Shown here: positions 1-45,014 of the stretch, in pieces
Numbering within the stretch: position 1 is the stretch's first letter
Layout of the letters: each line of letters opens with the position of its first letter
Source of the DNA: a virus
DNA: 45,014 bases
IMG/VR virus record: IMGVR_UViG_3300045988_020332
Direction: 5' to 3' (one strand)
The notes under the pieces: generated by a model
Database searches by the model: none
Told to the model about the DNA's origin: nothing
What the model saw: only the letters and a program-made list of their open reading frames with translations
Program-made: the position numbers and the translations under genes

Positions 1-99
1 AAAAAAATATACACCGCAACGGAAACTCACTTGATTAAACCAATGGAATACACCGCAACAAAAGCAGTAACGTATATTTGGGTGCAATACAAAAAAAAT
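1..99. repeat. Terminal direct repeat copy 1, identical to 44916..45014 (circular assembly overlap)
   Basis: Read directly: AAAAAAATATACACCGCAACGG...GGTGCAATACAAAAAAAAT occurs at both window ends. Confidence 0.95.
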
Positions 100-783
100 G
101 ATGGAATTAAAGCGACCGTATCAACAAATACGGATGAGATTTATAACAGCAGTGCAATCAGTCAATTATCTTTATTAAGATATAGATTTTCTAGTGCTAT
201 TTGCGTGGGGGATAGCTTGACAGTCGGAAAACAACCTGATGATACAAGTCGAGATAATTACCCATTGTATTTAAGCAGAATGACAGGGATGAAAATAACA
301 AATGCGGGTCAGAGTGGAGCAACAGCAAAAGCATGGTGGGATAATTGGCAGACAACATACAGTTATGCAGATTATGATTGTGCTTTTATCTGCCTAGGTA
401 CAAATGGTGGGGTTGTAAAAGATAGTGATAATTACAATGCGTATATTTCTATAATTGACAAAATGCAAGCAGATAATCCAAATATTGCTATTTTCCTTTT
501 AGACTGTGTCGGTAATAACTCAGATGGAACAGATGCAAATGAAATCATTAAAGGGATTGCAGATGCAAAAGGGATAGATATGCTTAATGTCTTTTTGAAT
601 GATAAGATTTGGTTAGCTGGCGTAAATGGACAAGCACAAAGTCCTACTCACGATATGAAAGGAGACCCTACGCATTTAAGTCCTATGGGTTATTTGTTAC
701 TTGCAAACAATGTTGTTCACGAAATGTGCAGGGTTATGTTTGAAAATATGGATAATTACAATCAGAGATTTACGCCAAGTTAA
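1..783 (+). CDS. C-terminal part of the same protein: SGNH/GDSL hydrolase (esterase) domain
   Basis: All four SGNH blocks are readable: ICVGDSLTVG (GDS at 208..216), NAGQSGAT, ICLGTNGG, GDPTHLSPMGY (DxxH). The frame is continuous with 44064..45014 through the 99-nt overlap. Confidence 0.8.
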   Translation, partial: KKIYTATETHLIKPMEYTATKAVTYIWVQYKKNDGIKATVSTNTDEIYNSSAISQLSLLRYRFSSAICVGDSLTVGKQPDDTSRDNYPLYLSRMTGMKITNAGQSGATAKAWWDNWQTTYSYADYDCAFICLGTNGGVVKDSDNYNAYISIIDKMQADNPNIAIFLLDCVGNNSDGTDANEIIKGIADAKGIDMLNVFLNDKIWLAGVNGQAQSPTHDMKGDPTHLSPMGYLLLANNVVHEMCRVMFENMDNYNQRFTPS

Positions 784-817
784 TTAACTCGGACGATTAT
801 TAATTAGTAAAAAACCA

Positions 818-857
818 AAACATGTACCACGACTTTTGACGAAAGAGGTGATATGCT
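818..857 (+). promoter_or_regulatory. Late-promoter-like element copy 1: box AAACATGTACCACGACTTTT, 11 nt, TGATATGCT
   Basis: One mismatch to the identical boxes at 5731 and 40591, with the same 11-nt spacing to a TGnTAnnnT element. Intergenic. Confidence 0.55.
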
Positions 858-917
858 ATACTTAGTCCAGAATATTTACGTCGGATAACAGAGGGCAGCG
901 AGCAGATTGCAGAAGAA

Positions 918-2102
918 TTGCATCAGTATATCATCTCTGAGATCGTGTCGAGAATGGTAGCAAGAATCGGCAGAGGCGAGGACTATATTTTGACCAACGC
1001 TGATGCGTGGAGAATCAGAACGCTACAGGAATCCGGTGAACTACTAGAGGACATTCTGGCAGAATTATCCAAATACACCAAACGTGAACAGCAGGAACTC
1101 CTTGAAGCGTTTGAAGATGCCGGAATCACTGCAATGAACTACGATGACAAGGTATATAAGGCGGCAGGATTAATCCCTGTGCCGCTTGAACAATCCCCAG
1201 CCATGATAAGGCTTATGGAGCGGAATATGAACCACTGCCTAGGAGATTGGAAGAACTTCACACGAACAACCGCAAGTGCCGCTCAGAAGCTCTATATCGA
1301 GCAATGCGACCTTGCATATAATCATGTGATGACTGGGGCAGTTGGGTATACGCAAGCCATTAAAGAGGCAGTTAATAACGTTGTGAGTGATGGTGTATAT
1401 GTTGAATACATAAACAAAGAGACAGGAAAGAAAAGACGCGATACAATCGAAACAGCAGTAGCACGTTCCGTCAGAACCGGTGTGGCGCAGGCTACGGGAG
1501 ATATATCCCTAAAACGCATGGAAGAAATGGACTGGGATTTAGTTTTGGTCAGTGCTCACATGGGAGCTAGAACAGGTGATGGCGGTGAGAATCCCGGAAA
1601 CCACTCATGGTGGCAAGGCAAGATATACTCTCGTTCTGGCAAGAGTAAGAAATTTCCACCGTTCTCATTGACCGGATATGGGACAGCAAGCGGACTGTCA
1701 GGAGTCAATTGTCGGCATAGCTTTGGGGCAAGTGATGGGGAATTCAACCCCTATGCAGAACTATCAGCACAGGATAAAGCTGATAAAGGCAAGCAGTACG
1801 AAAAAGAACAACGGCAACGTACTTACGAGCGAAGAATCCGAAAGACGAAGCGTGAAGTCCTTGGACTACAAGCAGGAGTTGAAAATGCACCGAATGAAAA
1901 GGCAAAATTCGCACTCCAGCAAGACCTTGACCGGAAGTCTTATCTTTTGCAGAAACAAAATGCTGCATACAAAGATTACTGTAAGCAGAATGGCCTGAGA
2001 GAACTGCAAGACCGGCTCATGATCGCTAAGTGGAACCGCCAGAACGCTGCAAAAGCCAGAGGAGCGGCAAGACGATATAAAACAGCAAAGGGGATTGACT
2101 GA
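918..2102 (+). CDS. Minor head/head-morphogenesis protein, MuF / SPP1 gp7-like (minor capsid protein 2 type)
   Basis: Motifs HMGARTGDGGENPGNHSWWQGKIY and GVNCRHSF. The position after portal is typical. The frame is open from 852 and the first canonical start is TTG at 918, so the true start is uncertain. Confidence 0.75.
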   Translation: MHQYIISEIVSRMVARIGRGEDYILTNADAWRIRTLQESGELLEDILAELSKYTKREQQELLEAFEDAGITAMNYDDKVYKAAGLIPVPLEQSPAMIRLMERNMNHCLGDWKNFTRTTASAAQKLYIEQCDLAYNHVMTGAVGYTQAIKEAVNNVVSDGVYVEYINKETGKKRRDTIETAVARSVRTGVAQATGDISLKRMEEMDWDLVLVSAHMGARTGDGGENPGNHSWWQGKIYSRSGKSKKFPPFSLTGYGTASGLSGVNCRHSFGASDGEFNPYAELSAQDKADKGKQYEKEQRQRTYERRIRKTKREVLGLQAGVENAPNEKAKFALQQDLDRKSYLLQKQNAAYKDYCKQNGLRELQDRLMIAKWNRQNAAKARGAARRYKTAKGID

Positions 2103-2482
2103 TGGATAGATGGGAATATTACAATCCAAATCCTGCCGGGAATCGAGTCGGAGATTGCGCTGTCCGGGCAATATGCAAAGCAACCGGGTTTGACTGGGAA
2201 ACGGTATTCGCCGGATTAATGATACAGGCATGTGCTCTGTCAGATATGCCGAGCGCAAATTATGTCTGGGGAGCGTACCTCTATAAGCATGGATACAGAC
2301 GCAAACTGATTGAGCAGTCAGAACGATATATCTATACAGTCAATGACTTTTGCGCAGATCATCCGACAGGTACATATATCCTCTGCATAGATGGCCATGT
2401 GGTGACAGCGCAGAACGGCAAATATTTCGATACATGGGATAGTGGTAATGAGATCCCGGTATATTACTGGGAAAAGGAGTAG
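2102..2482 (+). CDS. Small putative papain/NlpC-like cysteine peptidase-fold protein (Cys-His-Asp candidates), coupled to the MuF-like gene
   Basis: ATGA start/stop overlap with the upstream gene. GDCAVRA (Cys), DGHVV (His) and DTWDS (Asp) occur in the order and spacing of a catalytic triad. Confidence 0.4.
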   Translation: MDRWEYYNPNPAGNRVGDCAVRAICKATGFDWETVFAGLMIQACALSDMPSANYVWGAYLYKHGYRRKLIEQSERYIYTVNDFCADHPTGTYILCIDGHVVTAQNGKYFDTWDSGNEIPVYYWEKE

Positions 2483-2486
2483 CTAA

Positions 2487-2792
2487 ATGAGCATACAGGA
2501 ATTTATTCAATTGTTTCTTTCAGTCTGCGGAGGAGTGTCCATTGTTGGAGGTGCAGCAGCTGTAATCTTTAAATGGATTACACCGGCGTTCCGACTCAAT
2601 AAGCGAGTAGAGACACTGGAAGAACATGATAGACGAGATTATGAAAGTCTTCGGAGAATTGCAGAACGAGATTCATTAATTCTGGAAGTATTGTCGACCA
2701 TGCTGGACAGTCAGATCAGCGGCAACAATGTGGAGGAATTAAAAAAAACAAAACAGAAGCTTACAAATTATCTTGCACAGAATCAACGTTAA
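2487..2792 (+). CDS. Single-pass membrane protein with a charged coiled-coil tail (BhlA/UviB-holin-like architecture)
   Basis: N-terminal hydrophobic helix FLSVCGGVSIVGGAAAVIFKWI followed by a charged helical region. RBS GGAG upstream. Confidence 0.4.
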   Translation: MSIQEFIQLFLSVCGGVSIVGGAAAVIFKWITPAFRLNKRVETLEEHDRRDYESLRRIAERDSLILEVLSTMLDSQISGNNVEELKKTKQKLTNYLAQNQR

Positions 2793-2815
2793 TTGCATTA
2801 ATAAGGGGTATGCTC

Positions 2816-3016
2816 ATGAAGTTATATGTATTCACTAAGAAAGATATAGACAGGTTCTTGACAGAGTGTAATTTCACACCGGATGAAGAAAGACTGTTCC
2901 GGCTGAGATGCAAGGAATATACGCTTGAGTACTGTGCTGAACAGATGAATGTGAGCATGTCCACGGCGAAACGATTAAGCCGGAGGGTGAATAATAAAAT
3001 AATTAAAGTATGCTGA
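2816..3016 (+). CDS. Small sigma-70 region-4-like / LuxR-type HTH protein (candidate late-gene regulator)
   Basis: DEERLFRLRCKEYTLEYCAEQMNVSMSTAKRLSRRVNNKI resembles a region 4.2 HTH. AAGGGG sits 7 nt before ATG 2816. The track start at 2810 is too close to the RBS. Confidence 0.5.
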   Translation: MKLYVFTKKDIDRFLTECNFTPDEERLFRLRCKEYTLEYCAEQMNVSMSTAKRLSRRVNNKIIKVC

Positions 3017-3039
3017 TACTTTTTGGACACTAATTAGAG

Positions 3040-3070
3040 CCAGAAACGAACTGTTTCCGGTTCTTTTTTT
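3040..3070 (+). terminator. Rho-independent terminator
   Basis: Stem CCAGAAAC/GTTTCCGG (one mismatch) followed by TTCTTTTTTT. Confidence 0.7.
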
Positions 3071-3104
3071 ATGCAAAAATATAATCAGAAAGGCGGTGCA
3101 TAAG

Positions 3105-3575
3105 ATGGCATTATATAACAATCCTTATCAATACAGTTTTGGTGTTCCGGGACAGATGAATCAGTTTCAGCAGCAGCCTGTCCAGATGCCGGCTCAACCA
3201 GTACAGCAACCCCAGCAGAATAACAATGGCATCCTGTGGGTGTCTGGAGAAGTCGGCGCAAAATCTTATCTGGTAGCACCCGGAACAAGTGTTTTACTGA
3301 TGGACAGTGAGAGCGAAAAGTTCTACATAAAATCCACGGACGTTTCCGGTATGCCACAGCCATTACGGACGTTTGAGTATCATGAAGTAGGCACTCAGAT
3401 GCCACCTAAACAGCCTGTTCAGAACATGGACAGTAAATACGTCACCAGACAGGAATATGATGATTTAAAGGGCAAATACGAAGCTATCATAAACCGATTA
3501 AATTCTTTTTCTGAACCTGTTAGAGCTAATACCGTGCAGGAATCAGCGGTCAAGGGAGGAAACGCAGATGAGTAA
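3105..3575 (+). CDS. Hypothetical protein with a Gln/Pro-rich N-terminus and a compact beta-rich core
   Basis: RBS GAAAGGCGG lies 9 nt before ATG 3105. N-terminus QMNQFQQQPVQMPAQPVQQPQQNNN, then ILWVSGEVGAKSYLVAPGTSVLLMD. Confidence 0.6.
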   Translation: MALYNNPYQYSFGVPGQMNQFQQQPVQMPAQPVQQPQQNNNGILWVSGEVGAKSYLVAPGTSVLLMDSESEKFYIKSTDVSGMPQPLRTFEYHEVGTQMPPKQPVQNMDSKYVTRQEYDDLKGKYEAIINRLNSFSEPVRANTVQESAVKGGNADE

Positions 3576-3789
3576 TCCATTATTCAACGCACTTGGTGGT
3601 GGAATGCCGCAGGGTAACGGTCCGATGCAAATGATACAGCAGTTTATGCAGTTCAAACAGAATTTTAAGGGAGACCCAAAGGAAGAAGTCCAGAAGATGC
3701 TACAGTCTGGAAAGATTTCCCAGCAGCAACTTAATCAGGTTCAGCAGATGGCAGGGCAGTTTCAGAATCTGCTGAAGAATATGAAATAG
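3568..3789 (+). CDS. Small Gln-rich hypothetical protein
   Basis: 16 Gln in 73 aa by my count. The start overlaps the upstream stop. Confidence 0.55.
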   Translation: MSNPLFNALGGGMPQGNGPMQMIQQFMQFKQNFKGDPKEEVQKMLQSGKISQQQLNQVQQMAGQFQNLLKNMK

Positions 3790-3843
3790 TACATTACAAT
3801 CTGGCCAGATTGATGTAAATACACAATAAAGGAGATTATAACT

Positions 3844-4623
3844 ATGGATGGAAATTATAGCTTAGCAGATATTGCCGCTGCTACTGGAAACGGTAGAAAT
3901 AATGATGGTATGTTTGGCGGAGATGGTGCATGGTGGCTTATCGTGCTTTTCTTATTCGTATTCTGCGGATGGGGAAACAACGGCTGGGGAAATAATGGCA
4001 ATGGAGGCGGATATGCAGCCACAGCAGCTACTCAGGCAGACATTCAGAGAGGATTCGATAATTCCGCAGTAATCAGCAAGCTTGATGGAATCAATAACGG
4101 TCTCTGTGATGGATTTTACGCAGTGAACAACGGTATGCTTACCGGTTTTAATGGAATCAATACAAACATCATGCAGACTGGATTTGGAATCCAGCAGGCA
4201 ATCAATGCCGATACTGTAGCAAATATGCAGAACACCAGCGCATTGCAGTCTCAGTTAGCTCAGTGTTGCTGCGACAACAGGGCGGGACAGGCACAGATCA
4301 GATATGATATGGCTACCAACGCCTGTGCAATCCAGAACACCATGAACAACAACACAAGAGACATTATTGACAGTCAGAATGCAGGAACAAGAGCAATTCT
4401 TGATTATCTTTGCAATGAAAAGATTTCTTCTCTTCAGGCTGAAAACAATGATCTCAGACGTGCTGCTTCTCAGGATCGCCAGAGTGCACTTCTCACAACT
4501 GCAATGGCTTCACAGACACAGCAGCTCATTAATGCGATCAATCCAGCACCGATTCCGGCATATCAGGTTCCTAATCCGAACACATTTTACGGATGCGGAT
4601 GCAACACTGGATGCAATTGCTGA
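3844..4623 (+). CDS. Asn/Gln/Cys-rich membrane-anchored hypothetical protein
   Basis: RBS AAAGGAG. TM helix WWLIVLFLFVFCGW followed by GNNGWGNNGNGGG. 36 Asn in 259 aa by my count. CCC triplet and C-terminal GCGCNTGCNC. Confidence 0.65.
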   Translation: MDGNYSLADIAAATGNGRNNDGMFGGDGAWWLIVLFLFVFCGWGNNGWGNNGNGGGYAATAATQADIQRGFDNSAVISKLDGINNGLCDGFYAVNNGMLTGFNGINTNIMQTGFGIQQAINADTVANMQNTSALQSQLAQCCCDNRAGQAQIRYDMATNACAIQNTMNNNTRDIIDSQNAGTRAILDYLCNEKISSLQAENNDLRRAASQDRQSALLTTAMASQTQQLINAINPAPIPAYQVPNPNTFYGCGCNTGCNC

Positions 4624-4687
4624 TAACTTCATATCGAGAGTATCTTTCGATTGATTCGAATGTCGGCTTATGCCGTATTACACAGAG

Positions 4688-4711
4688 GGGCAGGCTGAGA
4701 CCTGTCCTTTT
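4688..4711 (+). terminator. Hairpin plus short T-run (weak terminator or attenuator)
   Basis: GGGCAGG / CCTGTCC (one G-U pair), 6-nt loop, then TTTT. Confidence 0.45.
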
Positions 4712-4734
4712 GTGATACGAAAGGAGTATTTTTT

Positions 4735-5157
4735 ATGGCAGAATTTACAAATGTAGCTGCTCAGACTGTAGCAGCAAATGGAAACGTAGTATTTTCAAAC
4801 ACAGCAGTTAAAGGTTCTAACTGTATTCAGCACAGAGAGGGAAGCGGAATCATCACCCTGAGAGGACTTACTAACCAGTGCAAAGCGAGATTCTTCGTGG
4901 ATTTTTCTGGTAATATCGCAATTCCAACAGGCGGCACTGTCGGAGCTATTTCTCTGGCTATTGCAATTTCTGGTGAGCCGGTTCTTTCTTCACAGATGAT
5001 TTCCACACCGGCAGCAGTAGATCAGTATAACAATGTGTCCTCTGGTATCTATATTGACGTACCTCGCGGATGTTGCGTTAATATCGCAGTAGAGAACACA
5101 AGCGATCAGGATGTTTCTGTTGCGAACGCAAACATTGTTGTGACTAGAGAAGCGTAG
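4735..5157 (+). CDS. Hypothetical beta-rich protein, possibly a TNF/C1q-like jelly-roll as in BclA-type exosporium C-terminal domains
   Basis: RBS GAAAGGAG. Alternating beta-strand pattern (IITLRG, ARFFVDFSGNIAIP, ISLAIAISGE, VNIAVEN, ANANIVVTR). The family assignment is from memory only. Confidence 0.35.
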   Translation: MAEFTNVAAQTVAANGNVVFSNTAVKGSNCIQHREGSGIITLRGLTNQCKARFFVDFSGNIAIPTGGTVGAISLAIAISGEPVLSSQMISTPAAVDQYNNVSSGIYIDVPRGCCVNIAVENTSDQDVSVANANIVVTREA

Positions 5158-5168
5158 GAGGTGCAGTT

Positions 5169-5723
5169 ATGAGAGATATTAAAGACTTATGTGCAAGAAT
5201 TGAAGACGAACTGTCCAAAATCGCTGACAATGGACTGACCACCGGAAATCTGGAAATGACATACAAACTGATTGATATGTACAAAGATATCAAGAATACG
5301 TATTACTGGGACAAGAAAGTGGAGTACTACAACACTGTCCTTAATGAGATGCGTGGCGGATACAATGACGATTACAGCGAACGTGGAAGAAAGCGTGACA
5401 GCATGGGGAGATACAGCGCAAATGACGGTAGAATGATGCCGGATTACGACAGAGGCAGTTCTTACGCCAGACGTGGTGAGCATTATGTCAGAGGGCATTA
5501 CAGCCGCTCTGACGGACGAGATGCTTATGACGACTATATGACACAGAAACAGAGCTATCGTTCTGGCAAGTCTGAGGACTGCAAAAGGAAGATGCTTGCC
5601 GCATTGGAAGAACACCTTGACGAACTCACAACGGAAATGAGTGATATGTCCAAGGACGCAGAGTGCCGGGAGGAACGTGATCTTGTTAAAAGATACGTGG
5701 AAAAGCTCCGGGACATGCTCTAA
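5169..5723 (+). CDS. Hypothetical protein with helical ends and a Arg/Asp/Tyr/Gly/Ser-rich low-complexity centre
   Basis: RBS GGAGGTG. Centre: RGRKRDSMGRYSANDGRMMPDYDRGSSYARRGEHYVRGHYSRSDGRDAYDDY. Confidence 0.55.
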   Translation: MRDIKDLCARIEDELSKIADNGLTTGNLEMTYKLIDMYKDIKNTYYWDKKVEYYNTVLNEMRGGYNDDYSERGRKRDSMGRYSANDGRMMPDYDRGSSYARRGEHYVRGHYSRSDGRDAYDDYMTQKQSYRSGKSEDCKRKMLAALEEHLDELTTEMSDMSKDAECREERDLVKRYVEKLRDML

Positions 5724-5730
5724 TTGGCTA

Positions 5731-5770
5731 AAACATGTACCACAACTTTTTAAAGGGTCTGTGGTAAAAT
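5731..5770 (+). promoter_or_regulatory. Late-promoter-like element copy 2: box AAACATGTACCACAACTTTT, 11 nt, TGGTAAAAT
   Basis: The 20-mer is identical to 40591..40610, with the same spacing to an extended -10. Intergenic, upstream of the leader, tRNA and scaffold. Confidence 0.6.
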
Positions 5771-6090
5771 GTATTCATAAGGAAGATTCGTAAGTGGTTG
5801 ATACTACTTGACATAGACATTTTTTCATTGACTCCTCCTTTCTTGGGTGCGTGTCCTTAATAGAAACAGGTTTGGACGGAATCTGGAGGTTGAAAAGCGG
5901 ACGCAATTTCCGACACGTACCATTGCCGTTAGTGCATGACGGCATACCTCCTTGTGAGCATATAACTGAATAGTGGAATCCAACCCGTGCAGAGGTGTGC
6001 GACCGTATAGGCGGTGTTGACGTAGCCCGAAACGTCTCGTGTTTAGGCATAGCACGTAAAATACCTTGCTAACCCGGGAATCCGGGTTAA

Positions 6091-6163
6091 TGGGATATAG
6101 CTCAGTTGGTAGAGCATCTGACTGTTAATCAGAGTGTCACAGGTTCGATTCCTGTTATTCCAG
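6091..6163 (+). tRNA. tRNA-Asn: tRNA-Asn (anticodon GTT), 73 nt, CCA not encoded
   Basis: Folded by hand. Acceptor TGGGATA/TATTCCA (one G-U pair), D arm GCTC-AGTTGGTA-GAGC, anticodon arm TCTGA-CTGTTAA-TCAGA, variable GTGTC, T arm ACAGG-TTCGATT-CCTGT, discriminator G. Confidence 0.9.
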
Positions 6164-6241
6164 CTACCCTGCCAGTGGTCTAACTGGCTTAATCCACTTA
6201 CCTGCGGCGGCAGGTCAATAAACACGACCAGGAGGATATAT

Positions 6242-6874
6242 ATGCAGAAACTTATTGACACATTAAAATCATTTGGAATTGAGATCCCGGAAGACAAACA
6301 GGCAGATGTGAAAAAGGCACTCTCTGAACATTATAAGAATGCTAAGGAAGTCGCAAAAACCCTGTCGAAAGTTGAGGGAGAACGTGATGACTGGAAAGAA
6401 CGTGCTGAGACAGCAGAGGAAACCTTAAAAGGTTTTGACGGTATCGACCCGGCAAACATTCAGACTGAGCTTGCTGAATGGAAGAAAAAAGCGGAGGATG
6501 CAGAAAAAGAGTTCAATGCAAAAATCTACGACCGTGATTTCTCAGATGCACTCAAAGCGGCGCTCGATGATGTTAAGTTTTCCAGTGAAGCGGCTAAGAG
6601 GTCTGTTATGGCAGACATTAAAGAAGCAGGTCTTAAGCTGAAAGACGGTAAAATCCTTGGACTGAATGATCTGATCGAACAGATGAAGCAGTCTGACGCA
6701 TCCGCTTTTGTGGATGAATCTCAGCAGCAGGCTCAGCAGAATCAGGCAAGATTTACCACTCACGTTGGACAGCAGCAGACACCGGGAAGCATGACTAAAA
6801 AAGATATCGAAGCGATCAAAGACCCGTCCGAGAGACAGGCTGCAATTGCTCAGAATATCCAGTTATTCCAGTGA
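6242..6874 (+). CDS. Scaffolding protein (Phage_GP20-like)
   Basis: AGGAGG RBS before ATG 6242. The track ORF start at 6134 lies inside the tRNA. Highly charged helical sequence immediately upstream of the capsid gene. Confidence 0.75.
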   Translation: MQKLIDTLKSFGIEIPEDKQADVKKALSEHYKNAKEVAKTLSKVEGERDDWKERAETAEETLKGFDGIDPANIQTELAEWKKKAEDAEKEFNAKIYDRDFSDALKAALDDVKFSSEAAKRSVMADIKEAGLKLKDGKILGLNDLIEQMKQSDASAFVDESQQQAQQNQARFTTHVGQQQTPGSMTKKDIEAIKDPSERQAAIAQNIQLFQ

Positions 6875-6951
6875 TTTTTTTACACCGACTATACGCCAGA
6901 GTATAGCCGCTAACCCAATACCTTAACAATTATGGGTAGAAAGGATTTTTT

Positions 6952-8118
6952 ATGCCAGCAAAAACTAATCTTATTATGACTAATGATATTCATGTCACAG
7001 CACGTGAGATTGATTTTGTTACCAGATTCGAAAGAAACTGGCAGCACTTACGTGACATTCTGGGTATCATGAGACCTATCAAAAAACAGCCGGGTGCTGT
7101 ACTCAAGTCCAAATACGCAGAAGGCACTTTACAGAGCGGAAAAGTGGCAGAGGGCGAGGAAATCCCTTACAGCAAGTTTACCGTAAAAGAAAAGACCTAT
7201 GCGGAAATGACTATCGAGAAGTACGCAAAGGCTGTATCTATCGAAGCAATCAAGGACCACGGTTATGAGAACGCTGTTCAGATGACCGATGATGAATTCC
7301 TTTTCCAGCTTCAGACTGATGTTACCGGCAGATTCTATGATTATCTGAAAACCGGTACACTTACTTCCACAGAAACAACATTCCAGATGGCCCTGGCAAT
7401 GGCTAAAGGCCGTGTAGAGAACAAATTCAAGCAGATGCACAGAAATGTGACTGGCGTTGTTGGATTTGTGAATATTCTTGACGTATATGAATACCTCGGA
7501 GCAGCTGAGATCACTATTCAGAACCAGTTCGGGTTCCAGTACATGAAGGACTTTATGGGATTCAATACGATTTTCTTACTGTCCGACAGCGAGATTCCAA
7601 GAGGACAGGTTATCGCTACCCCTGTTGAGAACATCGTCCTGTACTATGTAGACCCGAACGAATCTGACTTTGCAAGAGCAGGACTTGTATACACCGTATC
7701 TGGCGAGACAAACCTGATCGGATTCCATACACAGGGCAACTACCACACAGCAGTGTCCGAAGCGTTTGCGGTTATGGGTCTGACTCTTTTTGCAGAATAC
7801 ATTGACGCAATCGCAGTAATCACCATTGATGAGACACCCACGCTTGGCACTCTGACAGTGAATTCCGTGGCTGGAACAGCAAGCGGTGATACAAAAATCA
7901 CTGTAAATCCAGCTAAGGAAAATGTCAACAATGTATATAAATACAAAGTTGCGGCAGATGCGGTGACTGTTGGATATGGACAGAATCTCAGAAACTGGAG
8001 CACTTGGGATGGAAAAGCCGATATCACAGCAGCAACCGGACAGAAGATTACAGTGGTTGAGTGCGACGGAACATACAAAGCACTGAATGCCGGAAGTGCA
8101 AGCGTAACAGCAAAATGA
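6952..8118 (+). CDS. Major capsid protein with a C-terminal Ig-like (Big_2-type) domain
   Basis: 388 aa, follows the scaffold gene. The C-terminal ~90 aa (TLGTLTVNSVAGTASGDTKITVNP...GSASVTAK) looks like a bacterial Ig-like domain. Confidence 0.8.
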   Translation: MPAKTNLIMTNDIHVTAREIDFVTRFERNWQHLRDILGIMRPIKKQPGAVLKSKYAEGTLQSGKVAEGEEIPYSKFTVKEKTYAEMTIEKYAKAVSIEAIKDHGYENAVQMTDDEFLFQLQTDVTGRFYDYLKTGTLTSTETTFQMALAMAKGRVENKFKQMHRNVTGVVGFVNILDVYEYLGAAEITIQNQFGFQYMKDFMGFNTIFLLSDSEIPRGQVIATPVENIVLYYVDPNESDFARAGLVYTVSGETNLIGFHTQGNYHTAVSEAFAVMGLTLFAEYIDAIAVITIDETPTLGTLTVNSVAGTASGDTKITVNPAKENVNNVYKYKVAADAVTVGYGQNLRNWSTWDGKADITAATGQKITVVECDGTYKALNAGSASVTAK

Positions 8119-8141
8119 TGATCGACTAGGAGGTAACTGGC

Positions 8142-8636
8142 ATGGCTTATGCAGATTATAAATTCTATACAGAATCATTCGGCAATGTCGTGCCAGAAAC
8201 CGACTTTCCACGACTGGCAGAAAAAGCCAGTGATTTTATAGACACGATGACATTTAACAGACTGGTGGACGGACTGCCAACAAACGAACGCTCACAGAAG
8301 CGTATCAAAAAGGCGGTCTGTTCATTGACTGAATTAATGTATCAGATTGAGCTTGCTGAAAAGAATGCTACCAATGCCGCTACGAGCGGTACATCAACTA
8401 TGTTTGGTGCAGGTGGTAATTCAACGGGCATTGTAACATCTGTAAGCTCTGGAAGTGAATCCATCTCTTACGCAACACCTCAGCAGAAAGCATCGGGCGC
8501 AAAAGAATGGAGTGCGGTGTATGCCGCCGCTGGAGACGTACAGAAAACGAATGACTTACTTCTTAAGACAGCTTTGCCGCTTCTGATGGGAGTAAGGACG
8601 GATGAAGGAGTACCAATTTTATATGCAGGAATGTAA
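8142..8636 (+). CDS. Head-tail connector/adaptor (gp6-like)
   Basis: N-terminal pattern YADYKFYTESFG...FPRLAEKASDFID and position after the capsid gene. Confidence 0.6.
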   Translation: MAYADYKFYTESFGNVVPETDFPRLAEKASDFIDTMTFNRLVDGLPTNERSQKRIKKAVCSLTELMYQIELAEKNATNAATSGTSTMFGAGGNSTGIVTSVSSGSESISYATPQQKASGAKEWSAVYAAAGDVQKTNDLLLKTALPLLMGVRTDEGVPILYAGM

Positions 8637-8949
8637 TATTAATGTTCTCGGGACGGTTTACAAAATTAGTCCAAAAGAATTAAAAAATGCAGATGTTGAC
8701 GGCTACACAGACAATACATCAAAAGAAATTGTTATCAGAACAGACAACGCAAATAATGTTGGTGATTTTGATTCCTTACAGAAAAAGCAGTTGAGACATG
8801 AAATTATTCATGCGTTCTTGTCGGAAAGCGGATTGCAGTGCAACTGGCAACATACAGAGCAGTTCGGACATGACGAAACTACGGTTGACTGGTTTGCTAT
8901 TCAGTCACCGAAAATTTTTAAAGTATTCAATGAACTTAAATTAATGTGA
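8602..8949 (+). CDS. HExxH motif protein (putative zinc metallopeptidase-like) inside the head-tail module
   Basis: LRHEIIHAFLSESG contains HEIIH. Start could be 8602 or 8623. Overlaps the upstream gene. Confidence 0.45.
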   Translation: MKEYQFYMQECNINVLGTVYKISPKELKNADVDGYTDNTSKEIVIRTDNANNVGDFDSLQKKQLRHEIIHAFLSESGLQCNWQHTEQFGHDETTVDWFAIQSPKIFKVFNELKLM

Positions 8950-8960
8950 GGTGAAAAATA

Positions 8961-9230
8961 ATGGATATTTCAACATTAGGCTCATGTATCGCAATCGTTA
9001 TGATTTGCTACATTGTGGGAATGGGCTGTAAAGCATCAAAAAGAATCTCTGATGAATGGATTCCAGTAATCATGGCGGTTATTGGCGGGATTCTTGGAGC
9101 GGTCGGAATGGGAGTTATCCCGGATTTCCCGGCAACGGATTATATAACAGCAGTTGCGGTCGGTATGTTTAACGGATTGTCAGCTACTGGTGTGAATCAG
9201 GTTATTAAGCAGACAGTGCAGAAAGAATAA
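8961..9230 (+). CDS. Holin-like small membrane protein (2-3 TM helices)
   Basis: 89 aa. Hydrophobic helices CIAIVMICYIVGMG, PVIMAVIGGILGAVGMGVI and ITAVAVGMFNGLSATG, with a polar C-terminus NQVIKQTVQKE. Confidence 0.55.
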   Translation: MDISTLGSCIAIVMICYIVGMGCKASKRISDEWIPVIMAVIGGILGAVGMGVIPDFPATDYITAVAVGMFNGLSATGVNQVIKQTVQKE

Positions 9231-9246
9231 TTAAGGAGAGGGTATC

Positions 9247-9708
9247 ATGTATTCATCTAAAATTACACTTTTCAACTATTATGAAAGTGCCACAACAGGA
9301 GATGTGTACTGGTATCCTCATGTTTTATCCGGCGTTGACCTCATTACAGACAAGGGAGCAATCCTCAAAAAGTACGGACCAGACGCAACTGACAACGCGC
9401 AATTACACATCCGTTATAGTGTCCAGAACGGTGATATAACAATTGCTGATAAAAACGGTAAGATTCTCCCATGGGTGCCGCCTAAAGAGTGGAAACAGCA
9501 GATCAACAACGCTCTAGAGGATACTATCACATTCTCAGATGAATCGTTCTTCTGGGAGGGCGAGTGGACTGGTGGGACGGTAACTGATGGTGATTATCGG
9601 AGCGGATTCTATCAGTACATGAACGAGAACAAGGATAACGTATTCAAGATTACCAGTGTAGGCGGTCCGTATACACTGATTCCACATTTTGAGATTCTGG
9701 GTAAGTAA
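9247..9708 (+). CDS. Head-tail joining/head closure candidate (hypothetical)
   Basis: Position and size only. RBS AAGGAGAGGG. Confidence 0.4.
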   Translation: MYSSKITLFNYYESATTGDVYWYPHVLSGVDLITDKGAILKKYGPDATDNAQLHIRYSVQNGDITIADKNGKILPWVPPKEWKQQINNALEDTITFSDESFFWEGEWTGGTVTDGDYRSGFYQYMNENKDNVFKITSVGGPYTLIPHFEILGK

Positions 9709-9709
9709 T

Positions 9710-10201
9710 ATGAGTAAGATTCATCATTTTAAAGGATTCTCCGTAGTCGATGGAGATATGAAAATCAAGTTGAATATGGATAGATTCTCCAGACAGTACC
9801 AAGAAGCCCAGTATCTCCTTGATGGAATGGTTATGGACAGTATGATAGAGTTTATGCCAATGATTTCGGGAGATTTTATTGACCGAACAAGAGTCAAAAG
9901 TACATCAATGCAAGGGACTGGATTTGTATGCGCTGCGGCTGCTCCTTATGGACGTTTTCTTTATTTTGGAAAAACCATGGTAGACCCCGCAACAGGTAGT
10001 ACATGGGCAAGACACGATGCGGAAAAGGTTCTTGTGAGCCAGTACTCCGGTAAAACGAATGCAAAAGAAAATCTTCAATATACAAAATCACCGCATACTC
10101 AGGCGCAAGCTGAATGGTTCGATGCCGCTAAACGAAAATACGGCAGTACATGGATTCGCAAGGTAAAAGCACAGGCAGGAGGTGGCAGACATGGCGGATA
10201 A
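9710..10201 (+). CDS. Head-tail joining protein (minor capsid/HK97 gp10-like candidate)
   Basis: ATG 9710 directly follows the upstream stop. Assigned by position in the module. Confidence 0.45.
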   Translation: MSKIHHFKGFSVVDGDMKIKLNMDRFSRQYQEAQYLLDGMVMDSMIEFMPMISGDFIDRTRVKSTSMQGTGFVCAAAAPYGRFLYFGKTMVDPATGSTWARHDAEKVLVSQYSGKTNAKENLQYTKSPHTQAQAEWFDAAKRKYGSTWIRKVKAQAGGGRHGG

Positions 10202-10691
10202 ACCTATCGGAGTAGATGCAACCGGATATGATATTCTGACAGATGCCATGAAAGCACTTCTGAACCAGTATCCGGGACTATACGACAATGAAATAATCAA
10301 GTTTGAAGAACTTGGCAAGGAATCAGGAATTGCGTTCTCAGCAGACAACGGTGCCTTGATTTATTCAGAAAAAGAGGACGTTTGTGGAACAATGCATCAG
10401 ATATGCCAGTATCCGTTCTATGTAGTATACCGAACAGCATCCGACAAGGAAAGGCAGAAATTGTCTGTCCAGAAATTCCTTGACAGTCTTGGCAAATGGA
10501 TATGTCGAGAACCAGTTGTCATAAATGGCTCTGAGACGCGTTTAGATGCGTTTCCTGAGCTTTCGCAAGGGCGAGTGATAAAACGTATCACCCGTGGCAA
10601 CTCCTACGGTACAGAACCACAGGAGAACGGCGTACAGGACTGGTTATTGCCATTGTCAGTACGCTACGAAAACACTTATGAAGTAATATAG
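10191..10691 (+). CDS. Tail completion/terminator candidate (hypothetical)
   Basis: GGAGGTGG RBS before ATG 10191. Sits directly upstream of the major tail gene. Confidence 0.4.
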   Translation: MADKPIGVDATGYDILTDAMKALLNQYPGLYDNEIIKFEELGKESGIAFSADNGALIYSEKEDVCGTMHQICQYPFYVVYRTASDKERQKLSVQKFLDSLGKWICREPVVINGSETRLDAFPELSQGRVIKRITRGNSYGTEPQENGVQDWLLPLSVRYENTYEVI

Positions 10692-10772
10692 CAAGTAACA
10701 ACCGGCTATCAATTGGAGATAGTCGCTAACCTACACAGCCTTTTAAAAGTTATAGGCAGAAAGGACATTTCT

Positions 10773-11273
10773 ATGGCAGTTACAGGCAGGATTGACCGTA
10801 AATACATGGCTCACTATATCGATGCAGGCTCTCTCTGTGGAGGACTGACACCGAAATATGAGCGTCTTGGAAAAGATCTGGAAGAGTATAACATAGATCT
10901 CAATCCAGACACCGAAACAACTCAGAATATTCTTGGACAACCCTCATTTCAACACAATGGTTACGAAGCCTCATCAGAAGCTGATCCGTTCTATGCAGAT
11001 ACCACATCTGATCTGTTTGGAGCATTGCAGAAGATTGTAGACAACAGATACAAAGACGACAACCTCAAAACAACAGCTGTCGAGGTTCATCTCTGGGTAG
11101 AAGCCACAGCAGACAAGTATGAAGCATATCAGCAGGCGTGCTATGTTGTGCCAACCTCCTACGGGGGTAATACATCCGGCTATCAGATTCCGTTTACCGT
11201 TAACTATGTTGGTGAACGTGTAAAAGGAAAATTTGATATCAGTTCCGGTACATTCACAGCCGACAGTGAATAA
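10773..11273 (+). CDS. Major tail (tube) protein candidate
   Basis: ATG 10773 is preferred over the track start. 166 aa, positioned before two chaperone ORFs and the tape measure gene. Confidence 0.6.
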   Translation: MAVTGRIDRKYMAHYIDAGSLCGGLTPKYERLGKDLEEYNIDLNPDTETTQNILGQPSFQHNGYEASSEADPFYADTTSDLFGALQKIVDNRYKDDNLKTTAVEVHLWVEATADKYEAYQQACYVVPTSYGGNTSGYQIPFTVNYVGERVKGKFDISSGTFTADSE

Positions 11274-11299
11274 GCACATACACAAGGAGGATATGCTAA

Positions 11300-11725
11300 A
11301 TGGCAAAAGTAATTAATACCAAAATTGATGATGGAATTTTTACATTCACATTCACCAACAATGAAGATGAAGTCTTTTCTTCTTTCAAACTGAATCCGAC
11401 GGACATTAATGTAGCAGCACGTGCAGAGGAATCGGCAGGGTACTTTGAACAGCTTAAAGATTCTATTCAGAAGGTCACTTCCGGCAAAGAAATGGCTGAA
11501 CTAAATAAACAGATTGAGGATAAAATCAATTATCTGCTCGGATATGAAGCGTCAAAAGACCTGTTCAAGGAGCCGATCACGGCAACCACTGTATTCGGAA
11601 ACGGTCAGGTGTTCGCTTACATTGTTCTAGATAAAATCAGTGATGCGATAAAGCCGGAAATCGAAAAGAGAAAGAAGAAAATGCAGGCAGCAGTCAATAA
11701 GTATACGGAGAAGTATGCAAAATGA
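11300..11725 (+). CDS. Tail assembly chaperone
   Basis: Position between the tail tube and tape measure genes. RBS AAGGAGG. Confidence 0.6.
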   Translation: MAKVINTKIDDGIFTFTFTNNEDEVFSSFKLNPTDINVAARAEESAGYFEQLKDSIQKVTSGKEMAELNKQIEDKINYLLGYEASKDLFKEPITATTVFGNGQVFAYIVLDKISDAIKPEIEKRKKKMQAAVNKYTEKYAK

Positions 11726-12294
11726 CCGCCTATGAGCTTCCCACCTCACTAAACATAAGTGGGGTGGATTTTTCTATCAGGACAGATTTTCGAGCAATCA
11801 TTGATATTCTCATAGCCATGAACGACCCGGAACTGGACGAACAGGCAAAAGCAGTTGTTATGTTACAGATTCTGTTTGAGGACTGGCAGAGTATACCGGC
11901 TGAGTGTCTGGATGAAGCTTGTCAGAAAGCATCGGATTTTATCGACTGCGGACAATCTGACAATAATTCGAACCACCCTAAACCCCGTTTGATGGACTGG
12001 GAGCAAGACGGAGACATGATCGTGCCGGCTGTGAACAAAGTTGCCGGTAAAGAAATCAGAGCAGTGCCATATATGCACTGGTGGACGTTTTTTGGGTACT
12101 TCATGGAATCCGGTGAATGCCTATTCAACACAGTTGTTGGAATCCGGTCAAAAAAGGCAAAGGGTGAAAAGCTCGACAAATGGGAAAAGAAATTCTATCA
12201 GGAAAATAAGAGCATTATTAATATAAAAGCACGTCTCAGCGACGAGGAGCAAGCGTATAAAGATGCGCTGAATGAGATGTTGAACCTCAAATAG
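11722..12294 (+). CDS. Tail assembly protein, Phage_Gp15-like
   Basis: ATGA overlap with the upstream ORF. The N-terminus ELPTSLNISGVDFSIRTDFRAIIDIL resembles the Gp15 family. Confidence 0.6.
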   Translation: MTAYELPTSLNISGVDFSIRTDFRAIIDILIAMNDPELDEQAKAVVMLQILFEDWQSIPAECLDEACQKASDFIDCGQSDNNSNHPKPRLMDWEQDGDMIVPAVNKVAGKEIRAVPYMHWWTFFGYFMESGECLFNTVVGIRSKKAKGEKLDKWEKKFYQENKSIINIKARLSDEEQAYKDALNEMLNLK

Positions 12295-12309
12295 TTAGGA
12301 GGTGGACGC

Positions 12310-15024
12310 ATGGCTGCTGATGGCTCAGTCATTATTGATACCAGAATGGATACAACCGGTGTCCAAAATGGCGTATCATCTATAAAACAGTCATTTAACG
12401 GCCTTGGGAGTGCTGTAAAAAAAATCGCTCTGCTGATTGGCGGAGCGTTTGCAGTTGGCAAGTTAGCACAGTTCGGAAAAGAGTGCGTGGAACTCGGCTC
12501 TGACCTTACAGAAGTGCAGAACGTGGTCGATGTTACATTTACCACCATGTCCGACAAGGTCAATGAATTTGCAAAGAACGCCATGACCTCAGCCGGACTG
12601 TCAGAGACAATGGCAAAAAGGTATGTCGGTACGTTCGGAGCAATGTCTAAGTCGTTCGGATTTTCAGAATCACAGGCTTACGACATGTCAACGGCCCTGA
12701 CGCAGTTGACTGGTGATGTAGCATCATTTTATAACATTAGTCAAGACTTGGCTTATATCAAGCTGAAATCCGTGTTTACTGGCGAAACGGAAACATTAAA
12801 AGATTTGGGCGTGGTAATGACCCAGTCGGCACTTGACCAGTATGCACTGGCTAATGGTTATGGCAAAACCACATCTGAAATGACAGAACAGGAGAAAGTT
12901 GCCCTCCGTCTGGCTTTTGTACAGAAACAGTTATCGGCTGCATCTGGTGATTTCATTCGAACATCTGATTCATGGGCGAACCAAGTGCGAGTTATGCAGT
13001 TGCAGTTGCAGTCTCTTAAGGCAACAGTCGGACAGGGATTGATTAATATTTTCACGCCTGTACTGAAAGTAATCAACATTCTACTTGGTAAACTGGCAAC
13101 TCTGGCGAATGCTTTCAAGTCATTCACGGAGCTTATTACTGGTAAAAAATCATCTGGTCAAACGAGCGGAAGTGGGGCGGGCCTTGCCGGAACGGACGCG
13201 ATCGCAGATACTGCAGATCAGTATGGACAGGCGGCAGACAATGCAGAGAAATTGGCGGATGCCAATAAAGATAATGCAACAGCCACGAAAAAAGCAAATA
13301 AAGAAACAAAAAACTATCTTTCATCGCTTGATGAAGTTCACAAAGCCACATCTACAGGTAGTGGTTCATCTTCCACGCCATCTTCATCTGGTGGAAGTGG
13401 CGGAACAGGTAGCAGTGGTCTTCCGAGTTCAGTAGGAAATGTGGACTATGGCAATCTCGCAGAGGGCGAAACCGCACTTGACAAGATTAGTGATTCCGCA
13501 AAGAAGCTTGCTGACCTTCTCAAGAAACTCTGGAAACCATTTCAGGACGCTTGGAAAAAAGAGGGCAAGAACACTATTGATGCGGCAAACATTGCTTTGT
13601 CGGGAATTGCAAAGCTCGCTAAGAGTGTAGGCAAAAGTCTTGTAGAAGTCTGGACAAATGGGACAGGTACAACAATGCTCACGACCATGCTGAGGATTGC
13701 TCAAAACGTGCTTAAAACTATCGGGAATATTGCATCCGGTTTTGCCGATGCGTGGAATAAGAACAATGTCGGAACACAAATCATACAGAACATTGCAAAT
13801 GCCCTTGTAGTAGTTATGCAGTTTGTTGAGAAAATTGCAGAGGATACAGCGACATGGGCGGCGAACCTTAATTTCTATCCTCTACTGGAATCTATCAGCA
13901 ATCTGACCAGTACGTTTGCACCGATCCTGGAATCTATCGGAAATGTTCTTGAATGGATCTATAACAATATTGTCCTCCCAATGCTCAAATGGGTGATTGA
14001 GACAGGACTCCCGACAGTGATTAACTTAATTGCTGATTTGGTTGGATTCTTTACAGACCATCAATCTATTATCGAAGCATTTGGCGCAGCTCTTATAGGT
14101 GCATTTGCGGCAGGAAAGATCGCAGTACTGGCTAAAAGTATCAGTGGAAGCATCACGACCGTTATGGATTTTGCAAAAGGTCTCATAGCATTAATGACCG
14201 GTTCTGGTGGAATCATTGGTGGTATTAAAGCTATTGCGACGGCAATTGGGCCGGGTGGAATTTTTATAGCGGCAGTAACGGCTTGCATTGCGATTGGTGT
14301 TTTACTGTACAAAAACTGGGACAAAATAAAAGAAGTTGCAGGTGCGGTATGGAGTTGGATTAAAGACAAAACCATAACTTTCGTTGATGGAATAAAATCT
14401 AAATTGAGTAATTTGGCAGAAAAGATTGTTTCTATCTGGAATGGCATAAAATCAAGTGCAAAAGAAAAGTGGAGTGCTATATGGTCTACTATAAAAGAAG
14501 TTGTAAAGAGGATAGTTGATGGAATCGTTGATAAATTCAAAGGCGCAAGAGACAAGGTTGTTGATACGTTCGAGGGAATCAAAAACAAAGTCAAAGAGAT
14601 ATTCAACAAAGTTATCGGTATCGTAAATGGCGCAATCGGTACGGTGAACGGTGCGATCAGCGGAATTGAATCCGCATTCTCTTTCGGTCCGTGGAAAGTA
14701 CCTACACCATTCGGCTCTAAGACGATCGGGTTCAGTGCAAGTTTTCCAAGAGTACCGACTATTCCATATCTGGCAAAAGGTGCGGTTATTCCACCAAGAA
14801 GTGAATTTCTGGCTGTGCTTGGTGACCAGAAACAGGGTAATAACATTGAAACACCAGAAGCACTGCTTAGAAAAATTGTTCGTGAGGAAACTGGTGGACA
14901 GCAGAGCGGTGGAAATTATCGTTTTACCGCTCAGATCAACCGAAGAACAGTATTTGATGAAATTATCGAAGAAGCAAAGTTAAGACGTGATACAAGCGGC
15001 AGAAACCCGTTTGAACTGGCATAG
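12310..15024 (+). CDS. Tape measure protein
   Basis: 904 aa. Helical with a Gly/Ser-rich linker and hydrophobic segments. Canonical position. Confidence 0.9.
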   Translation: MAADGSVIIDTRMDTTGVQNGVSSIKQSFNGLGSAVKKIALLIGGAFAVGKLAQFGKECVELGSDLTEVQNVVDVTFTTMSDKVNEFAKNAMTSAGLSETMAKRYVGTFGAMSKSFGFSESQAYDMSTALTQLTGDVASFYNISQDLAYIKLKSVFTGETETLKDLGVVMTQSALDQYALANGYGKTTSEMTEQEKVALRLAFVQKQLSAASGDFIRTSDSWANQVRVMQLQLQSLKATVGQGLINIFTPVLKVINILLGKLATLANAFKSFTELITGKKSSGQTSGSGAGLAGTDAIADTADQYGQAADNAEKLADANKDNATATKKANKETKNYLSSLDEVHKATSTGSGSSSTPSSSGGSGGTGSSGLPSSVGNVDYGNLAEGETALDKISDSAKKLADLLKKLWKPFQDAWKKEGKNTIDAANIALSGIAKLAKSVGKSLVEVWTNGTGTTMLTTMLRIAQNVLKTIGNIASGFADAWNKNNVGTQIIQNIANALVVVMQFVEKIAEDTATWAANLNFYPLLESISNLTSTFAPILESIGNVLEWIYNNIVLPMLKWVIETGLPTVINLIADLVGFFTDHQSIIEAFGAALIGAFAAGKIAVLAKSISGSITTVMDFAKGLIALMTGSGGIIGGIKAIATAIGPGGIFIAAVTACIAIGVLLYKNWDKIKEVAGAVWSWIKDKTITFVDGIKSKLSNLAEKIVSIWNGIKSSAKEKWSAIWSTIKEVVKRIVDGIVDKFKGARDKVVDTFEGIKNKVKEIFNKVIGIVNGAIGTVNGAISGIESAFSFGPWKVPTPFGSKTIGFSASFPRVPTIPYLAKGAVIPPRSEFLAVLGDQKQGNNIETPEALLRKIVREETGGQQSGGNYRFTAQINRRTVFDEIIEEAKLRRDTSGRNPFELA

Positions 15025-15035
15025 GAGGTGGAAAC

Positions 15036-15434
15036 GTGGCAACTATTCCAAAAAGCATAACAGAACGATACAAGATGAATGGGATTTCCATCTATCAGCC
15101 AGATAAAGATATGGGTTATAACCTCGAAACAACTTATTCAGAAGGTAGCAACCGCACGCAGTTCGGAAAAGCGCTGTTAACTCCATTGTTTACAGTCGAA
15201 CAGTATAGCTATGAAGCATCAAATGTTCCAGTTATAGAGGCGAACAAAATTCTCAAGGTTATCGCAAAAGGAAAAACTTTCAATTTGTATCATTGGTCAC
15301 TTTACCACATGACATGGAGGACTGACCCGTTTTATGTCGGAAAAGCAAGCCTAACTATTGGAGAAATTTCGCCAGACTTAAAATTTGTATCAAAAATATC
15401 TTTTAACATGCAGGGGGTGAATCCACTTGATTAA
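15036..15434 (+). CDS. Distal tail protein-like (short)
   Basis: GTG start after GGAGGTGG. Position after the tape measure gene. Confidence 0.5.
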   Translation: MATIPKSITERYKMNGISIYQPDKDMGYNLETTYSEGSNRTQFGKALLTPLFTVEQYSYEASNVPVIEANKILKVIAKGKTFNLYHWSLYHMTWRTDPFYVGKASLTIGEISPDLKFVSKISFNMQGVNPLD

Positions 15435-18400
15435 TGCATCAGACGTATTCAAGCAGAAACTACAGGACGGAGAAAAAGTCTGGCAGGAAGTGGAAATCAC
15501 ATTTCCTGACGGAACTGTAAAAATCGTAAAAGATGAAATCATGGGCGAAAACTGCACCTTTTCCGATTGTGCAGAAAGTAGTAGCTTTCCGATTGGCTGC
15601 GTTGTTTGTAAATCCATGACATTGGAGTTGGACAACACTTCAGACCAGTGGAAAAACTATAACTTCTACATGGCGAAAGTTCATGCGTATCTTAAAATGC
15701 AGACCTCTGTAGCAAGTCCGGCTGCGACAGATGAATTGTTGGATGAAAGCCATGAGCCAATTCTTGACCAGAGTGGCGGTACGATTCTGACAACAAAAGC
15801 AGCGACAGAAGATAGAATTGAAAACATTGATAAAGGCGTATATACAATCACGACGCCGGAGCAGTATGGCGAATTACTTAGCTTTACGGCTCTTGATGAT
15901 ATGTACAAAGTGAACGCCACATATACATCAAAACTGGCATTGCCTCAGACAATAATAAGCCTTGTCAGAGATGCGTGCGATACATTGAGCATCCCATTTG
16001 GTGGAACAATGCAGCATGGTAATCTGATTATATCAGAGATTCCAGAGAATATGACATTTCGCCAGTTATTCGGATGGGCGGCAATGCTTGAGACTGCGAA
16101 CGCCCGTCTGGATAACAGAGGATACTTGCAGTTTATTAGATGGGATTTTTCCAATGTACAAGAAGATTACAGCGCAGTAGTGGACGCTGATGGAAATGTA
16201 ATATTTAAAGGCGGCGCAAATATTGACTCAGAGAACTTTATCAGTCCGACAGGGAACTGGACAATTGATAGTGATGGATTCTTGACACTGATTGAATCAG
16301 CTACTGACGCATCTGAAAAGCTCAAAGACTTTTTTACAAGTCCAACTGTTTCTAGTGATGATATTATAATCACTGGAATCAAGCTAAAAAATAGAGAAAA
16401 TGAAGCCATGTACGGAAGTACAGGATATGTTCTTGAATTGGAGAACGACCTTGTTGCGGATTCGGACTTGGAGACGGTAGCTGCTCAAATCGGCGATTCC
16501 ATAATTGGAGCCAAATTTCGCAACATGTCGGGAGAACTTGCGTATAATCCGCTCATTGAGTTCGGAGATATGGCATACACTTACGACCGCAGATGGAATA
16601 GATATATCACTCCGCTGACGGACGTTTCTTGCTCTGTTAATGGAAAAACTACTGTAAAAACTCAAGCCGATGATCCGATCAGAGGAATGAGCAAATTTGT
16701 TTCTGATGGAACGAAAGCCATTGCTGAAGCAAGACGACTTGTCAAAAAAGAACGTTCAGCTAGAGAAGAAGCTGTAAAAATGCTTGAAGATACTCTTAAA
16801 GAGTCTTCCGGCTTGTATGAAACATCGGTCACGCAGGAAGACGGCAGTACAATCACATATCTGCACGACAAGCCTACACTTGCAGAATCTAAGAATGTCA
16901 TCAAATTCACAGCAGAAGCCATTGGTGTATCCAATGATGGTGGTAAAACATATCCGTTTGGTTTCCAATTAACCGGAACCATGATAGCAAAATTGTTATA
17001 CGCAGAGGGAATTAATGCGGATTTTATTAACGCCGGTGCGCTTACTATTAAGGACGGGCAAGGAAATATAATCTTTTCCGTCAACATGGACACAAATTCT
17101 GTGTACATAAACCCGGAATATCTGATGATTGGAGATGTAAGCCTGTCTGACAAAATCAAAGAATTGGATGAAAATGTTGCCGCAGCTAAGAATATGACCA
17201 TGACGCTCTCGAATGAATATCAGGCAATTTCTACTGATGAGAACGGAAACATCCCCGGAGAGTTTCCACAGGTGCAGACCACCGCACAGGTAATGTATGG
17301 CACGATGGACGTAACGGACGATTGCAGTTATACGATCACAGAATCTGAAAATGTGACCGGAATCTGGAATAAAGCTACGCACACTTATACTGTTAGCGAA
17401 GTTACGGCAGACAATGTATGGGTTGATATCAAAGCAGTGTATCTGAATGCCATCACCATAACTAAAAGATTCAGCGTATCTAAGCAGAAATCTGGCACTC
17501 CCGGAAGAACTTACGTGTTAGAATCATCTACTACAATTCTGAAAAGAGAAAGTGAAAACAGCATAACGCCAAATGTTGTGATATTTAGCGCGCACTACCG
17601 TGATGGTGAGAATGCAGGTAGAAGAAATTATTCTGGAAGATTTGTGATTGAGGAAACGTCCGACGGAAAGACATGGGAGACCGCTTATTCGAGTGTAGTA
17701 GATGAGACCAGTGTTAACTACTATGTAGATTACATTTTTGCGGATTCTGATGGAATATTGATTGCAGACAGCGACGGTTCACTGATTGGTGCTCGTTCAA
17801 AAGATATCGTAGGATTACGGTGCAGCTTGTACGCATCGGGTGGAACCACGAATCTGATTGACACAGTCAAACTTGATGTTATCACAGAAGTCACGGCTCT
17901 GACACAGGAAGATATTTTGAAGCTTCTGACCAATGACGGAGAATGGAAAGGCATTTACAAAGGCGCAGACGGGGAACTGTACATTTCGTTCAGTGCCGCA
18001 ATGGGCGGATTATTGAAACTGGGCGGAAAAAACAATGGAAATGGTGCTTTACATATTTACGACGATGAGGGAAAGGTAAAAGCAACATTAAATTACAATG
18101 GACTTGTCGTGTATGAAAGTCCATTAAATCCTGACCCTACAGTATCCCAGACGTATTCAGGACTTCTTTTTGACGGTGCTTCAATTCATCCTGTTAAAGG
18201 CAAAACAAACTTATCGGATGATGAAATTATCATTGTTGCCGATGATAGAGGGATTTCCTATTCCCGGCTCAATGATAATGGTGAACTTATTTTTGAAGCA
18301 ACATTTGAAGAATTGTATACAGACTTTTTTTCTTGTGGCGAGTTTTATTGCGAATTCGGAGAAGCAAAACTTGATAGCTTGGAAATCGAAAATGTATTTA

Positions 18401-18900
18401 CTGCAAAGAAAACGCTTGGTGGCAATGATTTTTTTAATGCAGAATTTCAAAAAGAGTTATCTTGTCGAGGCGGAATTCGAGTATATAGTTATCCAACAGT
18501 CACAAGTGGATACAATTGTTATATCAATCAAAATACTTACCAGTTATCCAGATTCAGTTCTTCATCCGAACGCTACAAAATTCTTGGAGCAGAGCTGTCT
18601 AAAGAATTTATCGACAACCTGTACAATATCAAACCAATAATGGCACGGTACAAAGACGGTTATCTTGACGAACATGATGAACGCGTAGGAATAAATTTTC
18701 CGATGTTCAATGCCGATGACGTTGACAAATATTTTCCTCTGGCAGTCGATCATATAGACGGAAAACCCGAGAACTGGAATGAACGTATTATGGTTCCGGC
18801 AATGTTCGCGATGCTCAAGCAGCAAAAATCAGAAATAGACAACCTAAAAGAGGATATTAAAGAACTGAGAAAAATTATAAAAGAAATGAGAGGTGAATAA
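15427..18900 (+). CDS. Tail-associated/receptor-binding protein with a C-terminal peptidase-S74 intramolecular chaperone domain
   Basis: 1157 aa. TTG start overlaps the upstream stop. The C-terminus from 18550 (RFSSSSERYK...GINFPMFNADDV...coiled coil) matches the S74 autoproteolytic chaperone layout. Confidence 0.8.
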   Translation: MINASDVFKQKLQDGEKVWQEVEITFPDGTVKIVKDEIMGENCTFSDCAESSSFPIGCVVCKSMTLELDNTSDQWKNYNFYMAKVHAYLKMQTSVASPAATDELLDESHEPILDQSGGTILTTKAATEDRIENIDKGVYTITTPEQYGELLSFTALDDMYKVNATYTSKLALPQTIISLVRDACDTLSIPFGGTMQHGNLIISEIPENMTFRQLFGWAAMLETANARLDNRGYLQFIRWDFSNVQEDYSAVVDADGNVIFKGGANIDSENFISPTGNWTIDSDGFLTLIESATDASEKLKDFFTSPTVSSDDIIITGIKLKNRENEAMYGSTGYVLELENDLVADSDLETVAAQIGDSIIGAKFRNMSGELAYNPLIEFGDMAYTYDRRWNRYITPLTDVSCSVNGKTTVKTQADDPIRGMSKFVSDGTKAIAEARRLVKKERSAREEAVKMLEDTLKESSGLYETSVTQEDGSTITYLHDKPTLAESKNVIKFTAEAIGVSNDGGKTYPFGFQLTGTMIAKLLYAEGINADFINAGALTIKDGQGNIIFSVNMDTNSVYINPEYLMIGDVSLSDKIKELDENVAAAKNMTMTLSNEYQAISTDENGNIPGEFPQVQTTAQVMYGTMDVTDDCSYTITESENVTGIWNKATHTYTVSEVTADNVWVDIKAVYLNAITITKRFSVSKQKSGTPGRTYVLESSTTILKRESENSITPNVVIFSAHYRDGENAGRRNYSGRFVIEETSDGKTWETAYSSVVDETSVNYYVDYIFADSDGILIADSDGSLIGARSKDIVGLRCSLYASGGTTNLIDTVKLDVITEVTALTQEDILKLLTNDGEWKGIYKGADGELYISFSAAMGGLLKLGGKNNGNGALHIYDDEGKVKATLNYNGLVVYESPLNPDPTVSQTYSGLLFDGASIHPVKGKTNLSDDEIIIVADDRGISYSRLNDNGELIFEATFEELYTDFFSCGEFYCEFGEAKLDSLEIENVFTAKKTLGGNDFFNAEFQKELSCRGGIRVYSYPTVTSGYNCYINQNTYQLSRFSSSSERYKILGAELSKEFIDNLYNIKPIMARYKDGYLDEHDERVGINFPMFNADDVDKYFPLAVDHIDGKPENWNERIMVPAMFAMLKQQKSEIDNLKEDIKELRKIIKEMRGE

Positions 18901-18901
18901 T

Positions 18902-19339
18902 ATGGCAGATGCATTAGATTCAAAGAAAATCAGCGCATTCATTGACAATGCAACACCGGCAGATACAGATTACTTCCTTAATGCGACTGGAGATGTAATG
19001 AAAAAAACAAAAGTGTCGCAACTGATCACATGGCTGAAGGAGAAGCTGGAGATCAATTCGCTAAACACGAAGTTGACGGATTATGTAATGATTAAAACAT
19101 TTTCTAAATCCGTCACTCTCTCAAATGGTGGTGGCGATATACTATTTTCAAATATAGCATTGACAGGATACACTGCAATTGGGATCGTGCAGTGTAGCTT
19201 TTCCAGTTCCTGGATAGCTTCAACTGGTATGTATGTTGATAGTGCCGGAGCTCACGTTACTGTAAGAGATGTCGGAAGTCCTACGTCTTCTAGTGTCACT
19301 GTGAATTGTTACGCAAAAGTTCTGTATGTAAAAAAATAA
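18902..19339 (+). CDS. Hypothetical tail-associated protein
   Basis: GAGAGGTG RBS before ATG 18902. Assigned by position. Confidence 0.45.
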   Translation: MADALDSKKISAFIDNATPADTDYFLNATGDVMKKTKVSQLITWLKEKLEINSLNTKLTDYVMIKTFSKSVTLSNGGGDILFSNIALTGYTAIGIVQCSFSSSWIASTGMYVDSAGAHVTVRDVGSPTSSSVTVNCYAKVLYVKK

Positions 19340-19481
19340 TTAAACTTTCACAAACTGCAAAATATCAAATGTACCAGTACCAGAACGGATTCCTGACTAA
19401 CAGCTGAACCGTGCATATAGCACCGATGCAACATTTCTTGTTTTTACAATTTGCTGAATTTTAGAAAGAGAGGACAAAAGA

Positions 19482-21140
19482 ATGCTAAAAGAAAATATCA
19501 CAGTACTTAGGAAAATCTTATATGCGGTCGAAACCGGTGGACAGGTATATGGAAATCAACGTTACAATGCGTTCATTGGCGCCGGTGCAAACACTCCGAA
19601 CGAAAAAGCAATCACTATCGGAGCTGGTCAGTGGTATGCAGGTGAAGCCAAACGGCTCTTGCAAAAAATACAGAGAGGAAATCCGGCACTATTCAAAAAA
19701 ATGGACACTCAGGGGCTTGAATCTGACCTGTTGAAAAAGAACTGGTCTACCTATGCAATTTCCCCGTCATCCGCAAAAGCGAAATGTATCATTTCTATCA
19801 TCAGTTCCGATCTCGGCATCAAGTGTCAGAATGAGCTGATGGAAGAACAGATTGGCGAATATTCTGAAAGTATCGCGAAGAAATACGGGACCATGCCGGA
19901 CGATGCCATGATGGAATGCATCAACATTATTCATCAGGGCGGCGCATCTGCATTGCAGAGAATCCTGAGTAAGGCCAAAAAGCCTTATACTTCAGAAACC
20001 ATCTATGCAGCATTATGCACAGACCCAGTAGACCCGAGACCGAATCAGGTTGGTGACTATACGACAAGGCAGAAGAAAGTCATCGAGATGATTCGAAAAT
20101 ATGCAAAAAAGGAGGCAATGACAGTGGCAAAAACAAAATTACAGGAATTTACCGATCTCGGTGATTATTACGCATCCAATGGCGGGTACCTTGAAAAGAA
20201 AAGCAATGCTTATCTGGATGATTTTAAAAAGAATGCAGGATATAACAATTATACCAAATTTGCCCGTGATGTAGATTCTTGGGGGCAGCCGGGATGTCAG
20301 GGACAGCCATGGTGCGCGGAATACCAGTTCTGGAAGTTGGCGAAAGTCTTAGGTATTACAAAAGCATTACAGATCATGGGCGGTGGATTCTACAATTGCG
20401 TATCCATCACTAATCATGCCAAAGCTAATGGAACATGGCACAAATCGCCAAAAGTAGGTGCGTTGATTATATTCCGTAACGGTTCCCATGTCGGCTCTGT
20501 TCGGAAATACAACAAAACCTATGTCTACACCAATGAGGGTAACACATCCAGCGTGGCAGGTGTTGTTGCCAATGGCGGCGCATGTCGAAATAAACAGTAT
20601 AAGCTTACAGATTCCGCTATTGACGGTTATGTTTGGATTGACTGGGGAGAAGAGAAAACTGTTACAGAAACATGGAAAGCAACCGGCACAGCCACATCCA
20701 CAGTAGACGATTTATATGTTCATGAGACACCGAACGGATATGTTCTCGGACAGATCAACAAGGGAAATCGTGTAGAAATCAGTGGTGAGAAATCCGGTAT
20801 GTGGACGAAAGTCAAAGTTGCAGGAATCGGCATTGGATGGGCGGCAACTAAGTATTTGCAAGTTGACGGAGTAAAAAACACAACCACAACGATTTCTAAA
20901 AAACAAGATAAGACGCAGAGATTGTACACTGGACAGGTTACAGCTTCCAGCCTGAACGTCCGCACATGGGCTGGGGCAGAATACCCGAACATCAAAAAGT
21001 ACCCAACGTTAAACAAAGGAAATAAGGTCGATGTTATGAACTTTACTCAGAAAGCCAAAGACGGAGTATCTTGGTACTATATCAGAATTGCTGGAAAATA
21101 CTTCGGATTTGTTTCTGCAAAATACATTAAAAAAGTATAA
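19482..21140 (+). CDS. Endolysin: N-terminal putative glycosidase-like domain, central CHAP domain, two C-terminal SH3b-like repeats
   Basis: CHAP-like Cys (GQPWCAEYQFW) and His (NGSHVGSV). Two repeats of the VxxxxLNVRxxP / WxKV type at the C-terminus. N-terminal AVETGGQVYG. Confidence 0.8.
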   Translation: MLKENITVLRKILYAVETGGQVYGNQRYNAFIGAGANTPNEKAITIGAGQWYAGEAKRLLQKIQRGNPALFKKMDTQGLESDLLKKNWSTYAISPSSAKAKCIISIISSDLGIKCQNELMEEQIGEYSESIAKKYGTMPDDAMMECINIIHQGGASALQRILSKAKKPYTSETIYAALCTDPVDPRPNQVGDYTTRQKKVIEMIRKYAKKEAMTVAKTKLQEFTDLGDYYASNGGYLEKKSNAYLDDFKKNAGYNNYTKFARDVDSWGQPGCQGQPWCAEYQFWKLAKVLGITKALQIMGGGFYNCVSITNHAKANGTWHKSPKVGALIIFRNGSHVGSVRKYNKTYVYTNEGNTSSVAGVVANGGACRNKQYKLTDSAIDGYVWIDWGEEKTVTETWKATGTATSTVDDLYVHETPNGYVLGQINKGNRVEISGEKSGMWTKVKVAGIGIGWAATKYLQVDGVKNTTTTISKKQDKTQRLYTGQVTASSLNVRTWAGAEYPNIKKYPTLNKGNKVDVMNFTQKAKDGVSWYYIRIAGKYFGFVSAKYIKKV

Positions 21141-21145
21141 AATTT

Positions 21146-21180
21146 AAGCCCCTTGGAGTTAATCCTTGGGGCTTCTTTGC
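21146..21180 (+). terminator. Terminator after the lysin gene
   Basis: AAGCCCCTTGG...CCTTGGGGCTT imperfect hairpin followed by a T-rich run. Confidence 0.5.
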
Positions 21181-21475
21181 ATTGTATTGCATCAAATTCG
21201 GAATGATAAGAATTTTCTGGTTAGTCACATGTTGGTCACAAATAAATTGTTGGAATCCGCATAAATACGGCATTCTTACCTACTTTGCCTTTTCTAATGT
21301 AAATATTTTTACAACCTTCGCAAAGACGCATAAATACTGAAAAATGTTGATTTTATGCGGGCTTACGGGCTCTATATAGACATGTTTTGGTAAAATAAAA
21401 ATGTCTTAAAAAGGAACGGTTAGTCACAGTTAGTCACAAATGGTTACTTTAACTATTTGCCGTTGGTCACAAAAG
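21181..21475. repeat. Putative attP region with arm-type integrase-binding repeats
   Basis: GGTTAGTCACA at 21219 and 21418. GTTAGTCACAAA at 21429. GTTGGTCACAAA at 21231 and 21462. 9-bp inverted repeat CCGCATAAA (21257) / TTTATGCGG (21352) flanks an AT-rich core. Confidence 0.6.
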
Positions 21476-22631
21476 GAACTTTTATCTTTTTAATCTCTGA
21501 CCGGAGTTCTTCTAGGGTTCTGTGACCGTATACAGCGTTCGTGACATCGTTCCCAAACGAATGTCCCAACATCCTCTTCCGGTCGTTCTCCCGGACGCCA
21601 TATTTTTCACATAAAGCAGAGAATGTATGTCGGCAATCATGCGGTGTATGCTTTGGGTTTCCGACTATTCCTAATTTCTCCAATATTGGATAGAAACGAA
21701 ACATTCTGTAAGTGACTTTATTCATATTCAGTAGAGTTCCATCAGTATCAATTCTTGATTTGACAAAGTTGTAAATACATGGATGGATAGGAACGATCCT
21801 GTCTTTGCCGGCTTTTGTTTTTGAACCACCTTGGAAATATCTTTTGTCCAGATTAACTTCCAGATTTTCAAGCTCTCCAATTCTCCAACCAGAATAGCAC
21901 ATGATCAGAATAAGTTGTACATCAGTGTCTGCTGAATTTTTCCATAGGATCTTCAATTCCTGCTCAGAAAAAGCAGTGCCATGCTCAGTGTCATCCTCTT
22001 TGTTTATCTTGACAAATTTAGATTTGTTTTCTGAAACGATCTCAGCGTATATTGCGTATTTATACATCTGGTTAAAAAGTACCAGTATTGCTTTCAGGCT
22101 TCCTTTTTTCAGTCCTTTTTGATTGTCAATGAATTCCTGCAGATTTGTAGCTTTTAAATCTTCGAAAGGTTTGTTATATAATGTCGTGCAATACGAATAG
22201 GCTGCCGAGTAGTTTGATTTCGTTGCTTTCGAGTAATTCGTTCCTTCGGCGAACTTCCATGCCATAAATCGTTCATATACCTCTGCAAACGTTAATTTCT
22301 TAATCTCTGGATCTTTGCCCTCTACTCCTTTTATCGTTCCGTAATCAGCCAATATGCGTGTCACAAGGGTATCTGTGTCGGTAGTAGGCGATACTGGTAA
22401 GTCATTCTCCATCCCGGGCTTGTACGTTCCGGCTTTGCAGGCGGTCAAAACAGCGAAGCCTTTCAGCCAGTCATCAACGTAGCAGATCGCAGGCGGACGG
22501 ACTGCTTTTCCTGTTGTGTCCAGTGTAGCTGGCGGATGCACAGCATAACAATTCCTCCGATTCTTGCCAAGATAACGGATGCTCCCGAATCCGTTTGGCA
22601 ATTTTGGATAAGTTTTTCTTTTCTTCGGCAT
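21453..22631 (-). CDS. int: Tyrosine integrase
   Basis: C-terminal catalytic motifs HDCRHTF, LGHS and VYGHRT. AAGGAGGG RBS 7 nt before ATG at 22631. Confidence 0.9.
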   Translation of the reverse strand: MPKKRKTYPKLPNGFGSIRYLGKNRRNCYAVHPPATLDTTGKAVRPPAICYVDDWLKGFAVLTACKAGTYKPGMENDLPVSPTTDTDTLVTRILADYGTIKGVEGKDPEIKKLTFAEVYERFMAWKFAEGTNYSKATKSNYSAAYSYCTTLYNKPFEDLKATNLQEFIDNQKGLKKGSLKAILVLFNQMYKYAIYAEIVSENKSKFVKINKEDDTEHGTAFSEQELKILWKNSADTDVQLILIMCYSGWRIGELENLEVNLDKRYFQGGSKTKAGKDRIVPIHPCIYNFVKSRIDTDGTLLNMNKVTYRMFRFYPILEKLGIVGNPKHTPHDCRHTFSALCEKYGVRENDRKRMLGHSFGNDVTNAVYGHRTLEELRSEIKKIKVPFVTNGK

Positions 22632-22754
22632 GGTATTTCCCTCCTTGAATGTGAACAAATTTTCTGGATTGCTCAAAAATACCGAAGATGATACAATATA
22701 ATCCGGTCAAAGAACATATATCAATATCATCTTGGTTGTGTTCTCATTTACGAA

Positions 22755-22790
22755 AACCGGTTCCCGTTGGTAGCGAGAGCCGGTTCTTTT
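22755..22790 (-). terminator. Hairpin terminator (T-runs on both strands)
   Basis: AACCGGTTC / GAGCCGGTT stem (one G-U pair), with TTTT on either strand. Confidence 0.6.
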
Positions 22791-22796
22791 TAGTAT

Positions 22797-23351
22797 TTAT
22801 TCTATTTCTGTAATATCAAAAGAATATCCAAGGACTTCTCCGACATCTGTGCATTTTCCTTTTAATGTAACTGTATCGCCTTTTGTAAGAGCGGATATTT
22901 TTGCCTTCTGGTCATCATTTTTAATGTAACACTGGACGCCAATGATTTCAAAGTCTCCATCGGCCATGAGATCAATATATTTTCCGCCTGCATCAATATT
23001 TGTGAGTTTTCCAGTAATCTCAAGGTATTTGCCTTTGTATTTGTCAGATGCTCCCATAGCGTTATTATTAAGGGCATCCATCATGTCATTTACAGATACA
23101 GATGTATATTCGATTGACTCAGATTCCTGTTTCTGACTGTCTGAAGCAGTTGCCTCTGTTTGTTTTGTCGTACTATCAGCGGATTTGTCTTCGCCTGTGA
23201 CAGCACCGATAACCACTCCTATGATAAGTATTAATACAACCCATTTTAATATTCCGCTTTTTTGTTTCTTTCTGCAATGTGGACATATTTTTGCATCTTT
23301 TGGAATGTCCATCTTGCAATGTTTGCATTTCTTTGTTTTTTCTTCGCTCAT
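22797..23351 (-). CDS. Zinc-ribbon, TM helix and OB-fold (tRNA_anti-like) membrane protein
   Basis: CKHC...CPHC at the N-terminus, TM helix WVVLILIIGVVIGAV, C-terminal YKGKYLEITGKL...TKGDTVTLKGKC pattern. Confidence 0.65.
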   Translation of the reverse strand: MSEEKTKKCKHCKMDIPKDAKICPHCRKKQKSGILKWVVLILIIGVVIGAVTGEDKSADSTTKQTEATASDSQKQESESIEYTSVSVNDMMDALNNNAMGASDKYKGKYLEITGKLTNIDAGGKYIDLMADGDFEIIGVQCYIKNDDQKAKISALTKGDTVTLKGKCTDVGEVLGYSFDITEIE

Positions 23352-23354
23352 GCT

Positions 23355-24059
23355 TTATTTCCCTCCAATGACGTAGTTTTCATATTTTTCTCTTATTTTC
23401 GCAAGTTTTTTTTGCCTGATCGGGACGATCGCGCCAGATACCATCGTAAAAAAATGGCTTACTTCGATTACCTCGTCCATATTAACTATATAGCTCTGGT
23501 GGCAGCGCAAAAATCTTCCGTCAAGATTCTTCTCAATATCATTGAGCTTTCCTCGTTCCTTGTGTGATATTCCGCACGTGCAATGGATGATTATGTATTT
23601 GTTCTGGCTTTCGATGTATTCAATATTCCGGAATTCAGCTCTGTGAAAGTAGTTCTTGTTCTTGATAGTAAGCGTTTTTTCACGGATATTTTCAAGCGTC
23701 TGTTCAACAACTGAATACATTCTTCCATGCTCAGAGCCTTTAATGATGTAATGAACCGGCAGCACATCAAGTGCATCAAATACATATTCTTTGCGTTCTG
23801 TCCAAAAAGTGATATTTCCATAGTATCCGATTTTTCTTAATCTTTTGGCAATCTCTATGCCATTTTCTCCGTTAATGGAGACATCAAGAATTATTATGTC
23901 ATACCATTCACCATCTGAAACATCGTCGATCAAAGGCTTTCCGCTGGTGTAGGTGGTTAATGTATATCCACCATCACCATGCTCTTTTAGATATCGGTCA
24001 ATGCTATTTTTGAAAATCTCAATCCGTAAATTATCATCGTCACAAATCGCAATTTTCAT
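23355..24059 (-). CDS. Orphan response regulator, receiver plus LytTR DNA-binding domain (AgrA/LytR class)
   Basis: MKIAICDDD, IIILDV and PVHYIIKG receiver motifs. C-terminal LytTR-like IEYIESQNKYIIIH...LRCHQSYIVN. Confidence 0.85.
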   Translation of the reverse strand: MKIAICDDDNLRIEIFKNSIDRYLKEHGDGGYTLTTYTSGKPLIDDVSDGEWYDIIILDVSINGENGIEIAKRLRKIGYYGNITFWTERKEYVFDALDVLPVHYIIKGSEHGRMYSVVEQTLENIREKTLTIKNKNYFHRAEFRNIEYIESQNKYIIIHCTCGISHKERGKLNDIEKNLDGRFLRCHQSYIVNMDEVIEVSHFFTMVSGAIVPIRQKKLAKIREKYENYVIGGK

Positions 24060-24127
24060 GTAAATCATTCCCTTGTAAACATTGTTTTCGCCATTTGCAA
24101 AAAAAAGTGTTTAAATATGTTATTTTT

Positions 24128-24156
24128 ATTATAGCATCGTTAAATTTAGTTGTAAA
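24128..24156 (-). promoter_or_regulatory. Sigma-A type promoter for the regulator operon
   Basis: On the - strand: TTTACA (24156..24151), 17-nt spacer, TATAAT (24133..24128). Confidence 0.65.
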
Positions 24157-24181
24157 TAGACGTTTTGAGGTGATTTATGAA

Positions 24182-24502
24182 ATGAAAATAATCAAAAATA
24201 TACTAATTATAATAGGAGCTGTGCTTTTGCTTAATTACATTGTTTATTTACCAATGTGTGTAGACGATTATATCCGTGAAGAGTCGGAAGTGTATTCTGT
24301 CCAAAATGCGTACAGATCTTCTACCCTACATAAGAATAGTGCCCATGAAATAAAGCAGACCATGCCGCCGTTTTTATTCGCCCTGCCACTAAACAGAAAA
24401 GACTATATCTTTGATGTTACGAATAATTTCTATGCAATCATAAACATATCGGTGTATATCTGGCAGTTGCCAAGGGCAAACATTAGTGATATAATGGCAT
24501 GA
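24182..24502 (+). CDS. Hypothetical N-terminally anchored membrane protein
   Basis: GAGGTGA RBS. MKIIKNILIIIGAVLLLNYIVYL signal-anchor. Confidence 0.45.
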   Translation: MKIIKNILIIIGAVLLLNYIVYLPMCVDDYIREESEVYSVQNAYRSSTLHKNSAHEIKQTMPPFLFALPLNRKDYIFDVTNNFYAIINISVYIWQLPRANISDIMA

Positions 24503-24584
24503 AACGAACTAATGTTCGGTTCTATTTCCCACAGCCGGACATATACTGTAGTGTAAGTAGTAGTTGCGACAGGGAGGGTTATTT

Positions 24585-24677
24585 ATGGACTATAAAGAAA
24601 AAATAATTAAACTTTTAGAAAAGATGGACTCCAGAAAATTAAAGATAATTTATCATTTTGTTCGTGGTATCTTATAA
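24585..24677 (+). CDS. 30-aa helical peptide (MDYKEKIIKLLEKMDSRKLKIIYHFVRGIL)
   Basis: GGGAGGG RBS 7 nt upstream. Ends at the bidirectional terminator. Below the ORF-track size cutoff. Confidence 0.4.
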   Translation: MDYKEKIIKLLEKMDSRKLKIIYHFVRGIL

Positions 24678-24680
24678 AAA

Positions 24681-24712
24681 GAGAGCAGGTGTTATTCCTG
24701 CTCTTTTTTGTT
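24681..24712. terminator. Bidirectional terminator shared by convergent genes
   Basis: GAGAGCAGG / CCTGCTCT stem with A-run upstream and T-run downstream. The repressor stop codon lies in the loop. Confidence 0.7.
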
Positions 24713-25087
24713 TTGAAGCAAATTTGCAATTTTTTCAAGTGTTTCCCAATCAGATTCATCTAATGATGAAAGCATGGCAATAAACCTTTTTTTGAACGTT
24801 TCAGATTCGTTTTCAAAAGTTCTTCCAACAAACTCGGAAATTTGAGCATCTCTTAAATCATCACATTCTTTATCGCCAGTCCCGTACATAAGCCATTCCA
24901 TATTAATTCCAAATTCTTTGCAAATCAGCTTATATATAGGTTCTTTCTGGTCAGGACGTTTCAATCTATCATATTCTATATTGACAATAGCGTTTTCGCT
25001 AGTGCCGAGAACCTCTCCGAATTTTCTTCGGGACATGTGATGTTCTTCTCTGATAGATCGGATCCTTTCTCCTATCGTTTCCAACAT
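24692..25087 (-). CDS. XRE-family CI-like repressor
   Basis: N-terminal HTH IRSIREEHHMSRRKFGEVLGTSENAIVNIEYD. AAAGGAGGAAC RBS before ATG at 25087. Divergent from the early promoter. Confidence 0.8.
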   Translation of the reverse strand: MLETIGERIRSIREEHHMSRRKFGEVLGTSENAIVNIEYDRLKRPDQKEPIYKLICKEFGINMEWLMYGTGDKECDDLRDAQISEFVGRTFENESETFKKRFIAMLSSLDESDWETLEKIANLLQNKKEQE

Positions 25088-25109
25088 TGTTCCTCCTTTC
25101 TTAATATGA

Positions 25110-25138
25110 AGTATACCATTATTACGCTTGTTGGTCAA
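25110..25138 (-). promoter_or_regulatory. Repressor promoter (PRM-like)
   Basis: On the - strand: TTGACC, 17-nt spacer, TATACT with an upstream TG. Confidence 0.6.
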
Positions 25139-25214
25139 CAAGAAAAATTGAAAATAATTTGATAAAACATGTTGACAAACAAGAATGTAAGTGCTATTAT
25201 TTGTTCATCAACAA
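25127..25214. promoter_or_regulatory. Operator palindromes of the form TTGTT-N4-AACAA
   Basis: CTTGTTGGTCAACAAG (25127..25142) and TTGTTCATCAACAA (25201..25214). A degenerate copy GTTGACAAACAAG overlaps the PR -35. Confidence 0.6.
25172..25200 (+). promoter_or_regulatory. Early rightward promoter (PR-like)
   Basis: TTGACA (25172..25177), 17-nt spacer, TATTAT (25195..25200). Confidence 0.65.
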
Positions 25215-25300
25215 AAACAAGGAGGTGAAAACAACGAGCCAAATAAAAAAGTTTTTCCACTGGTATTTTTTCGAGCCAAGGAAAACGTTGCTGGAATGGT

Positions 25301-25654
25301 TTATCGGAAAATTCCCAAACTTTCCATTATATGTATCAATAGTGTCTTTACTGTTGATAATATTTCGTCCAGAAGTGGAATCTTGTATACGTCATATCCA
25401 GCAAATAGGGCAACGGTTGATATTGCTGCTGGGATTATAAATCTAACTCGTTCTTTACGCTTGATTCGAAAGTACATTTTGCAATTTCGGTTCACGGTAT
25501 AAACTCCGTGATCTCGATCAAGCAGACCTAGGCGGTTCAGATAGTCTAGTGTCTGGTATCTAAAGAAACGATTAGATTTGATAATCGGCAACAAGTGGAG
25601 AGTTATTCGCTCACTAAAGGATAACTCAATGTTAGAAAAGTCAATATTTTTCAT
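25301..25654 (-). CDS. Hypothetical protein (possible winged-helix N-terminus plus C-terminal TM), antisense to the early leader
   Basis: GAGGAG RBS 7 nt before ATG. TGATATACT extended -10 upstream on the - strand (about 25678..25686). Confidence 0.5.
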   Translation of the reverse strand: MKNIDFSNIELSFSERITLHLLPIIKSNRFFRYQTLDYLNRLGLLDRDHGVYTVNRNCKMYFRIKRKERVRFIIPAAISTVALFAGYDVYKIPLLDEILSTVKTLLIHIMESLGIFR

Positions 25655-25702
25655 TTTAATCTCCTCTCATAGGAGAGTATATCACAAGAAAGGAGTGAGT
25701 GC

Positions 25703-25873
25703 ATGTCTGAAAAAGAAAAAAAGATTCTTGAATCAATAACCAAGGCAGTTCCTAATATGTCGGAATTTGACAAGGGGTATTTCCTTGGGGTCGGCGAAAC
25801 AATTGCAAAATACAAGAATCCCGATAAAACTGACAAGTTTCTTGAACCGAATATTCCAGAACGAAAGGAGTAA
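25703..25873 (+). CDS. 56-aa hypothetical early protein
   Basis: AAAGGAG RBS. MSEKEKKILESITKAVPNMSEFDKGYFLGVGE. Confidence 0.5.
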   Translation: MSEKEKKILESITKAVPNMSEFDKGYFLGVGETIAKYKNPDKTDKFLEPNIPERKE

Positions 25874-25878
25874 AAAAC

Positions 25879-25968
25879 ATGAAACGCCATCCGATTATGG
25901 AATATGTGATTCCAGCAATTGTAGCAATTGTGGCAACAGTTTTAATCCGTTTAGTGCTAGGGTGGTAA
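25879..25968 (+). CDS. 29-aa single-TM peptide
   Basis: GAAAGGAG RBS. MKRHPIMEYVIPAIVAIVATVLIRLVLGW. Confidence 0.4.
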   Translation: MKRHPIMEYVIPAIVAIVATVLIRLVLGW

Positions 25969-26052
25969 GAATTGAAGCAATAATGAAAGGAGTAAATATA
26001 TGAGCGAAGTTGATGCTTACATCAAGGAAAATACAAGGAGGAAAACCAATCA

Positions 26053-26688
26053 ATGAAAAAATTCGAACTGACAGCAGAGTCAAAAATCAACATCTTTGGA
26101 AAGAAGCTTTTCCGTATCAAGGCGCTTATATCATTTGGAGATGTAGAAGAGGGAGAAACTGGTGGGTGGATTGAGAAAGAGGAAAACCTTGAACAGTCCT
26201 CCGGCGATGCATGGGTCTCCGGCGATGCAGAGGTCTCCGGCGATGCAAGGGTCTACGGCAATGCAAGGGTCTCCGGCGATGCAAGGGTCTCCGGCGATGC
26301 AGAGGTCTACGGCAATGCATGGGTCTCCGGCGATGCATGGGTCTACGGCAATGCAAGGGTCTCCGGCGATGCATGGGTCTACGGCAATGCAAGGGTCTAC
26401 GGCGATGCAGAGGTCTACGGCGATGCAAGGGTCTCCGGCGATGCAGAGGTCTACGGCAATGCAGACTATACAACCATTCATGGTTTCGGCACTCAGTTCC
26501 GTACAACTACATTCTTTCAGTGCGAAGATAAGCAGATCAGAGTATCTTGCGGTTGTTTCTTAGGAACAATTCCAGAGTTCCGCGAACAGGTAAAAAATAC
26601 CAGAGAGGGCAAAATTGTGGAAGAGTACCTTATGATTGCCGACCTGATGGAAAAGCATTTTGTAAAAGAAAAAGAAAGTGGTGAATAA
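26053..26688 (+). CDS. Hexapeptide-repeat (predicted beta-helix) protein with a Cys-containing C-terminal domain
   Basis: AAGGAGG RBS. 14 full units of [S/Y]G[D/N]A[W/E/R]V plus a partial unit. Confidence 0.8.
   Translation: MKKFELTAESKINIFGKKLFRIKALISFGDVEEGETGGWIEKEENLEQSSGDAWVSGDAEVSGDARVYGNARVSGDARVSGDAEVYGNAWVSGDAWVYGNARVSGDAWVYGNARVYGDAEVYGDARVSGDAEVYGNADYTTIHGFGTQFRTTTFFQCEDKQIRVSCGCFLGTIPEFREQVKNTREGKIVEEYLMIADLMEKHFVKEKESGE
26200..26463 (+). repeat. Perfect-phase 18-bp tandem repeat, 14.7 copies
   Basis: Unit T[C/A]CGGC[G/A]ATGCA[TGG/GAG/AGG]GTC. All other positions are invariant, including synonymous sites. Confidence 0.95.
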
Positions 26689-26690
26689 TT

Positions 26691-27026
26691 ATGACCCCAG
26701 AAGGAGTAAACCTTTACGTCAAAGAAAATGCAGAAGTTCATCAGTTCGCTGCAGAGGTTGCAAGAATCATATCAGGCATTCCACAGATGCCGGAATTCTC
26801 GTCAGAAATTCTGACCGTAGCCGACGCGAGCCAATTGATCGGACTTCCTGTTACAGCAATCCGGGCAGGGATTGTGTATGGATGGTTGCCAATTGGTGTG
26901 GCTGTGCAGAATAACAAGCCAGCAAAAAGCCTTTCCGGTGGACGAATCACATACATCATAAGCCCTAGGAAAGTCTATGAAGTGACCGGACACGTCTGGA
27001 AAGGCAAAGAGGCTCTCAATAAGTGA
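26691..27026 (+). CDS. Putative DNA-binding protein (Xis/AlpA/MerR-like HTH candidate)
   Basis: LTVADASQLIGLPVTAIRAGIVYGWLP resembles excisionase-type HTHs. Confidence 0.4.
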   Translation: MTPEGVNLYVKENAEVHQFAAEVARIISGIPQMPEFSSEILTVADASQLIGLPVTAIRAGIVYGWLPIGVAVQNNKPAKSLSGGRITYIISPRKVYEVTGHVWKGKEALNK

Positions 27027-27162
27027 GTGCCCCGGAGGGAGCTGAAACCTCCACCCCGGAGCTTTGAACCCACTAAAATACCTTAGTGGATAGATACATT
27101 ATAGTTCTCTATCTGCTAATTGTAAAGACAAATAAGAAAAAATAAGGAGAAATTAGCTAGAT

Positions 27163-27342
27163 ATGAGCGAAATTAGAAACGAAAACCAGCCAACATGGGC
27201 TGACATCGAAGTAGCACTTGCGACTGAAATTGTCGAAGAAAGTAAGAAGAGATCAAGAAAATGGTTCACGGCATGGATTGTAACAGTCGCCGCACTGGTA
27301 GCGAGTAATCTTGTGTGGATTCTTGGAGGAATTGAAAAATGA
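27163..27342 (+). CDS. 59-aa C-terminally TM-anchored peptide
   Basis: AAGGAG upstream. WFTAWIVTVAALVASNLVWILGG. Below the track cutoff. Confidence 0.4.
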   Translation: MSEIRNENQPTWADIEVALATEIVEESKKRSRKWFTAWIVTVAALVASNLVWILGGIEK

Positions 27343-27485
27343 ATAAGGTTCGCGTAAGGGAAATACTTATGGCGATCACTATAGGAATTCTGGTGACGTT
27401 CCTACCGTGTTGGGAGTGGTCAGGAGTACTTGACAGAATCATGGCGGCAGTGGTTATGAGCCTGATTCTGATAGGAAATTTATGA
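27339..27485 (+). CDS. 48-aa two-TM peptide
   Basis: ATGA overlap with the upstream ORF. Hydrophobic helices. Confidence 0.35.
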   Translation: MNKVRVREILMAITIGILVTFLPCWEWSGVLDRIMAAVVMSLILIGNL

Positions 27486-27497
27486 AAAGGAGAAAAA

Positions 27498-27764
27498 ATG
27501 AACGAGGAGAAAATCAAGGAATTATTTGAATTGTGCCTGAGAGTTTCAAGTGAAACAACGGCGCATGTGAATTTTGACTATACGGCGTGTGACGACATAT
27601 CCGGAGTTTATATTTATGTATTTAATGATGCAGGGGAGATCGTAAAGCATTTTACATTGTGCCAGTTTTACAACTTTAAATCTGAATCTCAGAACTATGA
27701 AAATGCAAAGAAATGCCTTCTGGAACTTCTTATCAATGGGAGGTGTCCGTTAAATGAATCTTGA
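27498..27764 (+). CDS. Hypothetical early protein
   Basis: AAAGGAGAA RBS. ORF track. Confidence 0.5.
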   Translation: MNEEKIKELFELCLRVSSETTAHVNFDYTACDDISGVYIYVFNDAGEIVKHFTLCQFYNFKSESQNYENAKKCLLELLINGRCPLNES

Positions 27765-28032
27765 AGAATTAAGACTTCTTCCGAAATGGAATATGGTTCT
27801 TGCAGTAAACGTCCTTCTGGATGAGCTTAACAAACGAGATACACCAATCGTTGACTGGGAGAATTCAGACATGTTTATCGACCATCTTGAGTATCACGCC
27901 GCTGATTCCATTCAGAACGGCAAGACGGTCCCGGGCATGGGAGATAAGTCAGACGCAATCTATTGTTTTTTTAAGCAGTTAAAGGAGCCAGTCTATGAAC
28001 GAGAGGATACAGGAAGTACTGAGACTGATTGA
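27754..28032 (+). CDS. Hypothetical early protein
   Basis: ORF track. Overlapping start. Confidence 0.45.
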   Translation: MNLEELRLLPKWNMVLAVNVLLDELNKRDTPIVDWENSDMFIDHLEYHAADSIQNGKTVPGMGDKSDAIYCFFKQLKEPVYEREDTGSTETD

Positions 28033-28168
28033 TGTTCAGCTTGCACTTGCTCCAGACAATCCAATAGAGGAGCAGTATAAGGCGAGAACGTTGTCAAGTT
28101 ATGTGCAGACTTTAAATGGGCTTTTAACGGCTCAGAAATCATATAAGGAGGAAAGCATCAATGAGTGA
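27995..28168 (+). CDS. Possible 57-aa helical protein
   Basis: AAAGGAG 7 nt before ATG 27995. Overlaps the upstream ORF by 38 nt. Confidence 0.3.
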   Translation: MNERIQEVLRLIDVQLALAPDNPIEEQYKARTLSSYVQTLNGLLTAQKSYKEESINE

Positions 28169-28361
28169 ATTTGAAATCCGTATTCCGGCAAGGAAGAAGC
28201 AACCTGCAACCGATAAGGATAACCCGGTCGTGAAAGTTTCGCCAGAAGCATACAACGCACTGGTCGAAATCTATAACGAATCAACCTTATCAATGAAAGA
28301 TATCGCAAGCTTGCTGATTATTGAGGGCAGCAAGCATGTAGTTTATGACAAGGAGGAATAG
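28161..28361 (+). CDS. Hypothetical small protein
   Basis: AAGGAGGAAAG RBS. ORF track. Confidence 0.5.
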   Translation: MSEFEIRIPARKKQPATDKDNPVVKVSPEAYNALVEIYNESTLSMKDIASLLIIEGSKHVVYDKEE

Positions 28362-28363
28362 CA

Positions 28364-29014
28364 ATGGCAACACCAGTATTAATTATTGGAAAATCTGGTT
28401 CTGGCAAAAGTACCAGTCTTAGAAACTGCCAGAACGAACACTGGAATCTTATTAGAGTATTAAATAAACCACTTCCGTTTAAAGGAAAGATTGACGGATG
28501 GTTTACAGATGATTACCAGCAGGTAATGAAGTGTCTGATCGCATCAAAAGCGGAGTCAATTGTAATTGATGATGCAGGATATCTTATCACGAATCATTTC
28601 ATGAAGGGACACGCTTCTGCTGGAAAAGGCAATGCAGTGTTCGCTCTGTACAATGATATTGGAGACTATTTCTGGAATCTTATCCAGTTTATTGTAACGA
28701 AAGTACCGCAGAATAAAATTGTTTACCTTATGATGCATGAAGAAAAGGATGATTCTGGAGAAGTAAAGCCCAAGACCATCGGAAAGCTTCTGGACGAAAA
28801 GGTTTGCATCGAAGGTATGTTTACCATCGTTCTTCGCTGCATCGAAGAGAGTGGTAAGCACTTATTTGTCACCCAGTCCAGTCAGGGAGCGGTAAGCAAG
28901 TCCCCGATCGGGATGTTTGACAGTTTAACTATTGATAATGACCTTGCAGAAGTCGACAAGGTTATCAGGGATTATTATGAATTAGGAGGAACAGACAATG
29001 CAGAAGCCAAATAA
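28364..29014 (+). CDS. P-loop NTPase (recombination/replication-associated ATPase)
   Basis: Walker A IIGKSGSGKST. Walker B-like SIVIDDAG. Confidence 0.7.
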   Translation: MATPVLIIGKSGSGKSTSLRNCQNEHWNLIRVLNKPLPFKGKIDGWFTDDYQQVMKCLIASKAESIVIDDAGYLITNHFMKGHASAGKGNAVFALYNDIGDYFWNLIQFIVTKVPQNKIVYLMMHEEKDDSGEVKPKTIGKLLDEKVCIEGMFTIVLRCIEESGKHLFVTQSSQGAVSKSPIGMFDSLTIDNDLAEVDKVIRDYYELGGTDNAEAK

Positions 29015-29621
29015 TTACGATACTACACAGGCAGCAGGAGAATTTGAACCGATTAAGCTCGGCGGTCATAAGATGATTATTAAACAGGTGTCAGAGCGTC
29101 AGTCAAAACCAGACAATAAGGGAAAAACTAAAAATATGCTCGTTATTCTGTTTGATTTTGCCGACGGTGACGAACAGGCGGGGTACTTTATGAAGCAGTT
29201 TGAGAATGATATCCGTCCAGACAAGAAATATCCGAATGCCGGTACTAACTATATGGTTATTGACGAGAGTGTAGACTATGGTGTCCGTAACCTTAAAACA
29301 TTTATCACGTGCGTAGAAAAGTCAAATCCGGGGTTTGATGTGAAGTGGGGCGATAACTTCGGGCAGCAGTTCAAAGGTAAGCTGATCGGCGGCATCTTCC
29401 GTCTTGAAAAAGACTGGTACGATAACAAGGAAGTAAAACGTCACAAGCTTGCATGGTTCCGAAGTATTGAGGGAATTAAGGATACAGACATCCCAGAAGA
29501 GCGCACCACAAAAGCCTATGACGATCATCTGAAAGAAGAAACTATCATGGGAACAAATCCGGCAGGTACGGACTTTATGAGTATTCCATATGGAATTGAT
29601 GAAGAACTTCCATTCAATTAA
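28998..29621 (+). CDS. DUF669-like protein (SSB-like accessory of phage recombination modules)
   Basis: N-terminal FEPIKLGGHKMIIKQVSE pattern. Sits after the ATPase. Confidence 0.5.
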   Translation: MQKPNNYDTTQAAGEFEPIKLGGHKMIIKQVSERQSKPDNKGKTKNMLVILFDFADGDEQAGYFMKQFENDIRPDKKYPNAGTNYMVIDESVDYGVRNLKTFITCVEKSNPGFDVKWGDNFGQQFKGKLIGGIFRLEKDWYDNKEVKRHKLAWFRSIEGIKDTDIPEERTTKAYDDHLKEETIMGTNPAGTDFMSIPYGIDEELPFN

Positions 29622-29636
29622 AAGGATGTGTTTTTA

Positions 29637-30134
29637 ATGGTTATACAAGTGGACACAAGGGAACATAAATCAGAATGGGAACGGATTCAGAGTCAGTTTG
29701 ATAGCCTTGGAGTGCAGTATTTTCGCTCTAAATTGTATTGCGGTGATTATCAATCACTGGAAAATGCAAAACTCTGTATTGACCGTAAAAAGGATTTGCA
29801 AGAGATTTGTGGAAATATCTGCCAGCAGCATGAAAGATTCAAAGCAGAGCTTATCAGAGCGCGTGAAGCAGGTATTCAGTTGATTATCCTATGTGAACAT
29901 GGATCAGATATTAAATCAGTTGGTGACGTATATTTCTGGGAGAATCCCCGAAAACACAAAGTCATCTGGAAGACGGTAAACGGCAAAAAGGTAAAGACTG
30001 TGATATCTGACAAGGCTGTTGATGGATGTCAACTATATAAATCTCTATGTACGATCAGAGATAAATACGGTGTCAGATTTGAATTCTGTACAAAAGAAGA
30101 GACTGGACGGCGAATCGTGGAGTTACTGACATGA
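29637..30134 (+). CDS. ERCC4-type (XPF/Mus81-like) nuclease
   Basis: VDTRE, GDY and IDRKK..DL motifs in order. Confidence 0.65.
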   Translation: MVIQVDTREHKSEWERIQSQFDSLGVQYFRSKLYCGDYQSLENAKLCIDRKKDLQEICGNICQQHERFKAELIRAREAGIQLIILCEHGSDIKSVGDVYFWENPRKHKVIWKTVNGKKVKTVISDKAVDGCQLYKSLCTIRDKYGVRFEFCTKEETGRRIVELLT

Positions 30135-30622
30135 CGAAAGAAGAAATCAAGCAGCAAAACAGTATGAGAGATGTTCTGAGTAGATACGGAATGGTTCCGA
30201 ACAGATCAGGATTTGTTCAGTGTCCATTTCATACCGGAGATCGTACTGCATCCATGAAAATCTACAAAGACAGCTATTATTGTTTTGGATGTGGTGCAAC
30301 TGGTGACATATTTACATTCGTTCAGAACATGGATAATTGCGATTTTAAGACAGCTTTTAACTTACTCGGAGGAACTTACCAAAAGCCAAATTTCTCTTCC
30401 AGAATGGCAATATATCACCATCAGAAGCAGATGGAAATGCGACAGAAGGAAGAACAGAAGAAAAAGGTTGAGCTGCAAGAATGCTTGTCTGATATAGATT
30501 TTTACCGGGCTATCCTTGACAGGGTAAAACCATTATCTGACGGATGGTGTGAAGCATGGAACAGGTTGCAACTTGCGCTATATCACCATGGATTCATAAC
30601 AGGACTGGAAGAAGGTGATTAA
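30131..30622 (+). CDS. Stand-alone CHC2 (DnaG-type) zinc-finger protein
   Basis: CPFHTGDRTASMKIY...YCFGCGATGDIFTF. Confidence 0.8.
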   Translation: MTKEEIKQQNSMRDVLSRYGMVPNRSGFVQCPFHTGDRTASMKIYKDSYYCFGCGATGDIFTFVQNMDNCDFKTAFNLLGGTYQKPNFSSRMAIYHHQKQMEMRQKEEQKKKVELQECLSDIDFYRAILDRVKPLSDGWCEAWNRLQLALYHHGFITGLEEGD

Positions 30623-30625
30623 CAC

Positions 30626-32527
30626 GTGGAAATGATAAACAAGCTCACGAAGGATTCTATTCTGGGAGAAGATGTGTTTGACGAGATATTCAGTCAGGAA
30701 GACGAGATATACAAGGCACGTCTTACGCTGACTCTTCTGGACAGAGCCAAGGAGCTTGGTGTAAAGAAAAAATTCGAAGATTTGCTTAAGGCTTACACGA
30801 AAGTGCAGAAGCAGATGATCGAGAAAGAGAAAAGCAATAGGGCGTTGTCTATGCTGGACCAGTGGACGAACTTTTCTGATTGCGAATATGACAGAATGAA
30901 GTGTCTCAACTGGGTGGCGGACGATGATGGAATCAGAATATCAAACACAAATCCAGGATCGCCGGATATTATAGCTTGCTATCATCCTATTCTTCCGATT
31001 GAACGAATGAAGAATCTGGAAACCGGAGAAGAACAGATAAAGCTAATCTATAAGAGGAATAATAAATGGTCCGAGGTTATTGTACCGAAAACCATGGTTG
31101 CATCATCTACTAAAATCGTTGGCTTGTCTGCGCTTGGGATTTCAGTGACTTCTGAGAATGCGAAGTTTCTTGTACGGTATCTGTCAGATGTTGAGAATGC
31201 AAATGACGATTATATCAACATTCAGTATTCCTCCAGTAAAATCGGGTGGATCAGGGATTATTTTCTTCCCTATGACAAAGATATTGTGTTCGATGGAGAT
31301 ATGAGGTTCCGGCAACTGTACGAAAGTATCAGCGTAGGTGGCAGCAGAACAGAATGGTATGAACACGTGAAGAAGGTTCGTGCTACTGGAAGAATAGAAC
31401 CTAAAATCATGTTGGCTGCAAGCTTCGCTAGCATTCTGATCAAACTGGTCGGCGCCCTTCCATTTTTTGTAGACCTCTGGGGAGAAACTGAGGGTGGCAA
31501 GACTGTAACGCTTATGCTGGGAGCTTCTGTCTGGGCGAATCCAGGCGAATCACGATATATAGGAGACTTCAAGACAACAGATGTGGCTCTGGAAGCAAAA
31601 TCCGATATGCTCAATAATCTTCCGCTAATTCTGGATGATACTTCCAAGGTATCTGCCAAGATCAGGGATAACTTTGAAGGGATTGTATACGATTTATGCT
31701 CAGGGAAAGGAAAGAGCCGTTCCAATAAGGAATTGGGAGTCAACCGGGAGAACCGCTGGCAGAACTGCATTCTGACCAATGGTGAACGACCGCTTGCCGG
31801 ATATGTCAGCCAAAGTGGAGCTATCAACCGAATTATTGAGGTTGAGTGTTCTGAAAAGATATTTGATGATCCACAGCTTACCGCAGATACCCTTAAAAAG
31901 AACTACGGATATGCAGGAATCGACTTTGTGAACGCAGTCAAGGAAATGTCCATTGATGATATAAAAGCCCTGCAAAAGCACTATCAGGGGCTTATACAGG
32001 ACGATGACAAGATGCAGAAGCAGAGCATATCTATGAGTATTATTCTGGCAGCAGATAAGATTGCAACAGATCAGCTATTCCATGATGACCAGTACATTGA
32101 CATTGAGACAGCAAAGAGCCTCCTGACAGAGAAAGAAATGGTTTCCGAAAACGAACGTGCTTACTGGTTCGTGGTTGACAAGATCGCTATGAACGGAATT
32201 AAATTCGATGATAACCCGGATGTTAAGACAGAAAGATGGGGAGTTATTGACAATGATCCGGTAGAGAAAACGTCAACCGCAATAATCTATAGTGCAGCGT
32301 TTGATGATCTATGCAAAATTGGAAAATTCTCTAGAAAGGCATTCTTGTCATGGGCTGTTAAGAAGGGGCTTGTGGAAACCGACAGCAGAGGTTATCCGAC
32401 CAAAGCGAAGAAGTTGGACGGAATTGTCACCAAATGTGTGTTCTTGAAAATTGTAGATGAAATTCCAAAAGGATTCGTGAATTGCAATGATGATTTTGAG
32501 ATTACGGACGATATTGTGTTTGATTAA
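30626..32527 (+). CDS. DUF927/SF3-like replicative helicase (primase-helicase family)
   Basis: GTG start. LWGETEGGKTVTLMLGASVWANPG Walker A context and LILDD Walker B. Confidence 0.7.
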   Translation: MEMINKLTKDSILGEDVFDEIFSQEDEIYKARLTLTLLDRAKELGVKKKFEDLLKAYTKVQKQMIEKEKSNRALSMLDQWTNFSDCEYDRMKCLNWVADDDGIRISNTNPGSPDIIACYHPILPIERMKNLETGEEQIKLIYKRNNKWSEVIVPKTMVASSTKIVGLSALGISVTSENAKFLVRYLSDVENANDDYINIQYSSSKIGWIRDYFLPYDKDIVFDGDMRFRQLYESISVGGSRTEWYEHVKKVRATGRIEPKIMLAASFASILIKLVGALPFFVDLWGETEGGKTVTLMLGASVWANPGESRYIGDFKTTDVALEAKSDMLNNLPLILDDTSKVSAKIRDNFEGIVYDLCSGKGKSRSNKELGVNRENRWQNCILTNGERPLAGYVSQSGAINRIIEVECSEKIFDDPQLTADTLKKNYGYAGIDFVNAVKEMSIDDIKALQKHYQGLIQDDDKMQKQSISMSIILAADKIATDQLFHDDQYIDIETAKSLLTEKEMVSENERAYWFVVDKIAMNGIKFDDNPDVKTERWGVIDNDPVEKTSTAIIYSAAFDDLCKIGKFSRKAFLSWAVKKGLVETDSRGYPTKAKKLDGIVTKCVFLKIVDEIPKGFVNCNDDFEITDDIVFD

Positions 32528-32545
32528 TAAACAATTCGTTCAAAA

Positions 32546-32731
32546 GGTAACCGGGTAACCTAGGTAACCTTTGATTCTGTATATATATATATGAGTATTT
32601 ATATGCACATATTGAGTATAAAAGTTTCCCTATATGAGAAAGTCAGGGTTACTCGGTTACTCGGTTACCATGCAGTAAAATCAATGGTTTGCGGATTTTT
32701 GAACGGTTACGTTTCGGTTACTATCGGTTAC
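32546..32731. other. Putative origin of replication: inverted iterons flanking an AT-rich spacer
   Basis: GGTAACC x3 (32546, 32554, 32563). AT-rich TATATATATATATGAGTATTTATATGCACATATTGAGTATAAAAG. GGTTAC(T/C)C x3 in tandem (32647..32670). CGGTTAC x3 at 10-11 bp spacing (32704, 32715, 32725). Confidence 0.7.
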
Positions 32732-32749
32732 TCGCAAAGAAGGTGAATA

Positions 32750-32977
32750 ATGAAAGTAGAAGCTAAAGATATTCCGATCATGCACAAGTTCATGCCAGAG
32801 TTCTGGAATACAATAAAAGAATTTTACAATGCGAAAAATGATGATGAGTATTTCGATGAATTACATAAAAGAATTGAGGATTTATATGAAATCTATCCAG
32901 ACAGTTTGGCAAGATATCTGTCTTTAGCCTTTTACAAATGGGCTGCGGATGTGTCAACAGGGAAATGCAAAATATAA
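32750..32977 (+). CDS. Hypothetical protein
   Basis: AAGGTGA RBS. ORF track. Confidence 0.5.
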   Translation: MKVEAKDIPIMHKFMPEFWNTIKEFYNAKNDDEYFDELHKRIEDLYEIYPDSLARYLSLAFYKWAADVSTGKCKI

Positions 32978-32989
32978 GAAGCATGGAAA

Positions 32990-33400
32990 AGAATATCGTA
33001 TAAACACGGCGATGGCATTGAGTAGAGCAGACTGGCTATGAAAAGGAAACGCCAGGCTCTGAACGGCGAAGAGATGAAATGGAGTTGCAGAGAGAAGAAA
33101 CGCAAAGGAGTTGCTACGAAAGGTTCTGAAACGATATGCATAGCTACGGCATAGCTGGGCAGCGAAAAGATGGGAAAAGCTGGGCAAAGGCGCTGAACGG
33201 AAAAGCTACGGCGTAGAAATGTAAAGATTAGATAAGAATAGCTACGAAATGGCGGGGAGCAGCAGCGATGGCTACGGAATGAGAAGTTAAGGGACCGCAG
33301 AGAAACGGCGGCGATGCGCTGGGCAGGGAATAACCGTGGTGGAATGAGCTAAGGCAGAGAGTAGCACGGCAATGTAAGAAAACTATAAAAATTACAAGGA
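32990..33400 (+). repeat. Purine-skewed noncoding island with short dispersed repeats
   Basis: 296 of 420 nt are purines in 33001..33420 (hand count). GCTACG(G/A) x5, GCTGGGCA x3, G(G/C)NCTGAA(A)CG x3. No ORF over 40 aa on the + strand. Confidence 0.8.
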
Positions 33401-33410
33401 GAATAGCAGA

Positions 33411-33998
33411 ATGAAAGAATTAAAAGTAAGATTGACATTTTTGGAAGAAATTTTAGGAACAGCAAGTGCAGACCCGGAGATTCACGAAACGTTTATTGCT
33501 TCGAATGCACCAGACGCACCAACAAGAAAAGAAGAGATTGAAGCAATCGGAATTGAAGAAGTGGTTGAGAAATCCATGACCGTATTCCCGAGAGATAACG
33601 GTGTGCCGATTTACTGGGATTACCAGATTAAGGGCTTTTTCAAAGATGCTTGTGGAATGCTGAGAAAGGTAACTGGTTCAAAATCTTCAAAAATCAAGGC
33701 TTACAAAAAAGAAATTGACGGTCTAATTTTCGTTGAAGAACGTAAAATTCCAATTCATTTTGAAGGTGAAATAGGAACTTGCCAGAGGCCGCTGAGAGGA
33801 CAAACACCGCAGGGTGAAAGAATTGCGCTTGCAAATAGTGAGACAATACCTGCTGGAAGTTGGATTGAGTTCACAATCAAGTGCTTATGCGATAGCCATG
33901 AAGCAGCAGTCAGAGAATGGCTTGACTATGGAGAACTGAGAGGCATCGGACAGTGGCGTAATTCAGGTAAGGGCCGCTTCAAATGGGAAGAAATATAA
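33411..33998 (+). CDS. Hypothetical protein with a C-terminal glycine-rich loop GIGQWRNSGKG
   Basis: AAGGAGAA RBS. ORF track. Confidence 0.6.
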   Translation: MKELKVRLTFLEEILGTASADPEIHETFIASNAPDAPTRKEEIEAIGIEEVVEKSMTVFPRDNGVPIYWDYQIKGFFKDACGMLRKVTGSKSSKIKAYKKEIDGLIFVEERKIPIHFEGEIGTCQRPLRGQTPQGERIALANSETIPAGSWIEFTIKCLCDSHEAAVREWLDYGELRGIGQWRNSGKGRFKWEEI

Positions 33999-34020
33999 AA
34001 GCATGACAGGAGTGATAGGA

Positions 34021-34284
34021 ATGCCGTATAACACAGCAAGAAAGTACTATGAAGGTATCCAGACAAGGAAAGACATATATCTGTACATCATAAGATACTT
34101 GAAAGAACATGATTATCTGCCAAGTATTCCGGATATTGCAGCAGGGCTGAGTATATCCAATCATACTGTACAGAACCACTTTGGCGAGCTACTGGAATGT
34201 GGATTGCTTGAGACGGACAACCCCGGCACGCCACGAGCGTACCGAGTGACAGGATACAAGTTCAGAAAGGTAAAAGAAAAATGA
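34021..34284 (+). CDS. Winged-helix DNA-binding protein (LexA-N/MarR-like)
   Basis: AGGAG 7 nt before ATG 34021. YLPSIPDIAAGLSISNHTVQNHFGELLECGLL. Confidence 0.5.
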   Translation: MPYNTARKYYEGIQTRKDIYLYIIRYLKEHDYLPSIPDIAAGLSISNHTVQNHFGELLECGLLETDNPGTPRAYRVTGYKFRKVKEK

Positions 34285-34664
34285 GTAGCAAGTTAAAAGT
34301 CAAGAAAAAGACAAGATTTCCTGTTCAGACTCCTAATCAGGCAGCTCAGGCGTTCGGACGAGCTATGCAGAACTGCCAGAACCAGCTTAAAGACATAGAA
34401 CAGAAAGCCTATGAAGATGGCTTTACTGTTGGTGAGGATTGGAGCAATACGATCAACACTGTTACAACGATGATGGCTCTGAGACGTTTATATGGCTTTT
34501 CTACGAAGCGATTGCTTGATGTGATAAGAACTGCCAATGAGTACGTTAAAATGGCAAATGAGGGCAAAATGAGCGTTTTGAGCATGATGCAGGACATTGA
34601 AGAGAACACAGATGTAAGATTTGATGAGATGAATAAGAATCTGGTTAAGAAGATGGGAGTTTGA
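34281..34664 (+). CDS. Hypothetical protein
   Basis: ORF track. ATGA overlap. Confidence 0.5.
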   Translation: MSSKLKVKKKTRFPVQTPNQAAQAFGRAMQNCQNQLKDIEQKAYEDGFTVGEDWSNTINTVTTMMALRRLYGFSTKRLLDVIRTANEYVKMANEGKMSVLSMMQDIEENTDVRFDEMNKNLVKKMGV

Positions 34665-34680
34665 CAGGGAGGTGAATTAA

Positions 34681-34878
34681 ATGAATAGAATTCGTACTCT
34701 GAGGAAAATAGGCAGTACGTCTCAAAAAGAATTAGCGAACGCAATAGGAGTGCCACAGTCTTTAGTGAGCTATTGGGAAAGAGAAAAGAAAACTCCATCA
34801 GTGGTTAACGCACAAAAACTTGCTGATTTTTTTGGAGTGGAAATAAAAGATATATTTGTAGAAAAGGCTGCACAATAG
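34681..34878 (+). CDS. XRE-family HTH protein (Cro-like size)
   Basis: QKELANAIGVPQSLVSYWEREKKTPS. Confidence 0.75.
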   Translation: MNRIRTLRKIGSTSQKELANAIGVPQSLVSYWEREKKTPSVVNAQKLADFFGVEIKDIFVEKAAQ

Positions 34879-34916
34879 CATGTCAGTTGCTTACATGGGG
34901 AAAGGGAATAAGAAAA

Positions 34917-35441
34917 ATGAGAGATAAAGAACGCATTTTGATGATTATTATTTCAAGGATCATACCGGGACTGACTTCTTGTACGGCAAAGAAAGAAGAT
35001 TATATTCGACCGTTTATATTTAACACGCATGAATTAAAAGCCGGTGATCTAGTTATGACGAATACTACTATTTTCCCGAATGAATTTATGGTCGGTTTCG
35101 TGCATGAGGTAAAAAGTGATTGCGTCGTTATCCGGGAAATAGGCTCTAAAAAATTGTGCAATTATTATAACGAAACTTTTTCGGTCATTAACAAGGAAAA
35201 ACTGGGGTACGAAATTCTTGAAGGTGTGCAGTATAAAACGTATCAGAAAGTTTTAAAGGCATTTTCAAAATACACAAGCTATTCAACCAGATTTCGAAGT
35301 ATAGAATTTTCTGGTAATACTTGCACGGTAACAAGCAGGATAATGTTCAAGAACGACAAAAACGGCGAAATTTCTTTCGAGTACAACCAGAAGACGAAAA
35401 TTTCCGATATAGGTAAATTGTTGGAAAAAGCCGGGTTATAA
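34917..35441 (+). CDS. Hypothetical protein
   Basis: Internal ATG 34917 is preferred over the TTG track start. Confidence 0.45.
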   Translation: MRDKERILMIIISRIIPGLTSCTAKKEDYIRPFIFNTHELKAGDLVMTNTTIFPNEFMVGFVHEVKSDCVVIREIGSKKLCNYYNETFSVINKEKLGYEILEGVQYKTYQKVLKAFSKYTSYSTRFRSIEFSGNTCTVTSRIMFKNDKNGEISFEYNQKTKISDIGKLLEKAGL

Positions 35442-35470
35442 TACGAAAACGGGGAAAGTGAGAATGAGAA

Positions 35471-35683
35471 ATGAAAAATAATAATTACATTTCTTTTTTT
35501 AAAACGAAACCAAAGAAAGTAGAGAGATACATTCGTTGCAGAAAATGTGGTGGAAATATGGAATGGAGTAGGGACTTTCCACCACAAATCAAATGTACGA
35601 AGTGCGGATATACTATATATCCACAACCTTATGAGCCAGATTGTGTCACACTGCCAGAAACATGGAAGAAATATTTTGAATAA
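35471..35683 (+). CDS. Zinc-ribbon protein
   Basis: CRKCGG...CTKCGY. Confidence 0.5.
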   Translation: MKNNNYISFFKTKPKKVERYIRCRKCGGNMEWSRDFPPQIKCTKCGYTIYPQPYEPDCVTLPETWKKYFE

Positions 35684-35709
35684 TGCGAAAAAGATAAGGA
35701 GGGCACAAA

Positions 35710-35997
35710 ATGAAATTCAAAAGTAACGCTAAGTACAAAGAAGAACCCAAAACTGGGAGTATTTTTACATTAAAATATAATTCTTTAGGAATCAGTATTC
35801 ACAAATATGTTGGTTGCGGAGATTCACTGTTTCTCAATAGCAAGGCACTGAACATTGATAACTATGATCTTGGGACAGAGGATTTTGAGGAAGCCGTCAA
35901 CAAAGCGAAAGAAGTTGTCATGCGTGAAGTTAAGAAAATCAGAGAAGATGCTTACAAATTCTATTCAGACAACAGTATTGAATTTGATAGATATTAA
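35710..35997 (+). CDS. Hypothetical protein
   Basis: AAGGAGGG RBS. Confidence 0.5.
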   Translation: MKFKSNAKYKEEPKTGSIFTLKYNSLGISIHKYVGCGDSLFLNSKALNIDNYDLGTEDFEEAVNKAKEVVMREVKKIREDAYKFYSDNSIEFDRY

Positions 35998-36009
35998 GGA
36001 GGATGCAAA

Positions 36010-36375
36010 ATGAAATTATATTTCTACATTTTAGGCAGCGACAGAGAATTCAATCCGGAAACTAGAACATTCGGAGACTATGCTTTTAAAGTCAGAGTTG
36101 AGGAATGCGAGGTAGTTGAGAAGCCAAAGACGTACAGAGCAGTAACGCGGTTTCCAAAAGGACTTTACATTGAATATGTGAAAAAAGAAGATATTGGAAA
36201 AATTTTTGATTCTTTAACACCATACATTGTATTGACAGCACCGAACTATCAGTTTGTAAAAGATAAATTCTTAGAAAGATATAACGTTGAAATCCACAGG
36301 CTAAAAAAAACAATCGCTATGTACGAGGATAAGATAGCTGTGATCGAAGATTACAAGGAGGACGCAAAATGTTAA
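36010..36375 (+). CDS. Hypothetical protein
   Basis: AAGGAGGA RBS. Confidence 0.5.
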   Translation: MKLYFYILGSDREFNPETRTFGDYAFKVRVEECEVVEKPKTYRAVTRFPKGLYIEYVKKEDIGKIFDSLTPYIVLTAPNYQFVKDKFLERYNVEIHRLKKTIAMYEDKIAVIEDYKEDAKC

Positions 36376-36731
36376 TCAGAAGTCAGAATAAAGCGGTTTT
36401 ATTAAACTTTAGCAATTTGGCTGCAATTTATACCGTAAAAGATGGAGATGATTTTATTATTTCGAGCCTAGAGGGTGAAAATAAATGTACGCTTGGAAAA
36501 TATTCCACCAAAGCAAAAGCCATGAAAGTACTGGATATGATTCAGGAAGCTTATATGGATTTTGAGGCATCAAAGATCACCAGTACAGGATTAGCAACAG
36601 CGGCATACACAGGAAGTTACGATACTCCTGAGAGCGTAGCGTGCGGAATCAAAGCATTGAAAGGATATGCAGAAATAATAAAAGAATCAGTGATCTTTCA
36701 GATGCCAGCGGATTCGGAGGTGGTTGTATGA
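36369..36731 (+). CDS. Hypothetical protein
   Basis: AAGGAGGA RBS. Confidence 0.5.
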   Translation: MLIRSQNKAVLLNFSNLAAIYTVKDGDDFIISSLEGENKCTLGKYSTKAKAMKVLDMIQEAYMDFEASKITSTGLATAAYTGSYDTPESVACGIKALKGYAEIIKESVIFQMPADSEVVV

Positions 36732-36829
36732 TTGCATTCTTATTAGGATTCACCCTTGGAACCATATCCGGAGTGGTCGGCCTTGTATGTGTAGCGATCA
36801 TGTACGATAAGCACCACCCAGACGAGTAG
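36728..36829 (+). CDS. 33-aa TM peptide
   Basis: ATGA overlap. MIAFLLGFTLGTISGVVGLVCVAIMY. Confidence 0.4.
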   Translation: MIAFLLGFTLGTISGVVGLVCVAIMYDKHHPDE

Positions 36830-36843
36830 AAAGGAGCAACGGT

Positions 36844-37155
36844 ATGCTGACAAGGAATAAAAAACTGAAAGACTACGGTATTCCGGCAGAGGACATAGAA
36901 AAACTGAATACGATGCTGAAAGACTTCCCGGCAGAGTACGGATACCTGCTTTCCGGTGCCGCCTTGTCAGCTTGCCCGAAAAACACGGTGATAGCGGATA
37001 TGGTTATTGAGAATATCTTACACCGGAAGAGCTATAGGAAAATCAGCAAAGAAAGATATATCCCGATGAATCCGAAAGACTTCTACGGATACAGGCGCAA
37101 GACCGTCGCTGTACTGTATGAGAGAATGCGGTTGTTGGGAGTGTGGGAGGAATAA
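36844..37155 (+). CDS. Possible sigma-like/ArpU-like transcription regulator
   Basis: The C-terminal FYGYRRKTVAVLYERMRLLG resembles a region-4-type helix. Weak call. Confidence 0.3.
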   Translation: MLTRNKKLKDYGIPAEDIEKLNTMLKDFPAEYGYLLSGAALSACPKNTVIADMVIENILHRKSYRKISKERYIPMNPKDFYGYRRKTVAVLYERMRLLGVWEE

Positions 37156-37158
37156 AAA

Positions 37159-37422
37159 ATGAAGTTAATTGAATTATTAGAGGCAATTGATTTTGATAAC
37201 GTCGAAAGCGGCATAAAAGTCCAGATATGTCACCCAAGAAGAAGTTTGGAAGATTACGATACATCCTGGGAGGATTACGATACATTCAACGCCGGTTCAG
37301 AATTTCTGAAACCATTTTACGATTTAAGGGTTGAATCTTTATCTGCAATAAACACAGATGTGATTAGAGTTGACTTGGATTTCAATGAGAAAGAGGGTGA
37401 AGTAGATGAGCAGACTGATTGA
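37159..37422 (+). CDS. Strongly acidic small protein
   Basis: 23 Asp+Glu against 8 Lys+Arg in 87 aa (hand count). Internal EDYDT duplication. Confidence 0.55.
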   Translation: MKLIELLEAIDFDNVESGIKVQICHPRRSLEDYDTSWEDYDTFNAGSEFLKPFYDLRVESLSAINTDVIRVDLDFNEKEGEVDEQTD

Positions 37423-37654
37423 TGCAGACGATTTAATTGAATATATTAAAATCTGGGAAATTGGAAATAGTATTAGTTCCGACCAAAAAGAGTTTATTGA
37501 TTGTGTTAACAAACAGTACACAGCTTTTGACATAGACAAGGTTGTGGAATCACTTATGAACAGATTTCGTGTTGTTTCAAATGATGAAGACCTAGAATGG
37601 AACAGAGCTATAGATTATGCAATCAAGATCGTGAAGGAGGGTGGAGTTGAATGA
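37406..37654 (+). CDS. Hypothetical protein
   Basis: ORF track. MSRLIDADDLIEYI N-terminus, common in phage early genes. Confidence 0.5.
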   Translation: MSRLIDADDLIEYIKIWEIGNSISSDQKEFIDCVNKQYTAFDIDKVVESLMNRFRVVSNDEDLEWNRAIDYAIKIVKEGGVE

Positions 37655-37932
37655 GTAACGTATCAGTCGAAACATTAGAAAAGTTAAGAGAAAACATGGT
37701 AGGAAGAAGATACAGGCACTTTAAAGGAAGAATCTACATCGTAAATGATATTGCTGTTCATACAGAATCAGATGAAATTATGGTGATTTACAAGTGCTTT
37801 GTAGACCAATTTGTGACATGGTGCAGACCGTTAAGTATGTTTACGAGTGATGTGGATAGAATCAAATATCCAGATGTAAAGCAGAAGAAGAGATTCGAGC
37901 CACTTTCTGAGCAGGAGGCACAGAACGTATGA
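37651..37932 (+). CDS. DUF1653-like protein
   Basis: RRYRHFKGRIYIVNDIAVHTESDEIMVIYK. Confidence 0.6.
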   Translation: MSNVSVETLEKLRENMVGRRYRHFKGRIYIVNDIAVHTESDEIMVIYKCFVDQFVTWCRPLSMFTSDVDRIKYPDVKQKKRFEPLSEQEAQNV

Positions 37933-38366
37933 GAGAAATTCTTTTCAAGGCAAAGCGGATTGATAATGGTGAATGGATAGAAGGACATTACACGGAATGC
38001 AGGGGTGAAACATTTATCGGCATTGATACATCCAGTATGTTTGAGATTTTTTGCCCTCCTGTAATTAGATGGTTTAAAGTTAGCTCAGAAACCCTCTGCC
38101 AGTTCACAGGACTTTACGACAAGAACGGAAATAAGATTTGGGAGAACGATATTGTTAATCATAACGGAGAATATGCCACGGTAAAATTTGGAACGTATTG
38201 TTCGAGTTTTGATTGCGAAAGCTATAATTTGGGATTTTATGTTGATTTTCCAGAAGAGACATTTTACCGAAAAGAACTTGGATATTGGCGTAGAAAGGCT
38301 GAAATTGCCGGAAACGTGTTTGACAACCCAGAATTATTACAGGAGAAATCAGATGAGCAAAGGTAA
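37929..38366 (+). CDS. YopX-family protein
   Basis: ILFKAKRIDNGEWIEG...QFTGLYDKNGNKIWENDIV...GNVFDNPELL. Confidence 0.75.
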   Translation: MREILFKAKRIDNGEWIEGHYTECRGETFIGIDTSSMFEIFCPPVIRWFKVSSETLCQFTGLYDKNGNKIWENDIVNHNGEYATVKFGTYCSSFDCESYNLGFYVDFPEETFYRKELGYWRRKAEIAGNVFDNPELLQEKSDEQR

Positions 38367-38487
38367 AGACATTTCCACTATGTTCACAAGAGAAGAAAAT
38401 AAAAAGAATGGAATAGTTGGATATTATCAGGCTGACAGTAGAAAAATTGATATCATCAGTCCTGCGAAGTATGGAGCATTCTTGTAG
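38353..38487 (+). CDS. 44-aa hypothetical peptide
   Basis: AGGAG 7 nt before ATG 38353. Confidence 0.35.
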   Translation: MSKGKDISTMFTREENKKNGIVGYYQADSRKIDIISPAKYGAFL

Positions 38488-38504
38488 AAAAGAGGTAGGA
38501 GAAA

Positions 38505-38792
38505 ATGAGTAAATCAGTATTAGTGATTGATACACCAGAGAAATGTATATGTTGTCCGCTATTAAACGGTGCAGATGAATGTACAGCACAAGATGATGAT
38601 GCAAATTTCAAAGCTGGTGATTCATGGGATGAGTTAATGAAAGGATGTCCATTGAAGCCATTGCCAGAGAAAATGAAACTAACTGGGCTTTATAACGGCG
38701 AGTATTTCAAAGCAGGAGGTAAACTGCCGAGCTATAAGATCGGCTGGAATGATTGTATTGATGAGATTACAGGAGGAAATTATGATGATTGA
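38505..38792 (+). CDS. Hypothetical Cys-containing protein
   Basis: ORF track. PEKCICCPLL...CPLKPLPEK. Confidence 0.5.
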   Translation: MSKSVLVIDTPEKCICCPLLNGADECTAQDDDANFKAGDSWDELMKGCPLKPLPEKMKLTGLYNGEYFKAGGKLPSYKIGWNDCIDEITGGNYDD

Positions 38793-39147
38793 TTTAACAG
38801 GGAAAAGTGTATTTGTAAAGACACAGGAAGAATATTTGAGTATTCTAAAAATAGCGAGATTTCAGGGATTCACATGGGCGAGAGAAAATCATTTAAATCA
38901 TATTGAAATTCCATTTCCAAACATATTAAATTTTTACTGTGCCAAGACCGTTACTTACAGAAATGATGAAAAAACATTGTGTGAAGCATCCGAAATTATC
39001 GAAGATGAAGAAAAAATCAAGGGTGCAGTAAAACTTGTCAGAGCATTTGCTAAATGCCCGGACAGAACAGCATTGACGGACTCATTTATTAAGTCCTTGA
39101 AGCTGCTTGCAGATACTGTAGAAAGCCAGATGGAAGAGGCGAAGTAG
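38782..39147 (+). CDS. Hypothetical protein
   Basis: AGGAGG 5 nt before ATG 38782. Confidence 0.5.
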   Translation: MMIDLTGKSVFVKTQEEYLSILKIARFQGFTWARENHLNHIEIPFPNILNFYCAKTVTYRNDEKTLCEASEIIEDEEKIKGAVKLVRAFAKCPDRTALTDSFIKSLKLLADTVESQMEEAK

Positions 39148-39573
39148 ATGGAGAGATTAACAAAGATATCCGAAATAGGCAATGCGTATTATCCTAAATG
39201 TTTTGAAGAGCCATGTTGCGGAATGGGAGAATGCTTAGACGATAATTGTAGTCTTATGATTGACGCTTGCAAAAAGCTGGCAGAATACGAGCAGTTAGAA
39301 GAACAGGGCTTACTTGTGAGATTACCAGACGATTTAAACAGAGTATTGTATCAAATAAACTATAGATGGACAAAATGCACTAAATACGGTGAGAGAAGAA
39401 ATAAATGTGAAATCTATAGTTGTGAACGTGAATGTGATAGCAGGGAAGAATATTATATAGTCGAAGTTGATTTGCGATATATTCGGATTGGAAATTATTA
39501 TGATCGTCTTGGCAAATTTTTATTCTTCACCCGTGAAGAAGCAGAGAAGAAGTTGGAGGAATTCAGAAATTAA
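39148..39573 (+). CDS. Hypothetical Cys-rich protein
   Basis: ORF track. Confidence 0.5.
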   Translation: MERLTKISEIGNAYYPKCFEEPCCGMGECLDDNCSLMIDACKKLAEYEQLEEQGLLVRLPDDLNRVLYQINYRWTKCTKYGERRNKCEIYSCERECDSREEYYIVEVDLRYIRIGNYYDRLGKFLFFTREEAEKKLEEFRN

Positions 39574-39596
39574 ATTTAATTTTAAGGAGGCACAAA

Positions 39597-39806
39597 ATGG
39601 GAAGAAACATTTATTTTACGGATAGAGAATTAAGCATGGTAAGAAGCTATGTGTTTGAAGCAACTGATATTTTAGGCAATGCTTCTGATACAGCAAAACA
39701 AGTAGACGAAGACATGGAGAATGGTCTTGGCTCTGCTTTGCGAAAATTATACGAAGGTTGTATTGGAGAATCAAAATACGCAAAGTATAAAACCAAACGA
39801 GGATAA
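39597..39806 (+). CDS. Hypothetical protein
   Basis: AAGGAGG RBS. Confidence 0.5.
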   Translation: MGRNIYFTDRELSMVRSYVFEATDILGNASDTAKQVDEDMENGLGSALRKLYEGCIGESKYAKYKTKRG

Positions 39807-39851
39807 AAATATTTTTAATCCGATAGAGAAGAAGTTGGAGGAGATGAAGAA

Positions 39852-40025
39852 ATGAATAAATGTTGTGCTAGTCAAGACGGTATATGTAGAAACACTATTC
39901 TATTCGGAACTAAATGTGACGGGTACAAAGAAAGATGTAAACTGAGACCAACTTATAGTGCTCTTGAACGAACAGTGAAAAATTATCAGCATAGTTTAAG
40001 AAAAATGTTTGGAGTGGAGGAGTAA
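39852..40025 (+). CDS. 57-aa Cys-rich peptide
   Basis: GGAGGAG upstream. MNKCCASQDGICRNTILFGTKCDGYKERCK. Below the track cutoff. Confidence 0.35.
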   Translation: MNKCCASQDGICRNTILFGTKCDGYKERCKLRPTYSALERTVKNYQHSLRKMFGVEE

Positions 40026-40030
40026 TAAAT

Positions 40031-40225
40031 ATGTCAGACAAACTTACACCAGAAGTAACCCCACAGTTCGCCGTATCAGCATTCGCAGTACTGCATCAAT
40101 ATTGCAGCTCAATCAGTCCACATGACTGCATCAGATGTACATTCTACGAACATTGTCCGGAGTGTTTCGTGGGGTGTCCGGGAGATCAAGGCGAGGTAAT
40201 CAGAAAACTACAGGAAAACGAATAG
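40031..40225 (+). CDS. Hypothetical Cys-containing protein
   Basis: GGAGGAG RBS. Confidence 0.45.
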   Translation: MSDKLTPEVTPQFAVSAFAVLHQYCSSISPHDCIRCTFYEHCPECFVGCPGDQGEVIRKLQENE

Positions 40226-40230
40226 AATAA

Positions 40231-40259
40231 TTGAAAATGATATGATTTTGACATATAAT
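40231..40259 (+). promoter_or_regulatory. Near-consensus sigma-A promoter
   Basis: TTGAAA (40231..40236), 17-nt spacer, TATAAT (40254..40259). Confidence 0.65.
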
Positions 40260-40284
40260 TAAAGAAAAAAAGGAGAAAGTAAAA

Positions 40285-40530
40285 ATGAAAAACATCGATA
40301 AAATGAAACAAAATATAGTAAAACAAATTGAAAATATGAGCGTTGAGAAATTTGAAAAGTTTGCATCGGTTTTGGACGGATCCACGGATATGCCAAAGGG
40401 ATTGATAGATACATCAGTTTTATTTGATTGTGTGAAATGTCAGAAAACATATAGCTGTTCTGGAGAAGATGATGATTTTGAGCAATGCTCAAATAGATTT
40501 AGAGAATATGCATTGAGAGAAGAAAAATAA
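40285..40530 (+). CDS. 81-aa hypothetical protein forming its own promoter-gene-terminator unit just upstream of terS
   Basis: AAAGGAGAAAG RBS. CVKCQKTYSCSG...C cysteine cluster. Confidence 0.55.
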   Translation: MKNIDKMKQNIVKQIENMSVEKFEKFASVLDGSTDMPKGLIDTSVLFDCVKCQKTYSCSGEDDDFEQCSNRFREYALREEK

Positions 40531-40548
40531 ATATGTTTATAAAATTAG

Positions 40549-40576
40549 AGAGTCGGTATTTACCGGCTCTTTTTTA
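40549..40576 (+). terminator. Rho-independent terminator
   Basis: AGAGTCGG / CCGGCTCT stem (one G-U pair) followed by TTTTTT. Confidence 0.75.
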
Positions 40577-40590
40577 ACGCAAAATTCATC

Positions 40591-40630
40591 AAACATGTAC
40601 CACAACTTTTCCGCTGACCTGTGATAGAAT
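40591..40630 (+). promoter_or_regulatory. Late-promoter-like element copy 3: box AAACATGTACCACAACTTTT, 11 nt, TGATAGAAT
   Basis: The 20-mer is identical to 5731..5750. Lies between the terminator and terS. Confidence 0.6.
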
Positions 40631-40680
40631 ATACTCAGAAGTGTTACTATGGGATTTTATAGCCAGTTGGAGGTGAGAAC

Positions 40681-41118
40681 GTGGGAATGACACCAATGTA
40701 CACAAGTGCCGTAGAAATAGAAGATAAAATAGAACAGTATTTTGAAAACTGCAAAGGCTATCCTTTGACTGATAGTAAGGGAAAGCAAATATTTAATAAA
40801 TTTGGTTCACCCATATTCGTAGACGTTCACCCTCCGACCGTTACAGGGCTTGCTTTGGCACTTGGCTTTAATAGCCGACAGAGTCTTTTAAACTATCAGG
40901 GAAAAGCAGAATTCATGGACACGATAACGCGCGCGAAAGCCAGAGTGGAACAGTATACAGAAGAAAGATTATTTGATCGTGACGGTTCAAATGGTGCTCA
41001 GTTCAGCTTGAGAAATAATTTTAAGGGATGGGATGCTGACAAGAAAAATGATGATTCTGGAGATGGAAAGATTACGATTGTGAATAATATTCCGAGGTCG
41101 GAGAAACAGAATGAATGA
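40681..41118 (+). CDS. terS: Terminase small subunit
   Basis: PPTVTGLALALGFNSRQSLLNY HTH typical of TerS. GGAGGTGA RBS. Start is GTG 40681 or ATG 40687. Confidence 0.8.
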   Translation: MGMTPMYTSAVEIEDKIEQYFENCKGYPLTDSKGKQIFNKFGSPIFVDVHPPTVTGLALALGFNSRQSLLNYQGKAEFMDTITRAKARVEQYTEERLFDRDGSNGAQFSLRNNFKGWDADKKNDDSGDGKITIVNNIPRSEKQNE

Positions 41119-42367
41119 AAATCCGATTAATCTGAATGAAATTATAGCTCCAGCTTTTTACAATGTATTCTGGGATATTCTGGATGGCAAGCACACTTAT
41201 TATGATTTGTATGGAGGACGTGGATCAACTAAATCATCTTTTGTAGGTGTTATGATTCCTTTCCAGATGATGCAAGATGCTATTAATGGATCAATAACTA
41301 ATGCAGTCATATTCCGAAAAGTTGGAAATACACTCCGAGAATCTGTGTATGAACAGATAGCATGGGGAATTGATGCACTTGGAGTTAATGACTTGTGGGA
41401 TACCAGTGTAAGCCCTATGCAGTACACTTATAAGCCTACTGGACAGAAAATCATATTCAGAGGACTGGACAAGGCAAAAAAGACTAAATCTATTAAAGCA
41501 AGCAAGGGATATTTCAAGTATCTCTGGTTCGAGGAACTTGACGAATTTTCTGGCATTGAAGAAATTCGTACAGTGCAGCAGTCAGTTCTTCGAGGTGGCA
41601 GTAAGTTTGTTGTATTTAAGACATTCAATCCGCCAATCAGCCGGAGCAACTGGGCGAATGTGTATGTAGAAGAGCCACGAGACGACAGCTACAGGCATAA
41701 GAGTGACTACAGATCAGTTCCTGTTGAATGGCTTGGTCAACAATTCCTTGATGATGCGGAGCATCTTAAAAAGACAAATCCAAGAGCCTATCAGCATGAA
41801 TATCTTGGATTGCCTGTCGGACTCGGTACAAATATCTTTGAGTTGTTGGAAATCCGAACGATTCCAGACGAAGAAATTCAGAAGTATCAAAGTGTCTATC
41901 AGGGACAAGACTGGGGATGGTATCCGGATCCCAAAGCGTTTATCCGTGTGGCTTATGTACCTAATCAGGACAAAGTTATTCTGCTGGATGAGCTTGGCGG
42001 ATGTAAAATTCGAAATACAGCAATGGCTAACCAGATAAAGAAAAAAGGATATGATGATTATTCAATATCTTGCGGAGTTGATGAAGAAGAAAGTATTATT
42101 GACTTCCGAGATGCAGGGCTTCCAGCACGTAGGGCCATTGTTACACCGGGAAGCCGCAAATATACATTTGAGTGGTTACAGTGCCGAACATTAGTCATTG
42201 ATCCGGCACGAACACCTAGAGCATACAAGGAAATTATAAATTATGAACATGAAGTAGATAGCAATGGAGAAGTTATCGCAGATTATCCGGATGGTAACGA
42301 TCACTGGATAGATTCTCTCAGGTATGCGACAAGTCCATTGTCAATGAGAAGAGGACATAGTGCATAA
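41111..42367 (+). CDS. terL: Terminase large subunit, PBSX/XtmB-like (headful type)
   Basis: Walker A YGGRGSTKS. Size 418 aa. Position. Confidence 0.85.
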   Translation: MNENPINLNEIIAPAFYNVFWDILDGKHTYYDLYGGRGSTKSSFVGVMIPFQMMQDAINGSITNAVIFRKVGNTLRESVYEQIAWGIDALGVNDLWDTSVSPMQYTYKPTGQKIIFRGLDKAKKTKSIKASKGYFKYLWFEELDEFSGIEEIRTVQQSVLRGGSKFVVFKTFNPPISRSNWANVYVEEPRDDSYRHKSDYRSVPVEWLGQQFLDDAEHLKKTNPRAYQHEYLGLPVGLGTNIFELLEIRTIPDEEIQKYQSVYQGQDWGWYPDPKAFIRVAYVPNQDKVILLDELGGCKIRNTAMANQIKKKGYDDYSISCGVDEEESIIDFRDAGLPARRAIVTPGSRKYTFEWLQCRTLVIDPARTPRAYKEIINYEHEVDSNGEVIADYPDGNDHWIDSLRYATSPLSMRRGHSA

Positions 42368-43812
42368 TGGGACTTATAACAACACTAAAAAGGTGGTTTA
42401 ACATGATATTCAAAAAACAAGCTGAAGAGGACTTCAATATCCAGGCAGCAGAATTTCCAGAAATGGAATCACTGATTAACCGGTGTGCGAACATCTACAG
42501 AGGTGCGCCGGAATGGTTAGATGATAAGAACAATATCAAGACGATTAATTTCGCGAAATCTGTCTGCTCAGAAACAGCTCGGCTCGCAACACTGGCGATC
42601 GGCATTCAGATAGACGGATCCGCAAGAGCTACGTGGCTGCAGGAGCAGATCGACAAGGTATATTTCCAGATTCGTCACTGGGTAGAATATGGCTGTGCCT
42701 ATGGAACAGTATTCATCAAGCCAAACGGTGAGAGCCTTGACATATTCACTCCGGCAGATGTGATGATTGTGGACTATGATAATCAGGAAATTAAGGGGAT
42801 TATATTCAAGAATTCTTACACTGTTGGTCGGAAATACTATACACGGCTTGAATATCATAGGTTTGTTGAGACCACCGTGGACGGCGTGACGACCTACCCG
42901 TACTACGTTTCTAACAGAGCCTATGTATCAAAATCCCCTCAATCAATCGGTGATAAAATTGACCTTAAACAAACCAAATGGGCTGACCTTATGGCAGATA
43001 CACCACCGATTCTCAAAGCAAATGGTGAGAAGCTAGATGGACCTCTGTACGGAGTACTTCGGACACCACAGGCAAATAATGTAGATATCAGTACACCGCT
43101 TGGACTTCCGATTTTTGCAGAAGCCATTGAAGAGTTAAAAGACCTCGACATTGCATACAGCCGTAATGCCGGAGAAATTTTTGATTCTCAGAAGATTGTT
43201 CTGGCAGATGATAGACTGCTGATGCCAAGTGGCACGCCTGTATCAGCTATGTCACCACAGGGCATGGAGAACAGGCGGAAAGAGATGAACTTACCGCACT
43301 TTGTCAAGAATGTATTCGGACAGGACGAGAAAGAGTTCTATCAAGAAATCAATCCACAACTCAACACAGATACCCGTATAGCCGGCATAAACGCTCTTTT
43401 AAGCCAGTTAGGATATAAAATTGGATTCTCTAACGGATATTTTGTTTTCAACGAATCTAGTGGCATTCAGACGGCTACGGGAGTAGAAGCAGAACAGCAG
43501 AGGACAGTGCAATTCATAAAAGATGTTCGAGATAAGTTGGAATCCTGCCTGGATGAAGTTATTTACGCATTGAACGTCTATGCTGACCTGTACGGACTTA
43601 CACCTGTCGGAGCTTATGAAGTCAATTATGATTTTGGAGACATCCTGTATGTGCGCGAAAACGACCGCGCGAGATGGTGGCAGTATGTGACTACTGGCAA
43701 GGTTCCGGCATGGCTGTATTTTGTGAAGTTCGAGGGAATGACTGAGGAAGAAGCTAGAGCAATGGTCAAAGAGGCTCAGCCAGACGAACCAACATTATTC
43801 GGAGAGGAGTAA
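42367..43812 (+). CDS. Portal protein (SPP1 gp6-like)
   Basis: 481 aa immediately after terL. ATAATG overlap. Confidence 0.8.
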   Translation: MGLITTLKRWFNMIFKKQAEEDFNIQAAEFPEMESLINRCANIYRGAPEWLDDKNNIKTINFAKSVCSETARLATLAIGIQIDGSARATWLQEQIDKVYFQIRHWVEYGCAYGTVFIKPNGESLDIFTPADVMIVDYDNQEIKGIIFKNSYTVGRKYYTRLEYHRFVETTVDGVTTYPYYVSNRAYVSKSPQSIGDKIDLKQTKWADLMADTPPILKANGEKLDGPLYGVLRTPQANNVDISTPLGLPIFAEAIEELKDLDIAYSRNAGEIFDSQKIVLADDRLLMPSGTPVSAMSPQGMENRRKEMNLPHFVKNVFGQDEKEFYQEINPQLNTDTRIAGINALLSQLGYKIGFSNGYFVFNESSGIQTATGVEAEQQRTVQFIKDVRDKLESCLDEVIYALNVYADLYGLTPVGAYEVNYDFGDILYVRENDRARWWQYVTTGKVPAWLYFVKFEGMTEEEARAMVKEAQPDEPTLFGEE

Positions 43813-43816
43813 AAAG

Positions 43817-44071
43817 ATGGCAGACAAACCAGTAACGCGAGAAGAAAAGTACCTCGCATATCTGACAGGTGATTATACAGGCGAAATTCCGAAGCCGATC
43901 ACGAGGAAAGAAAAGTACCTGTACAAACTCTGTGCAGACGGAATTGGAACCAGTAAAGAAGCTATAGCAGAAGCAGTTCAGACATACCTGTCCGATAAGG
44001 GCGTTGGACTTAGCATGGATGCAGATGGCTATGTGAGTTTGAAAGCAACGGAGGGAAATAGTAATGACTGA
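43817..44071 (+). CDS. Small protein with duplicated T-R-x-E-K-Y-L motif
   Basis: VTREEKYLAYLTGDYTGEIPKPITRKEKYLYKL. Confidence 0.5.
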   Translation: MADKPVTREEKYLAYLTGDYTGEIPKPITRKEKYLYKLCADGIGTSKEAIAEAVQTYLSDKGVGLSMDADGYVSLKATEGNSND

Positions 44072-45014
44072 TGTATTTAAGGGAATAATCACAGCAGATG
44101 GAAAGAAAAGGCAGCTACCTTACGATGCAGTGTTGGACAGGCCAGTTTCTGATAAAACGTTATCTGAAGAGGGCGGCTTTGCGGATGCTAAAGTGGTAGG
44201 GGACAATTTCAAAAAAACAAAGGCAGAAACTGATTCACTGAAGGAAGATTTAGACGATATAGGAACGTTTACAAAATCACCCAATCTAGTAAACCCATCA
44301 GAGCTTAGACACGATTATTCTATTGGTAGTGACGGAAATCCTGTGGCAAGTGACGGACTTGTGATAACAGGGAAAATCAAAGTAGACAAGTCTATTCAGT
44401 ATGTGAGCAAGCATAATATTTTTTATAATTTATACTTGTATGATAACGATAATTTTGTAGGACAAATAAACACATACAAACAGTATAACAACGGATTTTT
44501 AATAGACTTGCCATCTATCAGCACTAATTTTGATAGTGTTATTATTTGTTATAAATATTCTGAAATGACAGAGCCATATTACTTTGGCAGTAAGGATGAT
44601 TTCGATGCCTATGGATTCGTGGAATACTATGACAAATTTGTTTTCGGAGAAAAAACACATGGCTCAGTAGATGAAAATATGCTCTCTGATGAAATAAAGG
44701 AAAAATTAAACAATGATGAAGAGGTCAACTTATTGCCATATGAAACTATTAAAGGAGTAGTTAATTGGAATGGAAAAATTGGCTCTATAGACGGTTTTAA
44801 TATTGCCAAGTTTAAATTGGCAATCGGTCAGCATATAAAAGTATATTGTAATCCAGTTACAGGCGATACATCACATGTTGCAATGGGAGAATATTTCTAC
44901 AATAATACTATTCTCAAAAAAATATACACCGCAACGGAAACTCACTTGATTAAACCAATGGAATACACCGCAACAAAAGCAGTAACGTATATTTGGGTGC
45001 AATACAAAAAAAAT
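44064..45014 (+). CDS. N-terminal part of the junction-spanning protein (about 544 aa in total). The N-terminus looks like a fibre or tail-associated protein. This ORF is absent from the supplied ORF track.
   Basis: ATG at 44064 overlaps the previous stop (ATGACTGA). The frame is open for 317 codons to the window end and continues in frame at nt 100 (frame of ORF 31..783). N-terminal motif: LPYDAVLDRPVSDKTLSEEGGFADAKVVGDNF. Confidence 0.8.
   Translation, partial: MTDVFKGIITADGKKRQLPYDAVLDRPVSDKTLSEEGGFADAKVVGDNFKKTKAETDSLKEDLDDIGTFTKSPNLVNPSELRHDYSIGSDGNPVASDGLVITGKIKVDKSIQYVSKHNIFYNLYLYDNDNFVGQINTYKQYNNGFLIDLPSISTNFDSVIICYKYSEMTEPYYFGSKDDFDAYGFVEYYDKFVFGEKTHGSVDENMLSDEIKEKLNNDEEVNLLPYETIKGVVNWNGKIGSIDGFNIAKFKLAIGQHIKVYCNPVTGDTSHVAMGEYFYNNTILKKIYTATETHLIKPMEYTATKAVTYIWVQYKKN
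44916..45014. repeat. Terminal direct repeat copy 2, identical to 1..99
   Basis: Same 99-nt string as the window start. Confidence 0.95.

Follow-up and report, generated by a model that had tools for sequence, protein, structure and literature searches.

The lysogeny-module locus and its two-gene operon

The window – the whole 45,014-nucleotide stretch of DNA analysed here – is a complete circular phage genome of 44.9 kb, with positions 1–99 repeated as 44916–45014. Between the integrase and a CI-like repressor lies a two-gene unit comprising a response regulator (RR) and a downstream membrane-protein gene, which we refer to as the cargo. Read along the minus strand the order is the RR open reading frame (ORF; 23355..24068), the zinc-ribbon/TM/OB-fold ORF (22797..23351) and the integrase (21453..22676), and just 3 nt lie between the RR stop codon (TAA, 23355–23357) and the ATG of the following gene (23351). 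The features on which the argument draws are these:

21453..22676, minus strand: tyrosine integrase, the boundary of the lysogeny module (Pfam Phage_integrase)
22750..22787, minus strand: hairpin terminator closing the two-gene operon (from folding)
22797..23351, minus strand: cargo, combining a zinc ribbon at its N terminus with a single TM helix and a tRNA_anti-like (OB-fold) domain (Pfam, phrog_8545, AF2)
23355..24059, minus strand: REC + LytTR response regulator, 234 aa (Pfam, residue conservation, AF2, phrog_8810)
24060..24127, minus strand: putative RR 5′ UTR, with the conserved block TTGCAAATGGCGAAAA (24085–24100) and the ribosome-binding site (RBS) AAGGGA (from alignment)
24128..24156, minus strand: RR operon promoter, with −35 TTTACA (24156–24151), a 17-nt spacer and a TGc extended −10 TATAAT (24133–24128)
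24182..24502, plus strand: divergent small membrane-anchored protein, 106 aa (MKIIKN...), RBS GAGGTG
24692..25141, minus strand: CI-like HTH repressor (Pfam HTH_19/HTH_3; PHROG repressor families)
25127..25217, no strand assigned: three palindromic operators (CTTGTTGgtCAACAAG type) of CI/Cro type, between the divergent CI and early promoters

An earlier note on this DNA, made from the sequence alone, had described a regulator driven by TTTACA-17-TATAAT (24156..24128, minus strand) and followed 3 nt later by a zinc-ribbon/TM/OB-fold protein, a terminator and the integrase; both gene order and promoter are borne out. The promoter scores 11/12, carries a TG before the −10 and is the best-scoring match in a region where promoter-like matches are frequent (29, against 16.9 ± 4.6 in shuffles). 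It is kept exactly in 70/74 close viral relatives, is identical in loci L001–L010, and is retained in clades whose RRs are 53–68% identical. Neither the block TTGCAAATGGCGAAAA nor any of the conserved blocks close to the promoter recurs elsewhere in the genome. At the other end of the operon the terminator hairpin (−16.5 kcal/mol, z = −3.1) is followed by UUUUCGU, with the same hairpin found in L001; a search of the window against Rfam gave no match in the RR region. While the ORF list places the RR start at 24068, the true start is most likely the ATG at 24059 (MKIAICDDD, 234 aa), because homologues are 234 aa long, the RBS AAGGGA precedes it by 9 nt, and the clade at 68% identity has no counterpart of the ATG further upstream.

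The statement that this phage encodes neither a histidine kinase nor AgrB survives both Pfam and profile scans of the complete circular genome. Pfam detected no HisKA, HATPase, Hpt or AgrB domain in the 30 window ORFs of at least 140 aa; HATPase_c_5 and HATPase_c had no match in the window ORFs, and a kinase is also absent from 12 related phage loci. Profiles for Hpt, minimal HisKA kinases, hybrid kinases and AgrC-like kinases gave zero matches among 293 six-frame ORFs of at least 40 aa, in a scan whose positive control succeeded. ORFs of at least 140 aa contain no AgrB or ABC exporter, these scans being blind to a lone AgrD-like small peptide precursor. The small ORFs near the RR, a 30-aa ORF (MDYK...) and the 106-aa membrane protein, are without family matches. 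As a candidate for an AgrD-like signal linked to the RR the 30-aa ORF was rejected: apart from having no family match, it varies with the type of CI and not with the RR (7/80 loci).

A conserved regulator among interchangeable neighbours

The RR matches LytTR (9.8e-15) and Response_reg (3.6e-10) in Pfam, and its receiver contains all three of the CDDD, ILDV and IIKG motifs. The phospho-pocket comprises the acidic pair D7/D8, the phospho-acceptor D59, T87 and K107, residues that are kept in 87–99% of the homologues in a 98-sequence alignment (D7 in 97; D8 as D in 89 and E in 6; T87 as T in 85 and S in 7; K107 in 95). The alignment was also the place to look for loss of the phospho-acceptor aspartate, and D59 is kept in 91/98. 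The FLRCHQSYIVN motif of the LytTR domain is invariant or almost so. The AF2 model (pLDDT 91.5) predicts a (beta-alpha)5 receiver fold at pLDDT above 90, the closest structure in the PDB is that of ComE in full length (4CBV, 6e-15), and the LytTR domain superposes on that of AgrA (4XQJ) with a TM score of 0.85 at 1.5 Å. Pfam, alignment and fold match thus agree with the earlier description of an intact receiver fused to a LytTR domain of the AgrA/ComE type, and we regard domain identity and phospho-competence as very likely. An intact RR in a phage that lacks a kinase implies a probable dependence on a signalling protein of the host.

The protein shares with the AgrA/ComE/LytR-type regulators (PF00072 + PF04397) their two-domain architecture, fold and phospho-pocket, at a sequence identity to the solved members of only ~18–23%. 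It departs from them in being phage-borne, in lacking cognate kinase, peptide and exporter genes, and in that no direct-repeat sites were found in the phage. A further difference lies in the phage clade as a whole, where K107-G108 stands in place of the usual K-P after beta5, so that the phospho-switch may be atypical. Judged by substitution patterns, both domains are under purifying selection (dN/dS 0.14 for the RR; pN/pS 0.115 for REC and 0.183 for LytTR).

Its sequence places the RR in a clade restricted to phages, found in the lysogeny modules of Blautia prophages and corresponding to phrog_8810 (full-length HMM match, 6.9e-37). The clade is monophyletic in a neighbour-joining (NJ) tree, and the contexts examined for relatives 39–97% identical are all prophage or phage lysogeny regions, with the exception of L019. 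In IMG/VR, 462 contigs carry a relative, and one 69%-identical protein is indexed in 1556 assembly blocks: the phage is a very common temperate phage of the human gut (Blautia), and its RR gene is real, conserved and uncharacterised. That such a kinase-less LytTR regulator, so placed, is little explored was part of the earlier note and remains a fair description, given that full-text literature searches returned nothing describing such a phage regulator and that phrog_8810 is annotated 'unknown function'. Because Blautia prophages of the human gut carry the family so often, its function would concern a large share of the lysogens of an abundant commensal, and the existence of a cultured carrier, Blautia fusiformis CLA-AA-H217, with a 95%-identical RR, renders the question experimentally tractable. 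Similar orphan regulators of the phrog_8810 type (REC-LytTR) occur in the Clostridioides phages LIBA2945 and LIBA6276. In LIBA2945 the REC-LytTR gene (234 aa, annotated 'two-component response regulator') stands alone, the 5 kb to each side of it containing no kinase; however, the protein is only 31% identical, and the neighbours of its gene, in a phage-plasmid-like genome of 132 kb, are antirepressor genes rather than an integrase.

The regulator travels in a 1.25-kb block (23300–24560) that spans the RR, the promoter region and the divergent membrane-protein gene and is 95–99% identical in 75–80 phages, while repressor, cargo and integrase vary among the phages that share it. The divergent gene is present in L001–L010, L016 and L017, shows 97% nucleotide identity in 75/80 viral loci (dN/dS 0.31), and has homologues confined to this phage group; its product has no match in Pfam, PHROG or PADLOC, and a search for a sigma-70 promoter found none recognisable. 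Across the 3-nt gap synonymous divergence rises from 0.078 in the RR to 0.87 in the cargo, which exists as two deep alleles (dS 0.87, dN/dS 0.086). The integrase shows 61–92% nucleotide identity in 57/80 loci, with serine recombinases taking its place in other relatives. The immunity region differs in 73/80 phages whose RRs are 94–99% identical – the CI region being common to 7/80 – and the RR is therefore not co-inherited with the switch.

The unit has its own promoter and terminator, a site in the lysogeny region, mosaic flanks and occasional null alleles, all traits of accessory operons. None of RR, cargo and small membrane protein had a meaningful match in PADLOC-DB. We think it probable that RR and cargo form an accessory ('moron') operon that lies outside the immunity switch and is expressed in the lysogen, as promoter and orientation would have it.

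The cargo matches Pfam tRNA_anti-like (7.5e-20) together with a weak DZR zinc ribbon, and, over residues 28–167, phrog_8545, 'superinfection exclusion Sie-like' (8.2e-20). A TM helix is predicted within H24–51, and the OB fold of a single-sequence AF2 model (pLDDT 71) resembles the lipoprotein 3F1Z. With prophage Sie-like membrane proteins the cargo has in common both family and a position between integrase and repressor; it differs in its N-terminal zinc ribbon and in not being constant among phages that carry the RR. From these matches we take it to be a Sie-like membrane protein, co-transcribed with the RR and with a predicted role in exclusion. The arrangement recalls the streptococcal HdrRM and BrsRM systems, in which a LytTR regulator is likewise co-transcribed with a membrane protein. 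In HdrRM and BrsRM the regulator has no receiver domain and the membrane protein is an inhibitor dedicated to it, whereas the RR has an intact receiver and a membrane-protein neighbour that is interchangeable. In relatives the slot holds a SHOCT/Gly-zipper protein, a Zn-ribbon multi-TM protein, or nothing, and the idea of a dedicated HdrM/BrsM-like partner was discarded because the cargo is so readily swapped for unrelated membrane proteins or lost.

Candidate phosphodonors and target sites

The single phage-clade member with a neighbouring kinase is L019, whose RR is 47% identical to that of the window. It lies 51 nt upstream of, and on the same strand as, a 238-aa soluble kinase, encoded at L019:6688–7404, composed of HisKA and HATPase_c and without a sensor domain. 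Kinases of this type are otherwise orphans at a conserved Lachnospiraceae locus; the organisms bearing this minimal family include Limivivens, [Ruminococcus] lactaris, Roseburia hominis and Bariatricus, and Blautia is not among the names. A metagenome scan returned no second RR–kinase pair of the L019 type, so that the HisKA lead consists of one locus. Among cellular relatives of the RR (~30–40% identical) the most frequent signalling context is an Hpt phosphorelay, these loci bearing an Hpt protein, a hybrid kinase, or both. The DUF6514/REC-LytTR/Hpt loci of Oscillospiraceae and relatives, with RRs ~30–40% identical, even share with the window a small divergent gene upstream; they differ in carrying an Hpt gene, frequently one that overlaps the RR stop, together with a Spo0A_C-only protein and, in many cases, a hybrid HisKA kinase, and in not being phage-borne. 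On the strength of these neighbourhoods we lean tentatively, at somewhat less than an even chance, towards a donor of the HisKA/Hpt type rather than of the Agr type.

As to what the regulator binds, the earlier note had suggested searching for LytTR-type direct repeats, especially near 25100..25220 and the late boxes. Neither place holds them. Between the switch promoters (25138..25110, minus strand, and 25172..25200, plus strand) the repeats are the three palindromic CI/Cro-type operators and not 9-12-9 direct repeats; the late boxes (817, 5730, 40590) are single 21-nt elements before a −10, with no repeat pairs. When the entire window was searched for 9-mers repeated at a period of 20–22, with at most one mismatch, 65 matches emerged; the best (37248) codes for a EDYDTSWEDYDT peptide repeat, and the others also lie in coding sequence. 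Intergenic pairs are at chance level (33, against 22.7 ± 8.4 in shuffles, with at most two mismatches; 4, against 2.0, with at most one), the top pair (27147) being an RBS and start codon; these scans covered phage DNA only. A tentative motif, GCGAAAWTR, combined a repeat that occurs three times, in 21-bp phase, ahead of the L019 RR with GGCGAAAA, a conserved stretch of the window 5′ UTR. It is not enriched in the genome (4 matches, 2.5 expected); rejected as a binding site, it is kept as a weak lead.

The account that we favour, though we would put it a little short of an even chance, joins these strands: an accessory operon expressed in the lysogen, apart from the immunity switch, in which an orphan RR phosphorylated by the host acts on its own region or on host targets, and in which the cargo can be exchanged. 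The RR would be switched by a host phosphodonor, perhaps of HisKA type – either a hybrid kinase acting through an Hpt relay or an orphan kinase that is small and soluble – or else by acetyl phosphate, more probably than by a peptide sensor of AgrC type. The phosphorylated form would then act on phage DNA that always travels with the RR, on host promoters (lysogenic conversion), or on both. The co-travelling DNA would be the ~120-bp divergent promoter region shared with 24182–24502, whose own promoter may be weak; that the target lies in this region is possible, but we think it unlikely. The downstream gene would be interchangeable membrane cargo, in this phage of superinfection-exclusion type.

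The phage proteins known to detect signals of bacteria are for the most part one-component quorum-sensing (QS) receptors or peptide systems, and a receiver-domain regulator phosphorylated by its host would, if real, be a different route by which a prophage reads host physiology. A bolder version, which we consider improbable, would make the 1.25-kb cassette a self-contained 'eavesdropping' module sweeping horizontally through Blautia phages, many of which, with the RR as their sole means, would tap a host HisKA or Hpt phosphorelay and not peptide QS. The phosphorylated RR might then flip the divergent promoter pair so as to alter the lysogen surface, or feed prophage or host physiology. Phages would in that event have access to two-component signals of the host while encoding no sensor of their own.

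Other readings of the regulator

Another possibility, which we think unlikely, is that the RR needs no dedicated kinase, and that it is run by acetyl phosphate or metabolic state, or works unphosphorylated, as a constitutive lysogenic-conversion factor acting on host genes. The strong, constitutive-looking promoter, the lack of an encoded partner and of target repeats in the phage scans, and the clade-specific K-G all fit. So does the existence of orphan LytTR regulators: according to PMC9882218 (citing Carter et al. 2007), CdtR, an orphan LytTR RR of C. difficile, activates adjacent toxin genes. Compared at the family level, CdtR is, as described there, like the RR of the window a kinase-less REC-LytTR protein on an accessory locus, and it controls its neighbouring genes. 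The acidic pocket, T87 and K107 are nonetheless kept across the clade, and we argue that this, with the REC pN/pS of 0.115, indicates that the phosphorylation chemistry is in use; moreover, L019 shows a member of the clade in an operon-like position with a kinase.

The reading advanced in the earlier note was that a host peptide-QS kinase of AgrC/ComD/bacteriocin type (HPK10) phosphorylates the RR, thereby coupling cell density to prophage induction or rewiring host LytTR regulons. We consider this improbable. The architecture and fold are indeed those of ComE/AgrA, and the nearest Lachnospiraceae relatives, Blautia schinkii included, are paired with AgrC-like kinases: the RRs of L070, Blautia schinkii L079 and Faecalicatena L082, all 33–35% identical, adjoin HATPase_c_5 kinases. 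The human-gut Ruminococcus phage NatCom_29429 also has a REC-LytTR regulator, 26% identical; unlike the window, it bears its own AgrC-like HATPase_c_5 kinase directly downstream. Phages with agrB, agrD and agrC but no agrA are known, an example being phiCDHM1 of C. difficile (PMC3901668; review, PMC11945551). In phiCDHM1, as in our phage, LytTR-type signalling is incomplete and must be completed by the host, but phiCDHM1 is the mirror image, with signal and kinase and no regulator; in our phage, which has the regulator and neither signal nor kinase, the agr-likeness of the missing part is unsupported.

Against an AgrC-type donor, AgrC-like partners occur only beside Lachnospiraceae relatives 28–35% identical, which are the most distant in the tree; cellular relatives mostly have Hpt; and the sole kinase-adjacent member of the clade (L019) has a sensor-less HisKA kinase. 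The timing of induction fares no better, given palindromic operators at the switch, LytTR repeats at chance level and absent from switch and late boxes, and the separate inheritance of RR and immunity region (73/80). The QS and induction-timing reading is thus unsupported, and no finding here links the RR to peptide QS or to the lysis–lysogeny switch.

The RR could instead control defence or exclusion: a host kinase would inform it of stress to the envelope or from infection, and it would switch on membrane effectors of the prophage – the divergent small protein and cargo of Sie-like, SHOCT or Zn-ribbon type – that block superinfection. Prophage exclusion genes, such as lactococcal sie, typically lie between repressor and integrase, as the operon does. 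The cargo matches a Sie-like PHROG, all cargo variants are membrane proteins, a gene for an Mrr-like nuclease adjoins the RR in L096, and the divergent gene is without a recognisable sigma-70 promoter. Yet PADLOC recognises none of RR, cargo and small protein, the cargo is missing in some relatives, and it is transcribed from the RR's constitutive promoter, which would make induction unneeded; we give this reading little credence. Were the RR merely an accessory regulator of a superinfection-exclusion operon, that would still be a useful annotation for phrog_8810.

Less plausible still is a phosphate sink, an abundant receiver that drains a host relay (of Hpt or sporulation type, for example) and for which DNA binding is secondary: the strong promoter, the cellular relatives in Hpt relays beside Spo0A_C-type proteins and the phage targets not found in the repeat scans would suit it, but the LytTR domain is complete, modelled at high confidence and, with a pN/pS of 0.183, subject to purifying selection. 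Finally, that the RR is a passenger gene without current function is scarcely credible: several independently frameshifted alleles exist at low frequency, along with truncated forms in databases, against which stand a dN/dS of 0.14, an intact RR in 79/81 loci, the exact promoter in 70/74, and cluster sizes that run from hundreds to over 1500 for intact alleles compared with 1–2 for each frameshifted allele.

The response regulator and its genome

The window is the whole genome of a temperate phage, assembled as a circle: its first 99 nt recur exactly at its end (1-99 = 44916-45014), an assembly overlap, so the contig represents a closed genome of 44,915 bp. Genes for virion structure, packaging and lysis lie on the + strand, among them terminase, portal, scaffold and minor capsid genes and one for a CHAP-SH3 lysin; the - strand carries a lysogeny block of integrase, cargo gene, response regulator (RR) and CI-like repressor, with two small genes lying between the last two.

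Features of the lysogeny region
21453-22676, - strand: tyrosine integrase
22797-23351, - strand: Zn-ribbon/TM/OB-fold protein (cargo)
23355-24059, - strand: RR, with Pfam matches Response_reg and LytTR
24182-24502, + strand: 106-aa membrane-anchored protein, between RR and CI
24585-24677, + strand: 30-aa ORF MDYKEKIIKLLEKMDSRKLKIIYHFVRGIL, between RR and CI
24692-25141, - strand: CI-like HTH repressor

The earlier note described the RR region accurately in each checkable detail. The Pfam matches bear out its fusion of receiver and LytTR domains; the promoter that it picked, TTTACA-17-TGcTATAAT (24156-24128, -), is the top match of the region; and the cargo gene begins 3 nt past the RR stop and is followed by a -16.5 kcal/mol hairpin and then a U-tract, as expected of the terminator that it placed there. 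Homologue length, RBS spacing and the lack of the upstream ATG in the clade with 68% identical RRs place the RR start better at 24059 than at 24068.

A critical issue is the state of the receiver. The phospho-acceptor Asp, whose absence on alignment the note had named as grounds for rejection, is retained: the acidic pair, phospho-acceptor, Thr and Lys are each kept by 87-99% of 98 full-length homologues, the one clade-specific oddity being a Gly after the receiver Lys in place of the usual Pro. The objection falls given this conservation of the pocket, together with structural and selection data. An AlphaFold model built from 71 sequences (mean pLDDT 91.5) finds its best PDB match in full-length ComE (4CBV, 6e-15), and its C-terminal domain superposes on the LytTR domain of AgrA (TM 0.85, 1.5 A). 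RR is intact in all but two of 80 close viral relatives, and dN/dS among them comes to 0.14 for the whole gene (receiver 0.115, LytTR half 0.183). RR is, as judged from sequence, a genuine, selected, phosphorylation-competent orphan LytTR regulator, which with the adjoining Sie-like gene probably constitutes an accessory operon of lysogen type.

A co-inherited cassette, probably outside the immunity switch

Protein searches returned 293 relatives of RR. Those 39-97% identical form a single clade in an NJ tree and lie, in each context examined except one (L019, from an uncultured gut bacterium), in a phage or prophage lysogeny region. Typically a CI-like repressor is followed by one or more small antisense genes, RR, a membrane protein and a recombinase of tyrosine or serine type; some phages have RR immediately next to the lysin gene. 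The clade is thus phage-restricted in these contexts, L019 excepted, and very abundant: in IMG/VR 462 contigs carry a relative, the best 80 of the 462 being 94-99% identical and mostly genomes of 43-46 kb. Blautia obeum has an annotated protein that is 69% identical and indexed in 1556 assembly blocks, and a 95%-identical copy is found in Blautia fusiformis CLA-AA-H217, so that a cultured lysogen exists.

Phage-borne RRs of this type are already on record, albeit uncharacterised, since deposited phages and phrog_8810 carry relatives. RR matches that family, annotated as function unknown, end to end; Clostridioides phages LIBA2945 and LIBA6276 carry a related lone RR among antirepressor genes, whereas the related RR of Ruminococcus phage NatCom_29429 is accompanied by an AgrC-like kinase of its own. 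A full-text literature search found no account of a phage response regulator of this type. RR belongs with phage-borne host-signalling regulators and with orphan LytTR regulators, both already known kinds.

Evidence as to what is inherited together came from aligning to the window 80 viral loci chosen by RR similarity. The stretch 23300-24560, which spans RR, 120 bp of intergenic DNA and the divergent membrane-protein gene, shows 95-99% identity in 75-80 of the 80 loci, a figure that for RR is partly true by construction, but not for the co-conservation of the divergent gene or the contrast with both flanks. Identity is 75-84% for the cargo and 61-92% for the integrase, the latter in 57 loci, and just seven share the CI region. 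Synonymous sites have diverged little in RR (0.078) and the small membrane protein (0.072) but far more in the cargo (0.87), a jump that places a recombination boundary at the RR stop. Phages with RRs 53-68% identical share the divergent gene and promoter with the window; their cargo is different or missing. A 1.25-kb cassette of RR and divergent gene is therefore co-inherited across otherwise mosaic phages.

The window's cargo matches phrog_8545, "superinfection exclusion Sie-like" (8.2e-20), and has a predicted OB fold like that of 3F1Z, a putative nucleic-acid-binding lipoprotein. Elsewhere its position is taken by a 2-TM/Gly-zipper/SHOCT protein or a Zn-ribbon multi-TM protein. Being replaced or absent in relatives, the downstream gene is interchangeable membrane cargo, and a role as dedicated signalling partner was rejected for the same reason.

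The earlier note proposed that RR may serve to time induction, and suggested looking for LytTR repeats near 25100-25220. Scanning revealed instead three palindromic operators of CTTGTTGgtCAACAAG type (25127-25217, spaced 41 and 32 bp), which overlap the divergent CI promoter (25138-25110, -) and early promoter (25172-25200, +) in the classic CI/Cro layout. Nor did a wider search for LytTR-type direct repeats find an excess: 9-bp repeats with a 20-22-bp period are no commoner in the window's intergenic DNA than in shuffles of it, and individual matches are coding or RBS sequence. Most tellingly, across the 80 viral loci, phages with near-identical RRs carry unrelated immunity regions. The evidence says that RR stands outside the lysis-lysogeny switch, decoupled from the immunity region, which, with the palindromic nature of the switch repeats, speaks against the timing proposal. 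It follows that a conserved phage-borne target could lie only within the co-inherited block; otherwise targets would be on the host chromosome. Within that block, neither clade shows an acceptable sigma-70 promoter for the 24182-24502 gene. Its only conserved candidate, the weak TTGCAA-17-TGTTAT (24095-24123, +), would stand back-to-back with the -10 of RR; this fits an activator-dependent promoter, although the fit is not evidence for one.

The source of phosphate

The note's claim that the genome lacks a kinase was confirmed by Pfam and by purpose-built profiles. No HisKA, HATPase, Hpt or AgrB was found in the window's 30 ORFs of at least 140 aa, and profiles for Hpt, minimal HisKA, hybrid and AgrC-like kinases matched none of the 293 ORFs of 40 aa or more in the six frames (as a control, with filters off, the hybrid kinase's receiver matched RR alone). 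A kinase is absent also from 12 related phage loci.

The sole clade member in a chromosomal, non-phage context provides a lead. The L019 RR, 47% identical to that of the window and nested within the phage clade, is followed after 51 nt, in the same direction, by a 238-aa HisKA+HATPase_c kinase (6688-7404) devoid of sensor or TM domains. The kinase family is large (2631 matches), and Limivivens and Roseburia hominis carry the kinase as an orphan at one and the same conserved locus, ordered MurG, sigma factor(s), HIT, kinase, and DUF6382/FHA or Tad genes. The phage-clade RR of L019 has thus come to adjoin a resident orphan kinase. The lead is a single locus; a metagenome scan found no second such pair. 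Cellular relatives, ~30-40% identical and mainly from Oscillospiraceae, mostly show a divergent DUF6514 gene, RR and Hpt, often with a gene for a Spo0A_C-only protein and one for a hybrid HisKA kinase nearby; this locus looks like an undescribed LytTR phosphorelay. A HisKA/Hpt-type phosphodonor for RR is accordingly a lead worth naming, and the data lean away from the host peptide-quorum-sensing kinase that the note proposed. An AgrC-type host kinase as donor would accord with the AgrC-like (HATPase_c_5) kinases found beside Lachnospiraceae relatives, including that of Blautia schinkii, but these relatives, the only ones so accompanied, are 28-35% identical, and the only kinase beside an RR of the clade itself is the sensor-less HisKA of L019; the peptide-quorum-sensing reading is not supported, and an AgrC-type donor is possible but less likely.

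Two observations concern these loci. In L097-L101 the ~240-aa HisKA kinase without a sensor domain occupies the conserved Lachnospiraceae locus as an orphan, and in L019 the phage-clade RR stands in place of the HIT gene. The cellular locus is conserved in L013, L015, L021, L038, L183-L191 and others (Oscillospiraceae and relatives): divergent DUF6514, REC-LytTR, Hpt and a convergent Spo0A_C-only protein, often with a PAS-HisKA-HATPase-REC hybrid kinase.

Further features of RR loci and the genome

At least seven RR alleles in databases are independently frameshifted (P0033, P0043, P0049, P0052, P0054, P0056 and P0059), all entering the same alternative frame (window ORF 23591-23821). Two further proteins, P0044 and P0060, fuse a CI-type HTH N-terminus to the C-terminal part of RR, as deletion between the CI and RR genes would give. 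The slot beside RR collects defence-like genes; in L096, a related phage with a 48% identical RR, an Mrr_cat nuclease gene (4511-5746) resembling the ZorD nuclease domain and type IV restriction enzymes lies directly upstream of RR.

The 30-aa ORF has a strong RBS and an extended -10 promoter (24467-24495) scoring 11/12; it and CI are convergent and share a bidirectional terminator (24682-24704). Similar peptides adjoin other CI types (L002, L008, L011), and the ORF co-occurs with CI type, not with RR.

A 21-nt box, AAAACATGTACCACRACTTTT, occurs in three copies (817-837, 5730-5750 and 40590-40610), two of which extend to 51 nt, with a TGnTAnAAT-like -10, before late or packaging genes; the box probably belongs to late promoters and is not a pair of LytTR repeats. 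Just downstream of one copy, in the structural module, sit a RAGATH-21 RNA motif (Rfam RF03097, 90.8 bits; 5846-5921, +) and a tRNA-Asn(GTT) (6091-6164, +). An early-region protein (26053-26688, +) has YdcK beta-solenoid repeats from 14 tandem 18-nt units (26145-26504), and a GDSL-like lipase/acylhydrolase gene (31-783, +) adjoins a minor capsid gene.

Follow-up and report, generated by a model that had tools for sequence, protein, structure and literature searches.

Ahead of the late gene modules of this phage stands a repeated 20-base box, which most likely serves the late-gene promoters as an upstream recognition element; the probable reader is a small phage-encoded protein from an uncharacterized family. 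The best explanation of the data as a whole is that two of the three copies (copies 2 and 3) are late-promoter elements dependent on a phage factor, likely the product of ORF 36844-37155, and we give this reading, which is built on sequence comparisons, a probability of roughly two in three. The window, meaning the whole stretch of 45,014 nucleotides that was analyzed, is a complete circular temperate siphovirus genome; the ends overlap by 99 nt, which gives a genome length of 44,915 bp. The integrase, a Sie-like protein, and the repressor are encoded on the minus strand of the phage, which also encodes a Sak4 annealing protein and a primase-helicase and harbors SPP1-like packaging and head genes. 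Copy 3 is followed by terS, terL, portal, an 84-aa ORF, a 544-aa SGNH/GDSL hydrolase whose ORF spans the window ends, and then copy 1; copy 1 by the Phage_min_cap2/MuF gene, eight small ORFs, and copy 2; and copy 2 by a RAGATH-21 RNA, a tRNA-Asn, scaffold, and capsid (Table 1).

Table 1 Features of the window that bear on the proposed late promoters
Feature	Position	Strand	Details
Box copy 1	818..837	+	Junction of hypervariable cargo region and MuF gene; one mismatch
MuF translation-initiation region	843..860	+	Shine-Dalgarno (SD) AAAGAGGTGAT, spacer, start codon ATA 858-860
Sigma-70 region-4-like HTH protein, 68 aa	2810..3016	+	Late region; followed by terminator 3048-3070
Box copy 2, W-type	5731..5750	+	Proposed operator of the RAGATH-21/tRNA-Asn/scaffold/capsid promoter; exact match
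Extended -10, promoter 2	5760..5770	+	TGTG-G-TAAAAT; predicted start A5777
RAGATH-21 RNA in promoter-2 leader	5846..5921	+	Rfam RF03097, 90.8 bits against a gathering score of 70.3
tRNA-Asn (GTT), promoter-2 leader	6091..6164	+	
Best candidate for a box-binding late regulator	36844..37155	+	103 aa, 12 kDa, pI 9.5, predicted all-helical, phrog_11237
Intrinsic terminator closing the early/accessory gene block	40547..40577	+	14 nt upstream of box copy 3
Box copy 3, W-type	40591..40610	+	Proposed operator at ~-46 to -27 of the terS late promoter; exact match
Extended -10, terS late promoter	40620..40630	+	TGTG-A-TAGAAT, hexamer 40625-40630; predicted start A40637
terS (40681-41118), terL (41111-42367), portal (42367-43812)	40681..43812	+	Pfam GP3_package, Terminase_3, SPP1_portal; promoter 3 is the proposed driver

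The first-pass annotation had described two identical boxes and a third with one mismatch, each 11 nt from a TGnTAnnnT element, with no TTGACA-like -35, and all intergenic on the plus strand ahead of late modules. All of these observations held up when the window was scanned, read base by base, and compared with the gene annotation. The 20-mer AAACATGTACCACAACTTTT is present in exact form as copies 2 and 3, and copy 1 differs by the single mismatch A14G (AAACATGTACCACGACTTTT). No other match was found in the window with up to three mismatches allowed; the chance expectation is 0.02, and three matches were reached in 0 of 100 shuffles. The gap between the box and the -10-like 9-mer (TGATATGCT at 849-857, TGGTAAAAT at 5762-5770, and TGATAGAAT at 40622-40630 for copies 1, 2, and 3) is exactly 11 nt in each case. 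At the -35 position expected for a 17-nt spacer stands ACAACT, which matches TTGACA at 2/6 positions, and sigma-70 promoter scans called no promoter at any of the three box sites. The Gram-positive -16 motif is fuller in copies 2 and 3, as TGTG-n-TAnAAT, than in copy 1, which has only GGTG, and the -10 elements of copies 2 and 3 combine TRTG with a hexamer that matches the consensus at 5/6 positions; the window has just 17 TRTGnTAnnnT sites, both strands included. Each hexamer is followed, 7 nt on, by an A with a pyrimidine (C or T) before it (864, 5777, and 40637), and these positions are the predicted transcription starts. The terminator ahead of copy 3 combines an 11-bp stem (-15.1 kcal/mol, z = -4.7) with a U6 tract.

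All three box sites reappear, with the 11-nt spacing throughout, in at least 120 loci of related human-gut viral contigs found by an exact-pattern scan. The invariance of the box in those hits is uninformative because the box was the search pattern, and conservation counts were taken at sites located by an independent anchor. At anchored sites, the box was present at 43/43 for copy 2, 44/45 for copy 3, and 46/47 for copy 1 (43 exact and three with one or two changes). Close relatives were compared with 43 usable instances per site, among the matches listed. The spacer is 11 nt long in all 104 distinct instances from relatives, and its sequence differs, with 12 versions for copy 2 and 15 for copy 3. 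The 9-mer keeps TGnTAnnnT in all instances but one, and the changes fall at hexamer positions where a -10 element tolerates them. The 9-mers of copy 2 are TGGTAAAAT, TGATACAAT, and TGGTACAAT, and in copy 3 TGTG alternates with TATG, both fitting the Gram-positive TRTG, ahead of the hexamers TAGAAT, TAAAAT, or TATGAT. A scan of representative-genome contigs for the box gave no prophage carrier, only 10 chance matches and one 345-nt contaminant contig.

A natural swap of the box links it to a phage factor. In a sister population, whose structural genes are about 87% identical and whose homolog of ORF 36844-37155 is a different allele, both the terS and scaffold promoters carry a different box, AAAATGTGGGGACAAMTTTT (G type, the box of the window being W type). 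One member, MT835739, has structural genes that are 80-93% identical to those of the window; its two promoters read AAAATGTGGGGACAA(A/C)TTTT, 11 nt from a TRTGnTAnnnT, and its regulator, encoded directly upstream of terS at 10192-10479 (minus strand), is only 38% identical to the product of ORF 36844-37155. The flanks of the scaffold promoter align between the W and G types, and the difference is confined to box positions 4-11, which read CATGTACC in the window and ATGTGGGG in the G type. The G-type box was found in at least 120 loci and is as common as the W type. The terS and scaffold promoters were W/W in 11 loci, G/G in 12, G/W in one, and W/G in none, so that the types agreed in all but one of the 24 loci (Fisher p = 1e-5, these loci not being independent genomes). 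The regulator follows the same pattern: among W-type loci with sufficient sequence on the upstream side, 15/15 carry the W regulator and none the G regulator, and the G regulator adjoins 58 of 60 G-type terS promoters; ten G-type loci carry the W regulator too. Part of the association between the regulator and the terS box is linkage, since the two are physically adjacent in G-type phages. Nevertheless, the block from MuF to the second promoter (copy 1 to copy 2) is as similar between types (medians of 0.86-0.92) as within types, and the concordance is therefore not simply that of two separate clades. The joint switch of boxes and regulator makes copies 2 and 3 very probably factor-dependent late promoters. 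Co-variation of the site with the regulator was observed for these two copies and failed for copy 1, the core of which is never G-type (W in 126, G in 0).

Such co-variation fits any sequence-specific binding protein equally, and an extended -10 with a 5/6 hexamer could fire alone, which suits repression as well as activation. The box could then be a repressor operator, where self-active extended -10 elements are silenced by a phage protein lying over the -35 region, possibly the ~100-aa protein itself. The strength of the -10 elements (TRTG plus 5/6) and the overlap of the site with the core promoter agree with this scenario. However, the gene for the ~100-aa regulator is located outside the immunity region, the window scan found no box-like sequence around the repressor/Cro region (~24.1-25.9 kb), and promoter 3 is already insulated by a terminator. 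We therefore regard repression as unlikely and favor activation.

Homologs of two of the candidate regulators were used to reach phages without the box of the window. A de novo repeat search in these distant relatives did not recover the boxes, which were found by reading the intergenic regions. Each distant lineage has its own box, located 26-28 nt (counted from the ATGT-equivalent) upstream of the -10 hexamer, and in five lineages, including that of the window, the box is repeated, once ahead of the packaging genes and once ahead of the tRNA/scaffold block. Two copies were found of CAAAGGTGACCACAAAAA in L132, of TGTGTACACAWA in L134/L135, of AAATGTGCGYATAG in L136/L137, and of AAATGTGGGGACGATTT in L225, and one site of the same design was recovered in each of L138/L140, L226, and L227. 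The form common to these lineages is AA-ATGT-N3/4-ACAA-(A/T)4, with a dyad-like TGT...ACA; the L134 box is a perfect 10-bp palindrome, and CACAA at the -35 position is common to the window, L132, L134, and L227. Terminators sit directly ahead of several of these boxes, and the terminator-then-box order seen at copy 3 is also found in L132, L134, and L140. A RAGATH-21 RNA likewise lies 3' of the second box in L132; a literature search on this RNA returned nothing. Scans for two of the rarer box types gave one locus each, one being the terS promoter of L140; the other, in an unrelated context, looks like a chance match. In L141 and L145-L148, the regulator is 79-96% identical and the genome layout is different; the 10 kb retrieved for these phages end short of their late genes.

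Of the three candidate regulators listed in the first-pass annotation, ORF 36844-37155 is the one that the data support, its W and G alleles accompanying the W and G boxes. An exhaustive profile search retrieved 255 clusters (at 50% identity) of ~100-aa proteins, small and basic, with the signature MRTRxKxxxDYG...YIPxxxxDFYGYRRK. The family falls in phrog_11237, whose annotation gives no function, and the protein has no sequence match in Pfam, NCBIfam, or PDB. The AlphaFold model (pLDDT 88.9) has six helices; a fold search of PDB with this model gave nothing significant (best E = 2, with a weak match to the KorA HTH at a probability of 0.35), and a search of BFVD returned only uncharacterized phage proteins. 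Neither sequence nor fold searches detected a DNA-binding domain in this protein. In every lineage compared, no other conserved early gene stands between the regulator gene and the first box. The regulator gene lies directly upstream of this box in L132, L136, L137, and MT835739 and other G-type phages; elsewhere, 1-12 small ORFs intervene, and in the window these occupy 3.4 kb between the gene and the promoter. Lineages with similar boxes (the G type and L225; L134 and L227) have distinctive C-terminal motifs in common. Across 11 lineages, the correlation between protein and box is weak and driven by close pairs (Mantel r = 0.46, p = 0.002), and the Spearman correlation is not significant; L138 encodes a protein 66% identical to that of the window, yet has only half the box.

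The other two candidates fell away. The product of ORF 40285-40530 is acidic (pI 4.9) and matches no family, and G-type phages have the regulator gene at that position. ORF 2810-3016 matches phrog_1190 (2.9e-6) and TIGR02937 (7.5e-5; 22.4 bits, under the 42.9 cut-off), with no match in a Pfam search. Its resemblance to sigma-70 region 4 raises the scenario of a phage sigma-like factor, made of this protein with or without the ~100-aa one, that replaces or remodels the host sigma and reads the box as a -35-type element. In favor of it, the recognition helix, STAKRLSRRVNNKII, hardly changes among four lineages, and CACAA stands at the -35 position in the window, L132, L134, and L227. But the boxes of the lineages with the conserved helix differ, and L225 has box promoters and lacks the whole 2102-5723 block, ORF 2810 included. 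In addition, the gene lies downstream of the promoters that need activation, no region-2-like protein was found in the window, and the -10 is a standard extended -10 of the primary sigma. ORF 2810-3016 was rejected as the reader of the box and is probably not the specificity factor, and a sigma-like factor seems quite unlikely as an explanation of the box.

For activation by the ~100-aa protein, the following scheme can be proposed. Host RNA polymerase with its primary sigma would read only the extended -10 (TRTG-n-TAnnnT), the 20-bp site would stand in for the missing -35, and a phage factor bound to the box would recruit or stabilize the polymerase. We infer that the likeliest factor is the basic protein encoded at 36844-37155, probably acting as a dimer. 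Early transcription would halt at the terminator 40547-40577. As the regulator accumulates, transcription would restart at ~40637, covering terS, terL, portal, the cargo genes, and MuF, and at ~5777, covering the RAGATH-21 RNA, tRNA-Asn, scaffold, and capsid; promoter 2 probably serves the remaining late genes as well, as no further box promoter was found. Specificity would be set by ~8 bp of the box (CATGTACC here, ATGTGGGG in the sister type), so that a regulator allele and its boxes would form matched pairs.

Copy 1 fits the promoter reading less well. Its -10-like element, TGATATGCT, doubles as the Shine-Dalgarno and spacer of MuF, and the TG of the extended -10 is contained in the SD AAAGAGGTGAT. 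The true MuF start is at 858-860 and not at 918: for an ORF begun at 918, the Pfam alignment sets in only at position 22 of the profile, and from 858 onward the variation among relatives is codon-wise and synonymous. Among 113 box-carrying relatives, the start codon is ATA in 68 and ATG in 45. The predicted transcription start A864 would thus lie 6 nt inside the MuF ORF. When MuF starts were sampled independently of the box, 113 of 119 had it; the box is lost in L082, L149, and L162, which keep the same SD/TGATATACT, and in L180 the portal stop abuts MuF, with neither the box nor SD/TGATATACT. Two alleles of copy 1 were distinguished, AAACATGTACCACAACATTT in 16 of 17 G-type loci (phages without the W regulator) and ...CGACTTTT in 20 of 28 W-type loci. 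With a static core, a -10 that overlaps the SD, and a start inside the ORF, it is doubtful that copy 1 is the MuF promoter. It may instead be an internal booster promoter with transcripts that skip MuF translation, or a binding site that is not a promoter. The late-promoter class proposed in the first-pass annotation is thus strongly supported for copies 2 and 3, through their spacing, the lineage-specific boxes, and the allele swap, and poorly supported for copy 1 as a promoter of MuF.

Copy 1 is also where the box most resembles a module boundary, the alternative reading offered in the same annotation. In 107 instances, its upstream flanks sort into 31 classes unrelated to one another, the most frequent of which has a minus-strand cargo gene, and homology, read from the left, begins exactly with the box beside these cargo flanks. 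Junctions were found inside or just past the box in L156, L030, and L103/L110, L007 and L111 have a copy-3 site with the spacer and -10 of copy 2, and the phage has a Sak4-type annealing protein. Unrelated flanks and hybrid junctions were thus observed, mainly at copy 1, and constraint goes beyond the identity of the box. If the box were only an exchange sequence or scar with no role in transcription, the fixed 11-nt spacing, the -10 variation restricted to tolerated positions, the strand bias, the different boxes of other lineages at the same promoter position, and the joint switch of the regulator allele and two boxes that lie ~10 kb from each other would all be left unexplained, and we judge this very unlikely. 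The boxes do lie at mosaic junctions; being short and identical, they also act as recombination joints, which makes the recombination reading partly true, as a consequence and not as the cause. Least probable is that the box acts at the RNA level, where read-through transcripts would be processed or bound by a protein, or as a pac signal: transcripts begun upstream would run through copies 1 and 2, which no terminator precedes, and copy 3 adjoins terS, but no significant RNA structure surrounds copies 1 and 2 (z = +1.95 and +0.68), copy 3 stands behind a strong terminator, a pac site should not come in three copies, W boxes precede three different terS leader/allele types, an independence that argues against a pac role, and the constant distance to the -10 is a property of DNA.

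From a biological perspective, late-gene switches time the commitment of temperate phages to packaging and lysis and control transduction and satellite mobilization, and those of uncultured gut phages are almost entirely unknown. One could tentatively go further and combine three proposals, namely that phrog_11237 is an unrecognized family of late activators, that the W and G types are orthogonal, and that copy 1 is an internal promoter, although we consider it more probable that this combination fails in some part than that it holds in full. If it were true, phrog_11237 proteins would replace -35 recognition at a multi-promoter late regulon in a large group of human-gut siphoviruses, and they would form an activator family with no detectable relatives among solved structures or known transcription factors. 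With specificity set by ~8 bp, nature would have supplied two orthogonal regulator-promoter pairs in the W and G alleles, and the transcripts of copy 1 and the frequent ATA start would keep MuF scarce while the downstream genes are boosted. The analysis assigns genes to late transcription units in this phage group and points to a candidate regulator family that databases now list as "unknown function". The promoter architecture (terminator, 20-bp box, 11 nt, and TRTGnTAnnnT) can be searched for in viromes. The W and G pairs, whose boxes differ in ~8 bp, would offer a clean specificity experiment and possible orthogonal expression parts for Bacillota.

The closest functional parallel is with the Ltr late regulators of Gram-positive siphoviruses, which include RinA, ArpU, LtrA/Sigma70_r4, LtrB/DUF1492, and LtrC (PMC3753634, PMC3152322). 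Ltr proteins bind a phage-specific sequence upstream of terS and are needed to start the packaging/morphogenesis/lysis operon; the protein-site pairs differ among phages, and a terminator lies between the ltr gene and the promoter (PMC3753634, PMC3152322). The system described here shares with them the phage-specific site upstream of terS, the proposed cognate pairs, and the terminator between regulator and promoter. Ltr proteins are ~130 aa and 15 kDa (PMC3753634), compared with 103 aa, 12 kDa, and a pI of 9.5 for our candidate. The candidate and 43 relatives gave no Pfam, PHROG, or NCBIfam match to the Ltr families or their shared C-terminal domain, hhalign gave the candidate a probability of 0.3% against LtrC and 0.7% against a region-4-like family, and no match to the sigma region-4 fold was found. 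The sites differ as well, as those of Ltr consist of 3-4 direct 7-nt repeats right after the ltr gene, upstream of the terminator (PMC3753634, PMC3152322). Here, a single 20-bp dyad-like box follows the terminator and abuts the -10 region, and no Ltr-like array of direct repeats was found. The site is moreover present at two or more promoters per genome, and in the window 3.4 kb of small ORFs part the regulator from its promoter.

Other phages also do without a usable -35. At the late promoter of the lactococcal phage TP901-1, activated by Alt, and at the middle promoters of phi31, a phage activator acts just upstream of or overlapping the -35 position. The promoters described here would be similar, with no -35 and a proposed phage activator, but Alt belongs to a different protein family, and it binds a longer repeat region at the single late promoter described. 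The Mor and C proteins of Mu and the Ogr and Delta proteins of P2 and P4 are small activators that use a dyad, which overlaps a poor -35 or lies just ahead of it, and serve several late promoters per genome. The P2-family dyad is TGT-N-ACA, and Ogr is a zinc-finger protein that binds at ~-55; these are Proteobacterial systems. The dyad of our box would be centered at ~-37.5, and there is no sequence relationship. At T4 middle promoters, the MotA box replaces the -35 and the host sigma reads the -10, which is often extended, with the anti-sigma co-factor AsiA needed to remodel region 4. No MotA or AsiA homolog was found among the ORFs scanned, and the sole region-4-like protein here (ORF 2810) does not co-vary with the box. 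Short conserved intergenic sequences mark the edges of exchanged modules in mosaic phage genomes; compared with such linkers, the box is under the constraints of a regulatory site, and its recombination role looks secondary. The type of late control proposed here is thus familiar among phages, and its parts, the box and the protein family, are new.

At two terS-promoter sites in related contigs (L007, position 3916, and L111, position 880), the spacer and -10 element are those of the scaffold promoter (TGAAGGTTCTGTGGTAAAAT), set within terS-type flanks. These hybrid sites look as if the terS and scaffold promoters had undergone patch recombination or gene conversion with each other. Both regulator alleles, that of the window (W) and that of the sister population (G), are present in 10 G-type loci (L230, L232, L233, L236, L247, L256, L305, L326, L328, and L338), where 2.3-3.5 kb separate the W allele from the G allele downstream of it. 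A single contig contains both L236 and L051, and copy 1 of the box on this contig is the W-phage allele. The sole discordant locus, L307, combines a G-type terS promoter with a W-type scaffold promoter, and may have arisen by recent recombination or through chimeric assembly.

The first 99 bases of the window recur as an exact copy at 44916-45014, and this terminal repeat shows that the window is a closed circular genome, 44,915 bp in length. The ORF listing of the window does not capture ORFs that span its ends. In relatives, the slot between the portal and MuF genes harbors many unrelated cargo genes, with 31 flank classes and some genes on the minus strand. About 30-60 nt ahead of copy 1, many of these cassettes end in TAATTAACTAA, which places a stop codon in each of the three reading frames (e.g., in L009, L044, and L109). 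Between this sequence and the copy-1 box, immediately before the box, lies an inverted repeat rich in A and T (TTAACTAAAG...CTTTAGTTAA). Together, these two elements may constitute a cassette boundary.

The MuF-like gene itself appears to start with ATA (858-860), after a near-perfect Shine-Dalgarno sequence; of 113 relatives, 68 have ATA as this codon and 45 have ATG. In L132, a distant lineage with its own box type, the regulator gene also seems to start with ATA or ATT, at about 3803-3811 of that locus.

Features of the window in the portal-MuF slot, between MuF and box copy 2, and in the operon leader
Feature	Position	Location	Family or domain
84-aa ORF	43817-44071	portal-MuF slot	
544-aa ORF	44064-45014 joined to 100-783	portal-MuF slot	C-terminal GDSL/SGNH hydrolase domain
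68-aa protein	within 2810-3070	among head genes	sigma-70 region-4-like
259-aa ORF	3844-4623	between MuF and copy 2	
RAGATH-21 RNA	5846-5921	scaffold/capsid operon leader	Rfam RF03097
tRNA-Asn	6091-6164	scaffold/capsid operon leader	

A terminator-like hairpin (3048-3063) and a T run lie 3' of the region-4-like ORF, copies of whose product are labeled 'ECF sigma factor' in GenBank. The 259-aa product has a high content of Gly, Asn, and Cys and ends in ...YGCGCNTGCNC; a search for a family match found none.

A literature search returned no mention of RAGATH-21. The layout of this RNA and the tRNA-Asn in the leader recurs in L132, and tRNAs occupy the equivalent position in two other distant lineages, L134 and L225. 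The early region of L132 also encodes a protein of 64 aa with a match to the C-terminal domain of RNA polymerase alpha (PF03118). Finally, reverse transcriptases (RVT_1) are encoded by L132 (1734-2881) and by L145 (613-1632), a relative with a similar regulator in another genome layout, and are probably those of diversity-generating retroelements.
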